Assembly (NCBI GenBank): GCA_904063045.1
Contig: CAJFCJ010000001.1
Coordinates: 2,170,001 to 2,234,000, forward strand
DNA from: Dimorphilus gyrociliatus
Taxonomy: Eukaryota; Animalia; Annelida
DNA: 64,000 nucleotides
Direction: 5' to 3'
Shown: piece by piece, positions 1 to 64,000 of the stretch
How positions within the stretch are numbered: the first letter of the stretch is position 1
Layout of the letters: the number at the start of each line of letters is the position of its first letter
Program-made: the position numbers and the translations under genes
Notes under the pieces: generated by a model
The model's database searches: none
What the model was told of the DNA's origin: nothing
What the model saw: only the letters and a program-made list of their open reading frames with translations

Positions 1-33
1 GTGTATATATACATATATAGATATATATATAAA

Positions 34-74
<41 letters not shown>

Positions 75-82
75 TTATGTAC
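1..82. repeat. (TA)n-rich microsatellite tract
   Basis: Runs of atatat with few interruptions at the window start, inside the Nav intron. Confidence 0.9.
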
Positions 83-170
83 ATATAAGTATAAACTTAA
101 TTCCTACGACCTACTAAATAGCGATTATTATTGAAATATAGAGGGCGAAGTTGGATAAATTTCTACTCAC

Positions 171-3100
171 TTTTGTTTTCGTAGTACTTCTGCAGCAGTT
201 CGTCCCGTTCCTCTGTATCCGTTATATTCGTTATATCTTCCGGCGCGTCTTGCACACATTTTCTTTTTAAACTTCCCTGATAAATTTGTAAGCCAACCAA
301 AGCAAAGATTGATAAGACAAAAACCGTCAGTATCATTACATCACGTAGACGCCGAACGGCTTCCATTAACGCTCCGACGATCGTTTTCAGGCCTAAAGAG
401 AATAACGTACACTTTAGTAGACATGACCTCACTAGCATTTATATTTTTGTCTGCTTTTATAATATCGATGTATTTTAGAAATTTGCAAATAATTCAAAAG
501 GTCGTGGGATGCTATTCAATCTATGTCCTCCCCCAATATTTTTTTCCCTTTGTCTAGAAGTAATACTCTTATTTATAAAAGCAAATTCCCTAGAATGGCC
601 TAAGAAAACAGGAAAGACTGTATGAGAAACATGGAGAGGAAGAAAAGAAAAGAAACTATGAAAAAAAAGAAATAAAATAAAGAGAGACAGAGAGAGAGAG
701 AGAGAGGAGAGGAGAGGAGAGAGAGACTGGTTAAAATAAATCAAAAGCCTTAAAGTGGTTGCTGTCTTTTTTCACGTTTCTATTTGTACTTTTCATCTAA
801 ACATTAAAAGCTATAAAGACAAGACATACTGTATGTGTGTGTGTGCGTGTGTGTGTGTCTGTATGAGCGTATATGTATTCGAATAAGTATATAATACTAA
901 ATATATAAATATCTACCGATGCATGTAATTTATCTTCTGCACAAATATTCCACAAGTTATTTACTATGCAAGACCGCGCAATCAGGAGATAATGTCAAAA
1001 AAGAAAGAAATAATTTATTAGCTTTTCGCGTGTTTGTCGAATGCTTTTCAAGTGTAAAATTTTACATAAAAGGAAAAAAAAGAAAAGAGGAGAGGGAAGA
1101 AGAAGGATAAAAGACGAATGGAGAGAAAGTGGTAAAAATAAATCTTGAAGATTTTCTACTTTCTCCGTAGATTCATAAATATTGATATAATATACTTGAA
1201 AGGAATTTCTGAGATTTTTTTTTATAACTACATTAGAAAAAGAACACGGATGCTAATCAATAAGATAACTTCATCTGTAACGCCTCTCATTCCTTCACAT
1301 CAAAGTAAAATACTCTTCCTCTCACAATTTTTTCTGCGCTGGGAACAGATTTGTCAGATGTATATTTTATATTAGCTAATGCTTTTTCATTGATTCATAT
1401 ATTTTTGAAGAAAAGACTTTAGGAAGTAGTAGGATCGCCATTAGGATTAAGCTAAGGTTCTTAAGATATAATTAATTTTATCTTGATACGTTCCATTTCC
1501 TCTCTTCTTCTTTCTCTCCCACCCCCTTCCTTTAATTCATCCCACTCTCCTCCTTTTTCTACTACTGGCCCATTATTTTATCCCTATTCCTTGTCCCCTT
1601 TTTCTACCTTATCTCTTACATTGCTTTTTACATATAGTCTCTTAATGTATTGATACAAAATATTTTAATAATACATTTTTTATATAAGAAACTATTAATA
1701 GAAAAAGTACAAGTTTAAACTCTTTTGTATAGTATCCAATGACCTCTTTGCTATTCTTTTGCAGATGAAAGAAGTTTAAAGGAAGTTATTAGTCATTCTT
1801 TTTCCATGTTAGAGAAACTAGGAACGTTTATCGAGAGTCATGCAAAGAATGGTTCAAAGCTCAATTAAATATTTCACGTTCCAGGTAAAAAAAAATATAA
1901 ACATAAAAGTAAATACAATCTATAACAACTGCAATATGTCTTTTTTTATATAATGGTCTTGCAGTATTACAGCTCGTTCATTTTAATAAGAGACAGGATA
2001 ATAGAAAGAGAGGAAAATAAGATAGAAAGAAATAGATTATTGCATTGATGGTGTTAGACCCTTTTTTATTTAAAAAGCTTGGATGATTAAAGAGGAATTA
2101 GTATTGGAAGACAAAGAGAGAAACGGTAATAACTGTTGTTATAAAATGAGTAGAGTTTAGGAAGAGGAGCATAGAATGGTAAGGGAAAGAGACAGAGAGA
2201 TCGAGAGGAAGAGAGACAGAGAGAGACAGACAGACAGAGAGAGAGAGAGAGAGAGAGAGAGTGAGAGAGGCAGACATATAGATAGACAGACAGACATAGA
2301 AAGCGAGAGTTGTGTGTGTGGGGTGTGGGGAGAGGTTGGAAAGGGGAATGATTGATTTTCTTTATTGTTTCCCCTCCCCTCTACTATTCTATTCTAGGTT
2401 TTTTTTCACAAAAAAAGCTTGGTCTATTTTTAACCAATTAAAACAAATTGACATTTCCCTTATAAAATATTTTTTGCTTCTGTTTTAAAGCTTTATATAA
2501 TGATAGTTAAAAAAATAGGTGCAGAGGAGAAGGTAGGGAGGGGGCGGTGGTGGTGGCAGAAAAAAAGATATATAGAAAATGGGCATGAATAATAAAAAAA
2601 AACAAAGAGAGAAAAAAATATGACCTAAATGATTTAAAATACTTGTACAAGTAAAGTAAACAGTAAAGAGAGAGAGAGAGAGAGAGGGATACACGAAGAA
2701 AATCTCTACGATAGTGCGAAACTCGGAAATTTTTATGCAAATATTTAAATATTTGCACAACTATTAAAAGACAAAAGGGAAAAACACTCTCTTTTTTTTG
2801 CTAAGTTTCTAATTGCATTTACCTGGAACAACTGCAACCGTTTTCAAAGCCCTAAGAACACGGAAAGTTCGAAGGGCAGCCAAATTCCCGAGTTCGATGA
2901 ACATTGTTATATACCTGTTATGTATATGAATAATTAAAAACCTATTAGAAAGTAGAATGGTAAAGGGTAAAATAAATGGTACTTTGATAATGATGTCACT
3001 ATATAGTCATAGTAAAGAGTAATTTATAAAAAAAATGAAAATAGAGTATATATACAGTTATATATATTGCATGTACTATATATACTATATGAAGTTTATT

Positions 3101-4263
3101 TATGCGAGTTAACAGAGGAACCGTATATATCCATGTATAAATTTTAAGTTTATTCATTGAAAGTGGACTATATTGTAGCAGGTTGACTTTATTGAAGTTT
3201 TAAATTGAGAAACAACTGAACAAAATCACTCATCAGCTGGCCATTTCTTCACTTTATTTAGTTTATAGTAATAAGAATAATGTATATTGACTATATACTG
3301 TATATTATATAAATTTTATTATGTATATTAAATAGATGTATACATATTTATAAGTTTTTTACTCTTTTTGATACTTTTTACAAGATTTCGTTCCCTTTTA
3401 AAAGGAATGGGGAAAAAATTTCGTTTAATTATAAGAGGTTTTTTTTTTCATTTGGAATAGCGTGACTTGATTATTACTATGTCGTATCCTGCTGGTAAAA
3501 CTGATGGTGTAATAGTATACATAGTATATATGCATAGTTTATATACTCATTGACATGAAAATCCTACGTAAATATAAAGTATGTAACTTAATAAGATAAA
3601 AAATGAAGATGAAGATGTAAAAAAAAAGACTTACGCGAGCGTTACTACTGTAAAATCCAACCAATTCCAAGCGTCCCTCAAGTAAGTAAAATCGTTGAGT
3701 ATAAAACCTCGAGCCGTCATCTTGATAGAACCTTCGATGGTATAGATAATGGTAAAAATTAATTCCGAATGTTTTATATCCTTATTAATAGCCATGAAAA
3801 CGCAATTGACTAAAATAACGACCATAACGAAGAGAGAAAATGCGGGATGAGTAAGGACGTAGATGGCAGCCCTTCTTACTGGATTGAAGGGGCTGAGTAG
3901 AAAAAGAGCCTTTGTGGCAGTAAACCTAAATATCGACCTATCCCGGGCTACGACCAGGAAAGAGTATTTGTTTGCGTAATATTCATCAATATCCTCAATC
4001 GGTTTGCCAATGAGTTCAGGTGGGAATTCCCCGTACTTGGTCGGTAATGTTTTTCCAATCTCCAAAGCTGGATTCGGTTTTGGTTTATTTTCCTCATTTT
4101 CACCACTGTGCTTTTCTTCTTCGTGCTGATCGTCACCATGGTGATCCTTATCGTGACTGGATTCTTTGGCAGCTTGTTCCTCGGCTATTCGCCTTTCGAT
4201 CTTCACCAGTGATTCTTTTGTGAACAATCGGAAAATGGTGGCGGCCGGAGTACGGGTGTCCAT
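171..4263 (-). CDS. Nav1: Voltage-gated sodium channel alpha subunit (Nav1/para-like), 5' part; gene continues beyond the left window edge
   Basis: Three phase-compatible exons with GT/AG. Exon 4263-3635: [19 protein letters not shown]...IS1-IS3...[12 protein letters not shown]. Exon 2914-2823 (92 nt, missed by the ORF track): [31 protein letters not shown], the IS3-S4 voltage sensor. Exon 392-171: [37 protein letters not shown]5 plus start of the pore loop. Intron positions match conserved Nav introns. Confidence 0.96.
2187..2320. repeat. Compound (GA)n/(GACA)n/(GT)n microsatellite
   Basis: gagagacagacagacagagagagagagag followed by gtgtgtgt. Similar GA/GT/AT tracts occur at about 681-725, 831-860, 6712-6743, 8157-8245, 9877-9910, 48822-48857 and 63900-63990. 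Confidence 0.9.
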
Positions 4264-6707
4264 GTCGACAAAGTACACCCTAAGTAATTAATTAATGAAC
4301 TAATTAATCATTCATTTAATAATTTTCGTTTGATTTTACAGAACAGAAATAAATGACAAAAAAAGCTTTCTATTTTTCATCAATCATAAAATCTCATATC
4401 ATTAACGGATCTTGAGATTCATGATTTTTTCCTTCTACCCTTATACAATAGGATTGAAAGATCCATTACTTATTTACTCAATCAATCAATCAGTCAATCG
4501 TTCTCAAGTTGGTTGATGACGGTAAGTCCATCGACTTTATATTCAATCAATGACACCGGTTAATTATAATCTAAAGATTACTCATTTATCAATCTATAAG
4601 TTAACATTACATAATAAATCATCTGTATATTTAAATTAGTCAGAAAAAAGGAGTTATGTTTTTTTATTGATAAATTTGATCTAGTTATTTATCTAAGATC
4701 AAAATATGGGTATTGTCAATTTTTTTCCTAAGTGTTCTACTCTCATCTCTACAATTTGGATGGCCTGAATTCATCGTTAGAGGTTTCGCAACGGCGATTT
4801 GTAATAGTTCGTCAATTTCTATCAATTGTCTAGGTTCTATATAAAAGAAGGAAGCGAGCAAAAAGGGTCTCTTTATCACTGGTGAAAGATACAAATTAAC
4901 CATTATTGACGAGAGTTCGTGACCTTTTATCAATTCAGTTAATTTATGTCGGGAAAGACTGATTCTTATGGGGATGTTTTCGAATTAGGATAACTAAGGT
5001 TAAAGACGCTAGAGCGTTTGAAAGAAGTAAGAATGTCACCCATAATTATTACTCATGGAAAGAAAATGTATGATTAATACCAAGATGCTACAATTAATCA
5101 TGCAATCTTCGACGAATTGCAAGGCTGGAAGGAAAGAGAAGAGGAAAAGAGTAAAAACGACAGGAAAAGAGAGAAAGTTAATTTTGAGATAATAGAAAGT
5201 TTAACGGATAACACCTTTATAGATTAAGAGTATGAAACAAGCTCTTTAGAGATTAGCCTAATAAGATAAACGTCGTTAGCAGTAAGCTTCTCTTTTTGGA
5301 AACATTATACCTTAAATATACAAGAAAAAAGGAATTTATGCAAATTTCGGATAGAATTTTAAGATAAATAAAATACAAGGTCGTCAAGAAGAAAGGCAAG
5401 ATAGACGTGCGATAGAATACAATTTTTTTTAGTTCCCCATTTCTAAAATATTCATCAGCATTCAATTGCTCTTAGGCCATTCTTCCTGTATTACCCGTCA
5501 ATCGACTCCTTCTACAAACAGCCGTCTTAATGCTATGACAAACAGTCGAAGCGGGTCGAATGGGGCAATAACAAATTGCCCCGGATCTTTAATAATTCAT
5601 TGTGCTTTTTTTTTCTCTATCCGTCATTAATTTCTTCAAAATCAACTCTTAGTCATTTAAAGAAGGGGAGAGGTAAGACTAAAGGTTTATGGTCATACGT
5701 CATAAACGAAATATTAGAAATGATAGAACTATATTAAACAACAAAGCAAATATACCTTATAGGATATCAAGGAAATTTTATTAGGGTGTATTGTCTTTCT
5801 GTACAAGGGTCTTATGCTATTAGATAAAAAAAATGGGTTTTATTCTCCCAATAGTCTGACTGAAAAATTCTAGCGTGAACTGAATTTTAAGCGTGTTTAA
5901 CAGTCACAAAATTGATACGACCTCAACATTTTATGGGCAGAAACCAGGCCTTGAAGGGACAGCTATAAGATAAATGATTCTTGCCGTCAACTCTTTTGCG
6001 GACGTCTCGCCTCCCTTCTTTTTAACTGATACAGTTTTTCTTTCCGTTATTGTCGTTTCCCTATCCTCTCATCTATTTCCACCCTCCTTTTTCCATTCGT
6101 CTTATATGTTTTGTTATAAATTTTAATGTTTTTTTTATCCTTGCTATGGAGAATAAATTGAATTGGAGACGATTTTTAAGTAACGCATTTCTCTAATATA
6201 TAATTAAATTTATAATTCTTATAACTAATCTATTATACTGTATATATACTGTATATATAAACTATGCAGTGTATATGCTACGCCAATGATATTTTGGACT
6301 TCATATTTCACCTTTATCTTTGTCCTCACTTACATTCTCATCTTTCTACGTTTCTCCTATTCACTCTCTGTCTACCTCCTTTCTTCTCTGCTAGTCCCTC
6401 TTTTTTTTTCTCTTTTTTGTTGCAAGCTATGAATATTCATGATAATAAATAACGTGGTATATTAGTCTCATTTTAGACTCTAAAAAGGATGAAAATTTTT
6501 TACAATCGAAAGTGTCCACAAGTTAAAAAAGACACTTTCTTTCTAAAATGAATTTAAAATGATAATTGAACCCATCATTAAGCAAAAAGGGTCATTTCGG
6601 CGAAACTCATATAAAGATTCCGTTCCTCAATTTTATTCCATTAGACGCTTTAAATATTTAATAATACACTTTTCTTTATTATCCAATAAGGATAAGCTAA
6701 ATAATAA

Positions 6708-6747
<40 letters not shown>

Positions 6748-8157
6748 AGTATATATCTACTGTACATACTATTTTTTATCTACATGATGAATAACAACAA
6801 ACTTTCCGCAGTATATGTTCTATGTATTATTTGAATTTTTACTGTTATGTTTTATATATTTATAACAAAATAGACGTTCTATACAATATTTCCAATATAA
6901 AATATGCTAAAAAATAATGTCATATTTTTAAGTCAATAACTTTAAATGATGTTTATTAGATTTTCTTTAACGGGGAAGAAACTCCTCTATATAAAATATG
7001 CATGTAACAGAATAAAAATTAAAAGAAGCTTTGTAAATTTTCCACCTAAAGTCGTTTAATGTAATCAAGAATAGATAAGAATTAGTTTTTTAATAGTTTT
7101 TATTAAGTTATTTAAGGTACTTATTAAAACACAACAAGGTTAGGGAACTTAAAACTTGAATTTAATACACCTTTAGACTTTTAAGTAAATTATATTAAAT
7201 ATAAAATGCTTATTAGGGGAATTTTCTGGAATATTACTTAATTATGTACAATTAAAAATTTACTTTTTCTTTAACATTTGAATTAATGATACATTCGGAA
7301 AAATAGTAGCTATGAAAGAAATTGGGCAAAAGGAAAGAGAGACTGGGAGAGATAGCGAGACGGGGAGAATGAGACAAAATGAGAATGAGAGTGAGAGATA
7401 GAGGACGATTGGAGAGGGAGGGAGTCTACTCATTTCCATAATTCAACCGAAAAAAAACGTTTACACCGTGCGTTGTTTAATTACGTAGCTTGTTCGGAAT
7501 GTCTATAGCTTAGACCTATTCGTATTTTCCAAATACGCACACACATACATACATGCATGGACATATGTGTACAAGTCTTTTGTACTTTTTTGATTGTACA
7601 AGTTGCTAACTAAATGTTAATAATAGGTTTATATGCATATATTGTTCGCGTTTTGAATTACAGCTATAACTTTTACTTTCTAGGTATCAAACGTTTTTAA
7701 ATCTATACACTATATAAAGCTACGTAAATAGTTTACTTTATTATAAAACATAATTTCCTGCAAAAATTGAGGGCTTATGAATATTCATAAACATGTACAT
7801 ATTAAGATGATATTTATACTTTAACTAAGTTTGCGATATGTCTGCATTAATAGTGTGTAAATGACCTTGTAGAACTTGGGGTAGAGCTTTGATAGAGGAA
7901 AGGTTGAAGTCTCATTAGGAGGGAAAGAGGAGTGCAGAAAAGATAATGCAATTAAATTTATCCCAATATAAAGTAGATATTTTGATACGTTGGTAAGCAA
8001 TGAATATTTATATATATAATTGTTAGAATCACGTAGGCGTTTTAGTGATTGTTTCATTTTACTTAACCTAAAATATAGATTTTAAAAAATAACTTTTGCA
8101 GAGAGAAATGATTTAGTCAGGAAATAAGAAGAAGAGAAATCAAGTGGACAGTTTTAC

Positions 8158-8188
<31 letters not shown>

Positions 8189-9540
8189 GAGAGGAAGAAA
8201 GAGTGTATATATATATATGTATATGTAGGAAGGTGTGTATGTGAGTGTGTTTGTCTCTAATCGTATGAAAGAAAGTAAGACAGAGAGATGAAAAGATAGG
8301 AAATAAAATAGAAAAGAAGAAAAACAATGATACTCTTTAATCTACTTTGAAGCTTTTTATATATAATATTTGACTTAATCGAAGAAAAATTAACTTTAAT
8401 GCTAAATACTAGTATGGAATAGATTGATAAAATTGGCAAAGTGAAAGCAAAAAACGCCGAAAAAAGATGGTAGAAAAACGTCGTGCTATAAAGCTCAAGC
8501 CAAATATCGATTTTTCCTATCGCGTATATTTTCTACATTGTATAAATCGCCTATGCCACCAGCTGTCGTATTAATAATTGCAAAAAAAAAATTCGATCGT
8601 TAGTTATGAATAGGACCCTCGATTACATATATGTATAAAACATTATAATGTGATGTATAATAACATATATATAATGCAAGAATAATGTGGCAAAAAAAAT
8701 TTATCATGAAATATATATATAATGATTCTTAAAAAAGAACTGCAAAGAGGCAAAAATCTCTCCTTTAAATTATTTATGTACAGGAAAAAAGGGAAATGAG
8801 GAATCGGGGAGTCGAACCATTCAATTTTCTACATAAAAAAATAACTAACCCTAAAGACCTTCAATATATCACATTGGCAATATAGAATCTCGACGGAGTT
8901 AAATATAAAGAACTATAGATGCGCAGATATACTTACTAAAACTGCATTCCATGGGCAGCATGAAATTTAGACGTCGAAACGCTCTAAACGCCGCTGCAGA
9001 CAGACATACGCATAGAGCAGGCCAACATAGCAAATGAGATAAATATTGATCAGAAAATCATGTCACATATTACATCCGAATACTTCCTCCTTTTCCTTTT
9101 TTTATTTTAGAAGAAAGAGAGCGCTAAATGATTTTATCCAACTCCTTCCTTCGTTTTTATTCAACACCGATTCGATTTTCCCGGTTTTTTTTTCTAATCG
9201 AGTATACGCTTGAACGAACGCCTCCAGTTTGTATAGTTCGCTGCGGCCGGTAGATGACGTTCGCATCGGTCTTCTCCTTAAAAATATTTTCGCTAGCGCC
9301 TCTCCAACCTTTGACCTAAACCTTTAGTATCTTATATATTTCTTTCTTATACTATTAGTTTCTCAATAAAAGATCCAAAATAATTTTAATTGTGATATAT
9401 TTTTTCTTATTATTGTTTTTTTTTAAAAAAAAAATAAATTTTTTTTCCACATCGAAACGTCGAAAACAATGAAAATAAAAACAATATAAAAAACAATAAA
9501 ACCTAAAAAAAATAAAGAAAATCAACAACAACATAAAATT

Positions 9541-9878
9541 ATGATGGAATATAAGCATAAGGGTATTCTTATAAAGCTATTGAGTTTCATACTACCAATT
9601 ATAGGCATAGGAGGCGTGATTGGATTAATTCTTTGTACGTATTTTATTTTACCTGCTCAAGTAGAATTTAAATGTCATATTTAATATTTTTATAATATAT
9701 CGATGAGTTAATTATTGATTTTTTATTGTTGGTTCTCTTCTTATATTAAGGGACGTCAAACCACTTTATAGATAAAGATATAAATAAATTACACGCAGAT
9801 GCTAAAATGTGCGTTAAAGGAGGTTAGTTAATCTACTTTTTTTTTTCTTTTTCGTTTTGTCCCACTCCTTAAATCTAC

Positions 9879-9910
<32 letters not shown>

Positions 9911-12900
9911 TCCTATCCTCTTCTCTTTCCCTTTATTTTCTATATCAACTCGTAAAAAATAACCAATAATAAAATAGAACAATAAAAGTAACGGGGATTA
10001 AGAAAAAGTAAGAACTAAACCTATTTATTACGTCAAGCTTATGAAGAAATGCTATATATTTTATACAATTACTTCCGATTGCTCCGTAAGCCTTTCTATA
10101 TTTAACTTATTTCTAATCTTTCATGATATAAAATATGTTAATATTCTGGGTGATATAGACTGGGAGAAGGGGGAAAAATTTACTATTTGCTAGGCCTATA
10201 CTTTTAATTAGCGAAGAGGATATCTAATGATTAGGATATGGCGTGAAAAGTCAAAAATATTAAATATTTATTTAAGCTAATTAAAGGAAACTCTGAAAAA
10301 GTGTTTGAAATAGGTCTTGTTTCTCGATTAAAGTAACAGTGGATATACTATATATTTCTTTTTTATTTATATTGCGCCATCTATAGAGAGTTCGATTTAC
10401 TTTATTTTCTTTTTTTTGTATAAATATCGAGTCTCCTTTTCAATTAGAGAGAATAAACGCATAGTTTAAGATTTTCAAGGACTAATAATTTAGTAATATA
10501 CTTGTAAACTTAATGTTTTGTTCAAATCTAGTAACGGATTTGCAATGTGACACCGAATATAGAATTTATAAGAATGAAGATGCTTGTTATAGACCTCCGC
10601 ATTGTCAATGTTGGTCTGTTGATTTATTAAACATATCTTTATAACTTTTAATACGTTACTTTCAAATTTAAATGAAATAGAAAAGAGTTTATTAATGTTT
10701 TCCTTTTAAGTACTCAACCTCCTAAATTGGTTTCCGGAGCTGAAATTTGCTCAAGACATTTACCGGAAGGCGAATCATATGCCGAGTGGGAGGGGAAGGT
10801 GGCCGATGGAGAGCCGGAACAAAGATGCAGGATTACAATTGTCGTTGAAAAGAGGGAATTTGATAAAAGAGACGACGAATCCGAGTCTAGGGGGAGAAGG
10901 GATGAATCAACTTCTACCAGTTCGTTTCATTTCTTAAATAATGCTTATCTTTTTCTTTTTACCATTTGTTCCTTTATTCCTTCCTACTGGACAATTATAG
11001 AGCATAATTAGACTCTATTTTTTAATTAATTAACAGATAGAACGGCTTCGAAAGAAGAAACGATACTTTGCAGAACGCCGAATGGGTTTAATGCGACATT
11101 CAACGTTATATTGAATCACTTGAGAGCATCTGGCAAGACGCCGAACGAATACGTGATATCGGAGTCGATTTTTGGAGGGGAATTTAAGTGCCAATCGACC
11201 ATTGTATTGGGAGCTACATGCAGCTTTAAATGTCATAATTCCTACCGCCTACCTCCAATGAGGAGGAAACAACTAACCTTACGTTGTGAGATTGCCTTGG
11301 GCAAGCCTACTCTTGTTCTTGAGGGCCCCGTTAGTAATTTGTTGGAGAAATCGTACAGGGAATGCTCGCGTGAGTTGTTTATTTTATTAAGGACGGTTTC
11401 CGAGCACACGACCGAATGTTTTTCTTTTAGACGGTGTTTTTTCCTCCCAAAACCTAGTTTCTTTCTCATCAAATTTCCATCATTTTCATTATACTTTCAA
11501 CTTTCTCTTCATTCTAGCTATTTTCGTCTATATCATGCCTTTTTAAAGATTTTAGTCTTTCTCTGTTAGCTTCACCCAGAACGTGCCAGACGATTAAAGG
11601 AATCGAAAAAGGGAAAATGTTTGGAAAAGGAGGTAATAATGGAAAATTTGGAGAAACCATATCCATACGATGTGATCCTGGTTATATAATACCCGGATTT
11701 AAGAATCTTAGCCAAGCGACCTTAATCTGCTCGGATTATGAATTTAAGAAGAGTTTTAGCGATAAAAAAATTACAAGCAATACTCTACAATGGAGAATTG
11801 TTGAAAAGGGAAATGTCCCATTCGACGAAATGCCTAATAGGATTTTTAGGTGTGCAGGTAAGTGATAAGAGAATAGGCGTATAAGGCAGACGACAAGGTT
11901 AATTAATGTAAATTGATGGTTTGCTGTAAAACAAGTAAACCATCCGTTGAAGAGTCTATTGAATTACAGTCTGCACCATTGATCAACCGCTATTGCAGTT
12001 GCTTTCTAAAAATACTATTCTAAAATTGTTCAAATGAAAAAGGAAAGAAAGGGGAAATAATTATTTTGTCCAGAAGGTGTATATAGGTCAAGGGAACATG
12101 AAATGAATCTTATTTTTCGATTAGCAAACTTTTCTTCTATCTTTTATTCTAATTCGTTACTTTTTTTCTCGTTTAATCGATGAAAATCAATCTGACCATA
12201 AGACAAAAATTCCGACAGTTATTTACGGTGTTTTACTGCCCGCTTGTGTATAATTTGCATTTTTTGCCAATTTCATTAGTTAACGTCCCTCGATTTTGTT
12301 TCTCTTGCTATTCTGTTTATTTATTACTAATATTTTCATAATTATAAATTTATAATAAAATAATGGAATGGTAATAGTGTATGCTGATTGCATAAAAGAT
12401 GTATGCATAGATTTTTACTGCAGGCCAATTTTCACCGTTTGTGGAAAATTGTAAGGGACACGAACCGGATTTGGACGAAAAGCCGCCCGGGGAACTTGAA
12501 GAGCGTTTCCATTTCGTTAGAGCGTCGAAGAGTAAATTCCCTATCGAAATCGATATGAAAAGAGCCGGTTGGTATCCTCGTTTCCTTTCCGATGGTAAGG
12601 AAGTTATAAGTAATCTACAAAAGAAGAATTTCAAAACACTAATAATCAAAGAACCAAATGAGATTTATAGACTTAATTTTTCTGCCTCAAATCCTAGATA
12701 TCCTCACTATTCAGCCCATTGTTTAATTGCAGTGATGGGTTTCAGTAAGTTTATACTCATATACTGTATCCTATATATACATATATACAGTATATATAAT
12801 TTTCTTTCACTATATCAATATACGAGATTCTAGAAAAAACAATATATCTATATATATATATATATATTTATATATTCCCTAAATAGGTCAGTGTTCTAAA

Positions 12901-15354
12901 AGAGAAATATATGAGTCTTACCTAAAATTTCTAAAAAGCAAGACCTGGAAATTTTATTGTGAATCTGCATTAATTAATAAGGATAGTAGACCTATTTCAA
13001 GACCAAATAGAACTTGTACCTTTCAATGTAGGAATCATAGACAAGTCGCTCACGAATTTCGGTCAATCGGTAAGAATTTAATTTGTGAGAATTACGAGAA
13101 TTGGTATGGTTTGGACGAAACAACTTTTATGTGCGTTGGTTAGTCTTCTAATTATAATGAGCGTTTTTTATTAACTTAATTTAATGAAATGATCGTTTTT
13201 TTCACTCCCTCTCTTCTACTATTTTATACTTACTCTCTATCCATCTATCTAAAGATAAATATCAGCCATCATACGTTGTTATCAAGTACAAAATATTAAT
13301 TGAGACGATAAAAGATTGTCCAAAGCTGGACGAGGAGAGAGAACTAAAGAAAACGTTTAATAAATTGTTTCTATACTTAGTCGATGGTAGCTTTCTATCA
13401 TTTGATAATCAATTAAACTCCTATGAATGTAGTAATATTAGAAGATTATGGAGGATGGATATTCTGTTGTTTAAAAGAAATAGAAATGATTTTAGTAGCA
13501 GTCACACAGTAAGCCCTGTTTATCTGAAATTGAGGGACGAACTGCAATCGATATATGACTCTAAGGCTGATGAATTTTATTATGATTTATTTCGTATAAA
13601 CGATAATGGTACCCGTCGATTAAGACGTAGATTGTTATACACTAGAAGTGGATGCAGTCATCCGGGTCTGGCAGAGAACTATGAAAGTCATTATTGCAGT
13701 TAGTATTTTGATTGTTTAGTATTAATTAAGAATAGATTAACTAATTAATTAATCAAGTCTAGAACTAATATAAACGTGTCGAAATAGAGAGGTTAGGATA
13801 GTATGAGAAATATTTGAATATCACAAACCGGTCTGTCATTTCCTTCGATTATCCTCTTACTACGGGAAATATTACGCCACTCTCTTTAACGTTTTTTCTG
13901 AAGGATATCGATAATTTATTTGCAGTTGGATGCCTCAGGGGTTATATGATGTCGAAAGATGGCGATGAATGTATACCCTGCCCGAAGCATCATTATCAAG
14001 ATGAAATTGAGCAGTCGGATTGTAAACCTTGCCCAAAGGGGCAACATCAGCCGAACCAAGGTTCTTCATTCTGCGAGAATTGTCCCGGAAATAATTGCTC
14101 GAATCCTAAGGCAAAAAGGAAATCGGAAAACGATGGAATAGGTATAAAAAGCGTCCGGAGTAACGTCACTTTGTCGTTTAATACCCTCAGCTGTCCAGAT
14201 GTCAAACCGAAGAGGAGGATGAAATTTTACAATTTCCTCAGTAATTTGTTTAAAAACTATCACACAATAGTCGTAAAAGTTACAACAATTTGCAGTATTA
14301 TTGAGGTATTTCCTAAATTTCCATATTATTTAATGCTATAAGCGATATAAGGCGATTCTATACGGTAATATCTCAATAAATAACATCAATAAAAGACTTG
14401 GGCTAAAACAGGATTACAGAGATTTTCGATTGTAGCAACTGTACAATACGAACCGAGTAGACTTACAGGTTTAAAACAGTCAAAAGATTCATCAACGTCC
14501 TATTTAAAGAAAGCAATCAACACCTTTAAATCTATTATTAAACAACGAGGCATTAAATTTATAACAACTAAACTATTGACCGATGCCGACAAGGCTAACG
14601 TTCTGTCTTATCATATGAGGATTTCTGCTAATAACAAGTTTGTGGTCGACTGCCCTAAAGGAATGAATTTATTACAAGACGGATTTTGTCGTAAGTTGTT
14701 TATATATATATATATATATATATACTGTATATATCGTAAGCAAAAGCCAAAAAAAAACAAATATTTCAACAAGTAATATTCATAAGAAAGAGGTGAAATT
14801 CACGTGAATATAAACTCGAAAGATAAATGGTTAAAAATATTAAGTTTCTACTTTCCTACAACTTTCTCTATCATTTATTAAATAATAAGTTAATTCAATG
14901 GAAAAGTAAGGACTGTTTCGATGCTTTCGTTTTTTTATCTTTATCTATAAATATCGAGTTAAAAAGTGTTGGGGGAAAAGATAGGGGGAAGGGACTATGA
15001 TGAGGGAAGAGAAGAGTTAAAGGGGGAATAGTAGAGGAATAGTGTCTCTATAAGAGATTGTAATAGGTAAAGGAGGACACCAGCTGAGTAAGTACTTAAG
15101 GATATTTTGAAGTATTCTTATTAGGTTTTCTTTTTTTTTAATACGTTTCTTTTCTTTTAGTATATTTCTTATATTTAGTTATTTATTATCGTTTTTCACC
15201 TTTAACAGACGTCAATAACCGCAATAACTCAAGAAGTTCGCTCCGGTGAGAAAGTATTGAAGAAATATCATAATATACTGATAATATACATATATATCTA
15301 TATCTGTATACGTATACTTGTTTATTATTTTGTATTACTTTCAGGTTTCATTAA
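9541..15354 (+). CDS. Multi-exon type II membrane protein with HYR-like, sushi/CCP-like and ephrin-receptor-like (GCC2/GCC3) Cys-rich modules
   Basis: Exon 1 (9541-9634) MMEYKHKGILIKLLSFILPIIGIGGVIGLIL is an N-terminal TM anchor. Later exons: about 10531-10605, 10711-10919, 11039-11379 (CSFKCHNSY), 11570-11858 (IRCDPGY), 12424-12745, 12888-13138 (CTFQCRN), 13255-13699, 13927-14111 (CIPCPKHHYQDEIEQSDCKPCPKGQHQPNQGSSFCENC), about 14180-14690, 15209-15246 and 15345-15354. Several junctions are phase-consistent; others are approximate. Confidence 0.75.
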
Positions 15355-17745
15355 TTATGAAGGTTAATTTTGTCTATATTGATTATTTTTTTAAGTCATC
15401 AATTTTTTTACTTAGTTTCTTCGATTTTTACTATATTTGGAACATTATTTCAATAAAGTTCTTAGTTTATTCATTGCTGAATATATAAATATATCACTTT
15501 CTAAATATAAATATATTTATATGCATTATTAACTTCTGGCTGATGGTAAGTAAGGCTTTTTTTTGTTTCGCTTTTCTTTACTTCTAGATTGCTAGCGTCA
15601 TCTGGTTTCTTTAATATACAAACGTACGTAAAGATGAAAGTTTTGTGAAAAACTTACATGATATACTTTTATAAAAAGCGAATCAATTTTTAGAATAGTC
15701 TCCCCACCCCCCGTCTCAATACGCCAATTTCAAGATTTTACATCGAATATTGACGGGTTTAGAATATCTTCCAAGAATCCTGAATAGTTTCACCTTCATA
15801 CTTTAGCACACTTATCCTTTAACTCTGAGCATACTTCTCTTTCGCGGTCACATTAACTTACCTGCAGATCTCTCTTTCCCTACCTAGAATTGTCTCTGTT
15901 CTCCTTGCCTTCTCCACTTTTTGCCTTCTTAGGTTAAGTGATGAATATGTGACTTCTGTAGAAATTTCTTAACTTTCGCTTGATATTTGTCCAAACAATT
16001 TCCTTTAAGCTTCCACTCTTTTGGATTTTAGATTTGCTTCTCCATAAGCGTCCATTTAGTCTTAATTTTATTGATATTTTTGCCTTTGAAAGTCACATAT
16101 TGAATAACTCGTTGGACCTCTGGTTTGGTACAGCTTAACAGAGAAGATAGTAACCATATGAAAGACACTACAAGTAACTAATGATGGATTAACGTTACAT
16201 AACATTTGTGGGAAATGACTGAGAAAGACTTTAATATATTCCCTTTTATTTACTATTGTTTTATATAGGAAGATAAATGCAATCTCCTGAAAGTTATTGA
16301 TCCTTACTCGTATACTTTAGCTCTTCTGTCCTCTATAAACAACGTGTCATGCATCGATATTCATTCAATAATGAATCATGTGTATTCTATTTGTAAATAT
16401 CAATTTATATTTTCAATGAAGTAAATAAAATCATTAATAACTTAAGACTAAATTTAACGACATTAATATTAGATCTGTAATTTTATTAAGGTCATTAGGT
16501 GACAAACATTAGGGATAAGAATTGTGTAATTTTGGTAATTTTCAAAATGAATACTTAATTAATTAAATTTCAGTAGAGGTCAGAAACCTTTGTTGGTTTA
16601 ATTACCATATAAATATATAATAGTTTTGAATAGAACATATGGTACCGAAATCATATTTTTATGTTTTAATACATTTGACTACATGAATGAAATCTGTATT
16701 TTGTCGATATGTCTACTGGATAATTACTGAGAACTACTTTATAATACTACAACAACAAATGAAAGTGATTTAGTTGTAATAGTAGGAAATAGTTAAAATG
16801 TACATTTAATCATACTAGAGATATTTAATGCTAGTAGTAAAGATATTACCCTTAATGGACATTCATTGAGAAAGTTAAAGTAGAAATTGAATAAGAGTCG
16901 ATCAAAGAGTCTATAGTTTTTGCAATATTAGAACATTAAGTGGGTTTAAAAGTAGCCGTTTTCTCTTCAGACATTGTACAAGTATATTGATACATAAAAC
17001 CTCAGAATTCACTGATGACTTACATAAGTGACTATACCAACTATTATACCCTAATGCATTATATAACAAGCTCTCTATCCACATTAAAATAGCAATACTT
17101 TCATATTTTTTTATTGACTTTTTACAAAGTGTTACAGGTAGCTTAATAATTTAGTATATCATATCTAAGATTCTCTTATATTTTCATTAAAAAGAATAAT
17201 ACCATGAATAATAGCGTACATGATACATCAGATTACATCTTCTAATAATTTATGATCCACAAGATTTTAGTCACATTTTTAACATGATATTCATTATCCT
17301 TTGCAATCTTTCTTCATTTCTATATACACTATCTATTCAGTGGAAGTGATTTCCCTTTGCTTTTTCGATAAATATGCTAAAATGTTAGAGGATACTCTTT
17401 GCCAAATATTTTTATATTAAATACTTAATGTGAACTAATGCGAATATGTTATCTGTTCAAATTAATATTCCTTCTTTCTCTTTAAAGGAAAGAGTGTATA
17501 TTTGATCTTGTTCATTAAGATTTTATATTTCTGGGAAGTTGTCATAAAAGCTAAATGTTTCTTGTTGAGTGTGCGGAATAAATTAAATAATTGCTGGAAT
17601 ACTGTCTTGTAAACAAAATTGAAATTGGTAATACGATAGAATAAGGAACACAAACAGAGAGACATGACAGAAAAGTGATGGACTATAGACGGCGTGCTTA
17701 TAAAAATAAGAGACTCCAGCAGTTTTCTTCATTTGAGATTTAGAA

Positions 17746-20700
17746 ATGTATCGGCAATTGCTGCTCATCATTCTTTATGTACCATTTAGTTGTGAAGCAA
17801 TTAGAAATGTGAAACTAAGTGGAGCAGGAGCAAGTTTTCCAGAAAAGGTTTACTTGACTTGGCAAGCTGCTTTTAGAGCTAAGAGAAGTGAATATGTCAA
17901 TTTAAAAATGGAATACGAAGCGGAAGGTATACTAATATCTATATATATATCTGTATATACTGTATTTATACTATACCTGACTACTTATTTTAGTGCTGAT
18001 TACCTTATAACACTTTATATATTAGATACATATATATATATATATATATATATAGATAGATTGATAGATAGACATTCTTCGTTTTGTCAAGATATAAAAT
18101 GATGAAAATACTAGACTACATAAGATTGCAGTTTGTTTATAAATATTAAAATATCAACATTTTACCATCTAAAGAACAAAAACTAAACAAATGAAAGCTT
18201 ATTATTATAAATGTATAGATAGGATAGATTTTTTCTATATTGTGAATTGTTGTTTCTTGTTGAAGCATTACTTAATACATTTCTTTAGTGATTAAAGGGA
18301 ATATAGGAAAAGTGTACTTTTTTTAATATTATAATTCCTTTAAAATCCCACTCTATTTATCTTTTTAAAGTTTCTCGTCTGTTTATATTTTTAAAAATTT
18401 TATTTCCAACAAACAGGTAGCGGGCATGGTAAAAAAAGAATTATGGGATTATTAGATCCACCTGTTCAATATGCTGGTTCAGATGCAGTATTAACTAAAG
18501 AGGAAAGTCAAAGTTTTCCTGATCTTAAAATGTTTCCTACTATGGCTGGGTAAACTTTAATGTCTCTTTTATTAATATTTTTTATTATAAATGTATTTTT
18601 AAATTCAACTACAAATGCTTTTTTTATCTATTGTAGTCCAATCGTTCTTATATTTAACTTGCCAAATTGGAATCCTAAAGTATCATTAACCTTATCAAGA
18701 GAAGAAATTGTCGGCATATTTAATGGAACAATAAAAAAATGGAATGACCCTCTAATAATCAAACATAACAAAATTTCTTTGCCATTTCGAGATATAAAAG
18801 TTGTTGTCAGAGAAGATAAGTCTGGCACTACGGAAATATTAACCAATGCACTATCATCTTTCGATAGCAACTGGAAAGAAACATATGGAACTTTTAGCAC
18901 TAAAACTGCTTGGAAACAGAGTACCATATATAAATATGCGAAAAGAGTATCTGGTATTAGTGATTTAGTTAAAGCAACCAACTACTCTATAGGTTACTAC
19001 ATTAAATATATAGTATATAATATTTAAGGATAAAATGTTTTCTTAACTTTTTCTCTCTTTTTAGGCTATACATCTTTAAATAGCGCCTTAGCCAATGGAT
19101 TACCCTATGCTTCTATCATAAATAAGGCAAATAAAATTAGTTACCCTACAGCCGAAGCTGTTCAATCTAGCATGGACGCAAGCTCAAATTTTACTGAGCA
19201 GCTTACTTCTAAAATTGTAGACGCTTCGGGTAGTGACTCTTATCCAATAAGTGCCTATACTTATATAATTGTTTATATGACACAGTTAAGAGATTGCAAT
19301 CAGGTATATCATTTTTTGTTCAATATAATAATTTATCAATAAACTAATCGTTTGATTTTTAAAGGCTATTGAACTTGCTCGCTATTTTAATTGGTTTTTT
19401 ACTGAAGAACAAGCTGACAGTGAATGCTTAAATTTTGATATGGTACCGTTAAGCAGAAAAATAAAAACAATTATCAAGGATAGAATTATAAAGAAGATGG
19501 AATGCAATGGTAAAAACTTATGGACACTTGTACAAAGCCAAATAAAAGATGAAGAAATTGTAAACGATGACTGGAAATTGGTTATTGGAATAACAATACC
19601 AATATTTTTAACGACTGTTGCTGTATTTCTATTTTATTTTGGCTATAATAGAATTAAATTAAGAAAATTATTGAACAAGGATGACTGGAATATCAATTTT
19701 GAAGATATCATATTTTACGTTCCAGATGAAAATCAAAGAGTTATTACTGGAAAATTATTAAAATCTGATAGTCTTAGTCTGAATTCTGAAACTGTTGACC
19801 TGTCACACAATTCAGGTGCAGATATATCCGTTTCATACATTTATCTAGTCATTTATAGTAGACGCTTATCTTTACCTTATACTAATATTTTACAGTATAT
19901 ACATAATTCATAGGTATCAGTAAGAATCTAGTAGTAAAGCCAATTACGTATAATTTTGTTTTGGAGAAGCCATTAAAAGGAGCTCTTCTAATTTATTTAG
20001 GTTTACTGTATTGGCCTGGAAAATGGCAAGGAAATGATGTAGCTATAAGGTTAAATTCATTACCGCCAATTACTAAATTTGACAAAGATATGAAAAAATC
20101 TTTAATATGGAAGAAAGATAAAGTTATTAATGATAACATTCTAAGATTTTTTGGTTTAACAATGATGGAGGATAAATGGTATCCAATTAATGAAATTGGT
20201 TCGAAAGGAGCTTTGTATGATATATTACAGGATAAAAAATATAAAATAAACGAACCCCTTAAGTTCTCTCTTGCAATTGATTTGGCTAAAGGTATGGCTT
20301 TTTTACATAGTAAATTATTCATTCATGGCGCACTACGATCTTCGTGCTGTATAATTGATTCAAAATGGACCGTTAAAGTGGCTGATTGGGAATATAATAG
20401 CTTTTACAATCATCACTTAAGAATATTATCAAAAAATACTAAAAACAGCCAAACTTTCCCGTTAAGTCATTATATTTCTACACGAAAAGAGCAATTGTTC
20501 GAAGGAGATTACGCTAAAGCTTTGTTCGATTTTAGCACCTCCCCTGAAGTATTAAAAAATCAATCGTTTAAGCTGGATTGGAGATGTGACGTTTATAGTT
20601 ATAGTATGATAGTACAAGAAATTTGGTCAAGAGATGATCCTTTCGCCGAAATTACTCAAACTATAGATGTACAAGACGTACTTTTAGGAATAAAAAATAA

Positions 20701-21804
20701 TTGTTTAAGGCCGAAATTTCATGAAAGTACACCACCGGATGTAAGTCTTCCTTTTTCCTAGCTAGTCATTATTTTTTAATTCTAATTTGTTATATATGAG
20801 GTTTGTCAAATGATGGAAATTGCTTGGTCCGATGAACCAGAACGTCGTCCAACTTTTGATCATATTATAAAAATGCTTAAAAAAGCTAATCCTTCAAAGA
20901 AGAATATTTTAGATGCTGTTATCGAAACTATGGAAACATATACAATGGAACTTGAAGAGAAGTGTACAACAATTAGTAAAGAATTAACAACCGCTAATGA
21001 TAATCTAACCACTCTCGTTGGTACATTTATAAATAGAAATATTCTAGAGCAATTAATTGCTAGTAATATTAAAACCCTACAAAATGATTCTAATTATTTA
21101 ACATTAGGAACTATATCCATATGTAATTCAAAAGATTATTTACTCAAGTCAGATGTTTCTTGTATTATCGAAATTCTCGATGAAATTGATAGATTAACCG
21201 ATAAGCATTTTAGAAAGATGAATGACTGTTCAAGATTGTTATTGACAACTGGAGAATATGGAATTGTTTCTGGAATTACTTGTTCCCAGGTGATACTGCA
21301 AATAAGTTTGTCAAATATACTGATTTCCAGACACATTTTTAGGTCATTAAACAAATAATAACTAGCAATTATTGATTTTTCTTTTCAGATTGTAAAACAG
21401 TGTTGTATAGTTGCTTCAATTCTCTTAGATATTATTAAAGATTTTGAAGTGTTTGCCAAATCCAACAAGATAAACGTAGATTTAATAGGCAAAGTACATA
21501 CGGCAAGAGGTCGGGGTTTAATTATTGGCCATGGAATACCTAGATTGGAAATAATTGGTCCAGTTTGTGACGAAATATTAACGATACCAAATTTTTCTTT
21601 AAAAAATAAAATAATAGTGACGGAAACTGTCCAACTAACATTAAAATCAACTGGAAAATACGCATTCGAATATCAAAAAGACTTCCAGGTATACACACGA
21701 AGAAAATGCTACTTTTTTACTGATCTTAATAACATTTTCTCCTCTTTCCTTTTTAGAACGAAAATCATAATAAACTATATATTTTGAATAAAAGTCCAAT
21801 CTAG
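17746..21804 (+). CDS. Receptor guanylyl-cyclase-like protein: signal peptide + PstS-type phosphate-binding ectodomain + TM + pseudokinase + degenerate cyclase
   Basis: Exons 17746-17926, 18417-18549, 18637-18992, 19065-19303, 19365-about 19815, 20001-20740, 20801-21289, 21389-21688 and 21757-21804. PstS motifs: GAGASFP, GSGHGK, AGSD, VREDKSGTT, IGY, SYPISAYTY. TM: WKLVIGITIPIFLTTVAVFLFYFGY. Kinase-homology motif HGALRSSCCIIDSKWTVKVADW. rGC dimerisation helix NILDAVIETMETYTMELEE. Cyclase remnants GEYGIVSG and GHGIPRLEIIG. Confidence 0.9.
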
Positions 21805-22226
21805 AAATTCACTGGAGTAATATAAAACAAAAATTACAAATATGACTTTTCATACCATTTCTAGTATATTTAAAATGTTTTTGTTAAAAAGAGTCTTATT
21901 TCAATAGGCTCTTTGTTTACTATTTATGGTTTTCCTGTAAAGACTAATTCAGTGATGAATAAATTTGACATAATTAATTTGTTATATATTCATATATCAA
22001 TATCTTTCTTCTTTTTTTTTCCCCTAATTCTTCTTCCGTCTTATAATACTAATTCATTCTTAAGAAAAGATGATAAAAGTAAAGATTTGGCTTACAACCA
22101 GATAAATTGAATATTTCAGCTTTGTTTCGTGATTTTTTATCATTCTATCCGAATGTTATTGTTATTATCTTTATATACAATTAATTAATTCTTTATTTAA
22201 GTAAGATGTATATTGAAAAATGACAA

Positions 22227-22777
22227 TCACAATAAATTCGGTTCAACTGAGCAATTTTTCTCTTGTATTTCCCTAATTTTGTTATTATAAAGCGGTAAAC
22301 AAAGAGATAACGATCCATCTTTAGGTTTTAATCTATCGGTAACATTCTTAAAACATAAAGAGCAGTTTTCTCCACTTAAATGCTTACATTCTTCCATATT
22401 TTGGGCAAACGTTTCGCTTTTAAGAAAGATTTTACAAGTATCATAAAAGGAGCAAATGGTTGATAGAGTATACTTTGTTTGCTTATCAATATCACAGCTA
22501 ACCTTCAAAAAAGAAAATAAGACAAAATATGTCAATTACTACATTTTCTACTGTAAAATTCAAGAGAATGAATAAGTACTGTAATAATATCAATGCTAAC
22601 ATAAACTCTGGCGTCTAAAAAGCAATTTTCGCAAGCCGTTGACGGTTCTTTTGCTAAGCATTCAATTTTTTTTCTGTCCCATATTCTAAGACATTTTTTC
22701 GAAATTTCAATGTTTCGACCTCTTGTTATGTGTTTTGAGTTTATCAATATAATAGCTAAAATAGCTTTTAATATCAT
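22227..22777 (-). CDS. Small secreted cysteine-rich protein (about 150 aa, 12 Cys), probably two exons
   Basis: Signal-like MILKAILAIILINS. Two adjacent Cys-rich ORFs (22532-22777, 22227-22535) can be joined in phase 0 via donor TAT|gttagc (about 22601) and acceptor ttttgaag|GTT (about 22502). The splice model is inferred. Confidence 0.6.
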
Positions 22778-23183
22778 TGTACTTATTAAATAATATTACA
22801 AATAATTTAAATAATAATTTACTTAATGATTATTTAAAATAATGAAGTGTTTATGTTTACGTTTACTTATAAAAAGTTAATAAGTAAAAGATACGTTTCG
22901 GTATATATATTAATTATACAAAACATCTTTACAATAAAGGTACTATAAACAGTAGATCGCATATACAATCTGGTAGAATATCTAACGGAAAATTGGATTG
23001 AAAAAAATGACGTTTCTTTCTTTACATTTTTCATTTTTCTTCCATATTATTCGGAAAAAGAATAAAGGAGAGAGATTGTAAAGTAGGCAAGATTTTGTTT
23101 ACATTTTAACTAATTAGGGGAAAGTTTTGCTATTGTAAATTAAATTTTTTATGCTATACAGCTTTCATTTACATATTTCAAGG

Positions 23184-23612
23184 TTATACACCTTGAAACG
23201 GCAAGCAGCTCTTTGAGCTGACTGATCCACGAGATGATAATGGCTTTAAACCTGTATATACATTGTCAATTCTCAAAAGTGATCGTACGTCAAGTTTCTT
23301 TTCGCAACTTTTATGTCTGCTGATCGATTGTCTACTTCTCGATTGAGACATAATTCCTGAGCTTCTACTCCCTAGCATCTTATCCATTCTATTTCTCATA
23401 ATCATTTTGCTCCTACCATATTTACTCGAAGTAAAGTAATTTAAAATTGTAGGATCATTCGATAATAATTTAAAATGTTTCTTAATAATATATATGAAAA
23501 TAACAGCGATTAAAATGCCAATCAATGTTAAAAAGACAACTATAGCCGTTAAAATAATTATATGAATAAATGAAATAGCTTTAAATTCATTATCTTCCTC
23601 TCTCATTTTCAT
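23184..23612 (-). CDS. Orphan single-pass membrane protein (142 aa)
   Basis: ATG-initiated ORF with a roughly 28-residue hydrophobic stretch (ISFIHIIILTAIVVFLTLIGILIAVIFIYII) followed by KKH and a basic, Ser/Arg-rich tail. No recognisable domain. Confidence 0.55.
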   Translation of the reverse strand: MKMREEDNEFKAISFIHIIILTAIVVFLTLIGILIAVIFIYIIKKHFKLLSNDPTILNYFTSSKYGRSKMIMRNRMDKMLGSRSSGIMSQSRSRQSISRHKSCEKKLDVRSLLRIDNVYTGLKPLSSRGSVSSKSCLPFQGV

Positions 23613-24653
23613 TTAAGTGTTAATTATTGTTAAAGTATTATTATTTAAATATTTAAATATTATGAATATATGGAAATTAATATCCTTTAACAAAAAATGG
23701 GGTTCATCTCGAAAGTAGAAATTTTCTATTTTGTTAAGTATTTTACTTTAAATCTATCAATAGAACTCTATTTTACAATCTATATATATGCATAGTGAGA
23801 ATAATACTTTTAAGCATTTATAGTATTTTTGAATCTAGTCTCTTTTTCAAGCCATCCAACAGTTTTAAAATGTATGGAGTTGGAATTTTTTCCTATTCTT
23901 CTTCTTCTGTTACTCTCCAGAGATCATCTATGTTTATCCATAGATGTTTACCTACTTCTTCCTTCAAGTAGGACTACAGATTTTCAATATCAATCTTTTT
24001 AAGATTTTTAGGGAGGCTGCAAACAGTCTGCTGATACTATATATAAAGTATACTTTGAATAAATTCGGCCATAATCTTCCCTCGTGTTCAATGAATGATT
24101 TAACAGGTGTTACCAAGCAAGTGGGAGTATCCTTTTGAAGGAGAAAAACAGTTGATAATATTCAGATAAGGTTTATGACACAAACCGAAATACTATATTA
24201 AAAAATAAGAATTATACCTATTCCTCCTGATAAGAAGTATTTTATGAACTTAGTCCTACATACAGTTATTAATACTCATAAGGTTATTGTGATCTTTTAA
24301 TTATTAAATTACTTATAGTGTGAAAGGAGTACCAGGTTTCGATCTTTGCTCCTATTTATGAGAGTTTAGTCTCTTCAATTGAGTATATTCAGTATATATA
24401 TATATATATATATATATACTCATATTTTTGGGTGTCAGTTTGTTCGTTATCCAACTGATAATTGAATAAAGAAAATAGAGAAATTTATTTACTGTGTCGT
24501 GGCTTATTCATTATTATTTTCCTTATCAAAAATCTTGATCTTCATTTGTTATTTTGATTCAAGACGCTTGAAATGCTTCTTATCGACTCAAAGCATATTA
24601 ACTTTGGTGTTTTAGTAATCATATAAAACTAATAAAGAAATAGTGGAAGAACT

Positions 24654-25976
24654 ATGAATAATATACTTGTTCATTATCCTGACTTGAAAATTCCTACTCT
24701 AGGAGCTGGAGGAAGTTTTACGGATAGACTATGTAATAGTTATACTACTTCTATATTATTCTTCTTTGCTCTTTTAGTAACAACTCATCAATATGTTGGG
24801 AATCCTGTGATTTGTTGGTGTCCGTCTCATTTTCAACCAAGTCAAGTTTCTTATACAAATAACATATGTTGGACTAAGCGAACGTTCTACGTACCGTACC
24901 ACTTTCCAATACCAAAGGCAAATGATAAGATAGAAAGAATAGGCTATTATCAATTCGTTGTTTTAATTCTTTGCGCTCAAATGATTATCTTTTATATACC
25001 TAAACCTCTTTGGTCATTTTTAAGTCAAAAATCTGGAATTTCAGTATCAATATTTACAAATGCGGCACTGGAACACGAAAAACAAAACGAAATTGACAAG
25101 TCCGAAAATATAAAAAACTTCATAAAGAGTCACTTATATCATTTCCTAAAAGACGTTTGTAGAAAGAGGTTGGCTGCCGAGAAAAAAAGAAAAAAGTCCA
25201 AGAAACGTAAATGGTGCTTATGTTATGACTTTTATGGCGATTATTTAGTCTTTTCATACGTCTTTATCAAGTTTATCTACGTCGTTATATCCGTTTCTCA
25301 GTTATTTCTACTTAATCTATTTTTGGGAATGAATTATCACATGTATGGATTACAAATGATAATCGATCTACAAAATGGAAGAGATTGGACCGTATCTGGT
25401 CGTTTCCCAACAGAAACTATATGCGACCTTACAATAAGAGTTCTCGGTCAGAGACATCGCTACACCGTACAATGTTCATTGCCTATAAACCTCTTTAATA
25501 GGATGATATTTTTTGTATTGTGGCTGTGGTTTTGCTTCGTATCTGTAGCTACAACTATCAGTTTATTAATGTGGATTAAACGTCAAATAATCAGCCCTAA
25601 TTATACATTTATAAAGGAGAGCTTAACGACATCTTACCGATTTGACGAAGAAAATTTAAAGAAAGAAAATATCAAGAATTTCACTCTGAAATTTCTTAAA
25701 AGGGATGGAATGTTCCTTATCAAATTAATTGGATCAAATTCAAGTCAATTGATTGCGGCCGAAATTGTTGCAGATCTATTTAAAAGATTCAATAAAGATA
25801 AAGCAAATCTTTTCAATTTTAATGAACAAGAAGATAAACTATTATCATTAGATTCAAATTTTCAATCCTTACAAAATATTGATTCAAATCCTACGTATAA
25901 AATGAGTAACGGATATGTAGAATTTCCTCCAATATCAAGACCAAATTATAAAGACTTTTATCGTTCAACCTTATGA
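24654..25976 (+). CDS. Innexin (gap-junction protein), intronless CDS
   Basis: 440 aa with DRLCNSYTT, QYVGNPVICWCP, NNICW, YYQFV, RFPTETICD and CSLPINLFN motifs, four TM segments and paired extracellular cysteines typical of innexins. Confidence 0.96.
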   Translation: MNNILVHYPDLKIPTLGAGGSFTDRLCNSYTTSILFFFALLVTTHQYVGNPVICWCPSHFQPSQVSYTNNICWTKRTFYVPYHFPIPKANDKIERIGYYQFVVLILCAQMIIFYIPKPLWSFLSQKSGISVSIFTNAALEHEKQNEIDKSENIKNFIKSHLYHFLKDVCRKRLAAEKKRKKSKKRKWCLCYDFYGDYLVFSYVFIKFIYVVISVSQLFLLNLFLGMNYHMYGLQMIIDLQNGRDWTVSGRFPTETICDLTIRVLGQRHRYTVQCSLPINLFNRMIFFVLWLWFCFVSVATTISLLMWIKRQIISPNYTFIKESLTTSYRFDEENLKKENIKNFTLKFLKRDGMFLIKLIGSNSSQLIAAEIVADLFKRFNKDKANLFNFNEQEDKLLSLDSNFQSLQNIDSNPTYKMSNGYVEFPPISRPNYKDFYRSTL

Positions 25977-26068
25977 TATAACTTGGTTATTTTTTCAATA
26001 TTTCGTAAAAAACAAACGTTTAATGAATTTTAATATACAGTATTTACATATATATATATATATATATA

Positions 26069-27460
26069 CAGTCCGCGACAGAAGTTTTCATATAAAAATT
26101 AAATTTTTTTTGATAAAAGAGCTCTTTTTTTTATTTCTATTAGGAATTTTTCAGGTTTTTTTGTAAATATTTGTTGAAGAATATGTTTGAAATGAAACTT
26201 TGGATTTGGTTTGCTGAAAAAAATATGTTTTTAAATTTAATGTTTATTTATCTTTAAAATTAAGAGGAAAAAAATGCGCCATAAATTTTAATATAAGCTT
26301 AATTAATTAGTTTGACATCGTTTTTTTTGCTAAATTTCTATTTTTTGTCAAGGTATTTAAGTTATTTTCCAATCCTGTTACCTTTGTTGGCAACAACTTG
26401 CCAAACTCTTTCTCCCATTCTTTTGTATAAATGTTTAACATATTGTCTATTATCTCTATTTATTTTTTCCACCTCTAATAGAATTTTGTCCCACAAATCA
26501 TTGAGTGATTGACATCTGTCAATTTCATAAACGTTTTGTTTCAAATAGCCCTATAAATTTTCAATGGGGTTTAGATCTGGTGAATATGGAGGCCAAGGAA
26601 GGACTTGTATTCTGTTCTCCTCCAGTGTATCTCTTGTTACACTGGCAGTGTGTGGGGGTGCATTGTCCTGCTGCCAGATGAAGTCTTCACCAAATTTTCC
26701 CTTAACATTGGAAAAACTGTCCCCTGAATAAATTCAGAGTAAATTTCTCCATTGATGTTAGAGGGAAGTCTTTGGATGAAAACTTCACCATCTGAGGATA
26801 TACACCCCCACACCATCACTCCTCCTCCACCAACAGGGAGCTTATCCCTATACAGTCTTGGACGATCATCCAATTGCCAGGTTAGCATATGGTCTGGGCC
26901 ATCCAGAGAAAATCTGGACTCATCAGTAAATATGACTTTGTTAAAATTGATTTGTTCTTGAACCCATCTACCTACAACTTCGAAGCTAGTTCTTTTTTAG
27001 CCCTTGCTGTTAAAGGGCAAATTTTGGGGATAGGCATGTAGCTTGCTCCATTCTCTTTCAGGATCCTTTGAATGGTCCTTTTTGAGATTTCCAGCCCTAA
27101 ATTTCTCTTTATTTTGCTTGAGGTTGCAAGCTCTTTTTTTTCTTGTAGTCTTCCGCATTCTCTTTTTATAAGATTTTTCACTCTTTCACTTACCTTTGAA
27201 GGTCTACCCATTCTTTTAGGTTGTTCTTCCCTTCTCTCCCTGAGAGATGACCTAGGGATATTCAGGTCAACTGAAAGCCTGTCATAGGTCATCTCTGTTT
27301 TTTTTCATCTTGCCAGCTCTCTAATTTGTGGATGATACTTCATCTTAAAAAATAATTTTAAGGATTTGTCTTCTAAAACGTAATTGTTCGAAATTCGAAT
27401 GTTTTATAAGTTTTTTAGACAAAAAACATCCTTATACAGATACTTATGGCGCATTTTAAA
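26069..27460 (-). mobile_element. Decayed Tc1-family (DD34E) DNA transposon
   Basis: Left end is TA|CAGTCC at 26069 within a (TA)n tract. A 14-bp internal inverted repeat lies at 26271-26284 and 27444-27457. The matching right terminal repeat was not found, so the right boundary is approximate. Confidence 0.8.
26362..27343 (-). pseudogene. Tc1 transposase pseudogene
   Basis: HTH region MGRPSKVSER...ISKRTIQRILKE. Catalytic motifs VIFTDESRF, GVMVWGCIS, WQQDNAPPH and WPPYSPDLNPIEN, with 34 residues between the second D and the E. Interrupted by TGA (codon 13), TAG (after NPIENL) and two frameshifts (about 26972 and about 26695). Confidence 0.92.
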
Positions 27461-28457
27461 TTATATAGGATTATTGCAAAAAAATACATGTTGTCTAAAA
27501 TAAAAAAAAAATATGTTCTAGAAAGGTGAAAAAAAGAAATATTGTATATACATATATACAATATATACATTAATAGATAAAATGTACAGCGTATTGACAT
27601 TGTCACATTAACATTGTCGATGCTCTAATAAACAATTTTAGAATCAAGATAAAATATCTTCTATCCTGTTGTATGGTTTTAACTTCCTATTTTATCGATA
27701 CCTTAAAACTGATATATAATTGTTATTATCATTTTCCATTAGAAAATTCATTAAAAAAACCTACAATTTATAAGAAAACAAAGCTTTTTCAGCTTATCCT
27801 CTTATCAAATTATACAAAGAGCAGTCATCCTTCTCTTACTCTCTCTCTCTCTCTTCTTTTAAGAAAGCTCTATTAACATACGATACAATGAATTATATTT
27901 CTTTTCTCTATAAATAAAGAATATGTGATATAAGATTTAACTTACAACATTCGTACTGCTATTTATAATATACCTACTGCCCCAGAATTCCAGTTAAATT
28001 TAGTTTATTGAACTAGTGTGATCCTTAGGCCTATCTCACTATTGAATGGAAAAACTTTCGACTTGTACGTAGGCATTTCACGATATCTCGACCTTTTTCA
28101 TAAAATATATAATGAAATTCACTGATTTTATTAAAGTTAATGTCTAAAATTTTACTAATTGACACAATATCTCAATTAGTCCTATTGTACACTTTTCTTC
28201 TGCAAAATACCATATAATTATAGTCTAATGAAACTATTTAATATTTTAAAAAATATATCTATTAGCGTTTTCTTTAACCTATATTTGTGGATTTTTCTTG
28301 TCACCCCGTTTTCATAACGTCATTCTGTAAAGGCTTATTTTATGCTTTGCTTCGGAAATGAAAATAGCGCCATCTAGATCATATGTTATAAACAACGAAA
28401 TTTCTCAGAATTTCAGATACATTTGCGAACTGCTACGAACACATTGAAAATATAAGG

Positions 28458-31400
28458 ATGAAGTCATACCAAGGTAATCTATATATAAATTATATTTAGT
28501 TGATTATTTGATAACTTCTTAACTACCATGCTAATAACAGTGAATGGTAATGATGGAAAAAGAGAGACAAATTCTAAACCAGATAATATAGAAGAAGAAA
28601 CAACCGAGAAAAAAGAGGCGAAAATGAAGGAAGAGAAGGAAGAAAAACAAAAACAAGCAAGTCTAAGATCATTGGTAAGTATATTTATTTTCAAATAATT
28701 AACTTAAAAAAACCAGTTTTCTAAGAGTTTAATTAACTGTTACTTTTAATTATAGTACCGATATGGGAAGGCAGTTGATTATTTATTTGTTGGTATAGCA
28801 CTTATCTGCAGTATTGGAAGTGGTGTATTGCAACCAGTAATGTTTCTACTCTTTGGAGAGATGACAAATTCGTTCGTAGAAAATGCTGGTCAAAATACAA
28901 CCGAAGAGACGAAACTAGCGCAGGATAGACTAACAGATGATATGAACAAGTTTACAATTTATTTCTGTGGATTTGGCGCTGGAAGTTTCATTTTAAATTA
29001 TATACGATATCTCTTCCTATTAAATATATCATATAAAATCAGTAGTCGAATGAGAAGTGCATTGTTTACAAGTCTTCTTCATAAGGAAATAGAATGGTTT
29101 GATAAGAATGAAATTGGTACGCTAAATTCAAGATTAGTAGGGTAAGTTTTGTTTTTTTCAGTTTCTTTATTTACAAAATTCCTACAAGCGTACAAGTTTT
29201 CATCAATCGATATTCGCCATATATGGGCAATAATGATTTATAAGAGAGTAGAACACTAGGTCGAATGCAAAATTCGGCCGCCAGGATCGCATGTCTCAAG
29301 AACGCTATACGCCTAGTGACTAGAACTGTAGGTCACATCTGACAAAAGTAGGATATATAATACGTAGGGGAGGGGAAATAAAGCTCAAAACTGTTAAACC
29401 ATTCAATAATCTTATAATGCAAATTTGCATAAGTATCTGTAATTTATCATTGATAATAAAAGCAATAGAAGATATAAAATACAATGATTGCTTTATCTTA
29501 AACAACTTTCTTGAAATTTTAGTGATATTAATAAAGTTGAAGAAGGGATTGGAGACAAAGTCGGAACAATATTTGCTGGACTATCAGGCTTTATTGGAGG
29601 ATTCGTTATTGCTTTTGTAAAAGGATGGAAATTAACATTAGTTATTCTGGCTACAACCCCGATTATAGCAATACTGGGAGCAGCAGTATCAAAGGTAATC
29701 ATACATAATTTACCCAATTTGAAAGAAGATAGTAAAATCGTTAATCTTTAAAAAGTTGTCAGCGATTCTGGCACAAAAAGAATTACAAGTCTACAGCAAA
29801 GCGGGTGCAGTTGCGGAACAAGCTATTAGTAATATAAGGACCATTTCCGCTTTCTCTGGACAGCAAAAAGAAGCGGCTCGATATGATCAACAATTAGGAA
29901 AGGCAAAAAAATTTGGAATAAAAAAAGGGCTTGCCACTGGAATATTTATGGGCTCATTCAACCTAGCCTTTTTTGGAATGATGGCTTTAGCTTTGTGGTA
30001 CGGTGGAAAACTATACAGAGACGAAGGCTTAAAAGTCGGAGATACTGTTACTGTTTTCTTTTCGGTCCTTTTAGGAGCCTTCTTTTTGGGATTATTGGTA
30101 ACAAAAGATATTTTTTTCTTTAAAAAAAATTGTTCAAATCAATTTTATATATTCAGGGTCCAGCACTTGAAGCTTTAGCATCCGCTCGTGCTGCTGCATA
30201 CGCCCTATATCAAATAATAGACTCCAAATCAACCATAGATAGCAATTCTAAAAACGGAAAGAAGTCAAAGATTCAAGGAAATATTGAATTTCGTAATGTC
30301 AAATTTAGATATCCTACTCGTCAAGAAATACCAGTTTTAAATGGTGTCAGCTTTCAAGTTTCAACTGGAGACACCATGGCACTAGTTGGCAGTAGCGGAT
30401 GTGGAAAATCAACTTCTGTTCAACTTTTACAACGATTTTATGATCCAGAAGAAGGAGAAATACTTCTTGATGGCGTCAATATCAAAGATATCAATGTTGG
30501 TTGGTTGAGAGACCATATTGGAGTTGTTTCCCAAGAACCGATACTCTTCGATAATACAATTAAAGAAAATATTCGCCTTGGAAGAGAAGGAGTAACCGAC
30601 GACGACATAGAAAAAGCTGCGAGAAACGCAAATGCTTACAACTTTATTACGAAATTACCTTATGGTTTTAATACGAATGTTGGTGAGAGAGGAGCTCAAC
30701 TCTCTGGAGGACAAAAACAAAGAATAGCAATCGCCAGAGCACTCGTTCGAAATCCTGTTATCCTCCTACTAGACGAAGCAACTTCCGCTTTAGACACTGA
30801 AAGCGAATCAATTGTTCAGGATGCTCTGAATAAAGCTTCGGCAGGTAGAACAACCATTGTTATTGCTCATAGATTATCGACTATAAGGAATGCAAATACT
30901 ATATGTGCATTTGATAAGGGACACATTGTTGAAAAAGGTAATCATGATGAACTGATGAAAATCGAAGGAGGAATCTACAACAAATTGGTTACAGCTCAAC
31001 AATTCAAGGATGAAGAAGAAAAGACAGACGATGATTTCAGATCTGATGATATTGACATAGAATATCAATTCAAGAGACAAAAAAGTAATGGTAGTAATAA
31101 TAGTAGGAGAGGAAAACACGGACTAACATCCATGACAAGTATAAAAGATGATGAAGTATTGGATGACGAAGAAGGAGATGTGGCACCTACTCCTTTCTTT
31201 CAAATATTAAAGTTAAATGCTCCTGAATGGTGTTGGATATTGGTAGGCGTTTTTGGAGCTCTTATCACTGGAGGGGTGAATCCTGTCTTTGCAGTATTAT
31301 TTGGAGACGTAATTAAAGCTTTTACGAAAGAGGACTCAGAGCAAAAGAAAGAAATAGCTCTATATTGTGGGCTATTCGCAGGAATTGGAGTACTTGCTGC

Positions 31401-33162
31401 TTTATCTAAGGTTGTGCAAGATTGGGCATTGGCAGTGTCTAGTGAAAAATTAACTTTAAGATTACGAAAAAAGACATTTCGAAGTATAATAAAACAAGAT
31501 ATCTCCTATTTTGACGATCCTAAAAACTCAACAGGCGCCATAACAACCAGGTTATCAGCTGATGCTTCAAGTGTTCAAGGAGCAGCTGGTGTTCGTCTAG
31601 GAACATTTGTTCAATCTTTTGGAGTTTTAGGAATTGGTGTTATTTTGGCCATGTACTACAGCTGGAAGTTAACGCTTGCTATAATTGCATTTGTACCCTT
31701 GCTTATCCTTGGTGGAGCAATGGAAATGATAATCATGTCTGGAATGCATGGAAAATCGAGTAAAAATCTCGAAGAAGCTTCGAAAATTTCCACACAATGT
31801 CTGTCAAACATTCGAACTGTTGCTCAGTTGTGTAAAGAAAAACATTTCGCACTTGCTTATAAAAAAACCCTTCAGTCGGAACAAGCATCCAAGATGAAAA
31901 AAATTCATGTCATTGCATTTGGTTTTAGTATCAGCCAATCTGTGATGTTTTTTGTATTTGCTGCTACATTTGCATTTGGAACATATTTGATTAAGAACGA
32001 TAACATGTCATTTGACGAGGTCTTCAAAGTATTTGGTGCCATCGCTTTTGGAGCTCAATCAGTTGGAGAACTGGCTTCATTTGCGCCAAATTATGGTAAA
32101 GCTCGTATCGCGGCGACTCGTCTCTTTAGAATTTTTGCACGACAACCACTCATCGATAGTTCCTCACCTGATGGTAAAAAACCATCCACAGTATCTGGTG
32201 TAATTGAGTTCAAGGATGTCTTCTTCTCCTATCCGACTAGACCCAACGCTACTGTTTTGAAAGGCTTGAACATTAAAGTAGAACCTGGTCAAACTTTAGC
32301 TCTCGTTGGTAGCAGTGGATGCGGAAAGAGTACATCGGTTTCCCTCCTCGAACGATTCTACAATCCATTTAAAGGCGTCATAGTAAGTAGTGAAATGTTT
32401 TCTATCAATAGAACAAAAAGAAAGTGTTACATTCTATTTCGTTCTAACGACAATTTTCTTTCTCAGACACTTGACGGCGTTGATTTAGAGAGTTTAAACA
32501 TTTCTTGGCTTCGACAACAAATTGGTCTCGTCCAACAGGAGCCAATTCTTTTTGATTGTACAATCAGAGAAAATATAGCGTATGGTGATAACTCTCGAGA
32601 AGTTCCTATAGAAGAGGTTATCGAGGCTGCTAAAAAGGCCAACATTCACAATTTCATATCAAGCCTACCTCAGGTATTTTTATTGATTGTCTTTAAAACT
32701 GTATAGAATATTGTTATAACACTTTGATACGATTTCTAGGGATACGACACTCCAGCTGGAGATAAAGGAACACAACTATCTGGTGGTCAAAAGCAGAGAA
32801 TTGCCATAGCTAGAGCGTTGGTGAGAGAACCAAAGATAATGTAAGTAAACGATAAAATAGAAGTGAGATTGTAAGTAGATAAGAAAGAAATCTAAAGGAA
32901 AAATTGTATTGACAGACTCCTTGACGAAGCAACATCAGCATTGGATACAGAAAGTGAGGCGATCGTTCAAGAAGCTTTGGATAAAGCAAGAGAAGGTCGC
33001 ACGTGCATAACTATAGCACATCGTCTAAGCACAATAAGAAATGCAGATTGTATAGTTGTTATCTCGAATGGAAAAGTCTCAGAAATAGGAACACATAGTG
33101 AGCTGATGAATGCTAAAGAATTCTATTATACTCTCGTAAAGAGGCAAGAAGCTGCGAAATAA
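28458..33162 (+). CDS. ABCB1: ABCB1/MDR P-glycoprotein full transporter, copy 1
   Basis: TMD1-NBD1-linker-TMD2-NBD2 over about 11 exons. Both NBDs have Walker [10 protein letters not shown], signature [15 protein letters not shown], Walker [11 protein letters not shown] and H-loop IAHRLSTI. The short first exon (MKSYQ, 28458-28473) is inferred from phase compatibility. Confidence 0.95.
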
Positions 33163-34041
33163 ACCTATCAGCACTTGTTTATTAACGATACATTGTATTT
33201 GATCTCATTCCGTAACAAATCACTAAAATTTTTCTATGTTTTATGTTTGTTTTGTCTTTTTTTTTAAATTTTTGATAAAGAAAACCTTGAAAACGTTTTA
33301 ACTTGCCGCTGGTTTATCATCATTTGTGTCTGTTGTGCATTGTCTATTCTAACACTCTGAATAGTTTTATTAAGGGAGATCAGTGGATGAATTTATTGCG
33401 TAATATGAAAATTCGTCTTTCTTTTTTAATTTTAATTATTATAGATAAATAAGAAGAAATAAAAGTTATGTAGGATCTTACTGATAAAGTTCTCATAATA
33501 AAAATAGGTTTGAAAGCTATTGCTGTCCATATTTATGTCAGTAACGTAAAGCCTGTGTAATTTCATCAAAGGCTAATTGCAGTATTTAAAAAGTACTATT
33601 TCAACAGAGGCTATTTAAATTATCTAGTAATCCAAACTCTTCTTGACTTGATGGCGAAGTATAAAAATAAAGAGAGGGTATGGTTTTTCCACAAAGTGGA
33701 ATTTGTTGGATAACTTGAATGTCTATGAGTCATCATTACTTTTGAGAGAAAAATTGTCCTTTTATTTACTTTAAACTGTTAGTATGGATTATTTGAGAAT
33801 GTAAAGTTTTATTATTTATATTCTATTATTTTTAAATATATGAATATATTTTTTGACTTTAGATTAACGTTTGCGTAAGACGCAGAAAAATTGAGAACTG
33901 TAGGCCCTCTTTAGCCTATATGAAAGACCATTGGCTGACGACGATTGTATCTACGAGAAAATCGTTAGACGAAAAGTGCAGCGCCCTCTGGACTATTTAC
34001 TATATCAAAGTATATTTGTCGAAATTCAACTAAATGGGCAA

Positions 34042-37000
34042 ATGAGTCGTAATTTTATAGCTCCCGAATCAAATATGACATCAAATGCAGGTAAAAATAT
34101 CATTAATAGTTCTATAGCAAATTAGAAATCGTTGAATTAATGTGTTTTTGTAAAAATTTTCACAAAAATAAATAAACAATAACAGGAAATATATTTCATA
34201 AACAGCTAGCGATGAATCAAATATGTTAAAAAACGGTCAAAAGAGACTTACAGATGAAGAATTAGACGATGTTAGCTTCAATAACGATAATAATGGTGAA
34301 AAGGAGACAAATGAAAAAAAGAAGGAGGAATTAAAACAAGTTTCATTATTAAAGCTAGTAAGGTTTTGTTTTCCTATACTATATATAATTGAGCATTATA
34401 AGCAAGTAGATAGATATGTAAAATATCGAATGTTCCTATAATTCTAGGTTTCATGATGTTTGTCCACTTTCTTCTGTTGATCAGAAGGTGTATTCTCTAC
34501 GATAATATATACATTTTAATAATTCTATATACAAACAGTATCGTTACGCAACTTCAACGGATTTTATAATTATGGCAATTGCAATACTATGTTCAATATG
34601 CGGTGGAGCTTTGCAACCGTTAATGTTTCTATTTTTTGGCGATATGACAAATTCATTCGTTGAGACTGCAATGAGCAATACTACCACAGATGGTAAACTT
34701 CCGGTGGATAAACTTATTGATGATATGAAAACATTCACAATATACTTTTGTGCATTTGGCGCAGCAAGTTTAGTTTTGAATTATACCAGTTACGTTTGCC
34801 TCTATAGTGCAGCTTCGAGGATTTGTGTAAAGATTAGAAATTCTCTATTTGCCAGTCTTTTACGTCAGGATGTCTCTTGGTATGATGTAAGTGAAACTGG
34901 TGAATTAAGTTCAAGATTAACAGAGTATGTATAACGTATTTTCATCAATCCATTGATCTATAAGAGATGTAAATATGATTAAAACAAAGATAACAATCAA
35001 AGATAGTGAACTGATAAAATTACTATTAATTTAAATATTCCATATGGTTTTACATATTTTTTTTGGCTTCAGTCTGTAAGTTTTAATAGATCTATAGTCT
35101 TTAATGTTTTGAAATAACGCAATTCTCTTTCGTAAATTGTTTTTACCGATAGGTTCGCATTTTACCTATTCAAAAAGTAGGCCTTTAGAATTGGAATTTC
35201 AGGTCGCCTTTTATATTACTATATTAGAAATCGCCGCTTTCAGATTTTTCTTTCACGAGTATCCATGTGAATCACTAATTGCGTGTACGATTGCATCAGA
35301 TGAAAAACAGAGTCAATACATTACGCAATCATACATGACATATCTTGTAATAATATAATGTATATAGTATACTTTATATAATAGTTTCATCGATAGATAT
35401 CTGTAAACTTTAATTAATAAAATGCTTTATAATCTATAGTGATATTAATAAAGTGGAAGAGGGAATTGGAGAAAAGGTTGCAGTGATATTTGGAGGTTTA
35501 GCTGGATTTGTCGGCGGCTTTGCTATAGCTTTTGTTAGAGGATGGAAACTAACTTTGGTTATTTTAGCTGTGAGCCCGATAATAGCAATTATGGCAGGTA
35601 TCATTGCAAAAGTTAGTATTCCTTCAAAAAGTCTGTTTGAAAGGAATTATAAAACGTCAACATTTTTCAGCTAACTACAGTACTAACTCAAAAAGAGCTA
35701 GACGCTTACGCAAAAGCTGGAGCCGTTGCCGAAGAAGTGATAAGTTCGATAAGGACGGTTACTGCTTTTTCTGGTCATCAAAAAGAAACAATAAGATACA
35801 CGAAAAATCTCACAACTGCTAAAAATTTTGGAATTAAGAAAGGTATGGCAACAGGAACACTAATGGGATCATTTAACGTTGTACTTTTTGGAATAATGGC
35901 ATTGGCTTTCTGGTATGGAGCAAAGCTTGTTAGAGATGACGGCTTGAAAGCTGGAGATATTGTTACAGTTTTCTTTGCGGTAGTAATAGGAGCATTTTCA
36001 ATAGGATTAATGGTAGTTTTACATACAAAATACTATAAAAAAACATCACTTTACTCTAAACACGAAATTTTTATAAAATCAAAAAGGGACCAAGTATACA
36101 AGGATTATCATCAGCTCGCGGCGCAGCATTCATTGTGTATCAGATGATCGATCGCAAATCCGAAATAGACGGCCTTGAGAAAGATGGCCAAACACCAAAT
36201 ATAACCGGAAATATTGAATTTCGTAATATCAAATTTAGATATCCCTCTCGTCTAGAGGTAACAGTTTTAAATGGTGTCAGCTTTCAAGTTTCAACTGGAG
36301 ACACCATGGCACTAGTTGGCAGTAGCGGATGTGGAAAATCAACTTCTGTTCAACTTTTACAACGATTTTATGATCCAGAAGAAGGAGAAATACTTCTTGA
36401 TGGCGTCAATATCAAAGATATCAATGTTGGTTGGTTGAGAGACCATATTGGAGTTGTTTCCCAAGAACCGATACTCTTCGATAATACAATTAAAGAAAAT
36501 ATTCGCCTTGGAAGAGAAGGAGTAACCGACGACGACATAGAAAAAGCTGCGAGAAACGCAAATGCTTACAACTTTATTACGAAATTACCTTATGGTTTTA
36601 ATACGAATGTTGGTGAGAGAGGAGCTCAACTCTCTGGAGGACAAAAACAAAGAATAGCAATCGCCAGAGCACTCGTTCGAAATCCTGTTATCCTCCTACT
36701 AGACGAAGCAACTTCCGCTTTAGACACTGAAAGCGAATCAATTGTTCAGGATGCTCTGAATAAAGCTTCGGCAGGTAGAACAACCATTGTTATTGCTCAT
36801 AGATTATCGACTATAAGGAATGCAAATACTATATGTGCATTTGATAAGGGACACATTGTTGAAAAAGGTAATCATGATGAACTGATGAAAATCGAAGGAG
36901 GAATCTACAACAAATTGGTTACAGCTCAACAATTCAAGGATGAAGAAGAAAAGACAGACGATGATTTCAGATCTGATGATATTGACATAGAATATCAATT

Positions 37001-39092
37001 CAAGAGACAAAAAAGTAATGGTAGTAATAATAGTAGGAGAGGAAAACACGGACTAACATCCATGACAAGTATAAAAGATGATGAAGTATTGGATGACGAA
37101 GAAGGAGATCTAGTACCTGCTCCTTTCTTTCAAATATTAAAGTTAAATGCTTCTGAATGGTATTGGATAGTTATGGGAGTTTTTGGAGCATTAGTTGCTG
37201 GAGCAGTAACGCCTGTCTTTGCTGTTATTTTTGGAGAACTTATGAAAGTTTTCACAATGGAACCAGCCAAACAGAAGAAAGAAATTGCTTTTTACTGCGG
37301 AATGTTTGTAGTTATGGGAGTTGTTTCCGGATTAGCTAAGTTCATACAAGATTGGTTTTTGGGAATATCCGGTGAAAAATTGACTATGAGATTACGACAT
37401 AAAACTTTTAAAAGTCTAATGAGACAAGATATATCCTATTATGACTATCCCAACAATGCAACTGGAGCAATCACTACAAGGCTATCAACTGATGCTTCAA
37501 GTGTCCAAGGAGCTACAGGTACACGTATAGGTGCAATTAGCCAAAGTTTTGGTACACTAGGCATTGGGTTGATTTTAGCATTTGTATTCAGTTGGAAATT
37601 AACTCTAGCCATCCTAGCATTTGTACCCTTGCTTATTCTTGGCGGAGCAATGGAAATGGTTGTTATGACGGGTATACAAGGAAAATCAAATAAAAATCTT
37701 GAGGAAGCATCGAAAATTTCTACACAATGTCTGTCAAACATTCGAACTGTAGCTCAGTTGTGTAAAGAAAAACATTTTACTCGAGAATATAGACGGTGCT
37801 TGGATTCAAACCTAAAGTCAAAATTAAAAAGAGTTCACTTGATTGGATTGGGTTACGGCATCAGCCAATCTGTGATGTTTTTTGTATTTGCTGCCACATT
37901 TGCATTTGGAGCTTATTTGGTTAAGAACGATAACATGTCATTTGAAGTGATCTTCAAAGTATTCGGTGCCATTGCTTTTGGAGCTCAATCAGTTGGAGAA
38001 CTGGCTTCATTTGCGCCAAATTATGGTAAAGCTCGTATCGCGGCGGCCCGTCTCTTTAGACTTTTTGTACGACAACCACTCATCGATAGTTCCTCACCTG
38101 ATGGCAAAAAACCATCCACAGTATCTGGTGTAATTGAGTTCAAGGATGTCTTCTTCTCCTATCCGACTAGACCCAACGCTACTGTTTTGAAAGGCTTGAA
38201 CATTAAAGTAGAACCTGGTCAAACTTTAGCTCTCGTTGGTAGCAGTGGATGCGGAAAGAGTACATCGGTTTCCCTCCTCGAACGATTCTACAATCCATTT
38301 AAAGGCGTCATAGTAAGTAGTGAAATGTTTTCTATCAATAGAACAAAAAGAAAGTGTTACATTCTATTTCGTTCTAACGACAATTTTCTTTCTCAGACAC
38401 TTGACGGCGTTGATTTAGAAAGTTTAAACATTTCTTGGCTTCGACAACAAATTGGTCTCGTCCAACAGGAGCCAATTCTTTTTGATTGTACAATCAGAGA
38501 AAATATAGCGTATGGTGATAACTCTCGAGAAGTTCCTATAGAAGAGGTTATCGAGGCTGCTAAAAAGGCCAACATTCACGATTTCATATCAAGCCTACCT
38601 CAGGTATTTTTATTGATTGTCTTTAAAACTGTATAGAACATTGTTATAACACTTTGATACGATTTCTAGGGATACGACACTCCAGCTGGAGATAAAGGAA
38701 CACAACTATCTGGTGGTCAAAAGCAGAGAATTGCCATAGCTAGAGCATTGGTGAGAGAACCAAAGATAATGTAAGTAAACGATAAAATAGAAGTGAGATT
38801 GTAAGTAGATAAGAAAGAAATCTAAAGGAAAAATTGTATTGACAGACTCCTTGACGAAGCAACATCAGCATTGGATACAGAAAGTGAGGCGATCGTTCAA
38901 GAAGCTTTGGATAAAGCAAGAGAAGGTCGCACGTGCATAACTATAGCACATCGTCTAAGCACAATAAGAAATGCAGATTGTATAGTTGTTATCTCGAATG
39001 GAAAAGTCTCAGAAATAGGAACACATAGTGAGCTGATGAATGCTAAAGAATTCTATTATACTCTCGTAAAGAAGCAAGAAGCTGCAAAATAG
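34042..39092 (+). CDS. ABCB1: ABCB1/MDR P-glycoprotein full transporter, tandem copy 2
   Basis: Same exon layout and intact NBD motifs as copy 1, offset by 5930 nt over the 3' two-thirds. The start codon (34042 or 34075) is uncertain. Confidence 0.95.
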
Positions 39093-39515
39093 CATTGTAG
39101 GTTTTAGTGAAGTAAAAATTGTAAATATAAAATTCCACTGAAAAGATGTCAACAGCCTTATTTTAACTGAGATAATTTAATATGTATATCTATTATCACT
39201 TTTCAACACAACGTAAACACCACTGAATGTTCTTTTAAAGTATTGTTTATGGAGAATACAGTATATGCTTTTGAAAGAATCAACAAATCGTGTTAAATTT
39301 GTAACTTGGTTTATATATGATTTATTTAGAAAAATTTAATATAGAAATTATCAAAAAATGGAAGATAAATATGCCATAAAGGCGATTAAGATGGGTATTT
39401 TTAACTTCATTTTTAATTTTTTTACATATTTTACAAGTCTTTTTAAATAAAAATAGCTAAATTTTTAATAACACCGGTACTGTCTTTTGTTCAGTTTAGT
39501 TTGTTTTAAGTACAT

Positions 39516-42500
39516 TTAGTGTGTACAAACAGCTGATTGTTGATTATACAATCGCAGTTTATCCAGTACAGCCGTTATTTCTGCATCTAATGTCGCCAAT
39601 GAAGATCTCATTGCGTTTAGCTGATTCTTCTGGTTATTGAAGTCACTTAATAATTCTGATAGTTGAAAAAAAGAATATTATTAAATGATTATTGAAAATT
39701 GAAAATTATTATTAAATTATATAATTACTTTGTACTGTACTGATATTATCAACTTGCTGTATTTGATCTTTTATAAGTTGGAAATTTGTTTCAATTTTGT
39801 CTAAACTCTCAGTATTCTTTTTAGTAATGTCTTCTGATATTTTCATTTCGGCAGTAGTATTTTGTAGATTAGTCTTAATTTGTTTTTGTAACTATTTGTT
39901 AAGAAAGAAGAGAAAATTAAATTGATTAATTGATATTGATATTTTAAGTGTGATGTTAATGATTTACTTTTTATATTACTTACAGTCTCGATTGATGATA
40001 ATTTCTTTTCATTTTCTGAAATTTTTGCACTTTCAACTGATATTTTGTTCTTTTGAGATAAAAATTTATCTGATGTTTCCTTAATAGTTTTCATGGCGAC
40101 ACCTATGGTACTTTGTGTATTTTTAGCTAAAGTTGAATGCGCCGATGCTTTGTCATTTGCTTTGTTAATTGATTGAAGAATTGTTGTGTTTACATTGTAG
40201 ATATCAGTTTTTAATTGTTCAACTTCTCCATTAATAATCTTTGTTTGTTGGAGGTTACCTTGAATCCTTCTCATTAGTTCTAATGCTTTATGAGATTCTT
40301 CACTGAAATTATAAATATATGTATTTATTACAATTTATATACAATAGTTTACTTACGTCGCTTCCTTTGTTATTTTATTAGCAACGTCAGCTCTTGTCAG
40401 TCCATTTTTTGCCCCATTAATAGTTGCTTCAACTTCAGATTGGGAGACAGCTGCTTTACTTATATCAGTGGCTATGTTTGTCATTTCAGCTATAGACCTT
40501 AAATTAATACTCTGTATTTGAGAAGATAGTTTTTGACCTTCGGTTATATTCTGATCAACGGCCTCCGAAAAGAGTAAACCTGTTGCTATATCCTCTACAG
40601 CTTTGGTCAAGTCAGATTTAGCTTTATCGGCGACGTTTGTTTTAAAGTCAGACGTTGCACTTTTGGCTATGTTAGCTGACCTTTGGCTTTCAGTTGAATT
40701 AAATTTAATTATTTGACTTTCGGATAATTTGCTTTTCATATTATTTAATTTATTATTTGCTATCGTTTCGGCTTGTAGGACAGTTTTGTTTGTAGTTTCT
40801 ATTGCAGCTTTTGCTTCATTTACCAAATCTTGTATATCTTTGGTTTTACTAACAAACGAAACTGTGATAATATTTGTAAAATTCTTAATTTTATCATCAT
40901 TATTTTCGTATTCTGCTATGAAAGACGGTCCAATTAGCTTAATGACATCTTCTTCATTCGACTTGGCCTGATTTAAAACACCCATAGCATCTTTGACCAT
41001 TTTTTGTAAACCTTGGGCTGATCCATTTGATAATCTAATAACTTCTGTCATATTTAATATATCGTACCAGGATTTTACAGTTTGTTTTTGAATAGAGTTG
41101 ACATTATTTTCAGCTTTTTCCGCTTCGGCATATACGGCATCAGTTGAATTTTTCTTCCCGTTAATTGTAAAAGTTCCGTCAAAGACTTTGGATTGTGCTA
41201 ATTGTTTTTCAACATTTTCAGTATGATTCTTAATTTGTTCCAGTTGACTGTTCAATGTACTGATATCCTTTAATATGCTATTATATCCCGTATCTAACAT
41301 GTTCAATTCAGAGATAACTTGTTGAGCTAGTTTAATACTTGATTGAGTATCTGATATGTTATTTCGAATTTCTAAGAGTGTTGGATGAACCTTATCGTAA
41401 GTTAGATTATCTATTAATAGAAAAGATAATTGATAAATCATATTTTACTGGTAATTATTATCATAATTAGTATACCATATCGAGACCATATGTTCAATAA
41501 TAAATTATAGGTATTATCTATATCTTTGCCCAGTTTATCAATTTTTCTCGCCCAGTTATCAAAGCAATTGTCTTTACCAGCACCGCACAATTCACATTCG
41601 GGATAAGTACCTTTATAAACTCCCTCAACGTATTTGTAAGAAACTGTTGATAATTTAATTTTGATCAGTTACTTCAATTAGAAAGTTTAATGTTAGTTAG
41701 TTCAATTACATATGGTCCCTTTGGCACATTTTTCGCAAGTTCTTCCTATTATACCAGGTAGTTTGCAAGTACATTGACCAGTTTTTAGGTCACATTTTCC
41801 AAAGGTTTCACCTGTTATATTTTTTGTGCCTTTCTCTTCGCATTTGCATGCTAAAAATAATCAATAATAAAATATGATATTCATTATCAACTAATAAATT
41901 CACTGTCTAAACTAACCATCACAGCCAGTAAGTACGTTTATATTCCAATAAGTATCTTGACAAACGTTGCATGCTCTACCTCCAACTTTGTCTCGACAAG
42001 TACACTGACCAGTTTTTACATTACAACCAATTCCCAGTGCACCTACTTTATCGCAATCGCAATTTGAACAACCGACACCGCTTGAATAGTTATATGTATT
42101 AGGAACGCATTGGTCGCAAAGGTAATTTTCAACATTAGTTTTGCATTCACATTTTCCATCTCTTTGATTGCAGCCGCCAGTAGCGCCTTCTCCATTGCAG
42201 TGATCACACTCTATTTATGAATGCTCCATATTAAATAAATATATATTAATAGTACAATATTTGTCTTACTTTTGCAATCATACGTCATAGCATCACCGTA
42301 ATAAAAAGGCGCACATTCATTACATTCCTTTCCAGCTGTATTGTTCCTGCAATCATTACAGATACCCGTTATACTATTACACGAGTCAGCCCTATTATTG
42401 CACTTGCAGGGTACACATTTTCCGTTGTTGTTCTGCAAATATTTATGAATAGTTTTATATTATTAATTGGTGAAAAGTTATTTTATTGAAAACTTACCGA

Positions 42501-45500
42501 AACATCTGTCGGAATACCGTAGAAACGATTATCTAAACATTTTTCGCAATGATCACCATCGTGTCCCTCAGTACAGTTGATACATTTGAAACCATTCAAG
42601 GCAGTACCATCCATTGTACAAACTTTAGCAAATGAATTCAAATCCGGCTTAACAACATTCCCGGGACATAGACAAGGCTTACAGGCGTCTGGGTTATTTT
42701 TCCCCTGTTAGAGTTTATTTTTGAAAGTATTAAAAGAATAATTTACAAATGAATGAATAGGCGGTACCTGAGTACTATCAGGATCTCCATAATAACCATC
42801 TTTGCATTTTTCACAATGGTCACCCATTGTGTTATGTTGGCAATTACAAATACCCGTTTCCGGATTGCATTTATCATTACCTATCTCATGTCCATTACAC
42901 TCGCAAGGTACACATTCAGTAAATGGTCCACCATTATTTGTTTTTCTTGTAAAACCGGGTGAGCATTTCTCACAAAATTGACCTGTATAGCCTGATTTGC
43001 AACTGCAACTTTCTATATTATTTATTGAAGTATTAGTAGCCTCAACGTTTTCTGTCACAGTTTGGTTAAAGACCCCAAATTTCAGCTCAGCAGCGTACAG
43101 AGTTGTTACAGCGTTCGTTGCCTATTGAATATCTTGTTTACTTTGCAATTAAACAACTGTTTAAAGATAATTACATTTGTGAACTTAGCTCTTATGCATA
43201 TGGATTGAATTGTGGATAAAGTTTGCATCATTTCAACGTAAGTTGCTTGTTTCCCATTCTCAGTATCAACTTTCCAATAGTCTTCGTGAAGAGTGAACTA
43301 TTAAGTTATTAATATAAAAAGACAATATAATGTTTAAAAGGTCAATATCAATGTGTCTTAAATAGATACATACTGTATACTCTGTTTGATCTGTTCCAGG
43401 AATGTTAGGTAGATTAGCCACCAATTTAAATTTACTGTATTTCCCTTTGATAATGACGTCACCGTCATTTACAGTTATATTCTCGTAGGTTGAATTTACT
43501 GGTTGAGTAGGGATATTATAGCTCAAAGTAAATTTGAAAGTTCTTCCGTAAGCTGATCTCTTGTCACCTGTATATTTTTTTGTGCTATTAAAGTACAATT
43601 TTTCAAATGGTAAGTTTGGTCCTTGATTTACAATTCTCATGACAAACCTATTGGAAAAGAGTATCTAATATTATAAGGATTAGAATAGATGAATAAATAC
43701 TGACTGAGCACCGTTATTTGAAATAATCGATTCTTCTTGAACATCTATTCTTTCAGCCTTATCATTTACACCTGTCCATTTTTCTTCAACAGCTGTTGGA
43801 CCTAAAAGTAAATTCCAATTATTTCTAGCTATAGCTTCGAACCAATTTGTTGCTGTTGAACAATTCTGATTGTTTTCCTCCGCAAATCCAGAACAAAAAC
43901 AAGGTGAACAACCCTTTTTCCCATAGTTTCCAAGTCCAAAAAAGCCTTTTGGACAAAGGTCGCATTTCTCGCCCGTTGCTTTTTCTTTACAGGCACAAAC
44001 TCCCGTGTTTTTATTACAACTACCTAAGCTCACCGCCCCAAATTGATTACATTCGCAATCAGTACAAAAAGATTCGGTCAAGTTAAAGAATCCATTTAAA
44101 CACTCCGTGCAATCTTTACCACCAATGCCTGGTTTGCAGTGGCATTGACCATTATCCATACACGAATTATTTAAAGCATACTTGAGATTACAAGTACACT
44201 TTTCACAACCTTTCCCCGTAAAAAGTCCCCAATGTTCTGCAATACAAGAATCGCATTTGGTTCCCGTTACATTAGCTCTACATTCGCAGATGCCGTTGTT
44301 ATTGCACGCCGGCTTTACTGATCCTTTTTCGTGACAATTACAGGCTGTACAACCCTGGCCACTAGAAAATCCATAATGATTAACTTTACATTGTCTACAA
44401 TTTCTCATTGTAACGCCCGGTTTACATGGGCACTGACCACCTTGACCATCACAAATGGAACTGGAGCTACCTTGAGGGTCACATGAGCAGGTAACTGAAA
44501 AAAATAATAATTTATTTAAAATATATAAAAGTGCTATTACGGTAGGTACAGACGTGGTTCATTGAGAAGATCTCCCATAAGAGTAAATCCAACGCTTGTG
44601 CAATTTTCAGTAGTTCTTTTCTTTAAATCCACTCCAAGAGAAGCGTCGAAGCATGTATTGTATTGGTTTTTTGTTTCATTATTCGCAGCTTTGTAAGGTT
44701 TTGTTTCTTCAATTAACGGAATAAAAACAATAGAATCTACTAAAAGTTTAGAGTTAGGTGGATTAGCAGCAGGTAATTTAAGACTGGTTTCATATGTCAG
44801 AGCTGAAGTTAAGCAGACAAGCCCAATTTTCAGAAAACGCAAATCAGACTTTAAATCTCCTGAAAGGGGAATAACATCCGCTGCTTTAATCTTTGTTGAA
44901 TCATCAGGGCAATTATATTCTCCTGACCCTCCTTTGCCTCTCATTTCAATTTTAACTCCTTTCCATTCAACCGTAGATTTATATCGTATTATAACATTAT
45001 ACTTGAATAGTTTAGGAAGTTTAACATCGAATTTGATGCTATGGCTTCCTTCCATACTTAAGTAGCCTCTTCCTGTAATGGTACTATCTTGATCTCCATG
45101 ACCTGTAACCTCAACAATATTGGCTTCTTGACCGTAATTTTCAGAATCAAAAATATAATAGTCAAGTTGGGGTGAAAAATATCCTTGCTCCGCTTCATTA
45201 CACGTTTTACCCCTTATTCTACCATTTCTGCAACTGCAAAGACCATTATCTTTAGGGCAAACTGAGCTAACACTCCATCCCAAATTACAATCACAAGGCG
45301 TACAACCTTCTGGTTTACTTCCGGCTAATGAATAATAACCATCCTTGCATTCTTGGCAATTATTGCCTTGCACAAATTCTTTGCAGATACATTGCCCTAC
45401 TTCTTTATCGCAAAGATTAGTATTATTTATTGTCCCATCTCTATTGCAAGTGCAGGATGTGCACCCTAAATTACTAGAACCAGACAATTTCCAAAAGCCA

Positions 45501-48156
45501 TCTTTACATGTATCACATCTTCTACCGATAACATTTGTTTTGCATTGGCATTGACCTTGTAAAAACATTAATCTTTCAGTTGTTTAACATATGAAATATA
45601 ATATACAATGAAACTTACCTGTTTTAACTTCACACGAATATCCACTACTTGCGACAGATCCTTCTTGACTACAATTACAAGCTAAGAAGATGTGATTTTT
45701 CAGATTAATTGTTTCCTAGAAGAAAGTAAATAATACTTACGAATGCACCATCTACTGCAATTATAGGCTGATATTTTTTAATAAAAATGGAAAGAATTAA
45801 TATAAGTATTTTAAACTCCTATTTGAATATATTGTAAAATCTTACTAATCATTTTCGATCCTTCGAAACCTTCACAAGTTGAATCGCCCAAATTGATGCT
45901 TCCGTTTCTGATCAGTTTAATGTCGGGATTGACGTAATAATTTTTAACGCATAATTCACATTTATCTCCTGTCGTTTCAAATTTGCAATTTTTACAAACA
46001 CCATATTTTTTATCCGGATCGTACGAACACGAATCTGCGTGTTCATTACAACCGCAGTCAATACATTCATTAGCCTGACTTTTTGCGCCAATTTTCCATG
46101 GTCTATTATTAAAAAGCGGTTTGCAAACCTCACAATTACTGCCCATAGTGTTATGAGCACATTTACATTGATCTTTCAAAGGACCTTCACATACATCGGA
46201 GTGACCAAAGCAACTACAATGACCAATCATTTCTAAATCGGCAATTGCGTAATAAGACGCTTTTGGTTCATCAATTTTTGATGGCTTGATTAGTCTTATT
46301 CTAATTGATGTTCCCGTGAAATGCTCTTGTAACATGACATTAGTTGCAAATTCATCTCCATATTCATAACCGGGGTTGTACTCTACTTGCTCAAGCCCTC
46401 TTCCCCAATTAGTGATAGTTCTCTTATCACCTCCAAAATATTCCTCCCTACATACAGGAATTTGAGCTTCGAACTGAGGTCCATTAACTACCTCTTCCTT
46501 CTTAAAACCATCTTTTTCAGGACAGAGATTGCTACACGAATCCGCATAACATCTTAAAGGCTCCCATCCCTTTTCTTTTGTTCGTAATATTTCAAGGATG
46601 GTACCCTTAGGTCTCATATCATATTTTTCCCCTTTTTGGGCTTGACTAACGCCAGGACTAACAAATATTCCTCTTATTTTTCGAATCAGAAATCTATTGG
46701 TTAAGTTGAGAATAATAAGTTGCTCTTCAGCAATTCCGCCTCCAATCTGATCATGATATTTGAATAATATTATAAAATACTGTGCCTTTATTATATAAGC
46801 TAAATGACGAAATGAAAGAGGCAGCTAACCTAAATACAGTATATATATATACAGTATATATATATATATATATATATATTGTATATACATATAGTGGCAG
46901 ATGTGCTGACTGCCACAAATGCTCTGTTTATATATGAAAAGAGTTAACAGTACAAAATATCTATATAGAGTTTATATTGCAAAAGTATCCTGAATATGAT
47001 GATGAATATTAGTCAAAAATATTTATAATATTGATTATCAATATACACAATATAACTTTATTCATTAAATGTATATTCATTTGTTTTATATAGATTTTTT
47101 ATTCGTAATATTTGGTCCGTATAGGATAGGCTAAGCAATTCATCTATATGTAAATACTCTTCCTTTCTTAATGTGAACAAAAAGAAATCATTGAAAAATT
47201 GATTATTTTTTAAATATAGATTTGAATATATATATATATATGTATATTGATGTAGAAAATTTAAATAAATAATTAATAATGAGGGGCGAATGATTGGCCT
47301 TGTGAATATAAATACATTATTATTATTCATAGTTAATTAATTAGTTTATTTATAAATAAAAGTAGCAAAAATCTATGTACAATGAATACTATACACACAT
47401 ATATTGTATATATCTCTTGCGTATTGAAATTTATATAATGTCTATTCATGTTAAATTATCCAACAGTTTTTGTTTGAAATTCAATTAAATGAGAGTCTAA
47501 AATTATAAGTATTCTCTACTTCTTATGCTTCTTTCTTATCCTTAATTCAATTTATTTTTAAACATCTGGCGGTCGTTTTTATAGTTGTAACTATATTTAT
47601 CTATAAATTTCTTTATGACTAAGATATAATGACGTAATTGTATTCCTATTTTAATACTATCGCCTAAATATTTTCATGATAGTTTTACGAGATATTATAA
47701 ACTTTATATATGGAAATAAATAAGAGAGAAAGGAAGAACAATCATTTATCTTTTTATATCCTCCTTTGTTAAGCATTCATCATGCAATCTATTTAAATAG
47801 AAAAATGAAGTACGTACCTTAAGACTATTTCTACTTTGCCAATATGTATTTAACATGGGACTATCGAAGGTTATGTCTAAAATTTTATCATTCTTCCTAT
47901 CGTACATATCCTTTTTTTCATGAAGATTATCCGTACCGTTACAGAAAAGGTCGTTCGCGTAATTTGCTGTAGCTGGATTATTCCAGTAAGGTTTTAGCGG
48001 CTCTTCGCTACAAGTAGATGATACTGTTACATCACCACTTATCATTAAGTTCCTCAATGGAGGATGACAATCCTTTGTTGGCGAGCACACTTGATTAGTT
48101 TTATGAAATAAGCCTATTAGAAGAAAAACTACAGAGGGAAATAATTGGTAAAACAT
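39516..48156 (-). CDS. Laminin chain with hybrid beta/gamma short arm: LN-LE-LF(beta type)-LE-L4(gamma type)-LE-coiled coil, no LG domains
   Basis: Signal peptide plus LN domain (exons 48156-47818 and 46746-about 45810). LE repeats. LF domain about 45170-44540 (GYFSPQLDYYIFDSE...ITGRGYL...YNVIIRYK). L4 domain about 43900-43000 (LYFNSTKKYTGDKRSAYGRTFKF, GDVIIKG) inserted in a split LE repeat. Heptad-rich coiled coil about 41400-39520 ending QQSAVCTH*. Confidence 0.9.
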
Positions 48157-48821
48157 TATTCACACTCTCCTGTAGCGGTTGAATTATTGACTGACTAACA
48201 TCTGCGTTATTTTATAATTGTGAACCCGTTTAAAAATATTGATTGTTTTCTATTGATGGTGTTAAGTTATTTAAAAAGGATCTTTCGTGAATGATCATAC
48301 GTTAACTAATGCTACTTTTTTATACAAAACGACTTCTAATAAAAGTTATACACTATATAACATGAATCATTCAAAAAAGAGCTAAAAGGAAAGTAACAAA
48401 ATCATAAAAACAGTTTTTATCCTGATTATACTCTTTTTTTTTACCTTTTTTTTAAATATATATAATTCATTGATCTAGTTATATATATTTTAAATTCAAT
48501 ATAATAGATTACATTGAGTAAAAGATAGTAAAAGATCTAAGAGTCTCTGCATCTCAGATTTATGTATGTTGGAAGAGAAAAGATCCCTTTGCTATAATAA
48601 AATTCGCATATGATCCGGAATTTGTTACACCCGAATTTTCTGGCCTTGCTTGCAACTGCAATAAATTGCGAAAGTCCGTATTGTTATTATGAACGCCATC
48701 TACATTTGATTAATCTCCACTTGAGTTTAAAGTAGGATATCAGATGTATTCAAGTGTTATTAATATTTTAAGTGTTTCTTTACTAAAGAAGAGTAATCAT
48801 AGCATATTTTATACGTATATA

Positions 48822-48861
<40 letters not shown>

Positions 48862-49404
48862 GAAAGAAAATAATAATAAGTACACTCTTGAAAGTGTACT
48901 TAAATAGAAAAAGTGGAATGATTTTCTCGTAAGGTGTCTCCACTGTAAAACATCAAATTTAACAACTAGTATCAAGCCTCCTCTTCATTGATCGTTTACC
49001 AATGGATAGCTTCAGGAGAGCAAAGAGCAAAATTTTCTGTTCTTAATCCATTAAAGTATACATAAACGTATTTTGTGTATATTAATTAGTAAATAATGAA
49101 TATTTATAGACGGTATATTGTTTTTTCCATTGTAATTATGAAGATGGAATACTAAGAGGAATAGCTCTTTCTGCAACTTTCATCTTGTCAATCTAAAATT
49201 TCCATTGTCATAAGTAAGTTATACGTATAAGGTACATATACTGTATAATATGAATATTTGCAGTAGACATATAAAATATAACATATTTTATAGTCTACTT
49301 TTAACAGTATAATAGTCCGTTTTGCAGGAGCTAAATCCAGTTTGTACAGTAATACATCAAAACATAGAAATAAACAACAAATGGTATATACATACATATA
49401 TACT

Positions 49405-51099
49405 TTAATAGGGTGATATTACATTATTATACATACCATAGTTATAGTTTTCTGTTGGATAATGTTGAAAGGTTGACCGTTGTATTGTTTGTTGTGTTGG
49501 GCGTGACATACCACAACTATTTATGTGAAACAGTTTACTAGTACAACAATACGGTTCATTCAATACATACATATCAAAGCAGTTGGCGTTGTTGTGACAG
49601 TTTGACTGATTCATACATGGAAAATGATTTACTTTGTTTAAAAAACAGTTTTGATGACAATTCATAGGAAAACTTGAATGGTGTACATACATTTTACTTT
49701 TATCGGGCTGGGGACAATTTCGACTCATAGATAGTCTTAGTGGTCTGCTAGTTGGTGAAATTCTATCCCTTAACTTATAAATTCTATTTAACATATAACT
49801 GTAATTAAGATCTTGAGTGAGTTGATTATCACATTGAATAGATTTATCATTTGGAGCAGCAGATGTAGTGTACTTCAGAGATTGTGGAAAATCATCTTTC
49901 AACGATTCCTTTTCCAGTTGCTCCTCTTTGTCGATGGTTTTCAGTGTTGATAAAATTTTATTAGGACCTTTATCAATATGGAAATTATTGGAATTTGCAT
50001 GTGTGTCAAAAACATTTTGCTGATCTTTATTATCGTTACTCTCATTTAATATATGATCTCTTTCGTTAATTGTATTGTCTTCTTTTATTTCACATTCTTT
50101 TGAAGTATTTAACGTTGATGGGAATTTCTCATTTGCAGTAAGACTTTCTTTAAAATGTTGGACTTTTCCATCTGTGTTATAAAACCTTTGAAGAGTAGAA
50201 TCTATGCTATTCTCTCGAAAAGAATGCCTATTTGAACCAACTTCTGGACTATCCGGAGTTGGAACTTGAACTGAATGTAAATTTTGATTCGTTTTTAAAT
50301 AGCTTTTCATATCATTCCATTTATAAATAGAATTTTCGTTTCTATTGCGACCGATCGGTCGCTCAATAGACGATTCTACTCCATACCCAGCTTCTTTACG
50401 TAACTGTTTTACCCTTCTCGAACGAAGAGAATTTGGAGACTGTCTATATTTACTAATTTTAGAATCGGAAGCCAAATGAAAGCTATTTGCTGATTTGTTC
50501 AAACTTCTTCCGTCTTTCATTTTTTTCTGCCATACTCCTGATTTTCTGCTTTTACGATTATTCTCCGACAAATTCATTAAAGCATTAACATCCGCCTTTA
50601 GCCGATTAGCATTCGCTGTTACATTCGTTGTAGGTGAAGAAACTAATATATATATATTATTTTAATGTTATTTTGAAAGAATATTTGATATATTACAACC
50701 TCGATGAATTCGTAATACATCACTCCTAGTTTCTTCATTTATACAGTATTCTGTTGATGGAATCTTTCTATTATTCACCGTCTTATCATCTTTATTCCTT
50801 CTGAAAGCGTTAATTACCTGTCTGTATTTATTCATCTTCTTTGTCTGCTTGCTTTTTCTCTTAATATCTTCAAGATTATTATTAAAATTTGTTTTTTCGT
50901 ACATTAAATTAAACCCATCATTTTTGTCTGTTAACTTGCCAAAGTCTTTAATTTTTTCAACATTTTTATCCTGTTTACATAATTTCGATACTAAACAAGG
51001 AAATAGGATAAATATGATAAAATGGATAAAAAGAACTATTATAATTAACGATATAAACTCATAATCGCTATCCGTTAAACTTTCAATATTTTCATTCAT
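49405..51099 (-). CDS. Orphan protein with N-terminal TM and long low-complexity/disordered tail (about 545 aa, 2 exons)
   Basis: ORFs 50668-51099 and 49405-50577 join in phase 1 through a 54-57 nt intron (donor gtaata at about 50696, acceptor attag at 50643). The frame is open upstream of the second ORF's ATG. Confidence 0.65.
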
Positions 51100-51355
51100 A
51101 ATTCTTTAATTCTTCTTTACAATTATTTTAAAATTCTTTAGTGATGTTTTTTCTTTATAAATATAAAACTAATGATACTAAAGTCGCATTATATCAGTTA
51201 TTAGTATACTAAACTCATTTGCACCAATATAAGACATTTTATGGATGTGATTCAAGATCACCCTCATTATTGTTAGACGCAATTGCTACTTGCTTTTCAA
51301 CCATAACTTCGATTGCAGTATAGTAAATATAATATAGTGTAGCTATGATAAGAGG

Positions 51356-51870
51356 GACGATGACGCTGACATACTAATACCAACTGAATATAGAACTTTA
51401 ACAACTAACATATTAAAATCGGTACCGAATCACTTTATTGCAGGATACACAACTTTCTCAAAGTTTTATCACATGGTTTTATCGCGTGGCCAATGGTTGA
51501 TATTGTGTTTTATGAAACTTGGAATTCAACCCACATTCTTCACAGAGGTGTTTCAAAACATTTCTTTCCTATTAAGGAGATATTCCCAACAAGATATCGT
51601 CCATATTGGAATTGGCTACCACCTGTTCCATTTAATTCTGAAAACATTGTATTATAAACATATAATACTTCACTTTCTCTTTGTGATAGTACAGCATGGA
51701 GTCACAAGAATCAGAGTATCCTTCACAAACATCCTAGGGTTATTCAATGTTCAGACTTATACCCTCACTTTCCATTCACATTTAAAGTTCAAGAAGGGCT
51801 ATCTTGCATAGAAAATTTACAGAAAAATGGAAAAATTCTCCGGAGTTTTTTTTTTAATAAAACAAGCTAA
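51356..51870 (+). pseudogene. Truncated, disrupted paralog of the adjacent LicD-family gene
   Basis: Not in the ORF track. It reads DDDADILIPTEYRTLTTNILKSVPNH...KFY, then a frameshift/deletion, then WPMVDIVFYETWNSTHILHRG...FPTRYRPYWNWLPPVP, TAA at 51655-51657, and TYNTSLSLCDSTAWSHKNQ...QC...FPF. This is colinear with the 3' half of 52533-53516. Confidence 0.85.
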
Positions 51871-52532
51871 TTAAACTGTTTAATATTTTCATATTTTCGT
51901 AAAAAAACTTGCATTCTATCTAAAAAATAAACGTATTATTTAAATCGTTATTATTATTATATAGTGTCTTTAAATATGTTATAGGCTTAAGGGCTTTTTC
52001 TAAAGGGAAACTCCAATACATATTGTACAAAATAACATTAAATGTACAAATGCGTAAATGTACGAGTGTATGAGTGCTACTGGATCTGTCACAGCTCGTA
52101 TTCCTTGGGTACCGATTGCCGTTTCGCGAACCACAGGTTCGTACATCCCGGCATCGTCTCTCAATCTCCATGTCGCGCCGTCCCCATTTAAGCCAACTAT
52201 ACAAACGAACAATCGTCGAGATGAGCAGTGTAAGCGCCTGGACAGGGAGGTCGGGAGCACTATCTGAACACAATATAAAACACAGGAGAGCCATTATTTT
52301 ATAGATGTCACGTTGAACAGATCTTAATAAATTAAAGACGGATAGCCAATAAAGAATATCCGTATATACAAGTCAAAATCGTAGAACACGACATTTTGTA
52401 CACAAATTTCTTGCTTTATTTAAATAGCTGTCTATATTAACTTAAAAAAAAGAATCAATTGAAAAAACTTGCTATTAAACAAAATGCAATTTTCACTGTC
52501 TATTTGAAAGGAAATAATTGAAAGACTAATAA

Positions 52533-53516
52533 ATGGAAAAATTGGATTATAGAAATTACAATTATGTTATAAAAGTACTATGTCTTTTAATTGTTTCATC
52601 TAGTGGATTATTAATTGTTCATATACCTTTAAAGAGGTTTTTGACAGAGGAAGCACATATACCGAAATATATGAATAAATTCAACAATTTTAAATTTTCG
52701 GCCATTAAGAATGGTAATTCAATAGATCTGAATTCGAAATATTTTAAAACTTTTAGTTTTAATGATATTTTCAAATATTGGTTCGTTCCTAAGAAACTGA
52801 AAGATTCCTCTTTCCGAAAAGATGAATTTAAACCTGTTTTTAATAAAACAACATTCAGATGGTATTACGAACTGTTAGATATACTATTTCACACTTTAAC
52901 TAAACAAAAAATACAGTATTTATTGTATTCTGGAACAATGATTGGTTCTCTTCGACATCATGGACAAGTACCTTGGGATGATGATGCAGATATATTTATT
53001 GCACAGGAAAATCGGAAAAAAACTATAAATATCTTAGAATCAATACCAAATTATATTGCTCCCCGTCATGGAAATTTAAATAAATTTTATAATATAGAAC
53101 AGAGTCTATCTGTTCCTGGTTATTCAAAGAGAAAATGTGGCTGGCCTATGGTTGATATAATCTTCTACGAAACTGTTAACAGTACTCATATTTTGCATAG
53201 AGGAGCATCATTACATTTTTATAAGAAAAAACATCTATTTCCTCCAAGATATAGAGTATTTTGGAATTGGATATTACCAGTACCAAGAAAAGTTGAAAGT
53301 ATAGTTGAAAAAACATATAAAACAAAATTATCTACTTGTCAGGATACAATATGGAATCATAGGAAACAAAATGTTCTACATGAACATCCGAAAGAAGTTA
53401 ATTGTTCAAAACTGGAGCAATTCTTTCCATTTGTTCATAAAGTATTGAAGAATAAGGAATGCCGAGAAATCTTAGTTAAAGATCAGAGAATTTTACGGGA
53501 TATTCCATGTTATTAA
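52533..53516 (+). CDS. LicD/fukutin-family nucleotidyltransferase-fold protein (putative phosphocholine/phosphoryl-ligand transferase), intronless
   Basis: N-terminal signal anchor (VIKVLCLLIVSSSGLLIVHIPL) and the family motif LYSGTMIGSLRHHGQVPWDDDADI, followed by WPMVDII. Confidence 0.88.
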   Translation: MEKLDYRNYNYVIKVLCLLIVSSSGLLIVHIPLKRFLTEEAHIPKYMNKFNNFKFSAIKNGNSIDLNSKYFKTFSFNDIFKYWFVPKKLKDSSFRKDEFKPVFNKTTFRWYYELLDILFHTLTKQKIQYLLYSGTMIGSLRHHGQVPWDDDADIFIAQENRKKTINILESIPNYIAPRHGNLNKFYNIEQSLSVPGYSKRKCGWPMVDIIFYETVNSTHILHRGASLHFYKKKHLFPPRYRVFWNWILPVPRKVESIVEKTYKTKLSTCQDTIWNHRKQNVLHEHPKEVNCSKLEQFFPFVHKVLKNKECREILVKDQRILRDIPCY

Positions 53517-53874
53517 TTTATTTTTATGCGAAAAAAGTAAGTAATTTGCAGTCTAAATATTAATGTTAAAAGAAGAGAGGGAGAGAGAGTTTAATTTATG
53601 CTAATCCTTTTAAGATAATAAACTAAAGATTAGTAATTATCGTTTAAATATTTTTTGCAGATATTAAATCATCTACTGTATAATCTTATCTATTTTTGAC
53701 AATAAAAATCATCATTATTGACCTGATGGTCTTATAAATCTGTCAGACAGTGTTAAGCCTATATTTATAAGTATACCTAATATAGAACAAAGTTCAGTTA
53801 TGATATGGGCCAAAGTTATAGTACTTTCTTGTACGATTTCGTCAGTCAACAGTTGACAATAAGACAGGAGAGAG

Positions 53875-55149
53875 ATGGAAGCGAAAAAACCATATCTCTT
53901 CGTATTTATTGTATACATAGCAAACCTCTTAGGTTCAATATATTATTACATTTTTGGGAGAAACTTCTATAGCTTCAATGTCGGTTATATTCTTAATTCG
54001 TTAACTGCTGAAGAAAAGGAATATGTTATGAATGATAATGTCATATTAGAAAATCTTAATAGAATATCTGTTGATTTGGCTGCTGTAAAGAAGCCTTTGT
54101 CTTTCAGTGGTGAATATTTCATGACTAGAGGATTTATTGAACAGATCAAGAACAGAGTTGCATTTGAAAATTATTTGAAGCAAAATCCCGACATATTAAA
54201 TGTTAAAATAAAGGATCCTGTATTTTTTATTACATTACCAAGGACGGGAAGCACCTTTCTTCACTGTTTATTGAAAGAGGATCCATCTTGGTTCGCTCCT
54301 CGCATATGGATGCAAAAGAGCCATTTTCCTTCACCCTCTAATCCATATTCTGAAAAGGATATGGAAATAATTAACAAAAATAGAGATGAAGTTATATATT
54401 TTCAATCTCTAACTGACTGGAATGTATTATCTAAAGCTCACCTTGTAAGCGAAAGAGATCCAGAAGATCTTCTCATACAACTTGAACCACTTGGAATAAA
54501 TGCAGCCGCTTCTTGGTTGTTTGGTATGGAAGATTATAATAAATTCATAGCAACACTTCCATTAGAAAAATGGTCAGAAGTTATGAAGAAGTTGAAAGTA
54601 ATGTTTCAGTGTTTAATGAAGAACTATCCCAGCACAAGATTATTGTCAATGAGCCACATTTTCTGTGTAAATGTAGAATCTATTTACGAAACTTTTCCAG
54701 ACGCAAAATTTGTTATTATTCATAGAGATCCTGTAAAATCCGTATCATCTCTTTCATCACTGGTTAGGTCTCTTCGTAAACTATGGTATAATGGTGAAAC
54801 TGAAAAAGAAAGTTACTCATATTTCACTAGAATTAATGGGGAGATTTCTTATCAAATGGACAAATATCTAAAATTTAGGACAAAAATGGAAGAAATGGGA
54901 AAATCCGACTTATTTGTTGATGTTTCATTTAAAAACTTGGTAAAAGATCCTATTGCTTGTGTACAAGATCTTTACGGAAAATTGGGAAAGAAATGGACGA
55001 AAGAAGCAGAAGAAAAATTGAAATACTTTATAGAAAATCAAACTGAACATAAGACAGCAAGTCATAAATATAAAATCACTGAAGATATGCAAAATTATAC
55101 AAAAGATCTATTTAAATCTTATTGCGAAAGATTTAAAGAGTTTTTATAA
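53875..55149 (+). CDS. PAPS-dependent sulfotransferase (Sulfotransfer_3, bacterial Stf-like), intronless
   Basis: 5'-PSB loop PVFFITLPRTGSTFLHCLL, 3'-PB motif AKFVIIHRDPVKSVSS, and VSFKNLVKDP..V.DLY.KLG, matching bacterial-type sulfotransferases. Confidence 0.88.
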   Translation: MEAKKPYLFVFIVYIANLLGSIYYYIFGRNFYSFNVGYILNSLTAEEKEYVMNDNVILENLNRISVDLAAVKKPLSFSGEYFMTRGFIEQIKNRVAFENYLKQNPDILNVKIKDPVFFITLPRTGSTFLHCLLKEDPSWFAPRIWMQKSHFPSPSNPYSEKDMEIINKNRDEVIYFQSLTDWNVLSKAHLVSERDPEDLLIQLEPLGINAAASWLFGMEDYNKFIATLPLEKWSEVMKKLKVMFQCLMKNYPSTRLLSMSHIFCVNVESIYETFPDAKFVIIHRDPVKSVSSLSSLVRSLRKLWYNGETEKESYSYFTRINGEISYQMDKYLKFRTKMEEMGKSDLFVDVSFKNLVKDPIACVQDLYGKLGKKWTKEAEEKLKYFIENQTEHKTASHKYKITEDMQNYTKDLFKSYCERFKEFL

Positions 55150-55732
55150 GATTAAAGAAAAACCTATAGAATTAATTATATAGCTTTTCTTCTTTGATAA
55201 ATGGTAAATTTTTGATTCTACAATAAAGATGAAAGGATAGAAACAGTTGAAAATATTTCTCAACTATCTTATCTTTTAGTAAAAAAGATTAAAAAATCTA
55301 TATTTACATCTTTTTGCTTTTTTTCTTACAATAAATTGTGCAATTTCTTTCAAATCTAATCGACCCTGTCAAGTTTATTATTTCTTAGTTTATCAGCTAA
55401 ACTGCTTACTTTCCAATTGAATTGATAATATAGTCTAGCATCTTTCTCTTATTGCTATTCTTTGTATTTTTCATTTTATCATCTCATAGCTGAGAAAGTA
55501 TATATAAAATATGATGAGAAAATCATAAATTGAAAACAAATTTTAAACATTCATACATAAAGAATCGCATTCTTCTCCATACAATTTGTAAAAGGGAAAG
55601 GATGGCATTGGATTATAAATATATAAAGCTATAAAATATATATCATATAACTAACTAGTTAATACGAACATTTAGGTAGAATAGTCACTGAATTGTTGAA
55701 GTAATTTCTTTATAGTATTTAATTTTAAATAA

Positions 55733-57265
55733 TTATTTAATTGTAATTAGACTTAGGTAACCATCACGAATTAGTATAAGATTAATTATACCATTATGAA
55801 CTTTATAGGCAAACAATGTGTAAAGGTCAAAGATATCCTTATAGGATTTTGTTGTTAATATTAATCCGTTTGAATTTGCCTCTAATTGAGCCAATACAAT
55901 TGTATTGAATACTCTAAATAATGCTCCTTGTCTATTCAAAGCCAAAATTGATGTTGAACATTCACTTGTTGAAAGTGATATTGATCCATTAATTCGATAA
56001 TTGCAGTCGAATAAAATACGTCCGGTAGAAAAGTCCAATACTGTGCATCGCAAACTATCAGTACAAAGGAATATATTATTATTATTTACAGCTATATCGA
56101 GGACTAGACCATAATCAGATGGTAATACACAATCCCAATCAACTTTAAAAGGATCCTTTAATTTTGTTACTGAATTCTTATCTTCGCATTTTAAACATAT
56201 TATAATTCCGTCATCATATTCAACCATATTATGATAATATCCGTATTTATCATTCTTTTTATCAATAGCGCAAAAAACATCAAAACTATACGAATTGCTT
56301 GTCGTCGAGTTTGAATTGACAAACTTTATCTCATCTTTCCCAATAGTAAGAAAATATAGCCTTACTCCTGCAGCTAATTTATACGTTTCAGAATTATAAG
56401 TATTCCACTTTTTCAATATTTCCGATCTACTATTTTCAATATCAAAGAGAATGAGTTTATATTTACAGGCCATCTTCTCAAGGATAATATAAAGTCTATT
56501 TTTGAAATAAGTAACATTAAGCACTCGTTCATCTTCAGTTATTTTAATTATTGGATTCTTTTGTTGAAAATGTTCAACAGTAGATATTTCGCCAAGATTA
56601 CCATCCTGCTTTTTATGAAAATGTAATTTCTTATTCATAAGATAAGCTGCTTGATTTGTTAACTCCATCTTTGATTTTGTTGTATTTTCAATAATTTCAT
56701 CAGAAATCAAAATACTGTATTGTAGTTTTTCAAAATTATCTAAAAGACTCTTTATATCGTTTTCCTGATTTGAACAAAACTCTTTAATTTCACCAATAAG
56801 TCGTTTCTCTTTTTTCCTTATCTCCATTATCGAATTAATAACTTCTGTTTTAATTTTAGATATCAAACAATTCATTTCGCCACCGCTGTCTTTTAAATAA
56901 GAGACTAGTGTCTTTTCCGTATCGCTTCTTACATATTTAACTTTCGATTCCTTAAATGTTTGACTATGGTATTTCTTTTCAAGGAAATTATGAAATATAC
57001 CCAAACGTGGAAAAGCATTTACACCATCTCTTGTCCATTTGTATCGATGTTGACATATTGGACAAGAGAAAAAGCCTCCATTTTCAAATGCCTTAGACCC
57101 AGCCCACTTCTCTAGACACTCTGAACAAAAAATATGAATTACCGTTTTACAAGGTAAACACCTCGGACTATTCCCAATCCAAAGACATTTACAAAATGCG
57201 CATTCCATATCTTCCTTAGAAATAAGTTCATTTATATCCATATCTTCCTCGCTTTGTGTGCTCAT
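55733..57265 (-). CDS. RING-finger/coiled-coil protein (TRIM-like E3 ligase), paralog 1, intronless
   Basis: CAFC...LPCKTVIHIFCSECL...CPIC RING, a helical coiled-coil segment and a beta-rich C-terminal region; 510 aa. Confidence 0.85.
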   Translation of the reverse strand: MSTQSEEDMDINELISKEDMECAFCKCLWIGNSPRCLPCKTVIHIFCSECLEKWAGSKAFENGGFFSCPICQHRYKWTRDGVNAFPRLGIFHNFLEKKYHSQTFKESKVKYVRSDTEKTLVSYLKDSGGEMNCLISKIKTEVINSIMEIRKKEKRLIGEIKEFCSNQENDIKSLLDNFEKLQYSILISDEIIENTTKSKMELTNQAAYLMNKKLHFHKKQDGNLGEISTVEHFQQKNPIIKITEDERVLNVTYFKNRLYIILEKMACKYKLILFDIENSRSEILKKWNTYNSETYKLAAGVRLYFLTIGKDEIKFVNSNSTTSNSYSFDVFCAIDKKNDKYGYYHNMVEYDDGIIICLKCEDKNSVTKLKDPFKVDWDCVLPSDYGLVLDIAVNNNNIFLCTDSLRCTVLDFSTGRILFDCNYRINGSISLSTSECSTSILALNRQGALFRVFNTIVLAQLEANSNGLILTTKSYKDIFDLYTLFAYKVHNGIINLILIRDGYLSLITIK

Positions 57266-57816
57266 TCTTCAAAACGTTGTCTTTCTTTACAGAAATGTTC
57301 AATTTCGTATAAAAGAGTAAATAATGTAGCTAAGCACGTACATATATATATATACATGTGTGTGTGTAGATATAGATATAGATATAGATATATATATATA
57401 CGTATACAATCTGCATAATAGAATATGTGCTTTTGTTTCATTTTATAAATTAAGATAATGAACAATAATTGGCCAACAACAAAAAAAAAGCAATCTTTAT
57501 AATGCAGAACTATTATAATTAATTTTATAAAGACTGCATATGTGAATGTATGTATGACCTTTCTCTTCCATATATCTTTCTCACTCACTCACTATCTCAC
57601 TCTCGTTCTCTTTTTCACCCGTTTTTTTTCTAAAAATCCTATCAAGAAAATGAAAGGAATGAAAACAGTATTTATTTGATTTGTTTGATAAAGAATCTTC
57701 ATATATGCAAAGTACATAGAAAATATATTGAATATTTGACGTAAAGTATTCAGAATCTACAATGGCACTTCGTTATAGAATTAACCGATTGTTTGTTTAA
57801 ATATTTTCATTCTTTA

Positions 57817-59397
57817 TTAACATTTAATATATTTTAAATAGACCGTATTAATCCATTTATCGAGTATTAAAAATGCTATAATTCCTTCGGAACATTTTCC
57901 ATATTCTATAGTATGATAGAGATCAAATATCTTCTTATACGACCATGAACTAACGCCATCTTCGGTTTTATCAATTAAACGAACGAAATCGTTACCAATT
58001 AAACAACATCCGGATTGGAAGAGTATTTTCGTGCAGAATCTATATTTTGTAATACCCAAAACTTCTCTAGGACTGCCAGTAGACGTCTTCAGTTTGTTGA
58101 GTATCTTACCGGAATTAAGGTCAAAGATATAATGAAGATTTTCCGTAAATAGAGCGAACAGTTGGGAAGAGTTTATTCTCATGTCGACAATTTTTAAAAG
58201 TGGAAGATTTAAACTTATCTTCCATTTTTGTTTAACGGGGTCTTTAATCTTTTTAAAAGTAAATATATTATCTAAATCCTGACAGCATAGGACTATTCCT
58301 TTCTCATATCCAATTATATGTACAAAACTGGTAGTATCGTTCTTTCTTCTCATTATGTCGTAAAATGTTGAAAAAGTGCACGAAAATTTACCATCGTCAT
58401 CCTCAGTCTCCGTTACACGCTGTACCCTTATTTCTCCAACAGTTAATAGATAAATATTAACACTTACCGCCAGTTTATATTCTATTTTTATAGAATTATT
58501 CCATTCGTGTAAACTTTCTATGATCCCTGTCTTCATTTGATATCTTAATAGTTTATAGAAGAATAAACTTCCACCAAACTTCTCCGTTAATAAGTATAGA
58601 GTATCGTTAAAGAATGAAGTATTACAAACTCTTCCCCCAGTCGGTAATCGGCAAAGTTCTTTCGATACTTTAAATTCTTCTTCTTTTTTATTTAAGCCTA
58701 TACTAAAATCAGCTAAACTAGAATCTTTAATAAATTCAATGTTTCTATGGAAACAAGAATTGGCTTTGTTATTTAATCTTATTTTCATTTTTGTGACTTT
58801 TTTATTAGTTTCACCAACTTTTTTTGAAAATTTTTCAAAAGCGGCAAACTCTCTTATAATGTCGATTAATTCACTTTCCTTCTCATCATAGAACATTAGA
58901 ACCTCTTCTAGTAGCTTGTGCCTTTGTTCTCGTACCTTTTTCATATGATTAGCAGCAGTTTCATTTATCTTTTGAATCATTTGGATCTCTTGATTATGTA
59001 AATTTCTTAGTACCGAAACAATAATTTCCTCTACATAACTCCTTGTATGATTGGGTGGAGCGTCGACGAAAGTTCTAGATCTCATCCTTAGTCGATTCCC
59101 GTCGTCGTCGTCGTCGTTATTCGAATTAAATAGATCCAGTCTGGGAAAAGAGGCAACACCTTCTTCGGTCCATCTATGAGCCATCTTACACACAGGACAA
59201 AAGAGTATCCCTTCGGCGTGCGATTCGTCGTTATGCGCCAGTTGTCTAAGACAATCGGAACAAAATATATGAACTTTATCTTTACAAGGAAGGCATCTAG
59301 CGTCTTTTTGAACCCAAGAAAAGTGGCAGATAGCACATAACGTTTGATCCTGCTTAACAATCTTATTAAAATCAACATCCGTGCTTGCACTAGCCAT
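57817..59397 (-). CDS. RING-finger/coiled-coil protein, paralog 2, intronless
   Basis: CAIC...LPCKDKVHIFCSDCL...CPVC followed by W..EGV.SFPRL, shared with paralogs 1 and 3; 526 aa. Confidence 0.85.
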   Translation of the reverse strand: MASASTDVDFNKIVKQDQTLCAICHFSWVQKDARCLPCKDKVHIFCSDCLRQLAHNDESHAEGILFCPVCKMAHRWTEEGVASFPRLDLFNSNNDDDDDGNRLRMRSRTFVDAPPNHTRSYVEEIIVSVLRNLHNQEIQMIQKINETAANHMKKVREQRHKLLEEVLMFYDEKESELIDIIREFAAFEKFSKKVGETNKKVTKMKIRLNNKANSCFHRNIEFIKDSSLADFSIGLNKKEEEFKVSKELCRLPTGGRVCNTSFFNDTLYLLTEKFGGSLFFYKLLRYQMKTGIIESLHEWNNSIKIEYKLAVSVNIYLLTVGEIRVQRVTETEDDDGKFSCTFSTFYDIMRRKNDTTSFVHIIGYEKGIVLCCQDLDNIFTFKKIKDPVKQKWKISLNLPLLKIVDMRINSSQLFALFTENLHYIFDLNSGKILNKLKTSTGSPREVLGITKYRFCTKILFQSGCCLIGNDFVRLIDKTEDGVSSWSYKKIFDLYHTIEYGKCSEGIIAFLILDKWINTVYLKYIKC

Positions 59398-59807
59398 ATT
59401 TAAAAGTATTCTAATCGATTCTCAGTGATTAGTGAATATATTAATTATGAAAAACGAAACAAAACAAAACTTCTCAATTACAAAAGTATTTTTGTAGGTA
59501 AACCGTCTGTCGCTTAGGAGTTAAACTGTCTTATGAAAACAACGACTTTTTTCTTGTTGACATGATATCATTATTTATTCAAGTTTAGTCATAGCCTATT
59601 TAAAATTTAAGTTTTCTTAGTAAACGAATTATTTCACTATTTAATGCGAAAAGGAAATTTTTTTCATGAATAATTCATAGATAGATCAAATATACTACTT
59701 AATGTTTTTTATTGATTAAAATACCTAAATTAATTATATATTATCAATTTTCGTTAGATGTTGGTAAAGCATATAAGATAGAAAACAATTGTCTAATCTT
59801 TCTAATA

Positions 59808-61479
59808 TTAAATAAGTTTAGTAATTATTAAAAATCTATCAAAAATACAATAAATTATTATTCCATCTGTTGTTGTTTGATAGGAGAATGTTTCGTAAAG
59901 GAAGAATATTTTATTAAATCTTGACGAAACTATTTCATCATCTTTAAAATCGATTAAATGTATACAATCTAATGATTTTAATAAGCATCCATCAGAGTAT
60001 AATGTTCTTTTAAGATCGGAATTAAGACTTAAATTCTTGTTGATTGTTGACGAATACGAACTAGAAATTAGAGTTTTTCCACTTTGAAAATCCAATATTT
60101 CAATATAACATTTAGGAAACCAAACAAATAGTTTATCGTTGTTTAATTTCATATCGATAATTGTTGAAACATTTTCTTAATTAATTAAGGATGAACGGTA
60201 ATTTTTTATTCGTTTCTTCTTTATCAATTATTAATTATCATTAATATAAGTAAATCAAATAGAAGATAGATAATAATGTTACTTTAAAGGTTAGATTTAA
60301 AAAAAAAAATAACCGCTCACCCTTTTCAGAATATAAACGTTCCCATTCAACTTTAAAAGGATTTCTTATCTTGAATAAATGACATTTCTGTTCTAAAATC
60401 GTACTATAAGCAATAATTCCACCTTCATAATCAATAATATTTTGATAATATTCCGTATTCCTATCGGTAAAGCAGAATGATTCGAATTTGCAATAATTCC
60501 TGTTATCCTTTCTTAAAATCTCTTTAACGTATTTTATTTCTCTTTCTCCGACTGTTAAAAAATAGATTTGATTATCAACTGCTATTTTATATTGTTTATC
60601 TCTAGAAGATTTCCATTCGTGTAGAAAGTCGAATCTCTCCGCTCCAGAATCATATGACACAAGTCTATAACAGTATCCGTTATCGCGATACTTTTCCATG
60701 ATAAAATATAGACAATTTCTATTACAAGTTTGAGTAATTACATTCCCGAATGAAGGTATACTAATCAGATCATTATTAATGATAAAATCTTGATTGACAA
60801 CATTCTCTCCTATGCTAATTAGTTCGGTATTGTTTATTTTAAATATGATATGTTTATGTAGCATTTTCATAGCTTTATTTGTTAATTTCATTCTCATTTC
60901 CATTAGATTACCTCCTAGTTCACTTTCACCAATTTTATTTGAGAATAATTCAATAGCTTCAAATTCTTTAATAATTTTTTTTAAGCAATTCTCCTTCCTA
61001 TTAAAAAAATCTAATGCTTCTTTAAAGAGTACTTCTTTCATATCCTGTAGTTTAATTATTCTCAATCGAACTGCATCATGGATTTCCCGCAATATTTTGT
61101 CTTCTTCTTCGTTTATATTTCTTATAGCTGCTACAACAGCATTTTCCATTTCACTTCTTTTATATTTCGAGGGAATTCTCTCTATAAAATTTCTATCGTT
61201 TCTATTATAATTATCATCTCCTCTTTTAGTTCGATCGAATATCGTCAATCTTGGAAAGGATAATACTCCCTCTTTGGTCCATGTATGACCAACGTTGCAG
61301 ACGGGACATCGAAGTTCTTCGCCAATTTGTAATTTTCCATGAATTGCAAACTTCTCTAAGCAATCCGAGCAAAATATATGAATTGATTCCTTACACGGTA
61401 GACATCTTGGATTCTGTCCAACCCAAGAAATTAGGCAAACAAAACATTTAGTATCCTCCTCGTTAACAAGGAAACTCAT
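59808..61479 (-). CDS. RING-finger/coiled-coil protein, paralog 3, two exons
   Basis: CFVC...LPCKESIHIFCSDCL...CPVC. Exon 1 is 61479-60321 (donor G|gtgagc) and exon 2 is 60175-59808 (acceptor ttaag|, phase 1). The C-terminal part aligns with the paralogs (IIDMKLNND...FxxYETFSY). Confidence 0.82.
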
Positions 61480-62194
61480 CCTTATCTTTTCGCTTCTAAA
61501 CTTATCAGTTCAAAAAAAACAAACAAACTATTATTCTCATAAATAAGTAAATAATATTACAAAAAAAAAAGAGACAAATTCAATAGAAAATCTTATCTTT
61601 ACCTATTTAATGCAGATATTGTATTTGATGAACTAGGCCTATGAAATTTCCTAATTATAATAATAAATCTAAATAATTTCTTATACCAAAAGGAGTTTTC
61701 CTTTACGAAAAAAATTAGGTTAAAAAGGTTAAAGAAATAAAAAATTTTCTCATTGTTATAGTTTTTTTTATAATATATTTTTTTCTAAATTAGAAAAGAA
61801 TTCTTTAACTTCCGGTTAATATTGTCTTAACAGAGGAAGAAAGTTGAAAGTGAGAGTTAAATCTTTCTATTTATCAAATTTATCTTTCTATTGTTAAAAG
61901 TTTTGATCATTTGTATAGTAATTAGTCAATTTTCAATACTAATTATAGTATAAAAATAATAAAATATACAGTATATATACTAATTTACATATATATAAAA
62001 TATATATATATATATATTACTAATATAATATATCTTATAGATGAGCTCTATATACTTATTCATATAGAAAAAATAAGACTAATCTAGTCCAATAGGCTTA
62101 TTTTCTTATACTCTATTTTATATCAAATTCTATATTTTGCAGTATTTTACTGTACATTACAATGATAAGATTTTTATAAACTTAATTATTTAAA

Positions 62195-63543
62195 CTATTT
62201 GAGTGGCCTATAGTCTCTTAATGATGAGTTCGCTTTTTGTCTTTTCTGTCTTTTATTTGTAACTTTCTTAATATTTCCAAAAGTGATACATAGCCATAAT
62301 ATCATAGCTAACAATACCAATAAAGTGATAAAAGCTATTAGAATTATAAAATGCCTTTGTCCGTAGTATCTTATACTAAACTGATAGTTGGGTGAAACTA
62401 ACAGTGGATAACGTCTAGTGGAATACGAATAATCTTCTGTTTCTTCTCTTCCCTCACATATATCATAAAGTTTTTGATTATGTCTACCTAGTGAATTAAA
62501 TGCATAAATATTACTTAAAGATCTATTTTTAGATCTTTCTCTTTCAACATTAAAATTCCATTGAGTGACATCAGATTTACATTTTAATTTACCCTTATCA
62601 AAATACCATTTAGATAGTCCCGGACGTTTCATGAATAAATCGACAATATACCTATATCTGCATCCACAGCCAAAGATAACTGGTAGGCGTAATACAGCAG
62701 CTCGTCTCATTGTATTGTAAATCAATTTAAATTTATCATCATTACTATTATAAGGTGGAAGGATTAATGACTTATCCAAATTCATAAATTCAATTGATGT
62801 AGGATATTGGGTAGAATAAGTATTCAGAGGAAATTTCCATTCTAAGATCTTATCACTACGAGAATCAATCTGAGAATTAAACATTTAATCCATTCTGAAA
62901 TTCTTCAGATTGATTCCAAATTTAACAACCTATAATCCATAACAATAATACTTTTAATATACTCTATCTTAGCCTTAGTTTGACCTTTACATTGAAATTT
63001 CGAAAATTGCCCAATATCTGTAACGGATGATTGTTCTTCAACTATTAATGTTAATACATTGATATAATAATTAACTCCACATGGTAAAAGCGTTGAATCT
63101 TTCAAAGTTAATTCCATTAAGTTAACATTTAACGACGAAGCGTTTGATTTAAATATCAAACTATTTATATTGTCTATACAATTCTGAATTTCTAAAGTGT
63201 TATTAGTTATATCGTTTTCAAATGGATTATTCATCATTATATCTGCATTGAAATTTCCTTTACATCTTATTATTACTCTTAAGCTTTTCTCCTTCTTTCT
63301 AACCATTTTCCCGACATTTTCTATGGTGTTAGAGCATCTCTCCCTAATTTCTCTTTTCATCAAGCTTGGGCAATCGATTCGTAAGCTGATTTCATCCCTA
63401 AAACCAAATTTTGTGATTCGGCATCGACATTTGTCGTCAATAGATGTCGCCCTTAGTCCATTATTTTTGAATTGAAATCTATACACACATACAATTTCAT
63501 GAAAAAAAATTATGGTTAAACTAATTAATAATAATTTATTCAT
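62195..63543 (-). CDS. Type I membrane protein with divergent LRR-like ectodomain (about 420-430 aa, probably 2 exons)
   Basis: Signal peptide MNKLLLISLTIIFFHEIVC, N-cap-like CRC...C, Leu/Ile-spaced repeats, an LRRCT-like FGCGC...LKC motif, TM FIILIAFITLLVLLAMILWLCITF and a short basic tail. The two ORFs can be joined by an intron of about 73 nt (AG|gttgtt 62929 to cgtag| about 62857). The LRR assignment is tentative. Confidence 0.6.
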
Positions 63544-64000
63544 AATAATTATAATATCTGTTTATTTTTAAATTTTTAAATTAGTTAATTCATTAAAGTA
63601 AATGATATTGTACATAGGCCTACTAAGTTAAATGATAATGTGGTATTTTTTGGCGAAAATAGTGTAGTTTTTTGCACTTGACGCCTATACGTAGACTTAG
63701 GTCGAAAGGTATCAAATTGATGGGAAAAGATTCTATTTCTCTCTATTTAGGTTAAGAATTAAAATGTTGGCTGTCTTAATTAGCTTTCCACTACGATCTC
63801 TCCTTTTCAAAACTCGAGTTCACTTTTCCATTGTGAAGGATGTATTAACGGCTTTCCTAAACGGAAATACATTAAGTTTAAATTTACATTGGTCAGGATT
63901 TTTCTTTCTCTTTCTCTCACTTTCTGTTTCTCCCTCTAACTCTCTCTCTCCCTCTCTCTCTCTCTCTCATACACACTCACTCACTCTTCCGTTCGCCTAT

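What the first reader, a model, noticed from the sequence alone, without database searches (positions are those of the whole stretch)
17746..19640. Animal membrane receptor whose ectodomain is a PstS-type phosphate-binding protein with an intact ligand site: candidate extracellular phosphate sensor
Seen in sequence: after splicing, the ectodomain carries residues matching the phosphate-contacting positions known from bacterial PstS. These are GAGA-S-F-P (Thr10/Phe11 equivalent), G-S-GHG (Ser38), AGS-D (Asp56) and V-R-E-D-K-S-G-T-T (Arg135, Asp137, Ser139, Gly140, Thr141). It sits between a signal peptide and one TM helix, where receptor guanylyl cyclases normally have an ANF-receptor-type domain. 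Four GT-AG introns interrupt this region, so it is an integrated animal gene and not bacterial contamination. Established: PstS is the high-affinity periplasmic phosphate binder of ABC uptake systems, and animal extracellular phosphate sensing is poorly understood. Inference: this is a phosphate (or phospho-ligand) receptor built by domain fusion, possibly from an ancient horizontal acquisition.
Basis: partly seen in the sequence, partly recalled or inferred. Interest (0 to 1): 0.87.

Follow-up and report, generated by a model that had tools for sequence, protein, structure and literature searches.

The report
Phosphate-clamp receptor with dead cyclase
This worm gene makes a cell-surface protein whose outer part copies the bacterial clamp that grips phosphate, but its inner enzyme part is dead, so it probably binds outside phosphate without making the usual signal molecule (cGMP) itself.

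Summary
Window 17746-21804 (+) is a nine-exon GT-AG gene. One public transcript contig joins all nine exons with no mismatch.

The 978-aa product has:
- a signal peptide;
- a full PstS-type phosphate-binding domain;
- one TM helix;
- a receptor-guanylyl-cyclase-type kinase-homology domain;
- a signalling helix;
- a cyclase-homology domain.

All phosphate-contacting positions of E. coli PstS are kept (Thr10 is Ser). The same signature, SFSDRDSGT, is nearly invariant in relatives from molluscs, annelids and nemerteans; priapulids also have the family.

The cyclase-homology domain keeps none of seven catalytic residues. It is still conserved against a syntenic ortholog (dN/dS about 0.14).

My reading is a real, expressed, phosphate-binding but non-catalytic member of a protostome-wide PstS-ectodomain rGC family. 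It probably acts as a regulatory or scaffold subunit. Phosphate binding and signalling are untested.

PstS sensor modules also sit on cyclases, kinases and class C GPCR cores in protists, fungi and a green alga. A recent bacterial transfer into this animal is therefore not supported.

I found no paper describing the family. The scan has already flagged two paralogs on other pieces of this genome (s1-080272, s1-080197).

The parts
17746..17926 (+). Exon 1: start codon, signal peptide (aa 1-17, 17746-17796) and the first PstS strand-loop with GAGASFP (S30/F31 = E. coli T10/F11)
18417..18549 (+). Exon 2: PstS segment with GSGHG (S62 = S38) and AGSD (D83 = D56)
18637..18992 (+). Exon 3: PstS core with VREDKSGTT (R163, D165, S167, G168, T169 = R135, D137, S139, G140, T141)
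   Evidence: Pfam PBP_like_2 at E 3e-12; PDB PstS alignments; splice joints
19065..19303 (+). Exon 4: second-lobe PstS segment, ending at the conserved Cys301
19365..19815 (+). Exon 5: last PstS helices with conserved Cys324 and Cys350, stalk, single TM helix (aa 374-397, about 19575-19646) and juxtamembrane segment
20001..20740 (+). Exon 6 as used in the mRNA: kinase-homology domain of the rGC type (VAIR, HGALRSSCC and DWE replace VAIK, HRD and DFG)
   Evidence: Pfam PK_Tyr_Ser-Thr at 70.8 bits; acceptor at 20001 seen in the transcript
20801..21289 (+). Exon 7: end of the kinase-homology domain (to about 20905), signalling helix (about 20906-21100) and first half of the cyclase-homology domain without the metal-binding Asp residues
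21389..21688 (+). Exon 8: second half of the cyclase-homology domain without the Cys, Asn and Arg catalytic or specificity residues
21757..21804 (+). Exon 9: C-terminal 15 codons and the stop codon
19914..20000 (+). In-frame, stop-free 87 nt upstream of exon 6, behind a possible alternative acceptor; the only transcript seen does not use it

Best explanation
The gene encodes a type I membrane protein of a protostome-wide family. In that family the usual ANF-type ectodomain of receptor guanylyl cyclases is replaced by a PstS-type phosphate clamp.

**Shown**
- The gene is intact, spliced and expressed.
- The clamp carries every phosphate-contacting residue.
- The intracellular part is an rGC-type kinase-homology domain, a signalling helix and a cyclase-homology domain.
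- The cyclase-homology domain has none of the seven catalytic or specificity residues.
- All domains are conserved against a syntenic ortholog.

**Inferred**
- The two-lobed clamp closes on extracellular orthophosphate.
- That change is passed through the single TM helix and the dimeric intracellular module.
- This paralog cannot make cGMP. It most likely acts as a non-catalytic phosphate-binding subunit.
- It may pair with catalytically intact PstS-cyclase paralogs and damp or tune them. A dimer with a fully dead partner has no complete active site.
- Alternatively it may work as a scaffold with an output other than cGMP.
For: **Gene reality**
- Nine exons, all GT-AG.
- One transcript contig joins them with no mismatch.
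- A syntenic ortholog locus, L001, is collinear with window 9962-22777.
- dN/dS against that ortholog is 0.12 for PstS, 0.11 for the kinase-homology domain and 0.14 for the cyclase-like domain.

**PstS identity**
- Pfam PBP_like_2.
- PDB sequence hits are all phosphate-binding proteins, nearly all named PstS.
- An AF2 model of the Owenia homolog's ectodomain has pLDDT 96. Its best PDB matches are phosphate-bound E. coli PstS, TM 0.79/0.86.

**Ligand site**
- All positions are kept here and, apart from Thr141 (Ser), in the ortholog.
- The signature SFSDRDSGT is nearly invariant in 24 animal relatives.
- The positions are also well kept across all 92 aligned PstS-type segments.

**Dead cyclase**
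- The signature reads SLGIEDT against DEDRCNR in the family alignment; a separate pairwise comparison also found none of the seven kept.
- No Pfam Guanylate_cyc hit on the exon pieces.
- The region is still homologous to cyclase domains: 35 bits against an HMM built from 18 clear ones.

**Precedents**
- rGC ectodomains act as direct sensors of small ions, and obligate rGC heterodimers exist (PMC5225109).
- NIT-domain GCs carry a bacterial-type anion-sensor domain in animals (10.1101/2023.08.02.551600).
Against: - No binding or signalling data exist for any member of the family.
- I could not fold this protein itself, because a spliced product has no reference. The fold evidence comes from a homolog that is 42-49% identical over the PstS exons 1-4 (31% over the short exon-5 piece).
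- dS is saturated (1.6-2.0), so the dN/dS values are approximate.
- The heterodimer idea rests on catalytic paralogs reported only in unchecked scan notes.
- An AU test does not fix which subfamily the gene belongs to (p 0.257).
- The VAIK lysine of the kinase-homology domain is Arg, so even ATP-dependent regulation typical of rGCs is uncertain.
Confidence: 0.6

Rival explanations
1. It is a working phosphate-gated guanylyl cyclase: phosphate binding outside switches on cGMP synthesis by this same protein.
For: It has the overall rGC layout of kinase-homology domain, signalling helix and cyclase-homology domain. Some relatives, such as the Owenia and Priapulus proteins, keep the full catalytic signature DEDRCNR and strong Pfam Guanylate_cyc scores of 221-222 bits.
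Against: None of the seven catalytic or specificity residues is kept here. At the aligned motifs the syntenic ortholog's cyclase-like region is degenerate as well. Neither exon piece gives a Pfam Guanylate_cyc hit at E up to 1.
Confidence: 0.03
2. The clamp binds something other than free orthophosphate, such as arsenate, sulfate, pyrophosphate, a phosphorylated molecule or a phosphoprotein. Or it has become a ligand-independent structural domain.
For: Binding specificity was not measured. The animal domains carry extra features absent from E. coli PstS: three conserved Cys, N-glycosylation sequons and a C-terminal stalk.
Against: Every hydrogen-bonding residue of the E. coli site is kept. This includes Asp56, which accepts a proton from phosphate and, by established knowledge of PstS, excludes sulfate. 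These positions are nearly invariant across phyla. That pattern is hard to explain without the same small ligand.
Confidence: 0.2
3. It is a cell-surface phosphate-capture or tethering protein, for example feeding a transporter or controlling mineral deposition. It is not a signalling receptor, and the dead intracellular part serves only as an anchor or dimeriser.
For: The catalytic output is lost. PstS proteins in bacteria deliver phosphate to a permease.
Against: The kinase-homology and cyclase-like domains are as constrained as the clamp, with dN/dS of 0.11 and 0.14 against 0.12. A mere anchor would not be expected to show that. No transporter gene is adjacent: the neighbours are an Ephrin_rec_like-domain gene and an innexin.
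Confidence: 0.1
4. It is a decaying duplicate, an expressed pseudogene of an active PstS-cyclase paralog.
For: It is the most degenerate cyclase-like domain among the 63 relatives scored.
Against: The 978-codon frame is intact and the mRNA is correctly spliced at word depth 66. The syntenic ortholog also has an intact frame. Non-synonymous change is far below synonymous change in every domain.
Confidence: 0.05
5. It is bacterial contamination or a recent bacterial gene transfer mis-joined to an animal gene.
For: The domain type is best known from bacteria.
Against: - Four spliceosomal introns lie inside the PstS part, and one transcript joins it to the TM and kinase exons.
- The GC content of 28% matches the flanks.
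- The ortholog shows the same layout at the intron positions seen: between exons 1-2, 2-3, 3-4 and after exon 5.
- The animal ectodomains form one clade, apart from the prokaryotic PstS clade.
Confidence: 0.01

Closest known systems
Bacterial PstS (E. coli phosphate-binding protein, PDB 1IXH/2ABH)
   Same: It has the same fold at family level (TM 0.79/0.86) and the same Pfam family. All phosphate-contacting residues are the same, with Thr10 as Ser.
   Different: It is not a free periplasmic partner of the PstCAB importer. It is anchored by a TM helix to a kinase-homology and cyclase-homology module. It is intron-containing and probably glycosylated, and it carries three conserved Cys and a stalk.
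Receptor guanylyl cyclases (GC-A/NPR1, retinal GCs, C. elegans GCYs)
   Same: It shares the signal peptide, the single TM helix, the rGC-type pseudokinase (HGxLxSSxC) and the signalling helix (LD..E.ME.Y...LEE), followed by a class III cyclase-homology domain. Some GCY ectodomains sense inorganic ions directly (PMC5225109).
   Different: The ectodomain is a type II binding protein (PstS) and not ANF_receptor. None of the seven catalytic residues is kept, so it is a pseudo-cyclase. The VAIK lysine is Arg.
NIT-domain guanylyl cyclases of invertebrates (Platynereis NIT-GC1)
   Same: It is an animal cyclase-family receptor whose sensor is a domain type known from bacterial small-anion sensing. It is spread over many invertebrate phyla.
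   Different: The sensor domain is different (NIT against PstS) and so is the presumed ligand (NO, nitrite or nitrate against phosphate). NIT-GC1 is catalytically active and has been tested. This protein is inactive and untested.
PstS-ectodomain rGC relatives in public protein sets (Haliotis, Argopecten, Owenia, Tubulanus, Helobdella, Priapulus), auto-named 'ANP receptor-like' or 'retinal GC-like'
   Same: The same architecture, PBP_like_2 + PK_Tyr_Ser-Thr + Guanylate_cyc. Identity is 28-37% over nearly the full length, and the ligand signature is the same.
   Different: A minority keep an intact catalytic signature (Owenia, Priapulus and five unnamed). Most are partly degenerate. This gene and its ortholog are the most degenerate.
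DING proteins / human phosphate-binding protein
   Same: They are PstS-superfamily phosphate binders reported from eukaryotic samples.
   Different: The relationship is far more distant. The Haliotis homolog's ectodomain hits DING entries at about 2e-4, against 3e-35 for PstS. DING proteins are soluble and have no established eukaryotic genes (PMC2225411 abstract).

Membership tests
PstS / Pfam PBP_like_2 phosphate-binding proteins | Profile match above the curated threshold | tested here: met
   Exon 3 alone scores 47.3 bits against a cutoff of 27, E 3e-12. Full-length relatives score 60-115 bits.
PstS / Pfam PBP_like_2 phosphate-binding proteins | Closest solved structures are PstS, and the fold is the two-lobed type II binding protein | tested here: met
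   All 19 PDB sequence hits of exon 3 are phosphate-binding proteins, nearly all named PstS. The fold was tested on the Owenia homolog only: pLDDT 96, and the top 20 Foldseek hits are PstS or PhoX.
PstS / Pfam PBP_like_2 phosphate-binding proteins | Phosphate-contacting residues Thr10, Phe11, Ser38, Asp56, Arg135 (with Asp137), Ser139, Gly140 and Thr141 | tested here: met
   They correspond to S30, F31, S62, D83, R163, D165, S167, G168 and T169. The residue list is from PMC6549937.
PstS / Pfam PBP_like_2 phosphate-binding proteins | Binds orthophosphate with high affinity | not testable with these tools
   This needs a purified ectodomain.
PstS / Pfam PBP_like_2 phosphate-binding proteins | Free solute-binding partner of a PstCAB ABC importer | tested here: not met
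   The domain is joined in one mRNA to the TM, kinase-homology and cyclase-homology exons. The neighbouring genes are not pstCAB.
Receptor guanylyl cyclases | Type I topology: signal peptide, ectodomain and a single TM helix | tested here: met
   One hydropathy peak at aa 373-397 and a hydrophobic N-terminus.
Receptor guanylyl cyclases | Kinase-homology domain followed by a signalling helix | tested here: met
   PK_Tyr_Ser-Thr at 70.8 bits. The region aligns with family members through the helix.
Receptor guanylyl cyclases | Class III cyclase catalytic domain recognisable by profile | tested here: inconclusive
   No Pfam Guanylate_cyc hit at E up to 1 on exon 7 or exon 8 taken alone. The region scores 35.4 bits against an HMM of 18 clear cyclase domains from relatives.
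Receptor guanylyl cyclases | Catalytic residues: two metal-binding Asp, Glu/Arg/Cys for guanine, and Asn and Arg for the transition state | tested here: not met
   None of seven is kept: SLGIEDT against DEDRCNR.
Receptor guanylyl cyclases | ANF_receptor (type I binding protein) ectodomain | tested here: not met
   No ANF_receptor hit on any ectodomain exon.
NIT-domain guanylyl cyclases | NIT domain as the sensor | tested here: not met
   No NIT hit in the Pfam scans. This family is an analogue only.

The most novel reading that the evidence does not exclude
Protostomes may have a two-part extracellular phosphate receptor system. It would be built from PstS-ectodomain cyclase-family proteins: catalytically intact subunits that make cGMP, and conserved pseudo-cyclase subunits like this one that bind phosphate and set the gain or sign of the response by pairing with them. 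This would be the first direct, dedicated extracellular phosphate receptor known in animals. It would also be part of a eukaryote-wide use of PstS clamps as receptor ectodomains, on cyclases, kinases and class C GPCR cores.
Probability: 0.25. Interest if true: 0.85.

Novelty: new variant of a known kind. Interest (0 to 1): 0.68.

Why it matters
How animals detect phosphate outside their cells is an open question. [quoted passage not shown]

This gene offers a membrane receptor family whose ligand can be predicted from sequence with unusual confidence, because the binding site of the best-studied phosphate clamp is kept residue for residue across phyla. That makes the question directly testable with a binding assay and a cGMP reporter assay.

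This particular gene adds a twist. The clamp is conserved on a subunit that cannot make cGMP. That points to regulation by non-catalytic partners or to an unknown output.

The wider search also shows that PstS clamps serve as receptor ectodomains in protists, fungi and a green alga. I found no paper describing this in the searched library.

Tried and rejected
1. **First exon-6 model.** My first model started exon 6 at 19914. The transcript uses 20001, so the product is 978 aa and not 1007.

2. **Looking for this gene's own protein in the databases.** I needed an id for it so that I could fold it. I tried a representative search with exon 3 and a profile search seeded with the window's exons. 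Neither returned it. The structure was therefore predicted for the Owenia homolog and not for this protein.

3. **Pfam Guanylate_cyc on the exon pieces.** No hit. I replaced this test with a family HMM.

4. **Placement in an old pseudo-cyclase subfamily.** The quick ML tree puts the gene among the degenerate-cyclase members. An AU test does not reject placing it with the other group (p 0.257), so I do not claim it.

5. **Horizontal transfer.** The domain tree separates the animal, other-eukaryote and prokaryote groups but is unrooted and weakly resolved at depth. No donor can be named.

6. **Literature.** Ten searches found no paper on PstS-cyclase or PstS-receptor fusions in eukaryotes.

7. 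**Species identity.** This is not established. The innexin next door is nearest to nematode clusters in the Atlas. The receptor tree puts the gene near a leech sequence.

8. **Tool availability and operators' note.** The look-up of sequencing runs was busy twice before it answered.
Full report
**Gene structure**

The region lies in AT-rich DNA of about 28% GC, the same as its flanks. From the ATG at 17746 I built a nine-exon model in which every intron is GT-AG.

One 2953-nt contig in public run X1 lies on the window with no mismatch. It lacks all eight introns:
- The joints for introns 2 to 8 are listed explicitly.
- Intron 1 is shown by contiguous contig positions 182/183. Its joint row was dropped because of a simple repeat inside the intron.

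The contig confirms every junction of my model except one. Exon 6 starts at 20001 and not at the upstream in-frame acceptor 19914, so the product is 978 aa. The PstS exons are therefore spliced to the TM, kinase-like and cyclase-like exons in a single mRNA.

**What the ectodomain is**

- Exon 3 alone matches Pfam PBP_like_2 at E 3e-12, 47.3 bits against a cutoff of 27. No ectodomain exon matches ANF_receptor.
- Against the sequences of all solved structures, every hit of exon 3 is a phosphate-binding protein, nearly all named PstS: Yersinia 2z22 at 1e-13 and E. coli 1ixh at 4e-10.
- The printed alignment places our R163, D165, S167, G168 and T169 on E. coli R135, D137, S139, G140 and T141.
- The Haliotis homolog aligns with E. 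coli PstS over residues 3-281 and with our exons. Through it, S30/F31 correspond to T10/F11, S62 to S38 and D83 to D56.
- These are the residues that hold phosphate in E. coli PstS (PMC6549937).
- The only change is Thr10 to Ser, and Ser is the commonest residue at that position among relatives.

I could not fold this spliced protein itself. I folded the ectodomain of the Owenia homolog, which is 42-49% identical to our PstS exons 1-4 (31% to the short exon-5 piece), using a 51-row alignment. The model has pLDDT 96 and pTM 0.92. Its best structural matches are phosphate-bound E. coli PstS entries at TM 0.79/0.86. Further PstS and PhoX structures follow, and DING proteins come well behind.

**The rest of the protein**

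- There is one hydrophobic peak at aa 373-397 and a signal-like N-terminus.
- The ectodomain has three N-glycosylation sequons and three Cys (301, 324, 350). The Cys align with conserved Cys of the family.
- Exon 6 matches PK_Tyr_Ser-Thr at 70.8 bits. It has the rGC-type pseudokinase motifs HGALRSSCC and DWE, and VAIR in place of VAIK.
- A signalling helix aligned with the family follows.
- Then comes a cyclase-homology region. It gives no Pfam Guanylate_cyc hit on the exon pieces. It scores 35.4 bits against an HMM I built from 18 clear cyclase domains of relatives.
- At the seven catalytic or specificity positions, the canonical relatives read DEDRCNR. This protein reads SLGIEDT, so none is kept.

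**Is the gene functional?**

A 13.4-kb genomic contig from a related species (L001) is collinear with window 9962-22777, including the upstream and downstream neighbours. It carries the whole gene with open frames.

| Region | dN/dS against the ortholog |
|---|---|
| Whole protein | 0.13 |
| PstS domain | 0.12 |
| Kinase-homology domain | 0.11 |
| Cyclase-like domain | 0.14 |

Amino-acid identity is 64% overall. dS is saturated at 1.6-2.0, so the ratios are rough, but non-synonymous change is clearly held down in every domain. The ortholog keeps the ligand residues, with T141 as Ser, and its cyclase-like region is degenerate at the same motifs. The gene is not a decaying copy.

**The family**

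A search of 1.84 billion representative proteins with exon 3 gave 2168 hits. Many align with our protein over almost its full length at 28-37% identity.

Named members come from:
- gastropods, bivalves and a chiton;
- nemerteans;
- annelids (Owenia, Paralvinella, Helobdella);
- Priapulus.

Automatic annotation calls them ANP-receptor-like, retinal-GC-like and similar. Their Pfam architecture is PBP_like_2 + PK_Tyr_Ser-Thr + Guanylate_cyc.

The nine-position ligand signature SFSDRDSGT is identical or nearly so in 23 of the 24 animal relatives with a complete ectodomain.

Only seven relatives keep the full catalytic signature: Owenia, Priapulus and five unnamed. About forty are degenerate to varying degrees, and ours is the most degenerate.

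A quick ML tree splits the receptors into two groups. One contains all the intact-signature members. The other contains only degenerate ones, and our gene sits there near a leech sequence. An AU test does not reject moving our gene to the other group (p 0.257), so I leave its subfamily open.

**Origin**

In a tree of 94 PstS-type domains, the animal receptor ectodomains form one clade (SH-aLRT 95). The prokaryotic PstS sequences fall in another (98). Other eukaryotic sequences lie in between.

Those other eukaryotic proteins are receptor-like fusions too:

| Organism | Architecture |
|---|---|
| Fabomonas | two PstS domains + kinase + cyclase |
| Ostreococcus | PstS + cyclase |
| Endogone, Calcarisporiella, Amoeba proteus | PstS + class C 7TM core |
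| Rigifila | PstS + ANF_receptor |
| Chromosphaera | four PstS domains + Ephrin_rec_like, with a weak sub-threshold TRP match |

The PstS clamp is thus a widely used eukaryotic sensor module. Nothing points to a recent bacterial transfer into this animal. A very old transfer cannot be tested with this unrooted, weakly resolved tree.

**Mechanism**

The evidence supports a surface protein that binds orthophosphate in a closing two-lobed clamp and is wired to an rGC-type dimeric intracellular module.

Both halves of the cyclase active site are gone. The protein cannot make cGMP, and a dimer with an intact partner would also lack a complete site.

I therefore favour a non-catalytic, phosphate-binding regulatory or scaffold subunit. 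Alternatives are a different ligand, a capture or tether role, and, very unlikely, an active cyclase or a pseudogene.

Precedents are direct ion sensing by GCY ectodomains and obligate rGC heterodimers in C. elegans (PMC5225109), and NIT-domain GCs in invertebrates.

**Novelty**

Ten full-text searches found no description of PstS-ectodomain receptors in animals or other eukaryotes. The proteins are in public databases under generic automatic names.

The scan has already flagged two paralogs on other pieces of this genome (s1-080272, s1-080197). I did not examine those sequences.

I rate the finding as a new variant of a known kind: a cyclase-family receptor with a different, ligand-predictable ectodomain. 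The added point is that this copy is a conserved pseudo-cyclase.

Noticed in passing
window 24654-25976 (+): A single-exon 440-aa innexin ORF lies downstream. The ESM Atlas holds it letter for letter, and its nearest clusters are nematode innexins.
   Followed up: partly
window 12441-14320 (+); L001 2673-4905: The upstream neighbour has exons encoding an Ephrin_rec_like domain. It is conserved at 53-84% aa identity and collinear in the related species. The same domain type accompanies four PstS domains in a Chromosphaera protein. This is probably coincidence.
   Followed up: no
window 19304-19364 versus L001 about 10100: Our intron 4 (61 nt) is absent from the ortholog. The ortholog's intron 3 is in frame and stop-free, so an ORF caller read straight through it to produce the 386-aa protein P0004.
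   Followed up: partly
window 17928-18079: Intron 1 holds TA and GATA microsatellite runs. The read-laying tool skipped this stretch as a repeat.
   Followed up: no
window 26637-27292 (-): ORFs resembling a Tc1/mariner-type transposase with a helix-turn-helix part appear broken into pieces. This reading rests on motif appearance only.
   Followed up: no
window 28828-30178 (+) and onward: Exons here look like the transmembrane domain of an ABC transporter of the P-glycoprotein type. No profile search was run.
   Followed up: no
window 23184-23612 (-); L001 13122-13298 (-): Minus-strand ORFs lie between the receptor gene and the innexin. One is a 142-aa ORF with a hydrophobic segment. Separately, a short L001 ORF matches window 22583-22777 at 35% identity.
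   Followed up: no
proteins P0072, P0086, P0128 (not in the window): Fungal (Endogone, Calcarisporiella) and Amoeba proteus proteins combine a PstS-type domain with a class C GPCR 7TM core, although the Amoeba 7tm_3 match is below Pfam's threshold. This suggests phosphate-clamp GPCRs outside animals.
   Followed up: partly
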